A DNA stretch of 64,000 nt. It comes from Eledone cirrhosa. Lineage: Eukaryota. This document shows, piece by piece, positions 1 through 64,000 of the stretch. The DNA lies in contig OZ024747.1 in NCBI GenBank assembly GCA_964016885.1, forward strand, positions 22,072,001 to 22,136,000, given 5' to 3'. A model generated the notes under the pieces. The model was not told the DNA's origin, did not search any database, and worked only from the letters and a program-made list of their open reading frames with translations. How positions within the stretch are numbered: position 1 is the first letter of the stretch; each line of letters opens with the position of its first letter. Both the position numbers and the translations under genes were made by a program.

Positions 1-826
1 CAGGGGAAGAAGATCACCTTGCTTAAAGCAAGGAATGCTGTGAAAACATTCCTGGCCAAATTGAATGTCATTGAAAGGAATCTTTGTTGACGGGAATTCT
101 ATAATTTTCCTAGTGTCGCCAATGTTCAAAACATTGTAAGCGATGACCAACTCCAAATTTATACCACTCACCTCCGTGCACTACAAAACAACATGAGAGA
201 ACGGTTTGTCGACCTTTTGCCGATGGACATCCCAATGTGGATAGCAGATGCTTTCATAGCTAACGTCGACGATTTGGACGTTAAATTTCAGGAAGAATTC
301 ATTGAACTTCAAGCAGGTGACATGATCAAAATTAGATTTCCCAAAATAGGTGAACCCCTTTTTGGGATGCAAGAGGAAATTCAGCGTTGATTTCCACACC
401 TACATGCAGCGGCTAAGAGATTTGCTCTGCCTTTTCCAAGCTCATACTTGGATTGCACAGTAAGGCTCGCAACCGCTACAATCTAATTACACGTGGAGAT
501 CTCTGGCTACATCTTGGAAAATTCAGCCTCACGTCAAAGAGTTATCTAGACTCCATGAAGCTTAAGGGTCCCTTTGAAATGAGTCAAAGTTAAAATAACT
601 TGATTTATCCGAAAACTTGGACATGCTATTGTTACAAAGCAAACTAACAATTTTTTAATTTGTAGTTCCAGTCTGACTGGACTAATCAATCTTTTAGTAA
701 GCTACTGATATCAAAATCAGTAGTATATTGACAAATGGAAAAATAGGGTAGGGTGGGGGGCGGGGGCGATTCGCGATTTCAAGGGACAAAAAGAGGCATT
801 TGGCCTAAATGGGTTGAGAACCTGTG
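1..826 (+). mobile_element. 3' part of a decayed hAT (Charlie/Buster-like) DNA transposon
   Basis: Disrupted transposase C-terminus (MRERFVDLLPMDIPMWIADAF...LPFPSSYL); terminal GGTTGAGAACCTGTG resembles a Charlie-type TIR, followed by the 8-mer CACTAGAG. Confidence 0.7.
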
Positions 827-1076
827 CACTAGAGTATAACTGTAACAATAGAATCTGAAGACGTTATATTTTTTGGCGCATGCGGACTACCCTCTCTCCC
901 TCTCTTTCTTTCCAATTCTCTTACTCTCCTTTATATAGATATAGCCGTGATGTTAATCTCCTTGGATAACCGTCTTCTCTTATAATCACGGTCCAAATAA
1001 ACGCTTTTAAGAGAAATAGGGTAGACAGAAACTGCTCAAAATCCCATCGGACGACTCTGGACTTAAACCACTAAGG

Positions 1077-1125
1077 CAGTCATGGGCAAACTGCGGCCCG
1101 ACAGCCGCATGTGGCCCGTTTGGTT
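1077..1125. mobile_element. Isolated hAT MITE terminus
   Basis: CAGTCATGGGCAAACTGCGGCCC nearly matches the reverse complement of the right end of the MITE at 18429-18592. Confidence 0.55.
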
Positions 1126-1244
1126 TTCTGAATGGCACAGTTAACCTCTGCGGTATTTGACCTCAGAACGTAAAGGGCTGTAGCTATAAGTCGCAAGGAA
1201 TATTGTTCAATGTTCTACTAATACTACCAATCCACCGTCCTTGA

Positions 1245-1715
1245 CTAATAATGATTTCTAGTATAGGTACAAGGCCAGTAATTTGGGGGGAGTGGAAAGT
1301 CGATTAAATCGACCCCAGTACGTTACTATGAATTGTTTTCGTAGCAGGAGAGACTTCCCCCGGAGAGACTGGCGAACCAAGTACTTAAATGGAACCCACA
1401 GGGACGCAGACGGAGAGGGCGACCCAAAATGAACTGGCGCCAGACAGTTGAGAGGGACCTGCGAGCGACAAACAGACAATGGCGGCACGCTGTGCAACTG
1501 GCTGCTGACCGAACGCGATGGAACACTATGATTGCCTCATGCGTCGCAAGATGCGGGAGCTTCTGAGTCTGAGTACGTTACTGGTGCTTTATTTTATCGA
1601 CCCCGTAAAGATGAAAGGCAAAGTTACCCTCGACGGGATTCGAACTCAGACCGTAAAGGACCGTAACAAAGCATGGTGTCCGACTCTCTACCGATACGGC
1701 GAATCCACCGCCCTG
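1245..1715 (-). mobile_element. tRNA-derived SINE (family 1) interrupted by an RTE fragment
   Basis: Family-1 core in reverse orientation; flanking duplication CCTTGACTAATAAT. Confidence 0.8.
1328..1571 (+). mobile_element. 5'-truncated RTE-clade LINE 3' end
   Basis: Translates to ...ANQVLKWNPQGRRRRGRPKMNWRQTVERDL...AADRTRW...SF*; (CTGAGT)2 tail; 11-bp TSD AGTACGTTACT at 1317-1327 and 1572-1582. Confidence 0.85.
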
Positions 1716-2059
1716 CCCTTGACTAATAATAAAACCGAAGTGAAACTTAAGAGGTGTGCGTGTTTTTGTGGGTGGCATGACCTCCCGAAAATATAGCAAT
1801 ATCTATTTCAATACAGGATTTTATATTACGTATCACAGAAACAAATCCAAGAACGAAGAAAACACACACACACACACACACACCCACCCACACCCACACA
1901 CACACACACACACACATACGCGTGCGCGCGCACACACGCATAACTCACACACACACACATAAACTAATACACACACACACACACACACACAGATGTATAC
2001 AACTCATAGCTTTCTTTTCAATCTTAAAATTAAGTATGTAGTTAAGTCATGCATTAAAG

Positions 2060-4419
2060 CAGGCATGTCAAACTGAGGGTCCCCCAAGAGCCGCATGTGT
2101 CACATACGTGTTGTCTGAGGGCCGCACACGACAACTAATTGTGCACATTACAACTAATTAAAGTCATTTTGTAAAATTTATTGCAGAAAAATTTGTTACT
2201 TAAATTTAGAAGCATACAATGTACATACAAATGTTTTAGCAGCATTCAAGAATACAAAGTAATGAAGTGGTTTGACAAGAAAATACAATTTTAAATGACA
2301 ACAAATACTTGCAGCTTGTAACAGCAACAAATACATTGTACAACAATTACAACAGTTCAAAACTGAACATGTATTTGCTACTATTCAATCGTTTTTAGTG
2401 TTTTGTCCTGAGGGTTGACACCTCTTTTTGTTGACAATTTTTTGTATATCTGGCTGAAATGTCTGTACAGTTCCGACTTTGATCAGAGATGACAAATGTT
2501 GATCAGCCAGCCTTGTTCTCTGAGAAGTTTTTGTTAATTTCATGAAGGAAAATAACTGTTCACACATATAGATAGAACCAAACATTGCCATAATCTTTGT
2601 GGCAAACTTTCTGAAGTTTTTTAACTTTTCAGAAAGGTATGAAAATAAAGCAGGTATCCCCCACTTCAAGATACTTTATTCTGAGTGTAGAATCTGACTG
2701 CATTTCCAATAGTTCCATCTGCAGGCTTTCTTCTGACTTGGCAATATCAAAGGTGAATGGTGCTGAGAATAATGCAAACTGATGTTCAAAAGATGAGAAA
2801 TAACAAAATCTTTCCTGAAATTCCTGAAATTCAGGGTGACTGTCATACTTAGCAAAGTTAAGTACAGAATCAGTATTGGCAGTGTTTTTCAGCTCTTTGC
2901 ACGTAGGAAAATGAACCAAATTTTCATTTGACAACTGTGACTTCCATAAGCTTAGTTTTCTAATGAAGCACTTGATGTCATCATACAACTGAGTGATAGG
3001 TTTGTTTTTACCTTGTAATTTCAAATTAATATCAGTTAATTGTGCAGTAATATCCACAGCAAAAGCCAGATCTTGGAGCCAACTTTTATCTTTTATTTCA
3101 TCTGTGTTTTGAACTTTCATCTCCCAAAACAGTTATTTCTTGTCTCAACAAATAGAATCTTTTCAGCACTTTGTGACCTGACAACCAGCAGACTTCTGTG
3201 TATAATGGAACATCGGTGAACTGATATCCATATCTTCCAACACTTGGCTGAACTGATGGCTGTTGAGAGCACGGCCTCTGATATAGTTTACTGTCTTTGT
3301 GACTAAGCTAAGCACATGATGCAATTTTAAAAGCTTTGAACACAAATTTTACTGATGAATAATACAGTGAAAATGCGCAAATGAGGAATTTGAATACGAG
3401 TTTTCTATTTTTATTCGTAACTTGGCAGTAACACCATTATGTCTGCCAACCATATTCGCAGCACCGTCAGTAGATAAGCATGCAAGTTTACTCAAATCAA
3501 AACCATAGTCATGCTGAACCTGCTCGACCTTCTGTCCTGGCTTGTTATAGTGTCATGGATGGGGACCAGTTCAATCAGTTCTTCATACATATTAAACTCA
3601 CTGTCACAAGCCCTGATGAAGAATGCAAGCTGTGCTATTCCGGTGATGTCAACGGTCTCATCAATAGCAATAGAAAAATGTTCAAACCTTGATGATACAG
3701 CCTTCAACTGCTGTTTCAGATCACCTGACATTTCATCAATCTATTCAGTAAAAGTGTTCCAGGTTAGTGAAATGTCTTTGAATAACTGCTTTCTCTGGAC
3801 ATACAATTTCAGCTGTTTTTACAAGTCATTGCTTTACAAAATCTCCTTGACTGTAAGATTTCCCACTCATGGCGATCATTCGACTGAGTTCATAGCTTGC
3901 AGTAACGGAAGTGACATTCTCTTCCTGAATTTACATAAAACAGGTCTGTTTCTGTGTCAAGTTAGCCTTCAATTCCTTGAAACACGCATTGGGCCTTCAT
4001 ATTTATCGTAAGATCGATGGTTCGTTTCATAATGCCGTTGCAGATTGTACTTTTTTGGTGTGGCGATGCAGTTGTCGAAAATTAAACAGTGTATCTTTCC
4101 GTTCACCGTTGTGCACTTTTCTTGAAACACTCGCCCTTCTTCGTTCACTTTCATGTTTCTCTTAGCTGGAGGAGCACTAGCCATTTTAAAAGAAAACACT
4201 TGAAATTTTGAAAGAAAGTTTTCTGTTTACAACTGTTAATGAGCTGCGCGTGATTCGTCGGAAATAAAAAGTAGTTGACAAAAAACGCACAAAAAAAAAA
4301 ATAATCGTATCGAAAATTTTTAAAATTTTATATTACGAAGATAAAACATGCTCGCACTGTAAAAACATTTGTGCGGGTCGCAGGTGTGCTTGCAAAGGTA
4401 CACATGTTTGACATGACTG
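2060..4419 (-). mobile_element. Near full-length degenerate hAT transposon (SPIN/GTF2IRD2-like)
   Basis: 14-bp TIRs CAGGCATGTCAAAC / GTTTGACATGACTG (13/14 match) enclose a transposase pseudogene. Confidence 0.9.
2385..4184 (-). pseudogene. Frameshifted hAT transposase
   Basis: Fragments show BED-like CLI..NLQRHY, FSIAIDETVDITGIAQL (first catalytic D), TDGAANMVG, HCIIHQ (CxxH), LQDLAFAVDI and MFGSIYMCEQLFS, with several stops and frameshifts. Confidence 0.9.
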
Positions 4420-4543
4420 GTCTAGATATGTGAGAAACGAGGATGTAGTTTATGGAACACCCAAATGATTTAGAAGTCGACCTTAAGTAGGAGCAATAAC
4501 ATTAAGAAAGACGTGAACGACACCACATCATTTTGTATTGAAC

Positions 4544-4850
4544 ATTTTGAAAGTAGGTTTATAAGAATGAATTTTCAGTGGTTTTTTTCGTAGCTGTCTC
4601 AGTGGCCCAGTGGTAGGTACTAGGGACGGCGGGGATCCTGGTCTTGGGTTCAATCTTGGTTAAGAGGTATATGTAATCTTTTTCAGTTTTTATTTTACAT
4701 CCCATAGAAAAAAACTGAAAAGGTTTACCGGGAGCTCTACTCCCGAACTCCAGACCAGTATTACCATCGTCTATGACTCCTCTAAGTAGGCCGGCGAGAC
4801 AGCTACAAAAGTTTAATGAAAATTAATGATTATAAACCTACTTTTAAAAT
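4544..4850. mobile_element. Palindromic MITE-like element with a tRNA-like left arm
   Basis: About 55-bp imperfect terminal inverted repeats (ATTTTRAAAGTAGGTTTATAA...GTAGCTGTCTC); left arm has A-box-like TGGCCCAGTGG and B-box-like GGGTTCAATC; central hairpin. Confidence 0.55.
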
Positions 4851-5439
4851 TAAAGTTAAAAAACCCAATATATATTATAAATGTATAGGGGTCGATAAAA
4901 TAAAACACCAGTAATGCACTGGGGTCGATTTAATCGACTTTCCCCTTCTCCAAAATTGCTGGCCTTGTGCCTATAGTAGAAATCATTATTATTATTATTA
5001 TTTGATGCTCTGGATTTACAGTATCGGTAGAGCGTCAGATGCCATGCTTTGCACCATAGAGTCATGGCCCTTTACGTTCTGAGTTCAAATCCTGCCGAAG
5101 TAACCTTTCATTTCATCTTTACGGGTTCGATAAAATAAAGTACCAGTAATACACTGAGGAAATTGCTGGCCTTGTGCCGAAGGTAGAAACAATTGTTTGA
5201 TACTCAGCCGTAGTGAAAGAAGAAGTATAAATATTTTTTATTAACCAACCATTGGTTTAATTAATGCATCTGACGTAAGTAATTAATCTAAGCACAAATG
5301 ACGTTAATACATTGTCTAACAGATATATTGGTTGTATGACACTGTTGTTGAGCTGGGAAACTAACATAATGTATGATAATGTAATACAACAGGATGTACT
5401 AAGGTTTCACTCCCTCTCTACCATCTCACCTCACTATAT

Positions 5440-5810
5440 TATACACATACACACGGACATACAAACACACGCACATAGAAACATGCACACATACAAACAC
5501 ACGCACATACACACGGACATACAAACACACGCACATAGAAACATGCACACATACAAACACACGCACATACACACATACGCACATACAAAACACACTCACA
5601 TAGGGACATGCACACATACAAACAGACGCACATACAAACACACACACAGAAACATGCACACATACAAACACATGCACATAGAAACATGCACACATACAAA
5701 CACACGCTCATAGAAACATACACACATACAAACACGCGCACATACACACCTACAAACACATGCACACATACAAACACACGCACATACACATATACGCACA
5801 TACAAACGTG
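5440..5810. repeat. CA-rich minisatellite
   Basis: Repeats of CATAGAAACATGCACACATACAAACACACG. Confidence 0.85.
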
Positions 5811-6149
5811 CATGCATTGTTCCGTAACTTCTGAAGGAGTTGTAGCGACGCCATATTGACATACGTTGGCTTCTGCTGGCATCCGCTAGGCGGCGCTGGC
5901 TGTCAGCTTTTCAATATTCTGGGGTTTCAAAATGTTTATTTATTAAACATACCGTATATCTTTAAAAGTACGAAATTCGCATACAGCTCTGCCGAAGCTG
6001 AATTTTAATTCTACTTTTAAGTTGAGCCAACTTATACAGCTTCATATGCAAATGAGGCTAATCAGCCCACCTACACAGACGAAAAAAAACTATATGTTTT
6101 CGCCTGTTTCAAGTTCCAACATTGAGTTGGTAAAAACTGGAAAGTGTTT

Positions 6150-6345
6150 GATCAAAAACGTCTGCTAAATCCGATCAGACCTGGGATTAAACAACCCGGT
6201 CTCTGCACTGCTGGTTTCCTCCGTAAAATCAGAAAGACAGCAGTCCACCTGACGAAAGAACCCTGTAAGGTAGTATGGCTGTTGCAGTATATGTGTCGCT
6301 GGCAACTTTCTACAGCAATGCCTTTGCTATTTTGTCCGTAAAGTG
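6150..6345 (+). mobile_element. Decayed RLE-type (CRE-like) LINE C-terminal fragment
   Basis: FLRKIRKTAV..KEPCKVVWLLQ matches FLRKIGKTAA..KELCEVKWLLQ at 32460-32660. Confidence 0.5.
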
Positions 6346-6603
6346 CAGCTGATACACCACTCAGACTGAGGGGGGGGGGGGGTAGAGAGTCCTCTCCTTT
6401 TCTTACATTGCTTAATTCTTTTTTTTTACTTTTTTTTCTTCTGTTCTTATCTTTTTTGTATCTTATTGCCATGTACATGGTACAGTTTCATCCCATTTTC
6501 CTTTTATCAAGTTAGATTAAACCCAAAACAATATCTATACAATGCATTTGGCACTATAAGAACAGATAGTTAAATGTACTTATTAATATAACATATCAAA
6601 ATA

Positions 6604-6965
6604 ATAATTGTTTCTACTTTTGGCACAAGGCCAGCAATTATCCCAGTGTATTACTGGTACTTCATTTTATTGACCCAGTAAGGATGAAAGGCAAAGTTTA
6701 ACCTCGGCAGGATTTGAACTCAAGCCGTGAAGGGACCTAATTATATGCTGCCGATACTGCCAATCCACCTCCCTTACCAATATAATAATTATTTCTACTT
6801 TTAGCACAAGGCCAGCAATTACCAGTACATTACTGGTACTTTATTTTATCGACTCCGTAAGGATGAAAAGCAAAGTTAACCTCGGCGGGATTTGAACTCA
6901 GATCGTAAAGGGACGTAACTATGTTGCAAAGCATGTCCGACCCTCTACCCATACTGCCAACCCAC
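6604..6965 (-). mobile_element. Two tandem family-1 SINEs
   Basis: Two reverse-oriented copies with GTAAGGATGAAAGGCAAAGTTAACCTCGGCGGGATTTGAACTC-like cores. Confidence 0.85.
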
Positions 6966-7606
6966 TAATAATGCAGTTCACTGAGCTACCAAAGCAACGT
7001 CATCTATCATTTTTAAAGTGACCAACAAACAAGCCCAGTGCTATTGCATTTGTGATAACATTTTACACGTTTTTATCGTATGTAATCTTCCCCCTTTGTA
7101 TTTGTCCCCTTCTTTTGGGCCCCTGTGGCTTATAAAGAAACATATCTATTTTGCCTATTACAGAACACCCTGATAAATTATGTGCAGAGTATCAAATCAA
7201 TGAAGTACAGAGAAATAAATATAAATAAAAGAAAATATTCTATGGGAAAATTTCAGCACGTGGGACCTCATTTGCTCACTATTCAGGGAGATGGAGAGGG
7301 CGAGAGAGATGGAGGCGATGACAGTGGGAGTTTGGCTCTTCTGTGTTCGGAGCTATAAAGTATGTCTTAAGCCAGGTGGCTCATTTGACCGGTGCTTATC
7401 CCAGTTTCATGGCGTGAAGCGACTAAGAGTACAAGACTCCCCCCCCCCCCCCCTGGACAGGACGCAAGTCCATCACAGGGTTAAACTCACAGTTATAGGT
7501 GGAACTCATTTTCAGCTGAGTATACTGGAGTATGCTCAAGAACACAACACACAACTCAGGAATCGAGCCCCCACGACATTAAGATATATATATATATATA
7601 TATATA

Positions 7607-7856
7607 TGCATGGCTTAGTGGTTAAAGCATTGGGCTTGCAATCGAAAGGTTGTGAGTTCAATTCTCGGACGGGGTGATGTGTTGTTTCCTTGAGCAAGAC
7701 ACTTTATTTCACGTTGCTCCAGTTTACTCAGCTGTAGAAATGAGTACCGGCCTGCCCGCCCAGCCAGTGGGATGGCGTTATCTTATGGCTAAAACAGCAC
7801 GACGTGCTGTGACCAGCGGCGCCCATTGGCGCCCGACAGACTGGTTGGTCAAGGTG
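7607..7856 (+). mobile_element. tRNA-derived SINE family 2 (CORE-like)
   Basis: A box TGGCTTAGTGG, B box GAGTTCAATTC, core CCTTGAGCAAGACACTTTA; related copies near 24870-25090 and 30925-31230. Confidence 0.75.
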
Positions 7857-7887
<31 letters not shown>

Positions 7888-7905
7888 CTGTATATATGTG
7901 TGTGC

Positions 7906-7949
<44 letters not shown>

Positions 7950-8546
7950 GCACACACATATATACAGTATATATGTATATATATATATATATATAAGAAC
8001 AGATTAAAGTTAAAGCAAAGAATCATTGCTTTCACCCTTAACGGGATCTTCTGAAACTATACTATATTTATTTATATATATATATACATATATATATATA
8101 CACCATTATATATATTTACTTACATACGTACATACATAGAAACACATATGCATACTCACATATACAGCATACATTCACACACACACCTACATACATACAG
8201 ACACACACACATACACAGACCCACACACAAACTCACATTACAGATTTACAACCGGAAACCTATCCACGAAGCGCAATTTCCTTTAAGGGCACGACAAGTT
8301 AACTGTTATTTCTAGATGAACATATAAGGTTACAGAAACGCAGTCTCACCGTGACGATGAGCATAGTCTTATATAAACAAATTACCTTTAAGAGAGCGGC
8401 TCAAGTATGGTGGTGGTGGTGGCATTGATGGAGATTGCTTGTTATTGTTATGTAATAATATATACCTTCCGCTGATGTCACCTTCCATTTTAGCCTTGTG
8501 TGGCGTTTCAACGAAGTCGTTGTTGATGATGTTGATGGTGGTAATT

Positions 8547-8709
8547 GTGGTGGTGGTGGTGGTGGTGGTGGTGGTGGTCTTCTTCTTCTTCTTCTTCTTC
8601 TTCTTCTTCTTCTTCTTCTTCTTCTTCTTCTTCTTCTTCTTCTTCTTCTTCTTCTTCTTCTTCTTCTTCTTCTTCTTCTTCTTCTTCTTCTTCTTCTTCT
8701 TCTTCTTCT
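8547..8709. repeat. (GGT)n-(CTT)n compound microsatellite
   Basis: Direct inspection. Confidence 0.95.
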
Positions 8710-9195
8710 GTAGACCTACGATCAAAGGTATTCCAAATTTGAACATTCTCTCTTAAATCCTACCCTTCTTTAAGACAGTTGTAGGAAAGGAAACGAGGAG
8801 AAGGAGGGGGTGATTTGAGAGGGATTTAAAGATTATATTTCTCACAGAACGAGAGTAACCATGTCCAGTGAGTCATCTCTACGATAATGAGAATAATTAT
8901 ATATTTTGGATATAAGGAATAATTCTTTGTAAGGCCAGCAATTTCGTGGCGAAGGGAAAATCCAATATATGGACCTCAGTCGTTGATTGGTAGTTTATTT
9001 TATCGATCCTGAAAGGATGAAAGGCAAAGTTTGCCTCGGTAGGATTTGAACTCAGACTATAAAGACCCGGAACAAATAATGCTATGCATTCCTTCAACGC
9101 TCTAACTTCTCTGCCAATCCACTCTCCTCTATAAATAATTATTTCTAACATTGGCACAAGGCCAGGAATTTTGGACGAAAGGGAAAAATTGACTT

Positions 9196-9832
9196 GCACT
9201 TGATAGGTTTAATCCTGAGTGCTGCATGGCTGGAATCAAAATCAGTACTGCGAAGACTGAGACACCCGTCCTCCCAAGAAAGCCTGCGCAGTGCACTCTA
9301 CATGGGAGAGGAGTTCCACTGAAGCAGGTGGAGAAGTTCAAGGATCTCGGGACCGTGTTTACGAGTGATGGAAGGCAAGAGGCTGAATTATGAGCAAGAA
9401 TTGCAGGAACTGGTGCAGTAACACGCCAGCTTCAGCATTCAGTAATCAGAAGAAGGGAGGTAGGTGTAAAAGCCAATTCGGTATTCGTACCAACACTTAC
9501 CTATAGTCATGAATCTTGGATAATGACCAATAAAATACGATCGTGGGCTAGATGGTTGGATAACATCCATGAGCTTGGCTGGTCTCACTTGGAGATCCAG
9601 CTGGATCAGTTGGAGAGCGTTGCTTCTGACAGAACCCACTGTAAGGAATGTCTGAGTACTCTGCCTCCATGACCCTCTCAGGAATAAGTGGGTGAAGAAG
9701 AAGAAGAAGAAGAAGAAGAAGAAGAAGAAGAAGAAGAAGAAGAAGAAGAAGAAGAAGAAGAAGAAGAAGAAGAAGAAGAAGAAGAAGAAGAAGAAGAAGA
9801 AGAAGAAGAAGAAGAAGAAGATGAAGAAGAAG
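9196..9832 (+). mobile_element. Internally deleted RTE LINE fragment with (GAA)n tail
   Basis: GIKISTAKTE...QVEKFKDLGTVFTSDG thumb-region motif; 3' end shared with 35600-35810; long GAA tail. Confidence 0.75.
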
Positions 9833-10173
9833 ATTGTGTCGACACTACTGCTTGGCTGGTATTTTATATCAAAAAAGAAAGGAAATAGTGACAGCGGAAG
9901 GATTTGAATTCAGAATGTAAAAAGTCGGAGCAAATACTACTAAGTATTAATCCGGCACTGTCAATGGATTATCTCCTCTTGATAAGCTCTTGTCTGTTTT
10001 CTGACTTCTGGTTCTCTATCTGTGGCAGTTCACTATTTTATATTTGACTTTGTTTTTTCCATTTTAGATTAATTTCTTTTCTTGTAGGAAAATATGTACC
10101 ACATGTTTTAGACTGTTTATCTAATACACCTTGCCAACAACTCTGATGTGAATACCATAAGGGATCTCATATG

Positions 10174-10255
<82 letters not shown>

Positions 10256-10287
10256 GTGTGTGTGTAGGTATATCTATATGTATATAC

Positions 10288-10328
<41 letters not shown>

Positions 10329-10368
10329 GCTATGCCTGAAGCTAAATTCTATTTCTAATATATATATA

Positions 10369-10469
<101 letters not shown>

Positions 10470-10530
10470 GTTCACAAATACATGTATTCACACACGCGAG
10501 TACATACAAACACACACACACGCACACACG

Positions 10531-10569
<39 letters not shown>

Positions 10570-10724
10570 CAAAGAAGGTGTGGTAAGATACTGTGGTCGA
10601 CCATAACTCACCAGAGTACTCGATACTTATGGTAGTAGAGTGGGTAATAGGAAAAGAGTCAGGACCCCAACGGATGAGCTCCGGCCGTTTCGACAGCTAG
10701 ATCCAAACTCATATATATATATAT

Positions 10725-10945
10725 ATAGGAACGAGTAGGACCCCGACGGCTGAGCTCAAGCCGTTTCGACGGCTAATTCTGGATTTAAAAAAAAAAAAAG
10801 ATTTTTTTAGTCCAGAATTAGCCGTCGAAACGGCTTGAGCTCAGCCGTCGGGCTCCTACTCGTTCCTATTACCCACTCTACTACCCTAAGTATTGAGTAC
10901 TTTGGTGCGTTATGGTCCACCTGGTTCCTTACCACATTTCCTTCG

Positions 10946-10950
<5 letters not shown>
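10725..10950. repeat. TA-flanked fold-back cassette, family P1 (half-hammerhead)
   Basis: Arms 10725-10783 and 10811-10868 are inverted; contains GAAAC-GGCT-loop-AGCC-GTC; other copies near 10570, 14850, 43180, 46430 and 62285. Confidence 0.75.
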
Positions 10951-10996
<46 letters not shown>

Positions 10997-11090
10997 CACA
11001 CAAATACAGGTATTCACTCACTCACTCACTCACTCACGCGCGCATACACGCACACACACACACACATACACACACACACACACCCACCCA

Positions 11091-11148
<58 letters not shown>

Positions 11149-11533
11149 TACCTTCATTTATAGTTGTACACTTGGTATCTATGTTGTGACTATACAATGC
11201 ACGTCTATGTATTTCTATATCTGTGTGTTAGTATGTATTTGCACCTTACAGATTTGTTACTGCCAAGATACATACCACCATATATTTATTTCCGTAACAC
11301 AAATTTGAAGAGAGAATTATCAACATAAGGGTTTGGCTCAAAGTCAAAATAACCATCCACCACTACGTATCTTTTTGATGTGAATCAACAAGGGAATATA
11401 ATTCTAACTTAAATTGTAATTTTGGAAGTTAGGGAAAGTAGAACATAGAACAAGATGAAATGTCCAGGGATAATAATCGTTATATATATATATATACACA
11501 TACAAATATGAGTGTATAATTGATATATACAGT

Positions 11534-11590
<57 letters not shown>

Positions 11591-11749
11591 ATGCGGTTTA
11601 AATATTCATTTTATTAAGGTTAAATAGTTTCTTGTTACTCTGGAGTTTCACCTGTTTATCACAGGGTCAAACAGGTGAAACTCCAAAGTAGCAAAACACA
11701 CTATTTAACCTTAATATATATACATACACACAGACACACACACACACAT

Positions 11750-11793
<44 letters not shown>

Positions 11794-11817
11794 TTATAAA
11801 ACTGTTTATATATTGTA

Positions 11818-11878
11818 TTTTGTCTGATGAAGGCATACCATATTTTAATTTGGTATCCCTGAAATATGTATAATGAAA
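11818..11878 (+). ncRNA. Type I hammerhead ribozyme motif (Penelope-type), family P2
   Basis: UUUUGU-CUGAUGA-stem II (AGG.AUACCA/UGGUAU.CCU)-GAAA-UAUGUA-UA-AUGAAA; stem I closes with two G-U pairs; AATAAA follows. Confidence 0.7.
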
Positions 11879-11920
11879 TAAATATGGTTTTATAAATATA
11901 GTTTCCATTTATTTAATATC

Positions 11921-11981
<61 letters not shown>

Positions 11982-14263
11982 CACACGTACATATATATAC
12001 ATACATGCAGGACCAAGAAAGATTTTTTATTTCCATTTTATTCCATTTTAGTTTTACACGTTTCAATACTGTCAGTGATTTCTTCTTAACTTCTCAACCA
12101 AATCATTTTGGAATGGATCTCCGTTGCTTTCGACAATTACTGCTTTGGTTGTTCGATCAACGAAACAGCCTGTCCGTGAAATTAACAGACATGTCTACAG
12201 ATATGTCTACAGAATTACATTAAGGGTAGACATGTCTACCCTTAATGTAATTCTCAGGGAGATTCAGCATAGCACAGAGTGTATCCTTGAATTATAGTAC
12301 AATTCATCCTTGAGACTGCCAAACAGTTTTCGGCAGCCCAATTTCACTCACAAGGCAATGATCGATCCTGGGCTATGGTAAATGACACTTTCCCAAGATG
12401 CCACACAGTGAATCTAATCAAAAATTTAACATTGAAAAATGACCTTCTTAACCATTAGGCCATACTGCACCTACTTAACACCTTTTTGAAGTCATACAGT
12501 TATACTTCTCTTCTACATATTATTTCTTCACTGGAGCGCTGAGCAAAATGTTTATGTGCCATGCCTACCATGACCGTCCAAGCCTAATTTTGCTGTAGTT
12601 TCTCCTGCTAACCCACGTTTCCTTATATATGAAAAAAAAAAAATCTAAAGCATAAAAAAGAAAAAAAATCGTTTAATAATTGAGGTTTCAATCATACAAA
12701 CAAAAGACGTGGTCGATGAGGCCAAAAATAATTCAGTGAAAATAAATATTCTAAAATCAATATTAATTACCCAGCAAGGATTTCATAAAAAACCAAAAAA
12801 AAAAACAATTTGTATAAATTCACATAATTCAGCTTACATACACCCAGAATACAATAGGTTGCTCCTGATTATTGAGTGACAACCATATTTTTCCCTTCAA
12901 CATATTGAATTCTAAACCAAAAGGATCGGATATGTCGATGGAAGCTGAATTAAGCACATTTTATAATATTTTTTAATACAAAACATTTGCGGAGAATGCT
13001 TAATATTGGTGATCTTTGAATATTTATTTTCGCTGTAATACATATATATTTATAGCCTAATCGAACATACGGATTGCAATGTATGATTGAAAGTTCGACC
13101 TGATTTTATCTGCTATTTTTGTTTCTTTCCATCTTTTGCAAATATACTGTAGGCTCATGCAGTTCCTTCGTTTATCAGTTGTAGTCGTTGTTTATCTCTA
13201 AGTCAGCTCTGTTGGAGCAGACATATGTTCAAAGATATTCCAACTGTGAACAACTATTAAGGTAGACATGACCTGGGCCAATACTGGCAGAAAACTTTCA
13301 AAGTTAATCAATGTTAACTAACCTTGTTCATCAATAACTACATAATGCAAAGTGTTCTTATTTGATCGAGGTAGGTTGAAATTTGAGGACATTTCGCTAC
13401 TATTTCTAGCAGATTAACTACCACTTAGACGAACCCACGTTAGTAATTTCTGATGGTGTCCACAATGGAAACAGACAAGGTAGACCCATTCGTAAATACG
13501 ACAGTTATTGTTCCTCAGATATTAATTAATCCCTTTGATACCAAACCGTCTGAAATAGCCAAGTTTTTATGATAACACAATTATTTGTAAGAACCTTTGT
13601 TATGTTATGTTCCGAAGTTTATATTACTAAATCTCTGCAAATTCTTGAACATTTTCAAAATTATTTGAAAATCATATGCAAGGGGAGTGCTCCATCATGG
13701 CCTCATCTCGTCGGCTGGAAGAGGTAAAAGAGAAACATCATAAACATCAGAAAAAAGAGTAACGAAAGGTTTTCAACCTTTTGAGTTAGTAATCAGGTGC
13801 ATTATCGATTTGTTCAGTTGTGTCTCTTGTCCAATTATGATTTAGTTGTGAAAATGTCAGAACATTTTGTAAATGAAACCTGCTATAAAAACAAGGTAGT
13901 TATATTTTTCCCTTTTAATTTTTATCTCGTTTTTAATATATATATATATTATTTTTTCATGTCTGAAATATTCTGTCCTTTATTTAATCTTTTTTATAAC
14001 ATCTTTCTTTTTTCTTTCCTTATTAAATCATTTTTCATTTTTAAAGACTTTTATTATTTTTACGTTATTTTTATTTCTTTTATTTTTTATTTTTTATTAT
14101 TACCTTTTTTCATTTTTCTTTCTTTTATTTTAGTTTCTAACTCATTATTCCCTTTTTTTCCATTTCTTTTTCCTCCTTTCTCTTTTTCTTCCCCGATCCC
14201 ACTCCCTGAGAGAGATGTACAGAAATAGTTCTTCCTGTGTTAACATGTGAATCTTCAATATAG

Positions 14264-14354
14264 ACGATGCTATATCTGTTATTACAACAATCCCCCAGTT
14301 AATTCAAACACCACGAAAACTGCTGAAACTTGTTATAGCCGAGACGAGTACAAG
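14264..14354 (+). CDS. Candidate internal exon, Cys-rich (Ly6/three-finger-like CYxC start)
   Basis: tag| ... AAG|gtaaat; open frame RCYICYYNNPPVNSNTTKTAETCYSRDEYK in non-repetitive DNA; no partner exons confirmed. Confidence 0.3.
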
Positions 14355-14554
14355 GTAAATTTAGTCAGGAATAGTGTCTAGTCATCACGGTGAGTATTGA
14401 TAAAGTCACTGTGGAGCTGACGTCCGTTCTTTAACTAGAAACAATATTCGTGTTGCACAAAGGCGCCCGAAAGATTAAAAGATAGAAAACAGCACAATAT
14501 ATACCTGCGTAGTTTTACTGCAAATGCTCTATATATGCAGGCATACATACATGC

Positions 14555-14578
14555 ATGTGTGTGTGTGTGCGTGTGTAT

Positions 14579-14644
<66 letters not shown>

Positions 14645-14685
14645 TCATACATACGTACATACAGATACCCAGTCTTACACACACA

Positions 14686-14725
<40 letters not shown>

Positions 14726-14766
14726 TGTGTGTGTAAGACTGGGTATCTGTATGTACGTATGTATGA

Positions 14767-14824
<58 letters not shown>

Positions 14825-14846
14825 ATACACACGCACACACACACAT
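14555..14846. repeat. About 290-bp palindrome centred on a (TA)n tract
   Basis: CAGTCATACATACGTACATACAGATACCCAGTCTTAC is mirrored exactly on the other side of the tract. Confidence 0.9.
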
Positions 14847-15086
14847 ATAAATATATATATAGGAAAAGTGTAGCTGTCGAAACGGCCGGAGCTCAGCCGT
14901 CGGGGTCCTGACTCATTTCCTATTACCCACTCTACTACCCTAAGTATCGAGATACCAGGTGGCCCATAACGCACTAGAGTACTCGATACTTAGGGTAGTA
15001 GAGTGGGTAATAGGAAATGAGTCAGGACCCCGACGGCTGAGCTCCGGCCGTTTCGACAGCTACACTTTTCCTATATATATATTTAT
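14847..15086. repeat. Fold-back cassette family P1 (about 105-bp arms, 30-nt spacer)
   Basis: 14847-14951 is the reverse complement of 14982-15086. Confidence 0.9.
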
Positions 15087-15277
15087 ATATATATATATAT
15101 AAACACAGTCATACATACACATATACACACATACAGATACACAATCTTATATATACACACAAACACACACACAGATATATATATATATAATTACACTCTT
15201 CTTACACATTTTGAGTGCTCAGTCAGTTATGGTTTTAAGGTTTTAAGAATAATAGTATTTTTTACCATACGCCCTTA

Positions 15278-16012
<735 letters not shown>

Positions 16013-16224
16013 ATATATATATATATATATACATCATATTTATACAAAAAACGCACACATGTGAACACACAAGTATAACCACACACACACACAAGTTCAC
16101 ACATACACACATACTGGTTTAATATACTCTTTATTCCATTTACGTCAATATTCCATTATTCCATTATTCGCCAGACTTCTGTCGTGACCGAATATTTGAG
16201 AGGAATGTTAAAATACCTGGTAGC

Positions 16225-16310
<86 letters not shown>

Positions 16311-16967
16311 GACGTCTTGTCAACAAAGGAATAACACTTTCCTTCATCTATTGCTTTCATTCTTGTATTTTACTTTCAACATTCCTCACGCGAATAGAAA
16401 AGTAAAGACATGACAGATCTAATAAAAATTAAAGTAGAATATAGATAAGCGGATAAAACGACGAATTGGCGGAATCGGTAGAGCGTCAGATAGAATACTT
16501 TGTGGTATACTTTCCGATTCTCTGTGCACTGAGTTCAAATCCTGCTGAGGTCAATTTTGCTTTTCATTCTTTCGAGGTCATGACAAAAAAAAAAATGGTA
16601 GCAGTCCAGTACTTTCTCTATATTTCTTTCTCGCTTACTTACTATCTCCTACTTTCTCTCCTTCTCTGGAAGAAATAGGTTGTGTTAGACCTGGAGAGAA
16701 GATGGGTTCCTCCAGTTTTAAACGCCGAAGATACGCCGTATGTCACAACAGAGCCCCCTACGACCTCATACAAAGATAGGTGAATAAACAAACTGAAAAA
16801 AAAAGAAGCCGCACAAATGTACTGACACCATTTTTAAAGTCAAACACAAACAGGGGGATGTCGAGGCTAAGGAGGTGAGAGAGCGTGTGTGTATGTGTGT
16901 ATGTGTGTGCGTGTAGCCAGGAATAGTTAGAGAGTGAGATAGATGACGAAGCGCCCTGAACTCTATG

Positions 16968-17192
16968 AATAATGGTTTCTTATATAGGTACAAGGCCAGC
17001 AATTCTGGGGGAAGGGAAAGTCAATTAAATCGACTCCAGTACGTTACTGGAGCTTTATTTTATCGACGAAAGGCAAAGGCTGAAAGGCAAAGTTAACCTC
17101 GACGGGATTTTAACTCAGACCGTAAAGGGCCGTAACTCTATGCTGTAAAGCATGCTGTCCGATGCTCTACCAATACTGCCAATCCACCGCCC
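16968..17192 (-). mobile_element. Family-1 SINE, long form
   Basis: Full reverse copy; flanking near-duplication CTGAACTCTRTRAATAATG. Confidence 0.85.
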
Positions 17193-18148
17193 TGAACTCT
17201 GTAAATAATGCTTCAAAATATTTACAAATTAGACAGTCGTGCATGTTCTGCTAAATTTACCATGTAACCTGTTAATTTTTGTTCAACAAATTTCAATGAA
17301 TTTATGTAATGTTGCCTTAAAAAGACGCACTTTTGTTTCCCCCCAAAATGTCCCAGAAAATCTCCCTGCGTCTTATAAGGGGAAATATCAGTTTGGGTTA
17401 CTGGCTAGCTGGCTAGTGGAGTTCTAGTGCTGCAGTGGCCCGAATCTATGGTAAATAACAATTGCTTAAGATGTCACACAGGACTTAATTATTTCGAAGC
17501 GAACTGTTGCGTCGACACCATATGCTACGTTAACGGTGTTGATGTTGCATACTACTTATGAATAGAGAGCGAAGTAAGATGTATAAATGGGTGTTTCGTG
17601 GTAGAATAAATGTCCACCCTAATCAACAGGCACGTCAGTTGTAGCAAGTTGTAGCAATGAGATAAATTGATGATAGAATGAGTAAACTCTCAAAAATGGG
17701 TGAGGGGACGAATGTTACCCCGACCATTTATTTTATCTGATGTGCTGCAGAGGAAAGTTTAGAATGTCTAAAAGGTTCTCTCTCTAATCTTATAGAATGT
17801 GTTGATGTTAATGATAACATCATTAATCCTGAGTCCTGTTAACGGGAAAGAAGAGAGGAGGTGGATGGGGTGGGGGTGGAGGTGGCGTGGTGGCGACAAC
17901 ACTATAACAACAGCAACAAAAAAAAAACCCTTCTGCTGTTGAATGCAGTTAAAATATACAGTTTATGTTAAAAGTCGTTCTGAAAACATGATGCTTGCTT
18001 TTAATGGAAGCAAATTTGACGGTACTCAGCAATATTTATGGATGAAGCTAATTGATATAAATGTTATGTTTACCAAACGAAATACTTGGCGTGAAATATC
18101 TCTAGTTAAGTCAGATCTCTATTCACCTGGTAGTTGACGGATTCCTCT

Positions 18149-18193
<45 letters not shown>

Positions 18194-18320
18194 TTCTCTC
18201 TCTCTCTATCTTCTCTCTTCTCTCACTTTGTGCGCATGTAAGTGTGTGCATGTGCAAGCGCTTGTGCATGCGCATATGTGTGTGCGTGGGCGTGTATGTA
18301 TATATGTGGGTGTATGTATA

Positions 18321-18373
<53 letters not shown>

Positions 18374-18428
18374 TATTTACTGCAGATCAAAAAATGTATG
18401 TAGCCCTTCAGTGGTGGAAACTTTAGGC

Positions 18429-18592
18429 CAGACATGGGTAACCTTATTCAAGCAGTGGGTCGCATAGAATGTGGTTCATCATAAGGTGGGCTGCATTATT
18501 AAAAAATTCAGGGCAGTTTTGAAACTAGGCCTACCATTCAGAAAGCCAAAGAGGCCGCACGCGGGTCGCGGGCCACAGTTTGCCCATGACTA
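18429..18592. mobile_element. hAT MITE
   Basis: TIRs CAGACATGGGTAA / TTGCCCATGACTA; 8-bp TSD CTTTAGGC / CTTTAGAC. Confidence 0.75.
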
Positions 18593-18792
18593 CTTTAGAC
18601 GTTCTTGGTCCTTGAACCACCTCCCTACCCATTGATATCAGGAATGGGCCACGCTATTCCAACGCCACTCCTACGATATCCTCCGAAATAACGCTTTCTC
18701 CATTCTAACTATTGGGAAAACGCTCTCTGGAGTTTTCCCACGTTGTTCATCTCTGGGATAGCAATGGTATGGTTTACACATTTAACTATATA

Positions 18793-18989
18793 GTCGGTGG
18801 ATTGCCAGTATCGGTAGAGGGTCGGACGCCATGCTTTCCAGCATAGTTACGTCCCTTTACGGTCTGAGTTCAAATCCCGTCGAGGTTAACTTTGCCTTTC
18901 ATCCTTACGGGGGTCGATAAAATAAAGTACCAGTAATGCACTGGGGGTAATTTCCTGGCCTTGTGCCAAAAGTAGAAACAATTATTATT
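18793..18989 (+). mobile_element. Family-1 tRNA-SINE (full length)
   Basis: A-box-like head, B box GAGTTCAAATCC, conserved core GCCTTTCATCCTTACGGGGGTCGATAAAATAAAGTACCAG, (ATT)n tail. Confidence 0.9.
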
Positions 18990-19298
18990 CAAACTTAAAT
19001 ATAAACGTCGTTCGCAATTTCTTACTCATTTCCATTATCTGATCATTCATATCTATGTGATAAATATGAACATCGCACATAATTTCTTACACTCTCATAT
19101 TATATCGGGTTTCATAACTCCAGGATAAAACAGTAATTAGTATATCTGTTATAATGATAATCAGGAATATTACTAAAAAGTAGTAAAATTAATACAGTTC
19201 GTGTATGTAGCAATCAGTTCACAAGTTACAACACACAAACATGCATACGTCCACACACATATGCGTGTATATATATACTCATGTGTCTTCCCGAACAT

Positions 19299-19374
<76 letters not shown>

Positions 19375-19471
19375 GCGACTCTTTGCTTAAACTTTAATCT
19401 GTTCTTAATAAATATTTGCTCTACGGGTTTATATATATTTTATATATATATAATCCTTATCGAGCCCTCTT

Positions 19472-19538
<67 letters not shown>

Positions 19539-19582
19539 AAGTTAAATAAAAGTCAAATGATTAAAATTTAGCTTCGTTTATT

Positions 19583-19637
19583 ACTGCTATATATATTTCA
19601 GTGACAGCCATCTTTGGCTGTGACCTCTTCAGGCAGT
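19583..19637 (-). ncRNA. Type I hammerhead ribozyme motif (mirror copy)
   Basis: Reverse complement of 19875-19929. Confidence 0.75.
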
Positions 19638-19874
19638 TTGAATTAGTATGGTATAGACAAGTACATATGTTGTTTAGGTGTATGATATTGTCAATACTCA
19701 GATATGCCCAGTTCCTTGCTGGGATGTTAATTCACTGGGGAACTGGAGTCATATCAGATATGACTCCAGTTCCCCAGTGAATTAACATCCCAGCAAGGAA
19801 CTGGGCATATCTGAGTATTGACAATATCATACACCTAAACAACATATGTACTTGTCTATACCATACTAATTCAA

Positions 19875-19929
19875 ACTGCCTGAAGAGGTCACAGCCAAAG
19901 ATGGCTGTCACTGAAATATATATAGCAGT
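19875..19929 (+). ncRNA. Type I hammerhead ribozyme motif
   Basis: ACUGC-CUGAAGA-GGUCACAGCCA/AAGA/UGGCUGUCACU-GAAA-UAUAUA-UA-GCAGU; perfect 5-bp stem I and palindromic stem III; AATAAA follows. Confidence 0.78.
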
Positions 19930-20164
19930 AATAAACGAAGCTAAATTTTAATCATTTGACTTTTATTTAACTTTATTTTACACTACTCCGGAGTAACCAA
20001 ACCAACCTGCGCACTTCGTTGAGTGCTCCAGCCTGCATACTGAGGTGTTGGTATACAACCAACATAAACTCAAAATATATATATATATATATATATCCGA
20101 AGAGGGCTCGATAAGGATTATATATATATAAACCCGTAGAGCATATATATATATATATATATAA

Positions 20165-20360
20165 TTTAATATAGAAATGGCTTCTACAGCACTAGAACTG
20201 TTTCATTCGAAGGAAATCATCAGGGCTTTCTTAATGATTTCCTTCGAATGAAACTGTTCTAGTCCCGTAGAAGCCATTTCTATATTAAACTTTGTATATA
20301 CTCTACTAATGTATTGAGTACCTTATTTACTGTGGTTACCCCCGATATAACCCGGGACTG
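20165..20360. repeat. Fold-back cassette family P4 with a CTGATGA...GAAAC core
   Basis: Inverted arms 20165-20289; related copies near 42960-43110, 48168-48295 and 54325-54450; stem I is not evident. Confidence 0.6.
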
Positions 20361-20810
20361 GCACACACACGCACACACACACATACACATATACACACAT
20401 ACACGTTCATATACAGACTCACGCACATAGGCATTCCCATACACTCACTTCAACATCAACATGCACAAATATACATATTTAAAGACATACTCATAAATGT
20501 TGAAGCTGTAATATGCAGCAGGGGGCCTCACCAAACCTTCCAACTCTTATGTCCCAACACGCAGGCATAAACACACGCACACGCATACGCACACACACAC
20601 GCGCGCGCGCGCGCGCGCATTCACTTCACGTATAATACATAGGCGAAGAAAGGCACACCTAATTATATTACCTTTTACACAGACATGTATGTACGTATGT
20701 GTGTATTTATGTATATATGTATGTATACATGTGTGTATGTGTGTATGTATACCTGTATGTATGTATGTATGTATGTATGTATGTATGTATGTGTGTGTGT
20801 GTATATATGT

Positions 20811-20849
<39 letters not shown>

Positions 20850-22014
20850 TATGTTTGTATGACTAAGAGAGTCAGTTACTCAGATTAAATGTCCTCCATT
20901 ATTCTGATAAGATCATTCTTAAGAATATTCGAGATATCCCACCCTCCGCGTGCGCACGCACTCACTTCCATATACATACATATAACACACACACACACAC
21001 ACATATGGAGAGAGTGAAAGAGAGAGAGTGAAAGAGAGAGAGAGTGAGAGAGATAGAAAGTAAGAGAGTAAGAGAGAGAGAGAGGGAGAGAGAGGGGGCA
21101 GAGAATGAGTCAGTAAGAGAGATTGAGTGAGAGAGGGAGAGAGGGGGAGAGAGTGGGTCAGTAAGAGAGAGTGAGAGAGAGAGAGAGAGAGAGACCTACA
21201 CACATACACATCAAATCGTATAATACTTTGGGGAAATTATTATGTCTTCTATTATATAATGGTTTCTACCATAAGCACCAAGCCAGCAATTTTGGGGGAG
21301 GGAATAATCTGTTAAACAACCCCTATACTGACAGTATCTGACTTGGCTGGCCATTTTAATTACATTTACAGTCTATTTGACGAGCTTCCAAACAGTTTCA
21401 GTCTACCAAATTTCTCTCAAACTATGGGTCGATCCGAAGTTATGGTAAATGACACTTGCCGAAGATGTTATACAGTGAAATCGAACCCTGAATCTCATGA
21501 TTGCGAAGCTAACTTCTGCGGATGGCAGCAGGAAAACGGAAATGAGTAACTTATGAATGATACAACAGATTCTACATTCCTATCTACTACCATCTATTGA
21601 ATTAGTACTACAAGAAAACGAAGTGTTCGTTGATGTTACAAGATTCTAATGTGTTACGGAGCATTAACTTCCCTTACCTTGTTTATATTACGTCATTTTA
21701 ATAGGGGTAAGATCGTCATTCTTTAGTTTGAAGACAAGTTGGGGTAAAAAATCGTAATTCTTCAGTTTCGAGGGAAGAATCAACCTAAAACGGAAGTTAT
21801 TTAAAAAGGAAAACATACTGGAAAGATTCATGGACAATTTCATCCATTCGTTTATTTGTTTACCAATTCATTCGTCTTCATTCGTTACTCATTCACTCCC
21901 TCATTTATTTATTTATGTATTTCATATTGCAGAATTATTTGGAATATTTCCGTGTTTTCGGTTCCATTAGGCGCCGCACCTAATTTCCTAACAGTTCGCA
22001 CCCAGACAGTAGAG

Positions 22015-22470
22015 TGATTTCTAATTTAGGAATAAAACAGACGAGATATTTTGAGGAAGGGGTGCTGTCGATTACATTGACTCCAATATTTGACTGGTAC
22101 TTAACTGTATCAACCCCGGAATGATGAAAGGCAAAGAGGACCTCAGCGGGATTTGAACTCAGAATGTAAAGAGCCAGAATAAATATTGCTAAGCAATTGT
22201 CAGATGCTCTACCGATTATGCCAATCCACCCCTCACTCCAGAGACAGTATAATGGTTTCTTATATAGGCACAAGGCCAGCAATTTTTGGGGAGGGGAAAG
22301 TCGATTAAATCGACCCCAGTGTGTGACTGGTACTTTATCTTATCGACCCCGTAAGGATGAAAGGCAAAGTTAACCTCTGTGGAATTTGAACTCAGATCAT
22401 AAAGAGCCGTAACTCTATGCTGCAAAGCATGGTGTCCGACCCTCTACCAATACTGCCAATCCACCGCACT
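22015..22470 (-). mobile_element. Two tandem family-1 SINEs
   Basis: An old copy and a younger copy, both reverse-oriented. Confidence 0.8.
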
Positions 22471-22729
22471 CCCGAGACAGTATAATGATATAAATATGAT
22501 CAGGTATATCTGAAATTAATAAATAATAAATAAATAAGCATAAGAAAAAGAAATGTTTGTTATTGTTGTTGTTATTGTTATTTGATGATAGAATCGGTAG
22601 AGTTTGGGACAAACTGCTTTAGTTAAGTATGTTTATGTCCTGAGTCTAATTCCACCCAGGTTCAGCTTTGCTTTTCTTTCTTTTGGGTTCAATAAAATAA
22701 GTACCAGTCATGTACTGAGATCAATATAC

Positions 22730-23350
22730 TCTACTATTCTATATAGGTCTTCCTTCGAGGAAAGCTGTTTCCAGAACCTGTTCATCGATACGTGTAGCAT
22801 TTGTGTGTATGTTCCATCAAGCTTGTTCTCTAATCTTTGTGTCATTGTCCATACCGAGAAGCCATACAAAAGAACCGACTCAACTACAGCTCTGAAGAAG
22901 TCTATCTTTATTTTGTTTGGTAAGGATGACTTCCAGATTAACCTGAGACTATCGAGTAGATGAAATATCACTTCCACGATAGGTAAATCTTTCAACCTAA
23001 TTTAAAGATTTTCCATTCAAGGCTTTCACTTCACCATTTTGATTGACGTTCATGAATTCTGTCATCTTCTTGTTCACATGTAGGAGTCTTATTATGGTGA
23101 GCACATGTAGGAGTCTTATTATGGTGACACACTGCTTGATCACATGTAGGAGTCTTATTATGGTGACACACTGCTTGATCACATGTAGGAGTCTTATTAT
23201 GGTGACAGACTGCTTGAGCACATGTAGGAGTTTTTTGACATCTGCAATTTTGTCCGCATAATCAATGTCGTCAGCATAATCGATATCAGTAATCTTCTGG
23301 GTAAGATATCTTTTGTTTCTGGCTCCGTGTAATGTGATGCCTAGATTCTT
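22730..23350 (-). mobile_element. RTE-type LINE RT fragment
   Basis: ITDIDYADDID and KIKIDFFRAVVESVLLYG..WT..RLENKLDGTYT; interrupted by a 39-bp tandem repeat at 23076-23231. Confidence 0.8.
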
Positions 23351-24412
23351 CTCAAGGTCAAGAGATGTGCAGAACGCACTTAATTATCGATGTAGTTTGT
23401 GCTTTGAGTTACTTGTGTTCTTCACTCGTTTCTATATGTTCATAAGTAGTTACCGCATGTTCAGGAAACGTTCTCGCTGGAAGAATCTATTTGGCTGTCG
23501 AGACGTTTAATAGCTATTTTTAGTGATTGATTTTGCTGGTTAGGCGACATATTTCTTCTCAACTAGTATTCCTTACTGAAGCAGTTGTTTAGCAGTAAAA
23601 CTTGAAAAGATCCGATATTTTTATCACAGTAATTTTCCATTCCATTCATATAACTTATCGATGACTCTTCTCTAGTCGTGTCTTAAATAAAATTAGTAGA
23701 GATCTCGATGCAATTCAAGCATACACTGAAATTTCTCTCGATAGATCTGCGAATTTCGGTAGCTGACACCAGATTCCTGTCTTGCCATAGTGTATCTAGT
23801 AGTAATTTAACACGTAGTGTTTGTGTGAACCCGTAACTCCTGTTGGAGTCATAGGGGCGCCGTTGTGAGATACCCATAGTCTTGGCTATTGTTTTAGCCT
23901 AGCGAAACCCATCCCCTCTCCAAGTCCAAACCCAAACCCTCTCCAAGTTCTTCAGCAGGAAGTCAGAAAAAGATACACAAGAAGACTTACTTCTGGACTG
24001 GAACTTTTTTATCGACCTCGAACTGATGAAAGGAAAGGTTGATCTCGGTGGCATTTAAACTCAAAGTGCAGAGAACTGGAATAAATATCACAAACCATTC
24101 TATGTCTTTTCAACGACTCTGTTAAGCTTTTGTACACTAAAGGTCTTATTGCAGTAAACATTCGCCAATGTACACGTATTGTTTGATAGGATATTAATTA
24201 AAGTAGTATTAACACAGTGTAATTGACCTTCTTACAGCTTAAAATACTTTCAGCGTGACATATGTATGTTTATCATACATAAACATATTGTATATGATAT
24301 ATATATAAATATATGAAATGGCAATACAAATGGACCGGTTATTTTTCTCTAAAAACATTTTTTTCCAATTCCACCCCACCCGTCACTTCAATCTATCTAA
24401 TTTCTCATTCTT

Positions 24413-24448
24413 TCTTCTGATGAAAGACTAGCGTCCGAAACGTTAAGA
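24413..24448 (+). ncRNA. Minimal Penelope-type hammerhead motif, family P5
   Basis: UCUU-CUGAUGA-AAGAC/UAGC/GUCC-GAAAC-GUU-AAGA; one stem II mismatch relative to the copy at 54623. Confidence 0.6.
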
Positions 24449-24535
24449 CCCTCTTCCTGCTATTTCAAGCGTTAACCTAATATATTCCTTCCATATACTG
24501 TACCGATGGCGTTGTTGTTATTTCTGTTAACCTTT

Positions 24536-24642
<107 letters not shown>

Positions 24643-24660
24643 TGTATATATATATAAGAA

Positions 24661-24847
24661 ATAGAAGCTTTCGCCGTACTTTTGACTAAAGAAATTTCAG
24701 CCTGATAGTGGGGTCTAGAACCCTCTAAGAAATAGAAAAAGATGAGTATTGTACGTCAATACCCATCTTTTTCCATATCTTAGAAGGTTCTAAACCCCAC
24801 TATCAGGCTGAAATTTCTTTAGTCAAAAGTACGGCGAAAGCTTCTAT
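24661..24847. repeat. 187-bp imperfect palindrome next to (TA)n
   Basis: ATAGAAGCTTTCGCCGTACTTTTGAC... is mirrored, with a few arm mismatches. Confidence 0.88.
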
Positions 24848-25112
24848 GTCTATTTTCAAACTATGTACATGGACGTGTGTTGTCTGCTTCAGCAAAACAC
24901 TTTATTTCATATTGCTCTAAACTACTGAGCTGAAAATGATTACCAGCAGCAGCAGCAGCAGATGAGGTTTAACCCTGCGGTGGACTGGCGTCCTCTCCAG
25001 GGAGTATCAAGTCCTTTCAGTCAGTTAAACACCAATGGAACCGGGATAAGCTCCGGCTCGATTAGCCTATGGGCTCTAGACCGACTTTATCTTTTTTTGC
25101 TTACACACGCAC

Positions 25113-25150
<38 letters not shown>

Positions 25151-25153
<3 letters not shown>

Positions 25154-26341
25154 TGGTCGGCGCTACCCTTGACGTGGGAAGAGAGCTTAAGTTCGTGGTT
25201 TGAGCTGTACGAGTGAGTCAACTTGACGCGTTTCTTTTTGCGGCTTAACGCGTGTCCGTACCTTTGGAAGTTCGACTCCTTTCGGAGGTTAGCGCCCTCT
25301 CCGGGGGGTCGGTTCCGAGGTGCGGGTTCAGGTTGGCTCGGCAGGTTTTACCATACTCGGTTGGTCTGCCACATTAAGGACGAACTAATTGGCGCCTAAA
25401 ATAATGATTGAAATAAATTATTTAAAAAAATCATTTATATCCGTACGGTAGCTGGGGGCCGTTTTAAAACCAGTAACCGAGGGGTCGGGATGGGCCCCTT
25501 AGGTTTACTAACCGCAGCGGGCCGTTGTGGTAGTCCCGTGATCATTACAGCAAATCGTGACGGGATACAGGGTTGCCGTGGTGGTTCGCTGTGGTACTTA
25601 ACCACCCTCGAGGGCTGACAGGGAGCCGGGATACGCCCTCTGGATTAGAGCCGGCTCAAACCTTTTTTTTTTTTTTTTTTATCCTTGTTTTTTTTTTTGT
25701 GTGGGCGTGGAAGTGCCTGGAAACTCTCTTCCTAGCTTTTTTTTTTTTTTTAACTCGGTGAGCGGTCGGATATAATATCCGAGAAGGAAAAGTAAGACGT
25801 CTCCGCCGTTCCGCTAGTCTGGTGGTTCGCCTTGCGAAAGCGATAGAACCACCATATCCCCCCGTTGCAGGGTTACGCGTTGCTTAAAGGAAAGTGCTTT
25901 TCTTTTTGTATTATTAACAGTTTCGTTATTTTAGGAATAGGAAGGGAGTGATGAAATGGCTTCTGGAGCGCCCCACTTTTTTTTTTTTTTAGTACAATGG
26001 CACGGCCAAGGAGTTTAGAACCTCTCTGTGCGGGATTCGGGCAACAGGATCTCCGCACGGGGCTCGGTTCGGGTTGCTCACTTGGTGCGTCCAACTGGAT
26101 TGACAAAATGGCACGGCCGGGAGAGCCTAGTGTCTCGCATTGTTCGCTCGCTGAGGGGGTTCTCAGCCAACCCTCGCGGGGTCCATGGCTTGGACTGCTC
26201 TCTTGGCGTGACCAACCGAATTGACAGGGCACACCATTCATGCCATAGTTCGCTTGATGGCATTGGCCCGTGGGACCACACACTTTAAAAAAAGGGAAAG
26301 GCGTCTTGTACTTTGAAAAAAGTATGAGTTAAATGCCAGCT

Positions 26342-26345
<4 letters not shown>
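25151..26345 (+). other. GC-rich, highly structured non-coding island inserted in (CA)n
   Basis: Sharp composition shift; (CA)n on both sides; many hairpins with G-U pairs, a GAAA tetraloop and four poly-T tracts; duplicated domain at 25997-26226; no credible ORF. Confidence 0.6.
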
Positions 26346-26384
<39 letters not shown>

Positions 26385-26418
26385 ACGCACGCACGCACAC
26401 ACACACAGACACACACAC

Positions 26419-26487
<69 letters not shown>

Positions 26488-27469
26488 TAGATAGATAGAT
26501 TGATATATGAGAAGGAGAAAGAGAGAATCAGAGCAGTTATACAAGTAGAGAAATACATTTGAAACAAAATCTGCATCACTATCTTATCTTTATTACGAAA
26601 TAAATGAGAAATATTAGAGTAAATAATACGGGAACAATCCCCGTTGTCATAGATGTTAAGATAATGACCACACCTTGGTTTCATCGGTGTAATTTCTAGG
26701 AGTGATGTTAGGTGAGGTTTTGATATATTGTTTCCGAGGAGATGAGCCATAATCTCTCTGGAAGAACACACCGCCTACGATGTCTAGGTTGGGACTATTG
26801 GCCCCTATCCTAATACATTATAATTAACTTTTTCGTAACCATATCGCCATTGAAAGACACTGCTTATAATTTCCAAATCGTTTTGAAAATAATCAAGCAT
26901 TTGGAAAGATTTATTACTATAACTAACTTTCACATTATTTATCTAGTGATTGGAACATAACTCAACAAATGTTCTTACATAAAATTACGATGGAAGGTTT
27001 TTAGATAAATATAAACATTTTAAAGTGGTAAGGTTACGCTGGTTGCATACACTGAAATAGAGAAAGGCGGAGGAGGAGAATGAGGGGGGGGGGGCTATAA
27101 AAAAATTACTGATTCGTAATTACTGTTTAAAATATAATTCAAAAAAGTGTTGAAAATATTTACAGTGATATGCTTATTCTTGAAACCTCATCTTGGAATT
27201 ATTGCGAATTACAGTGTCCACCCAAAGTGTTTTGAAGTCTCCCTGAGCACCAAATACTGGAGACGGACCCGAGGAGGGTTTTTAGATAAATATAAACACT
27301 TTAAAATAAACATCTTTTGTGTCGTAGAATCAGTGCCGGTCTCATGTGGTTTGGTTTCAATAAGGTTAATAGCTAAATATGTGTTATTGACGAGTCAACG
27401 ATTCTCAGCAGAATTGTTTTACTAGAGAATGGGTCACAGATGGCGGCTAGTGATACAGCCACCAGATGT

Positions 27470-27805
27470 GATGCTTATTTGCGATATAATTCGTTGGGAG
27501 ATGATCTCCGACATACACTGAATAGGTCTGCTGTGGAGTGCTGAACAACAGGAACGAAAATCAGTGCTGCGAAGACTGAGACTCTCGTCTTCTTTAAAAA
27601 GCTCGAGAAGTGCACTCTACATGAAAGTGGTATCAAGACTGGGGGATTGAATGCAGATATCATTGTACTACTTAACTCATCGGAAGGTGATCTCCAACAT
27701 GCGCTAGATAGATTCGCTGTCAAGTGCTACACGGCAGGAATGAAAATCAATGCTGCGAAAACTGAGACACTCGTTTTCTCAAGAATGCTTGCGCAGTGCA
27801 AGTTA
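27470..27805. mobile_element. Two tandem decayed RTE RT fragments
   Basis: ADIIVLL..SEGDLQHALDRFAVKC..AGMKINAAKTETLVF, with a similar copy just upstream. Confidence 0.65.
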
Positions 27806-28106
27806 TTTCTGCAGTTACTCATACATTTAATCCTGTAGGTCATTTATACAAATATTCTGTACATTTAACATTTATATCTTCTGTTACGTATCAGTAATCG
27901 ACTTAAACTATAGGGTTCCTTATGTGTAAACAATTAAATTATCAAAATCCTGGACTCCATAAATTAAATACGTTTCACTCTATAGCCGTCATTCTTGGCG
28001 GCACGGGTTCACTGATATATATATATATATATATAAGTATGAAATTTGTGGAAATTTGTAGAAAAAAAAACAACAAATTTCTACAAATTTCATACTTCAC
28101 GACCCA

Positions 28107-28227
<121 letters not shown>

Positions 28228-28417
28228 TATTGCGAGATGTCAGGGGGAGGTAATTATATTTATTTAAACATAATGATTAAATTATTTACGAAATGCCTTG
28301 TATGTGTGGAATGTTGATAACGTCTGCCAATACAATTAATTTTTATTTTCTCTCCTTCTTTTCTAAAGCCTTCCTCTTTTTGATGTGTGTGTAGAGAGAG
28401 AGAGAAAGAGAGAGAGA

Positions 28418-28485
<68 letters not shown>

Positions 28486-28746
28486 CCTACCTTACCCCCT
28501 CGCTCTAAGCTGCCTCTCCGAAGTGTTTTATTTTTTATTCCTTTAATACTTTCAGTCACTAACCATTATTGGGCCACCACTTTCAAGAGATTTATTTAGT
28601 CGATCATATTCATATTGTACCCTCAGTATATCTTTCATTCTGGTACTGATTTTGTCGATTTCTATTAGTTGAACTGTTAGGTTAAGGAACAAAAGAACAC
28701 AACATAAACAGCAAAGGACAAGCACACACAGTCACCCACCTCTCTC

Positions 28747-28777
<31 letters not shown>

Positions 28778-28904
28778 CCCGTAACAAATAGAGAGATGAT
28801 GTGCTGAAATCAGCGGCTTTTAGGCTCACCTGATTAAAGAAACAATTGTTAATACTGTAAATAAACCCTATTGTACATCCGACATGTTATTCTTCATTCT
28901 TTCG

Positions 28905-29263
28905 GACGCCATGTTTTCCAGCATAGTTACGTTCCTTTACGATCTGAGTTCAAATCCCGCCGAGGTTGACTTTGCCTTTCATCCTTACGGGGTCGATAAA
29001 ATAAAGTACCAGTAATGCACTGGGTAATTGCTACCCTTGTGCCTAAAGTAGAAACAATTATTACTCCGAAAGGCGGTGGATTGGCAGTATCGGTAGAGGG
29101 TCGGACGCCATGCTTTGACGCAAAGAGTTGCGCCCCTTTCCATTCTGAGTTCAAATCCCGCCGAGGTTAACTTTGCCTTTCATCCTTACGGGGTCGATAA
29201 AATAAAAGTACCAGTAATACACTGGGTAATTGCTGGCCTTGTTCCAAAAGTAGAAACCATTAT
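28905..29263 (+). mobile_element. Two tandem family-1 SINEs
   Basis: One 5'-truncated copy and one full copy (29072-29263). Confidence 0.88.
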
Positions 29264-30689
29264 TTAAAATAGGTAGATAAGTAAAATTTAAAATATAACT
29301 GTCCACCATATACATTAAATTGTTATGACTTCATGAAAATAAAACTTTAATCTCCTTTGCTGTTCTGTCGTTGTCATAGTTGTTTGAATTTGTCTCCATT
29401 TTCTAAAATCTTGTCTTCCTTTTGTTTACTTCCATCTTATTCTTTCGTTATTTTCCGTTCGCCTTATGTTTTCTTTCGTTTTCTTTCGTTTTCTTGTATC
29501 TTCTGTTTCTGATGTCTTTATCTGTCTTTATATGACTTCCTATATCCTTCGTTTCCGTGTTCGGTTTTCTTCTATGTTTCTCTTCCTAATCTATCTGTCT
29601 GAAGATAAATCGGGGGATGCCTTTCAGTAATACGCCTACTACCTTTCAACAGACGACATATCTCCCTCAGAAATATGTGCCTACATTAAATCTGTTTTCT
29701 AGATAACTTATGCTATTGCTGCTACCGTTGTTACCATTGTTGAAAGACTGTCAATAATTCATTCAACACGAAAACATACATTGTAAGCATATATTAAGAG
29801 AAAATATGAGGAGAAAAACATCTAACCAAGATCACACCCTTATTACTCAATGTTACTTGTATTTTATTTGGTTTTATCTTATTTTGTTCTATGTTATATT
29901 TCTTATTGTAAGTCATTTTCTCTCCGGAGTGCGTGAGAATTGAAAGCTATATTTTAACACCTCATCCATTCACTGTTCCTCTCTTAAACATACAAACCAC
30001 AAATCTGCTTTTACTACATGGGAAAACGTATAACATTACTTCCGTTTTGATAAAATATATTCATCTCCAAAGAAAAGTTCTCTCTCCCCCGAACTTAGTC
30101 ATATATTAACTAAGACAAGCAGATGTCAGACGATGCCACGCGAACATTGAGAGTTTTATTTGACTGGCAGCTCGTTTAACTGAAATTAAATGAATATATT
30201 ACTATTCCGAACAGAAAAGATATAAACTGAGCTAAAACCCTAATAAAACACTTATTTAAAAAACAACAACAACATATCAAGTTTCCCCTTCACACATATA
30301 CACACAGGTTTTAACACAAGCCAACAACAACAATAATGATGTTTTATATAGGCACAAGGACAGCAATATGGGGAAGGGGGGTCGGGGTGGAAGTCGATTA
30401 TATCTACTCCGGTATTTGACTGGTAGTTTATTCTATCGACCTAAGAAGGATAAAAGGCAAAGTTGACCTCGGTGGAATTTGAACTCAGAACCCAGAAAGT
30501 AAAAAAGCCAGAACAAATACCACAAAGCACTTCGTCGGTGGCATTTCTGCCAATAATAATAATAATTTTCAATGGATTTGTAAGAGACTGATTGATATTC
30601 GATCTGTAATGTAATAGTGGTCCCCAAGCAAGCGATAGATAAGTGTTTGGAATCTCTTTAGAAGTGGTTATAACAACACACAATTAGAG

Positions 30690-30865
30690 CCCTTGCGTTC
30701 GGTTCAAGTGCTAGGCCTAAATATCACCAAGGATCTCTCATAGAAAACGTATATCTTAAACATAGCTAGAGCCGCATCTAAAAGACTCACCGTTCTCTTC
30801 AGAACCAATAAATACTTTAGACCCCAACAACTTCTGATTTCCTACAAGGCTCAGGTAAGATCCGT
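30690..30865 (+). mobile_element. CR1/Jockey-group LINE fragment
   Basis: LGLNITKDLS*KTYILNIARAASKRL..L...YKAQVR. Confidence 0.55.
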
Positions 30866-31556
30866 AGACTAAACTGTAGTTTATTGTTTTATATAACTTT
30901 ATTACCCTTTAAATCTCAATTTCGTGAAGGCGCTTGATTAGGGTTGTCGATTCACAATCGTAAGGTTGTGACTACGATTCATATTGGCACGTTGTGTCCT
31001 TGAGCAAGACATTTTATTTCCCCTTGCTTCAGGCCACTCAGCTGACAAAAACGAGTTGTACCAGTAATCCAAGATACCAGTCTTGTCACTCGCTATAACA
31101 CGCTGGACCCCCCAACAATTACACGTGTCTGTGGAATGCTCAGTCATTTACACGTTAATTTGACGAGCATGTTATTTCGTTGTTGGATCAACTGGAACAC
31201 TCGTCGTCGGAAGTGACGGAGGTCCAACAACAACAAGTCTCATTTCATTTTACATTTTCGTCGTCTCTCTCCCTCATTCCCACATTCTTCCTCCTACACT
31301 TTTCCATTGCGTTGCTGCAGCATATGTAACGCATTTAGCAGAGCCTAGCAAATGTAATTAACCCAGTTGTATGAATGCTAATTAATTACCAAAATGACAT
31401 CCACATTGTATTTCGTCCATCTAATATTTCCTACTTCGACTATTAATTGTTTTTTTCTTCTATTCCATTTGAGAAATCCAAGCCAAAGTAATAAACTGTC
31501 ACCAGGCTCTTGTTATTGCTGATTTAAAAACACTATTATTATTATTATTTGAAACT

Positions 31557-31883
31557 GGGCGGTGGATTGGCAGTATCGGTAGAAGGTCGGACGTAATGCT
31601 TCGCAGTATGGAGTTATGGCGCTTTACGGTCTGAGTTCAAAACCCCGCCGAGGTTAACTTTGCCTTTTATCCTTACGAGGTCGATAAAATAAAGCACCAG
31701 TCACGCACTGGAGTCGATTTAATCCCTCCCCCAAAATTGCTGGCCTTGTGCCATATAAGAGACCATCATTATCCCGCCGAGGTTAACTTTGCCTTTCCTC
31801 CTTACGAGGTCGATAAAATAAAGTACCAGTAATACACTGGGATAATTGCTGGCCTTGTGCCAAAAGTAGAAATAATTATTATT
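31557..31883 (+). mobile_element. Family-1 SINE plus a tandem partial copy
   Basis: Family-1 core present twice. Confidence 0.85.
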
Positions 31884-31989
31884 TGAAACGTCCTTTGAAT
31901 TCTATTTCTTTCCCAAACCATGCCGAGTGTCAGCCTGACACCCGAGGCAAAATTTGATAACACACACACCTTACAATAAATTGTCATAT

Positions 31990-32450
31990 AGATGATGCCT
32001 GCAAGGGCACAAATAGCAAATGTCTTTGCAAGGTTTTAAAATTGATATTGCCCTTCCCAGGACATGGACAGTGCAAGTCAGCACTATTTTCTGTATCTCT
32101 TGCAGAGATGGCTTTCCAGGTATCTGGTCTAAATATTTTTCAGTTCCGTTTTTTTTTATCATTCCAAGTGCGCCGACTATTACTGGTATTGTACAGGCCT
32201 TAAGATGCCACATTTTATCAATTTTAATTGATATATCTTTATACTTACTGAGCTTTCCGAACTCTTTCGAGGAGATGTTACGATCTGATGGAATGCTCAT
32301 ATCAATTAAGAAACATGTTTTCTCTTTATGGTCCTTCGCAATTATATCAGGTATGTTGGCCTTCATTGTTTTATCAGTATTCACAGTTAAATCCTATAGG
32401 ATTGTCACGTTCTCGTCTCCTGTTACTTCATCTAGGAGATGGTTGTACCA
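31990..32450 (-). mobile_element. R4/Dong-like LINE C-terminal RLE fragment
   Basis: TDKTMKANIPDII..D..EKTCFLIDMSIP...KLSKYKD...IPVIVGALG parallels the C-terminus of the ORF at 35980-39138. Confidence 0.85.
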
Positions 32451-32459
32451 GCCTCAACA

Positions 32460-32815
32460 CTTTAGTCAGGGTGGTATGTTTCAGCTGCGTTCCGCAGACA
32501 AAATGGGGAAGTCATGCCGCGAAGAAGTGCCAGCGACACCCACTGCAACAGCCACTTTACCTCACAGAGTTCCTTCCTCGGGCGAGCTGCTGTCTTTCCA
32601 ATTTTACGGAGGAAAACAGCAGTTTGGGGGACCGAGGACACTCGAGATCTCGACGGCAATCAGCGCGAATAGGAAGCGGTCGATTAACCCCCGGTATTTG
32701 GTTATCATCCTCTCATCTGCATTGTGGGCGGTGGTACTCGAGTTTGCGGCCGAAGTGATAAAATTGGGGTGTGGGGTGAACAAGTCGCAGCACATGGCAT
32801 CCTAGATTTACCTCC
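32460..32815 (-). mobile_element. CRE-like LINE C-terminal RLE fragment
   Basis: DAMCCD...AA...ADERMITKYRGL..RFLF..IAVEISSVLGP...FLRKIG..WLLQ.VSLALLRG (frameshifted). Confidence 0.6.
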
Positions 32816-35599
32816 TTCGAATGAGAAAAGAGTTATCTTGTCTGGGCGCTTACCATCACCAGTTATGTTATATTCAAGACTGCACTGTCCTGTATAGACA
32901 AAGCTCCAGTTTTTATGACAGTCGAGTATGATTTGAGGAAGATTTCGCTACTGTTTCTAGCCTCTCATCGGTGGCATAGGTAAAGGCTCTCTTGTAAATT
33001 TTCGAGTAAAACTCACTCTTCAATAAATTAATATTAATGTCTGAGTCAACGTGGTGGAATAGGGAGGAAGGGTCGTTAAGATATTCAACGATATTCAGGT
33101 ATGGTTCTTGAACAGTACAGTAACAATACTCTTGAATTGACAGCGTGTGTGTGCCGATTACAAACCTGTTTTGTACTTGTAGCCACCACCAAGTATGTAC
33201 ATTAAGAATGAGATGCCGATACGTTTTTTACACACTGTCTATTTCGAAAGCATGCAATGTTTATGAACAAAGCGTATTGTCATTTTAATATACATGGCAT
33301 TTATCTTATAAATCAAGACTCGAGTTCAGTATTTTTGTCAAGTTCATCACATCCTATTACACCATATCGTCTTAACTCTTAAAGTCCTATGCCACATGAA
33401 ACTACATTAGCAAGACACTGTTGAAGAGAACAAAACAGTACTATGACTGTATCATACTAAAAATTAAAGTTACTGGCGACATAGCAGAGTTTAATAAGAA
33501 ATCGTCTGTCGAGGTTTTTCCTCCTTTAGCTTCTGCTTTCCCTAGTATCCACAAGATACTGAAACTATATGACTTATAGCAATTTAGAGGTTTTCATCTC
33601 TTAGAAGGATGTTTTGACTATAAATAAGGGTCCTAATATGTGCTAGGTCTCCAACTCGAGTATTTCTATGTCCTTGTGTACTAATATTAGATAATCGTTG
33701 ATCCTGTCCTGGATATATCCGTCCTCTTCACATGTCTTGCTGGATTTCTAAGCACCTCTCCTCACCAGGCAGTCCGGAGATGGCTTGTCACCAACTATTG
33801 ACCATGTAACAGATAGTACTGGATTACAAGTTACCAGTAGCACTCATGAGTGACTTGACTAGAGTTTTCGGTACTCTATGGTTGAATAAAAATTCAGATT
33901 AATAACCGTTGACATTAAGGCTGAGATTGGGTTCACCAACGATAACTACTTAGAATGTTAAAATGAATTGCTGAAGTTTACTCTCACACATTGTTCCATG
34001 ACACACGGTATGAGTTTGAGGCAATGCCCTTCCTCTTTAATTAATGTAATTTTATTGAGGAAGTTCACTGGGACATAGTGTGAATATAGTGTAACCGGTG
34101 CATTTTAATAACTCAATTAATTTTTGCCGATCCCTCAACATATCATTAGTGGCAACCATGTTGTGTTTTCTATAAAGCGTACAATTTTAAACAAAGCTCT
34201 TTCGCCTTACTGAGGTCTGGTTGTCGTGTATGTGCACTTGTGTGGGTTCTTCAGTTCTGGTTGGCTTCACATTTCGTCTCTTGCAAGATCGGTATGAATA
34301 GCTACCAAATTATGTATTAACGTCGATATAACCAACTAAAAAGATATTGAACGTAGTATCCCAGCATGATCAGAGTCCAATGACTGAAACTGAGAAAAAA
34401 ATGCTAGAAAGTTTAGCAAGATAGGCTATAGTATCTGAAATTCCAAATCTCAGCGAAATAATCCCATAAACCAAATTATAAATTAACAGCTGAAATTTTT
34501 ATATACGTTTCAAATTTCTTGATTATGATGTCTTATGCAATTTACATTAAAATCTAAGTAGGTAATTCAGGCAAATACATATTTCAAGCAATGACGAGAT
34601 ATAGAAATGGCACCTCAACAATACTAATTTTTGTTTTCACTCATTCACGTCATATATGTTTGTGTGTGTTTTGCCATCATTAAATGAGATAACAACTGAT
34701 CAACTAATGGACGTAAGCATTTCACTCATTCGTATGATTGCATTACTTTAATTTGGTTGACATCTTAATGGGAAAAGACAATCTAAAATTTGTTTTTAAA
34801 TAAACTAGATTAATAGGGGTCCGATGTATTCCTGTCAACAATGAACCCAAACCAATGCTTTTTCAATTTGCTAATAATTACCTTTCAATTGTTTAATATA
34901 TAGAGCACATACAGGGCGTTCGATTGGCAGAATTGGTTAAGCAAGGCTCAAATTAAATCAAATATAATGCTTTGTGGTATTCATTCCAGTTCACTGCACT
35001 CTGGGTTCGAATCTTGCCGAAGTCAGTTTTGCCTTTCATCTTTTCGATGTCGATAAAAAATTTACTACTCCACTACTGAGTCATTTTCCCCTCTGTATCT
35101 CTTTCACACTTCCTATTTATCACTCTTTCTCTCTCCTTCTCTGGAAGAAATCGGTTGTACTAAAACCTGGAAATGGGATGGGTTCCGCCAAGTTTAAAAT
35201 GTCTAAGACACGCCATGTATCACGACGGTGCCTATACAACTCCATCAGAAGTTACACACCCATATATACATACATGGAGCATCCTAAGTGTGAATGGTAT
35301 TACATTAGACCTTTGACTACTAAAAGGAATGTTTTCTTCAGTTCCGTGATATATTGATTGCTCTTTCTATTTGGATACAGGGGTCAATGTATCCCAGATT
35401 TTACTCTATCTATCTTGGATACATGATGGCTGAATATTTTAAAAATTAACTTCGCAATCTCAGGGTCGATCCCACTACATGATATTTCCGGAAAGTGTCA
35501 TTTACCATAGCCTCAGATCGATCCATGCCTTGTGAATGATATTGGGTAAACGGAAACTGTTTAGAAGCTCGGTGGATGGACTGTACCTGTAATTCAAAA

Positions 35600-35911
35600 C
35601 CCAAACATGTCATACTGTGTTATGATGACTCTCCCTGACAATTACGTTAAGGATAAATGTATGCCCCGAGCAAGATGGTTGGATAACATCCATGAGCTTG
35701 GCTGGGAACGCTTGGGGATTCAGCCAGATCAGTTGGAGATGGTTGGTTCTGGCAGGACCCGCTGGGAGGAGTGTTTGAAGACTCTGTCCCCAGGAGGAAT
35801 AAGTGAGAAGAAGAAGAAGAAGAAGAAGAAGAAGAAGGAGGAGGGGGAGGAGGAGGAGGAGGGGGTTAAGAAGAAGAAGAAGAAGAAGAAAGAGGAGGAG
35901 GAGAAAGAGGA

Positions 35912-35912
<1 letters not shown>
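35600..35912 (+). mobile_element. RTE 3' end with (GAA)n/(GAG)n tail
   Basis: PRARWLDNIHELGW...RTRWEECL; same family as 9545-9830. Confidence 0.7.
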
Positions 35913-35978
<66 letters not shown>

Positions 35979-38900
35979 TGGTTTATTTAAATTAGATGAA
36001 CAAAAATTGGCCGGGCAGGCTCGGGTAATAAGAACTAATGGGTGGATAAGCGAGCTGGAACTGGAGGAACTGAGCAGAGAGAATGGCTTGGAGATGGCGG
36101 GTGTAGTATGCCAGACAAGCGAGCCGGTGGGAAATGAAGGTGAGGAGGTCCTGAGAACGGAGGAACCACCCGAAGCAGACAATGATCTGAGTACTGAGAT
36201 AAATAATACCTGGAACAGAGATACGGCCACTGAGGAGATGAATGCTGACGGGCTAGGACAAGATTCGGTTGACATCCTAAATTTAGTGGTAGATGAATTG
36301 AACAATGATAGTGGGAGACCTATGAACCTAAGATTTGTAGACAGGAAAAAGTTAAAAGAAACAACAGCTAAGGTAAACAAAGTCATCCCATACCTTGAGG
36401 CGAGGAGCCTTCACCAGTGCAACAATATCCTCAGAGCAACAGCAAATACGGTGAGGAAACTACTTGGTATAAAAGCGAGAGGAAACAACAGACAAGAAAG
36501 AGCAGAGCCGTGGTGGAAGAAGCGACTGAGTGGGCAAATCGGGGAAATGAGAAATGACATAGGAAAGCTTGAGTCACTACTGAATGGGACACTAAAAAAC
36601 ATAGGCACTAAAAATAGACTGGAAATAAAATACAAAACTAGGAGTAAAAAGCTAAATATTATCATAGAGGAATTGAAGCAACGCATTGTAGCAAAGAGTG
36701 CAAAAATCAGGCGATACGAGAACAGAGTCAGTCAGTATAAACAGAACCGCATGTTCGACAACAACCAGAAGATGCTGTTTGGACAGCTTGAGGGCAAAGA
36801 AAGAGGCAACGACTTGATCCCTGGGGCGGAGCAAACTAAAACATTCTGGAGAGGAATATGGGAGCAGGATGTTAGACACAATGCCCAGGCAGGGTGGATT
36901 GAGACAGTACAGAGGGAGATCGGTGAGCAGGCACAGCAACAGACTGATTTGAGTATCACAGTTGAAACTCTTAAGGGACAAGCCAAAAAACTAACCAACT
37001 GGAAATCACCAGGCCCAGATGGTGTGCAGGGGTATTGGATTAAACATCTAACATCCCTCCACCCGAAGCTGACGGCCATGTTCAATGACTGCTTGGTGTC
37101 GGGTGAGGTGCCAGAGTCGTTGACAAAAGGTACCACAGTTCTGATAATGAAAGACCGAATCAAGGGTAATGATGCTACCAACTATAGACCTATCACATGT
37201 CTGCCCGTAATGTGGAAACTGTTGACGAGCATTGTGTCTGAGGAAATCTACCATCACCTCCACACAAACAACTTGTTACCGGACGAACAGAAAGGATGCC
37301 GAAAGAAGTCACGTGGTACAAAGGACCAGTTGCTTATTGATAAGATGGTAATGGGGAATTGCAGGAGGAGACACACTGATCTTGCCATGGGATGGATAGA
37401 CTACAGAAAGGCATTTGACATGGTGCCTCATTCCTGGATCACCAAAAGCCTGGAGATCTTCAGGGTGGCGGATAACATCAGACAGTTGCTAGGCAGGAGT
37501 ATGGGGTCCTGGGAGACAGAGTTGACATCAACTGGAGTATCCTTGGGAAGCGTGAAGATCAAGAGAGGTATCTTCCAGGGAGATAGCCTGTCCCCTCTGT
37601 TGTTTGTCCTTGCTCTGATGCCCTTGACCATTATGCTGCGAAAAGTGAGAGCAGGATACAAGTTGGGAAGGGGAGAGCTTACCATCAATCACCTCCTCTT
37701 CATGGACGATCTTAAGCTCTTCGGGAAAAGTGAGAAGGAGTTGGATGTGCTTGTTGACACTGTCCGTATTTTCAGCAGTGATATATGTATGCAGTTTGGT
37801 ATTGGTAAATGTGGAGTCATTGTGATGAAGAGGGGTAGGTTGAGCAGAAGTAACGGGATCCAGATACCAACAGGTGAGATGATAAAGGAAATTGACTCTG
37901 AGGAAGGATACAAGTATTTGGGCGTTCTGGCGGCTGATGGCATAAAGAACAAAAAAATGAAGGAATTGTTAAGAACTGAATACATTCGGAGAGTAAGGAG
38001 CGTATTGAAGTCACATCTGAACAGCAGAAATGCCATAAGCGCAGTAAATTCCCGAGCTGTGTCTATTATTAGGTACAGTGCGGGAATTCTGAGATGGAAT
38101 GTTGCTGAACAGAAAGAAATGGATAGGAAGACTAGGAAGCTATTGACTATCTACAACATGTTCCACAAGAGGAGTGATGTCGATAGACTCTACCTAAGGA
38201 GATCTGAGGGTGGAAGAGGTCTTATCAGCATAGAGGACTGTGTTCAGATGGAGAAAAACAACCTATACAAATACGTGACCTATAGTAAGGAGCCAATGCT
38301 CAGAGCTGTACTGAAGGAGGGGACAGTAGGCCAGGGGATGTCCAGGGAGGAAATAACATCAAGGAGGAAGAGCAGCCTTAAGGGAAAACCCCTTCATAGT
38401 ACCTTCTTTGAGAAAACTGAATTTAGAGATCCACAGACATGGAACTGGTTGAGAAGAGGAGACCTCAAAAAGGCTACAGAAGGAATGCTAATGGCTGCGC
38501 AGGAGCAGGCCCTCAAAACGAAGTGGTTGAAGCACCATATCTACAAGGAGGAGGCCAGCCCACTGTGCAGGATCTGTGGAGAGAGAGAGGAGACTGTGGC
38601 TCACATTGTGTCCGAGTGTAAACACCTAGCCCAGACCCACTATAAGGGCTGGAGACACGATGTGATGGGCAGGGTGATCCACTGGCACCTGTGCAAAGTA
38701 AACAATCTACCACATTCTGAGAAATGGTATGAGCATAGGCCAGAGGCGGTGATGGAGAACAATCAGGTGAAGGTGCTGTGGGATTTTAGGATACAGACGG
38801 ACAAAAAACTGGAACACAATAGACCTGACCTGGTGGTTGTGGACAAAGAAAAAAGATCGTGCCTGATTGTGGATGTGGCCTGCCCGTTCGACACGAGAGT

Positions 38901-39211
38901 GCAAGAGAAGGAGAGGGAGAAAATTAACCGATACCAGGACCTAAAGTGGGAGGTGAAAAGGATTTGGAACTGCCATGAAGTCAAAGTGATCCCGATTGTC
39001 ATAGGCGCACTGGGGACTATCTCCAAAAGTTTCCAGGGATGGTTAAAGAAAATCGGCCCCTTCACGCTTTTTGGAACGCTTCAAAAGGCATGCTTGCTTG
39101 GAACAGCAAGAACCCTCCGATACGTCCTGAATATCTGAGGCTGCAGGTAGTGGCTTGATATTCAATCCAACGGACTTTCCAGTTAACCAACATCAATGAC
39201 TGAGATTCAAG

Positions 39212-39212
<1 letters not shown>
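35979..39212 (+). mobile_element. R4/Dong-clade non-LTR retrotransposon, 5'-truncated, in an (AAT)n target
   Basis: (AAT)n at 35913-35978 and 39213-39247 flank the element; 3' UTR 39139-39212. Confidence 0.9.
35980..39138 (+). CDS. Reverse transcriptase + CCHC zinc knuckle + restriction-like endonuclease (uninterrupted ORF, true N-terminus missing)
   Basis: WKSPGPDG, NYRPITCL, IDYRKAFD, GIFQGDSLSPLLF, HLLFMDDLKL, YKYLG, GGRGL, CRICGEREETVAHIVSEC, RHD, RPDLVVVD..DVACP..EK..Y; first internal ATG at 36094. Confidence 0.95.
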   Translation, partial: GLFKLDEQKLAGQARVIRTNGWISELELEELSRENGLEMAGVVCQTSEPVGNEGEEVLRTEEPPEADNDLSTEINNTWNRDTATEEMNADGLGQDSVDILNLVVDELNNDSGRPMNLRFVDRKKLKETTAKVNKVIPYLEARSLHQCNNILRATANTVRKLLGIKARGNNRQERAEPWWKKRLSGQIGEMRNDIGKLESLLNGTLKNIGTKNRLEIKYKTRSKKLNIIIEELKQRIVAKSAKIRRYENRVSQYKQNRMFDNNQKMLFGQLEGKERGNDLIPGAEQTKTFWRGIWEQDVRHNAQAGWIETVQREIGEQAQQQTDLSITVETLKGQAKKLTNWKSPGPDGVQGYWIKHLTSLHPKLTAMFNDCLVSGEVPESLTKGTTVLIMKDRIKGNDATNYRPITCLPVMWKLLTSIVSEEIYHHLHTNNLLPDEQKGCRKKSRGTKDQLLIDKMVMGNCRRRHTDLAMGWIDYRKAFDMVPHSWITKSLEIFRVADNIRQLLGRSMGSWETELTSTGVSLGSVKIKRGIFQGDSLSPLLFVLALMPLTIMLRKVRAGYKLGRGELTINHLLFMDDLKLFGKSEKELDVLVDTVRIFSSDICMQFGIGKCGVIVMKRGRLSRSNGIQIPTGEMIKEIDSEEGYKYLGVLAADGIKNKKMKELLRTEYIRRVRSVLKSHLNSRNAISAVNSRAVSIIRYSAGILRWNVAEQKEMDRKTRKLLTIYNMFHKRSDVDRLYLRRSEGGRGLISIEDCVQMEKNNLYKYVTYSKEPMLRAVLKEGTVGQGMSREEITSRRKSSLKGKPLHSTFFEKTEFRDPQTWNWLRRGDLKKATEGMLMAAQEQALKTKWLKHHIYKEEASPLCRICGEREETVAHIVSECKHLAQTHYKGWRHDVMGRVIHWHLCKVNNLPHSEKWYEHRPEAVMENNQVKVLWDFRIQTDKKLEHNRPDLVVVDKEKRSCLIVDVACPFDTRVQEKEREKINRYQDLKWEVKRIWNCHEVKVIPIVIGALGTISKSFQGWLKKIGPFTLFGTLQKACLLGTARTLRYVLNI

Positions 39213-39275
<63 letters not shown>

Positions 39276-39368
39276 AAGAAGGAGGAGGGGGAGGAGGAGA
39301 AGAAGAAGAAGAAGAAGAAGAAGAAGAAGAAGAAGAAGAAGAAGAAGAAGAAGAAGAAGAAGAAGAAG

Positions 39369-39400
<32 letters not shown>

Positions 39401-39854
39401 TCCGTGGAATACTCAGTCACTTACACAACCACGTTGATTTCATGAGTAAGGCTGTTCCGTTATTCGAACTAATGGAACACTCATCGTCGAAACCGACGGC
39501 GGTTCATTCCATATCTATCTCACAAGATTAAAGGAATTGTGTTAACAGGAACGAATAATTCCATTATATGCACGGCCTGATCTTTTATATCTCAGTCAAA
39601 TGTAGAACGTTTTAAATATTCAATCTCTGTCGAAATAAGAGATGAATTGTTATTGATTTATCGATATCGAACATAGTTAAATACTATGATCGCTGTTGCA
39701 TTTCGAATGCTATATAACATTCTGATACTTTACAACACATTATCGTGTTAGGTCCAAACGGTGGTAGATTAACAATATCGGTAGAGAGATGGACAAAGTA
39801 TTTTAGTTACGACTTCGTTTCTGAGTTCAAATTTGCATTTCATCCTTGATAAAA

Positions 39855-40038
39855 TAATTGTTTCTACTTTTGGCACAAGGCCAGCAATTACTCAGTGCAT
39901 TACTGGTACTTTATTTTATCGACCCCGTAAGGATGAAAGGCAAAGTTAACCTCGACGGGATTTGAACTCAGAATGGAAAGGGCCGTAACTCTATGCGTCA
40001 AAGCATGGCACCCGACGCTCTATCGATACTGCCAATCC
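39855..40038 (-). mobile_element. Family-1 SINE
   Basis: Reverse copy nested in an older SINE; flanking TTGATAAAAATAAT duplication. Confidence 0.85.
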
Positions 40039-40630
40039 AATTCGTTGATAAAATAATAATTTGGGGGGAGGGGAAAGTCGATTAAATCGACCCCATCACT
40101 CTCCAGGTCGGAACGTAGCTGATTTCTTCCGGAGAAAGAGCTAGAGGAAGAATCGATCCTGTCATTGAGCTGGTATTTTATTTATCGACAGTGAAAGCAT
40201 CGCCTGATCTGTTCTGAATGCAGCAAACATTGAGGGATATGCAGAAGACTCATTAGCCACCGTAGACACAAAGATCTGCCGTTCTAACAATTCTAAAACC
40301 CATCGCTCTTAGACATTGATTTTTTCAGACAAACATGAGCCTCAAATTTTCTGGGTGAGGTAATAATCTGGACGAGGTTATATCGGTCTCAGTATTTGAT
40401 TCGTACTTTATTTTATCGACCTACGAGAAGAAATGAAATAAAATAAAAGTAACAATGGCGGAATTTGAACTTAAAACACCATTAAATACCTGAAATAGAA
40501 ACAAAAACCAAGAAACACAAAGCAAAAACAAAGTAAGAGCGCGGGGGGTAGAAATAGAAAGAGAAAGAGAAAGACGAGGAAAAAAACAAAGGGATGTTAG
40601 CAGTAAAAACTATGAAATAAATTAAGTTAC

Positions 40631-40767
40631 CACCCCATTCTGTAGAGTTTTGCTCAGGTTGAAGCAGGCCAATCCTCCACTTATGGAAGCAGGGTTGCGT
40701 TGTCATGTCTTTCTTCTTATCGAGAGTAGAAAATGAGGTTACGATGACATTCACCAATAAAGGTGAA
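40631..40767 (-). CDS. Candidate internal exon, unknown product
   Basis: Minus strand ttgcatttcctgttgtaatccag| ... GTG|gtaact; single open frame SPLLVNVIVTSFSTLDKKKDMTTQPCFHKWRIGLLQPEQNSTEWG. Confidence 0.25.

Positions 40768-64000: not shown

What the first reader, a model, noticed from the sequence alone, without database searches (positions are those of the whole stretch)
25151..26345. Unassigned 1.2-kb structured-RNA-like island inserted in a (CA)n microsatellite
Seen: an abrupt GC/CpG-rich segment with (CA)n on both sides, ending in a short A run, with no credible ORF. It is dense in stems, including GGCGCTA (25159) with TGGCGCC (25390) or TAGCGCC (25290), AGTTCGT/ACGAACT, GAGCCGG/CCGGCTC, TCGGATAT/ATATCCGA, TGGTGGTTC..TTGC-GAAA-GCGA..GAACCACCA and TGCCAT/ATGGCA. 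Four poly-T tracts separate the domains. Several stems need G-U wobbles that work only on the + strand, which points to selection on RNA rather than DNA palindromy. Inference: either a non-autonomous, microsatellite-targeted retroposon made of structured UTRs, or a retrocopy of an unknown long ncRNA.
Basis: partly seen in the sequence, partly recalled or inferred. Interest (0 to 1): 0.85.

Follow-up and report, generated by a model that had tools for sequence, protein, structure and literature searches.

The report
Stray non-autonomous R2 ribozyme retroelement
This 1.2-kb island is one copy of a protein-less, internally deleted form of the R2 retrotransposon. Its sister copies sit at R2's usual site in 28S rRNA genes, it carries a predicted self-cleaving ribozyme, and this copy likely landed in a CA repeat by an off-target insertion, so it is a new member of a known kind of element rather than a new RNA.

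Summary
[quoted passage not shown] Of 15 full-length 1.15-1.38-kb copies found, 14 start at the canonical R2 site in 28S rDNA; only the window copy lies in (CA)n. Both ends are homologous to a ~4.5-kb R2 family in the same genome with three N-terminal zinc fingers, RT and endonuclease motifs (best PDB hits are R2 proteins). About 3.6 kb is deleted near 25660. The 5' end fits an HDV-like ribozyme: 96% of cells pair and all 7 P2 pairs change on both sides across 26 sequences. Its P1 partner is 28S sequence, giving predicted cleavage at about -11. 3' UTR hairpins also covary. The SIDE copies form their own lineage. Ribozyme activity, transcription and trans-mobilisation are inferred, not shown, and no intact copy of the presumed helper family was found. 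In the papers I read, SIDE families are described only in Drosophila, so this is a useful new member of a known kind.

The parts
25103..25149 (+). Left (CA)n flank (host microsatellite, insertion site)
   Evidence: TRF; sequence
25148..25154 (+). Predicted P1 5' strand. CTCTT (25150-25154) is a remnant of the 28S target (-9 to -5). Here it reads CACUCUU, 6 of 7 pairs, where 28S-inserted copies have CUCUCUU, 7 of 7
25159..25396 (+). Predicted HDV-like ribozyme core: P2 25159-65/25390-96; P3 25166-68/25176-78; L3 UUGACGU 25169-75; P1' AAGAGAG 25179-85; single P1.1 pair G25171-C25186; long variable P4 25191-25381; predicted catalytic C25385 in J4/2 CUAAU
25400..25656 (+). Segment homologous to the first ~65 codons of the R2 family-A ORF; frame dead here; conserved hairpins
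25657..25698 (+). Internal-deletion junction: family-A nt ~378 joined to the poly-T at ~3965 of its 3' UTR; about 3.6 kb lost (zinc fingers, RT, endonuclease)
   Evidence: local BLAST against three family-A copies
25750..25885 (+). R2 3' UTR structured domain (TCGGATAT/ATATCCGA and GGTGGTTC/GAACCACC stems)
25997..26226 (+). Imperfect tandem units in the 3' UTR; extra units in copies L011, L015 and L017
26227..26345 (+). R2 3' terminal domain with covarying hairpin 26305-14/26319-28; element ends GCCAGCTAAAA with no downstream 28S
26346..26419 (+). Right (CA)n flank

Best explanation
The island is one copy of a multi-copy, ORF-less, internally deleted R2 family (an R2 SIDE) whose other copies sit at the R2 site of 28S rDNA; it is predicted to cut itself out of the rRNA transcript with an HDV-like ribozyme and likely borrows the protein of a full-length R2, and this copy likely reached the (CA)n by an off-target insertion. 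Shown: the family, its target site, homology of both ends to R2 family A, the deletion, and the covarying folds. Inferred step 1: 28S-resident copies are co-transcribed by Pol I. Inferred step 2: the ribozyme pairs AAGAGAG with 28S CUCUCUU and cleaves about 11 nt upstream of the insertion site. Inferred step 3: family-A R2 protein binds the 3' UTR and copies the RNA by target-primed reverse transcription, normally into another 28S gene. Inferred step 4: this copy was primed at a break in a CA repeat, starting at the exact 3' end, with the 5' end joined through short C-N-C microhomology. Inferred step 5: without the rDNA promoter and with a mismatched P1, this copy is probably dead on arrival.
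For: 14 of 15 full-length copies have 28S ...GGGAGTAACTA(TGACTCTCT) directly upstream. 13 of those 14 run straight into TAGCC (one reads TATCC); the 14th runs into a second R2 and then TAGCC. The flank is LSU rRNA by Rfam, 885 bits. Family A has CCHH/CCHC/CCHH fingers, YADD, a CCHC knuckle and PD..D motifs, and its best PDB hits are R2 proteins at E 1.6e-114 to 1.6e-62. The SIDE matches family A at about 83% over the aligned 5' blocks and 70-72% over the 3' UTR. Ribozyme: 96.3% of 483 cells pair against 84.8 +/- 0.8 shuffled (0 of 500 reach it) and 36-46% when slid; 11 of 19 pairs change on both sides. 14 SIDE 3' UTRs group apart from 7 family-A ones at 100/100, and full-length copies are 81-100% identical, so the SIDE has replicated as its own lineage. 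The 3 non-rDNA loci with a 3' end in view (window, L031, L032) stop at the element end with no TAGCC. The 5 with an intact 5' end keep at most about 6 nt of 28S. That pattern fits RNA-mediated insertion rather than a moved piece of rDNA.
Against: No family-A copy with a complete reading frame was found among the best 147 scored RT matches; the one intact R2 ORF seen (1214 aa) is family B, whose 3' end does not match the SIDE. The predicted first ribozyme base is C rather than the usual G, and P1.1 is a single G-C pair. Family-B rows had no P1 partner in the 14 nt examined. Covariation counts are inflated by relatedness, and 3 family-B rows supply part of them. Rfam has no ribozyme hit here. 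A target-site duplication cannot be read in a pure repeat, and the junctions are not read-confirmed.
Confidence: 0.9

Rival explanations
1. Same element identity, but this copy was placed in (CA)n by another machine: a microsatellite-inserting RLE-type LINE acting in trans, or capture of SIDE cDNA during repair of a break, rather than by R2 protein. This rival competes only with step 4.
For: The window holds an intact RLE-type LINE between (AAT)n and (AAG)n at 35803-39138. 3 other non-rDNA R2/SIDE loci lie within about 15 nt of another simple repeat (L031, L032, L044). A ribozyme fragment with a 15-bp duplication (L030) does not look like an R2 product.
Against: The copy is full length and ends exactly at the element's 3' end with no added tail, like L031 and L032. 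Dinucleotide arrays of 6 or more units cover 6.9% of the window, and CA/TG arrays 2.0% in 58 arrays, so chance contact with a repeat is common.
Confidence: 0.2
2. A microsatellite-targeted non-autonomous retroposon, or a SIDE subfamily that has switched target from 28S to (CA)n.
For: (CA)n on both sides of this copy. Genome searches score only the best candidates and skip simple repeats, so copies may be missed.
Against: 1 of 15 full-length copies and 1 of 9 non-rDNA loci with a junction in view are at (CA)n. In the 3' UTR the closest relatives are a copy in an R2 chain (97%) and a 28S-inserted copy (96%). The ribozyme needs 28S sequence for P1.
Confidence: 0.04
3. Retrocopy of an unknown long non-coding RNA.
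For: No ORF, no Rfam match at gathering level, strand-specific folding.
Against: Both ends are collinear with an RT-coding R2 family and the family occupies the 28S site. The A run is not a poly(A) tail.
Confidence: 0.01
4. Assembly artefact: an rDNA-resident SIDE mis-joined into a microsatellite.
For: Both junctions are in simple repeats and were skipped by the read tool.
Against: The junctions fall at the element's exact biological ends with no rDNA carried along. The window's own 3' variant occurs at single-copy depth in another data set, on contigs that run 31-34 nt past 26334.
Confidence: 0.03

Closest known systems
R2Dwi_SIDE of Drosophila willistoni (Eickbush & Eickbush 2012, PMC3414825; read parts 1, 2 and 4 of 6)
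   Same: ORF-less joint of R2 5' ribozyme and 3' UTR, inserted at the 28S R2 site with R2-like junction variation, diverged 20-35% from its parent, with compensatory changes in both folds.
   Different: About 1.2 kb against 529 bp; no poly(A) tail; the parent has R2A-type fingers; keeps about 250 nt of the ORF start; P1 is predicted to use 28S sequence; very short J1/2 and ~190-nt P4; copies are more diverse (81-100% against <3% divergence); has an off-target copy outside rDNA.
R2 HDV-like ribozymes (Eickbush, Burke & Eickbush 2013, PMC3774820; read Results and Discussion)
   Same: Nested P1/P2/P3/P1.1/P4 order, L3 U and G, catalytic C then A in J4/2, P1 5' strand drawn from 28S, variable P4.
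   Different: Predicted cut at -11, a position not named in the text I read (it names -9, -13, -25, -27, -28, -29, -36 and 0; figures and supplements were not seen). P1.1 is G(L3)-C rather than the C-G I recall for HDV and CPEB3.
R2A-clade R2 elements (Kojima et al. 2016, PMC5035012; passages only; PDB 9NL2, 9DOU, 9NL3)
   Same: Parent family A and a second family B have three N-terminal zinc fingers (two CCHH, one CCHC), RT and an RLE motif, and use the canonical 28S site.
   Different: Several family-A copies lie outside rDNA here. That paper reports non-specific R2 families in flatworms and a single internally deleted copy in budgerigar, and has no hit for octopus, cephalopod or squid.
Microsatellite-targeted LINEs such as Dong/R4, Waldo and Mino (recalled, not tested)
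   Same: An insertion flanked by a simple repeat on both sides.
   Different: This family's target is 28S; the (CA)n site is a single exception.

Membership tests
R2 SIDE | 5' end homologous to an R2 of the same host and folding as an HDV-like ribozyme | tested here: met
R2 SIDE | Ribozyme self-cleaves | not testable with these tools
   needs an in vitro assay
R2 SIDE | 3' end homologous to the R2 3' UTR with its structure kept | tested here: met
   70-72% identity; covarying hairpins
R2 SIDE | Coding region deleted | tested here: met
   about 3.6 kb missing; longest + strand ATG-ORF is 75 aa
R2 SIDE | Family inserts at the 28S R2 site with R2-like junction variation | tested here: met
   14 of 15 full-length copies, with small deletions and 28S duplications at 5' junctions
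R2 SIDE | This particular copy is in 28S | tested here: not met
   (CA)n on both sides and only CTCTT of 28S; read as an off-target copy of the family
R2 SIDE | Replicates as its own multi-copy lineage | tested here: met
   14 SIDE against 7 family-A 3' UTRs split at 100/100; subfamilies
R2 SIDE | Mobilised in trans by an autonomous R2 | tested here: inconclusive
   the matching family exists but no intact ORF of it was found; rDNA is under-assembled (1 empty site)
R2 SIDE | Co-transcribed with 28S | not testable with these tools
   needs RNA reads
R2A clade (parent family A) | Three N-terminal zinc fingers, two CCHH and one CCHC | tested here: met
   motif scan; definition from a PMC5035012 passage
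R2A clade (parent family A) | RT tree placement with reference R2A elements | not tested
   only similarity ranks: PDB 9NL2, 9DOU and 9NL3 score above 8GH6
Microsatellite-targeted retroposon | Most copies flanked by the same repeat | tested here: not met
   1 of 15 full-length copies; 1 of 9 non-rDNA loci
SINE | Head derived from tRNA, 7SL or 5S RNA | tested here: not met
   no such Rfam match in 25000-26500 at E up to 10
Processed retrocopy | Poly(A) tail added at the 3' end | tested here: not met
   the same AAAA end occurs in 28S-inserted copies L004-L006, L016 and L033

The most novel reading that the evidence does not exclude
An old, successful SIDE lineage outside insects that maps the cis-acting RNA needs of an R2A element. 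Besides the ribozyme and 3' UTR, a ~250-nt structured segment overlapping the ORF start is required: two independent deletion derivatives both break near nt 380-390. One subfamily carries its own ~95-nt 28S-like decoy target, which captured a rival R2 lineage. The helper R2A lineage has relaxed specificity and scatters copies outside rDNA.
Probability: 0.25. Interest if true: 0.62.

Novelty: new member of a known kind. Interest (0 to 1): 0.38.

Why it matters
R2 SIDEs were described as rare (one R2 SIDE in a 39-species Drosophila survey, PMC3414825). A full-text search for 'short internally deleted element' with 'R2 element' and 'SIDE' gave 3 papers, and two searches pairing R2 with octopus/cephalopod or mollusc terms listed nothing on such an element (listings, plus passages of PMC10294476). 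Repbase, Dfam, paywalled papers and supplements could not be checked. A natural minimal template for an R2A-type protein is relevant to R2-based transgene insertion, where 5' ribozyme and 3' UTR modules matter (PMC11331408, passages). The copies outside rDNA record natural off-target events. The ribozyme is a testable variant that Rfam does not detect. It is not a new class of RNA or of mobile element.

Tried and rejected
Rfam at gathering level on the window gave only one tRNA-like hit at 7611-7668; at E up to 10 on the island it gave repeat-driven or weak hits only, and no ribozyme family on a 28S-junction copy. Two multi-locus Rfam calls failed internally; one locus alone worked (45). I first considered twister, pistol and hammerhead folds, and an HDV fold with GGCGCTA as P1, by eye. 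I dropped them because no G follows 25396 for P1.1, while the P2 assignment gives L3, P1' and J4/2 in order and covaries. A pseudoknot at 25457-25500 was dropped in favour of the covarying hairpin. The TGCCAT/ATGGCA stem was not recovered in that register by RNAalifold. Expression: no RNA holder listed, which says nothing either way. Read depth over the island is higher than over the single-copy flank but is not a copy number. The RAD-seq runs barely cover the island (X4) or not at all (X5). Only 1 empty 28S site against 19 exact downstream matches was not used as an insertion rate, because rDNA arrays collapse in assemblies. Two look-ups of earlier scan findings returned nothing. Rows left out of the ribozyme count: 5 of 31 extracted (2 near-duplicates, 2 with the 5' P2 strand truncated, 1 with P2 off by one base). 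L002, L030, L032 and L033, with truncated or replaced 5' ends and P2 pairing of 2-4 of 7, were not in the extraction list. A Rep-like 91-aa frame in L038 had no Pfam hit.

Full report
Observation. The island is there as described: GC 49.6% against 36.6%, four T tracts, (CA)n on both sides and no credible ORF. Folding is clearly better than shuffles for the first 300 nt (z -3.32) and patchy elsewhere. Rfam names nothing in it. The host is a 3.0-Gb, microsatellite-rich animal genome; it looks like an octopus to me, which is an untested impression.

Family and target. A search of the own genome gave 74 matches from 40 of 53 candidates scored, so counts are lower bounds. Fifteen loci carry the whole short element (1152-1377 nt from P2 to the end; 81-100% identity). 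Fourteen begin directly after 28S sequence ...GGGAGTAACTA(TGACTCTCT), with small deletions and tandem 28S duplications. Thirteen of these continue into TAGCCAAATGCC (one reads TATCC), and one continues into a second R2 and then TAGCC. The flank is LSU rRNA by Rfam, and this is the R2 insertion site. The window copy is the one exception.

Parent. Split matches with gaps of about 4 kb led to longer elements. Family A (~4.5 kb) has three N-terminal zinc fingers, RT, a CCHC knuckle and PD..D motifs, and its best solved relatives are R2 proteins. Three fingers define the R2A clade in PMC5035012 (passage); I built no reference tree. The SIDE is collinear with family A from its start to about nt 378 and again from the poly-T near nt 3965, so about 3.6 kb is deleted at window 25657-25698. 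The kept 5' part includes the first ~65 codons of the ORF, no longer open, with covarying hairpins (7 of 20 pairs). In a 3' UTR tree, 14 SIDE rows separate from 7 family-A rows at 100/100, at 70-72% identity, so this is a lineage and not a one-off deletion. Against the simple picture, no family-A copy with a complete frame turned up among 147 scored RT matches. The intact 1214-aa R2 found is family B, whose 3' end does not match. Active family-A copies may lie in unassembled rDNA (1 empty site in the assembly), which is an inference.

Ribozyme. The 5' 250 nt fit a nested HDV-like fold: P2 GGCGCUA/UGGCGCC, P3 CCC/GGG, L3 UUGACGU, P1' AAGAGAG, one P1.1 G-C pair, a ~190-nt variable P4, and J4/2 CUAAU. 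I counted pairs on 26 of 31 extracted sequences (12 SIDE, 11 family A, 3 family B). 96.3% of 483 cells pair, against 84.8% in shuffles (0 of 500) and 36-46% for slid partners. All 7 P2 pairs and 3 of 4 basal P4 pairs change on both sides. The shuffle ignores relatedness, so this is strong but not a probability. P1' pairs 7 of 7 with 28S CUCUCUU in 14 of the 15 family-A and SIDE rows that have 28S upstream, and 6 of 7 in the window. This predicts cleavage at -11, at a C. PMC3774820 (Results and Discussion read) reports cuts 9-36 nt upstream in 28S, and by my count its -9 and -29 sites are also C. Activity is untested. Two 3' UTR domains covary as well (6 of 28 and 6 of 32 pairs), most clearly the terminal hairpin at 26305-26328.

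The window copy. It keeps only CTCTT of 28S at the 5' end and stops at the element's own 3' end. Two non-rDNA family-A copies end the same way, and the five non-rDNA loci with an intact 5' end keep at most about 6 nt of 28S. This is what insertion of a ribozyme-processed RNA would leave, and not what a moved rDNA fragment would. Only 1 of 9 non-rDNA loci with a junction in view is at (CA)n, and CA/TG arrays cover 2% of this window, so there is no sign of targeting. Which enzyme made this insertion is not shown; R2 off-target priming is the simplest reading, and another LINE or repair capture remains possible. Independent contigs match this copy's own 3' variant at single-copy depth but do not show the junctions.

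Comparison and verdict. It works like, and meets the testable defining features of, the R2 SIDE of Eickbush & Eickbush 2012 (PMC3414825, parts 1, 2 and 4 of 6 read); this copy is merely off target. It differs in size, parent clade, predicted ribozyme geometry and retention of the ORF-start RNA. My searches listed no report of such an element in this kind of host, but PMC5035012 mentions a single internally deleted R2 copy in budgerigar and PMC4370867 (listing only) describes replicating degenerate R2 in a stick insect. Repbase, Dfam and supplements were not seen. Verdict: new member of a known kind; interest 0.38.

Noticed in passing
L015, L017, L035, L043 (inserted at the position of window 25510): A SIDE subfamily carries an internal ~95-nt degenerate copy of the 28S sequence upstream of the R2 site. 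In L035 it is duplicated and a family-B R2 is inserted at its end, as if it had served as a decoy target.
   Followed up: partly
L036:564-1083 and L038:2466-2779: A second, independent ~520-nt deletion derivative of family A (nt ~390 joined to ~4434), and a related piece with a break near nt 447.
   Followed up: partly
G000:C18:15.04-15.08 Mb (L036-L038, L115): A head-to-tail chain of family-A, family-B and SIDE copies, many truncated, starting at a 28S site; repeated re-insertion at the regenerated target is one reading.
   Followed up: partly
L110:1264-4905 (G000:C2): An intact 1214-aa R2 of a second lineage (family B; about 59% RT identity to family A) in 28S, with three zinc fingers and the same ribozyme type with a different, compensating P2.
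   Followed up: partly
L030 (G000:C12:38.41 Mb): A SIDE ribozyme-core fragment (P3 to J4/2) outside rDNA, flanked by a 15-bp direct repeat.
   Followed up: no
L031, L032, L042, L100, L101, L102: Family-A R2 copies outside rDNA, two nearly full length and three in tandem in L101, suggesting recurrent off-target insertion.
   Followed up: partly
window 35803-39138 +: An intact ~1040-aa RT plus RLE-type LINE between (AAG)n/(AAT)n arrays; the Dong/R4-like label is recalled; RT by Pfam and distant R2 hits in PDB.
   Followed up: partly
L038:2269-2460: A short AT-rich insert whose frame reminds me of the helicase part of a circular ssDNA-virus Rep protein (recalled); no Pfam hit.
   Followed up: partly
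window 24700-25055 and 7611-7668: Very high-copy repeats directly left of the island, including an inverted pair near 24658-24842 (depth), and a tRNA-like SINE head at 7611.
   Followed up: no
G000 C2, C3, C4, C6, C7, C10, C11, C12, C25: 28S sequences with R2 or SIDE insertions are spread over at least nine large contigs, some in 20-40-kb spaced series.
   Followed up: no

Follow-up and report, generated by a model that had tools for sequence, protein, structure and literature searches.

Tandem hairpin units in the 3' UTR of a non-autonomous R2 element of the octopus Eledone cirrhosa

The closest described counterpart of the element considered here is R2Dwi_SIDE of Drosophila willistoni, which according to its description (PMC3414825) is a short, ORF-less element inserted at the 28S R2 site with variable 5' junctions, and which combines a 5' HDV-like ribozyme with the 3' UTR of a co-resident R2. 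In the literature searched, the coverage of which is partial, R2 SIDEs are reported from Drosophila only and are called uncommon there; a lepidopteran CR1 SIDE has been reported besides them. With respect to the 3' end of R2 elements, two papers indicate that the A-clade R2 proteins of birds bind a pseudoknot-hinge-stem structure with a GGAAAAG motif (PMC11601368), and that the last 65-68 nt of these avian elements suffice for reverse transcription (PMC12222951, PMC11601368).

The window, i.e., the whole stretch of 64,000 nucleotides from Eledone cirrhosa that was analysed, contains a copy of a 1.2-kb element which resembles R2Dwi_SIDE in these respects, its ribozyme being predicted, and is classed as an R2 SIDE on account of the 28S target of most copies, the homology of both its ends to a co-resident R2 and the loss of the ORF. 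An octopus R2 SIDE with a variable-number hairpin expansion looks previously unreported, and judging from titles and opening lines of abstracts, none of the literature searched deals with tandem modules in the 3' UTR of R2. The units as such are probably unremarkable expansions of the 3' UTR. A diversified SIDE family (copies 77-100% identical) occurring in a cephalopod together with an A-clade partner would offer a naturally occurring template RNA that has been selected to be used in trans, as R2-based gene-insertion methods try to engineer, and its natural alleles with 1, 3 and 5 stems bear on whether structure upstream of the pseudoknot alters the choice or the stability of the template.

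The element, its copies and its autonomous partner

The features recognized in the element are collected in Table 1.

Table 1. Coordinates of the features of the element in the window, with the basis of each assignment
Feature	Coordinates	Strand	Basis
Whole non-autonomous R2 element (SIDE), about 1.2 kb, ORF-less	25150..26345	+	18 genomic matches, common ends, 28S R2-site flanks
Predicted HDV-like ribozyme	25148..25396	+	P1, P2, P3-L3-P3, J4/2; P2 covariation
Decayed remnant of R2 ORF start	25401..25657	+	72% identity to L055 over 25434-25503; rest by eye
Upstream part of R2 3' UTR	25685..25990	+	72% identity over 200 nt (L055 3971-4170 of 4570)
U1: long hairpin (25998-26093) and leader of the next module (26094-26105)	25997..26105	+	Repeat search, folding, alignment
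U2: branched-apex hairpin (26109-26214) and leader of hairpin H (26215-26226)	26108..26226	+	Repeat search, folding, alignment
Leader and hairpin H, the module form common to autonomous R2s	26215..26266	+	Once in L053, L057, L095, L096
Predicted pseudoknot (first helix GTGG/CCAC, second helix CC/GG) with a GGGAAAGG hinge	26270..26301	+	Pairing of 94% and 92% in the two helices
3' end with terminal stem-loop (core 26305-26328)	26302..26345	+	Two-sided changes in 6/10 pairs

At least 18 genomic matches, 78-100% identical, were obtained with a 230-nt query covering both units, and in 18/18 the query is flanked by other parts of the element, the boundaries of which were placed at the ends common to the copies (25147-25150 and 26343-26345). 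The 28S R2 target adjoins the 5' end in 14 of the 18 copies and the 3' end in 14; the 5' end of L018 also adjoins 28S sequence, as seen through L036, and in three of the 18 the 3' neighbour is the 5' end of another R2. The window copy lies off-target between (CA)n tracts, and its longest stop-free frame on the + strand counts 89 codons. It corresponds to positions 17-269 and 3971-4559 of the 4570-nt autonomous-type copy L055, with an identity of 87-90% at the 5' end, and of 72% (200 nt) and 88% (last 133 nt) at the 3' end; the internal deletion junction is located near 25658-25685.

Among the 15 copies flanked by rDNA, 10 distinct 5' junctions were distinguished, including 28S duplications and perhaps some later point changes, and several kinds of triplets occur at the 3' junctions. 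The distinct 5' junctions, along with the off-target copy, support repeated retrotransposition, and rDNA recombination is also involved where near-identical copies occupy adjacent rDNA units (L012-L014, L015-L017). The window copy is probably inactive because a C>A change at 26280 breaks one pair of the pseudoknot and because it resides outside rDNA. Read-contig depth, which is not equivalent to copy number, amounts to about 110-210 for L015-type variants, compared to 11-13 where the segments match the window copy exactly; a metagenome scan with the SIDE junction pattern gave 0 matches.

The SIDE is predicted to keep the 5' HDV-like ribozyme fold of the co-resident R2. Helix P1 (25148-25154 with 25179-25185) retains 6/7 pairs in the window copy, its 5' strand in rDNA copies being the 28S-derived CTCTCTT, and in many R2s P1 is built from 28S sequence, as stated in PMC3774820. 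P2 associates 25159-25165 with 25390-25396, P3-L3-P3 covers 25166-25178, J4/2 reads GAACTAA (25382-25388) and a one-pair P1.1 is present. Over 10 copies, 96.1% of the cells are paired and 4/7 pairs of P2 display two-sided changes; four of five measures were reached by 0-1 of 500 shuffles, the fifth by 208/500. L3 consists of UUGACGU and not of the CCUCCUCGUGG-type core quoted in PMC5035012. In the stretch 25166-25187, AAGAGAG-CU comes after this L3, and P1.1 has G-C in place of the usual C-G. Among published R2 5' ends, the same register is visible in octopus, scallop and mussel, the G-C swap being common to octopus and scallop, whereas mussel R2 possesses a canonical CC/GG P1.1 where the octopus has the swap.

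Longer relatives of the element were obtained by a search with its 5' part. On sequence comparison, both ends of the SIDE belong to the R2-1_ECi family (family A, three-zinc-finger), an autonomous partner already published. L053 contains a frame of 995 codons in which a reverse transcriptase domain was recognized (RVT_1, E 1e-30), along with three zinc fingers and a Myb-like motif identified by eye; its start matches R2-1_ECi by eye over roughly the first 400 residues and 400 nt, and the ORF length of 995 agrees with Table S2 of PMC13188248. No uninterrupted ORF combining reverse transcriptase and endonuclease was found among the family-A copies examined. The frame of L053 (1452-4436) stops before the zinc knuckle and endonuclease region present in other copies, so that L053 looks internally deleted.

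Some further observations concern the organization of R2 elements in this genome. An internal copy, about 100 nt long, of the 28S sequence located upstream of the R2 site occurs in L003, L006, L049 and L054 at the position equivalent to 25510/25511 of the window. Within the internal 28S copy of L049 (G000:C7:29285770-29292060) resides a full-length R2 of a second family (family B, about 48% protein identity), which suggests that the SIDE can serve as a landing pad; fish R2 UTRs with 28S-derived pieces offer a precedent, according to PMC5035012. The 3' UTR of this second-family R2 (L049:5570-6680, about 1.1 kb) contains about four tandem repeats of some 130 nt with 72% identity in a self-BLAST, whereas TRF reported no array there, and it includes a leader-like ACCGGATTAGACA. 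A second internally deleted R2 (L060:2157-2683, on G000:C18), known from one copy of about 520 nt joined at a 10-nt microhomology, displays the leader and hairpin H without tandem units. Both at L060-L063 (G000:C18:15.04-15.08 Mb) and at L057, R2 elements of several families follow each other head-to-tail, an arrangement consistent with template jumps or repeated insertion. One SIDE copy (L002:1-886 / L062:1-1871) is interrupted at TTAA by a sequence that resembles a DNA transposon and includes a transposase-like frame; we take it to be piggyBac-like.

Elsewhere in the window, a near-perfect inverted repeat (24657-24851; arms of 95 nt, 94% complementary, 5-nt spacer), presumably MITE-like, and a fragment of a very high-copy repeat just left of the element (24957-25013; summed depth about 55,000-67,000) were noticed. 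A 1111-codon frame on the + strand (35803-39138), with reverse transcriptase and C-terminal zinc-knuckle/endonuclease-like motifs recognized by eye, is assumed to be an apparently intact RLE-type non-LTR retrotransposon. A weak tRNA match on the + strand (7611-7668, 29.8 bits), the sole Rfam match of the window at the gathering threshold, is probably the head of a tRNA-derived SINE.

The tandem units and the leader-plus-hairpin module

The two units had been delineated, with the limits given in Table 1, by a sequence-only reading of the window, and their existence is borne out by the search for repeats as well as by folding. The common start corresponds to an 11-nt ATGGCACGGCC at 25997 and 26108, the sole two matches in the 64 kb with at most one mismatch (0.42 expected), and the common end to a 15-nt CCAACYGRATTGACA, exact at 26091-26105 and 26212-26226; the three other matches of CCAACYGRATTGACA, with three mismatches each, are at chance level. 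Folding of the + strand reproduced the basal stems described for both units, at -51.0 kcal/mol (z -4.9) for U1 and -53.1 kcal/mol (z -2.6) for U2, whereas the - strand folds less well (z -2.5 and -2.0, respectively). The apical parts, held to be different in that reading, are indeed less alike than the base, yet they are not unrelated since the units align end to end, with 70/119 identical positions in the window copy and 97/112 in L018.

Two other aspects of the initial description had to be revised. The register of the repeat is better described as a leader, ACYGRATTGACA, followed by a stem, than as a stem followed by a tail, because a third, older copy of the leader and its GGCAC stem comes next, at 26215-26266. 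The units do not constitute a free-standing RNA module but sit inside the 3' UTR of a non-autonomous R2 element, the ribozyme fold of which lies about 600-850 nt upstream. Hairpin H of the third copy has a base GGCAYG-CC / GG-CGT(G) of the same type as the other module hairpins, although in the window copy hairpin H adopts an alternative register. Only a single leader with a single hairpin H precedes the pseudoknot in L053 and in four family-C 3' ends; neither of the two is missing from any of the inspected 3' ends of families A and C. The leader and the GGCAYG-CC stem base are conserved across R2 families with about 57-68% protein identity, unlike the surrounding U-rich spacers. A genome-wide search for the exact leader+GGCAC pattern gave 15 matches, 15/15 in SIDE or R2 3' UTRs (one match for the reversed control), and thus no module outside an R2 context.

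Depending on the copy, the number of modules, read from the sequences by eye, varies from 1 to 5. A single stem occurs in L053, L057, L095 and L096, hairpin H with two partial hairpins in six autonomous copies, three stems in 14 SIDEs (with the base of U2 deleted in three of them) and five stems in four SIDEs. The third unit of these four SIDE copies comprises two small hairpins built on that same base and exists in a partial form in the six autonomous copies. A search for homologues with a covariance model of U1 and U2, as the sequence-only reading had proposed, covered the window and 16 loci; it did find the third unit in the four SIDE copies (rough E-values of 4e-8 to 2e-6) and, weakly, the small autonomous hairpin in four copies (rough E-values of 0.03-0.19). 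A tree of 13 copies, with a midpoint root only, separates the three-unit copies from a clade of two-unit copies that is well supported; since the autonomous family possesses third-unit hairpins, it is simpler to assume that this clade lost them. The losses of stems fall between repeated leaders. Homology and variable number together imply that what was taken for a tail is the leader belonging to the hairpin that follows, and that the array is an expansion of the segment located just upstream of the predicted protein-binding end.

Both tails fit ACYGRATTGACA in L001-L003, L005, L006 and L018, whereas L004 and L007-L017 depart from it. The variants ACCAGATTGACA and ACCAAATTTGACT/A occur in L007-L011 and L015-L017, on the deepest read contigs, the leader of this high-depth subfamily being changed at 2-4 of 12 positions; the tail after U1 is deleted in L012-L014. 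Base pairing between the leader and a segment located upstream or at the terminus, considered by eye, was discarded in view of the absence of covariation and the occupation of the partners in local stems.

Downstream of the module array, the two helices of the pseudoknot are paired at 94% and 92% over 13 diverse 3' ends; the fold is termed predicted here because these helices are conserved yet devoid of covariation. For the 3' structure as a whole, 0/500 shuffles reached the observed values on four of five measures. By analogy with the avian elements, 26270-26301 is likely to be a binding site of the R2 protein, and the region equivalent to the last 65-68 nt of avian R2 lies downstream of the units.

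Selection on the units and competing explanations

The evidence for selection on the units is mixed. In the window copy, basal stem and tail are identical at 39/49 positions between U1 and U2 versus 31/70 for the apical part (Fisher p=1.4e-4), in agreement with the earlier claim of a structured module with a base more conserved than its apex; two other copies show the same bias (p=7.5e-5 and 0.026), which is weaker in L018 (p=0.09). Alignment A1 was built without the near-identical L008, L010, L013, L014 and L017, and alignment A2 comprises 8 of 18 U1 and 11 of 18 U2 copies; the pair-retention test omitted L013 and L017, which duplicate other copies exactly, and the tree and region comparisons omitted L008, L014 and L016 as well. 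The pairs of U1 are kept in 98.1% of the cells, with 14 further pair types and many G-U/A-U/G-C exchanges, versus 28-55% when they are slid. On the + strand of U1, 14/23 one-sided changes retain pairing (P=0.022 under a transition-biased null), compared to 1/18 on the - strand. Under a matched-spectrum null, pair retention is not significant (P=0.14 for U1, P=0.46 for U2), and in U2 only 10/34 one-sided changes keep pairing relative to the window fold. Two-sided changes affect 1 pair of 30 in U1, a value reached by 401/500 shuffles, and 0/9 pairs in the common basal helix. With 18/96 in basal stem and tail and 24/131 in the apex, variants shared among SIDE copies are no rarer in the former. 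The 3' basal strand of U2 shows 0 shared variants in 18 sites in one clade, and in one clade the base of U1 has shifted from UGG/CCA to UGUA/UACA; the folding energy of U1 ranges from -40 to -47 in three-unit copies and from -53 to -58.5 in the UGUA/UACA clade. Weak selection for a closed hairpin fits these data better than selection for an exact motif.

The preferred reading, to which a probability of roughly 0.6 is assigned, is that the units are tandem duplicates of a leader-plus-hairpin module of the SIDE 3' UTR, and behave as self-contained folding spacers without being an essential recognition signal. From the known biology of R2, the SIDE would be co-transcribed with 28S rRNA, excised by its own 5' HDV-like ribozyme and inserted by target-primed reverse transcription, the family-A R2 protein presumably binding its RNA in trans at the terminal pseudoknot-hinge-stem. 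Slippage of the template, or an unequal crossover, at the repeated leader may have added and removed units, with selection acting on pairing and not on the exact sequence; their persistence would follow from the closure of each unit on itself, by which about 230 nt rich in G+C are prevented from intruding into the pseudoknot, and from a possible stabilising effect on the untranslated RNA. A spacer role leaves the conserved leader and hairpin H unexplained, and their conservation hints at a sequence-specific role. In this respect, the proposal that the units bind a protein, already contained in the sequence-only reading, persists as a less probable interpretation: the leader and bulged stem would form a second loading site for the R2 protein (or a host factor) upstream of the pseudoknot, multiplied by the SIDE from 1 to 3-5 so as to attract the R2 protein in trans and out-compete the autonomous RNA. 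Its best support is the conservation of leader and stem base across R2 families, along with the higher number of full modules in SIDEs than in any autonomous copy seen, the bias toward basal identity in three of four copies (p 7.5e-5 to 0.026) and the invariant 3' basal strand of U2 in one clade. The tree, in which the SIDE lineage gained and then lost two stems, the altered leader of the high-depth subfamily, the presence in three rDNA units of L012-L014 devoid of the U1 leader and the U2 base, and the sufficiency of the terminal 65-68 nt in avian R2 all speak against it, and gene conversion between neighbouring units could also keep the ends alike (30/30 in L018). It is put forward tentatively, at odds of about one to three or four, and the same holds for its fuller version, in which the SIDE would have amplified an undescribed RNA determinant (single-stranded ACCGGAUUGAC leader and bulged stem) that loads the R2 protein and wins by avidity, some copies carrying a 28S landing pad for additional R2 insertions.

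It is rather unlikely that the units are neutral passengers, i.e., a duplicated hairpin paired by descent or by DNA palindrome correction and spread mainly via unequal rDNA recombination. The covariation not exceeding that of shuffles, the matched-spectrum result, the near-identical copies in neighbouring rDNA units and the tandem repeats of some 130 nt (72% identity) in the 3' UTR of the second R2 family would agree with such an origin, for which the degenerate stick-insect R2 spread by unequal rDNA recombination provides a precedent (PMC4370867); the diversity of 5' junctions and 3' triplets and the off-target copy oppose it, as do the many U1 changes that yield G-U pairs solely on the + strand, a bias not expected from DNA palindrome correction. 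The least probable reading by far, scarcely to be entertained, regards a unit or the pair as an independent functional RNA that would act as a box H/ACA guide, cleave itself as a ribozyme or resist exonucleases. The window copy does exhibit two hairpins with an ANANNA box between them (ACAAAA at 26103) and an ACA after them (26224), which accounts for the H/ACA resemblance noticed at the outset. The pseudouridylation pocket of box H/ACA RNAs places the target 14-16 nt from the box. Across the 18 copies the H box is intact in 7, the ACA in 11 and both in 7, and, in contrast to genuine H/ACA RNAs, the boxes lie 9 nt from the stems, no 3' end follows the ACA and the whole is embedded in a retroelement UTR. 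The suggestion of a catalytic module meets a similar fate: neither strand of the units contains CUGANGA, GAAAY or TAAY, hence no hammerhead core, and an Rfam search at E<=10 over 24650-26500 gave 32 matches, 0 of them overlapping 25997-26226 (pistol, hatchet and twister-sister being covered by Rfam only). An HDV-L3-like 7-mer at 26171 in U2, present also in U1 of four copies, belongs to a helix strand, lacks a P2 partner by inspection and is altered in the other U1 copies. A knotted three-way junction allows an xrRNA to block Xrn1; U1 folds as a hairpin without branches. That no module was found outside R2 contexts also argues against an independent RNA, and cleavage within the units would sever the 3' end of the template from its payload.

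Comparison with described R2 systems

Beyond the common traits listed at the beginning, the octopus SIDE differs from R2Dwi_SIDE (PMC3414825) by its length (1.2-1.4 kb versus 529 bp) and the lack of a poly(A) tail, by its three-zinc-finger partner, by its variable duplicated hairpins and by the internal 28S copy present in some copies. Compared to the SIDE, R2-1_ECi is an autonomous-type element with one leader-plus-hairpin module, and the word 'non-autonomous' has 0 occurrences in the main text of its description (PMC13188248). With the A-clade R2s of birds and turtles (PMC11601368, PMC12222951), the element shares pseudoknot-compatible helices, a purine hinge GGGAAAGG, which takes the exact form GGAAAAG in L018 and L056, and a terminal stem at the 3' end. 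This likeness covers 26270-26345 and not the tandem units, and the second pseudoknot helix consists here of two canonical pairs in most copies.
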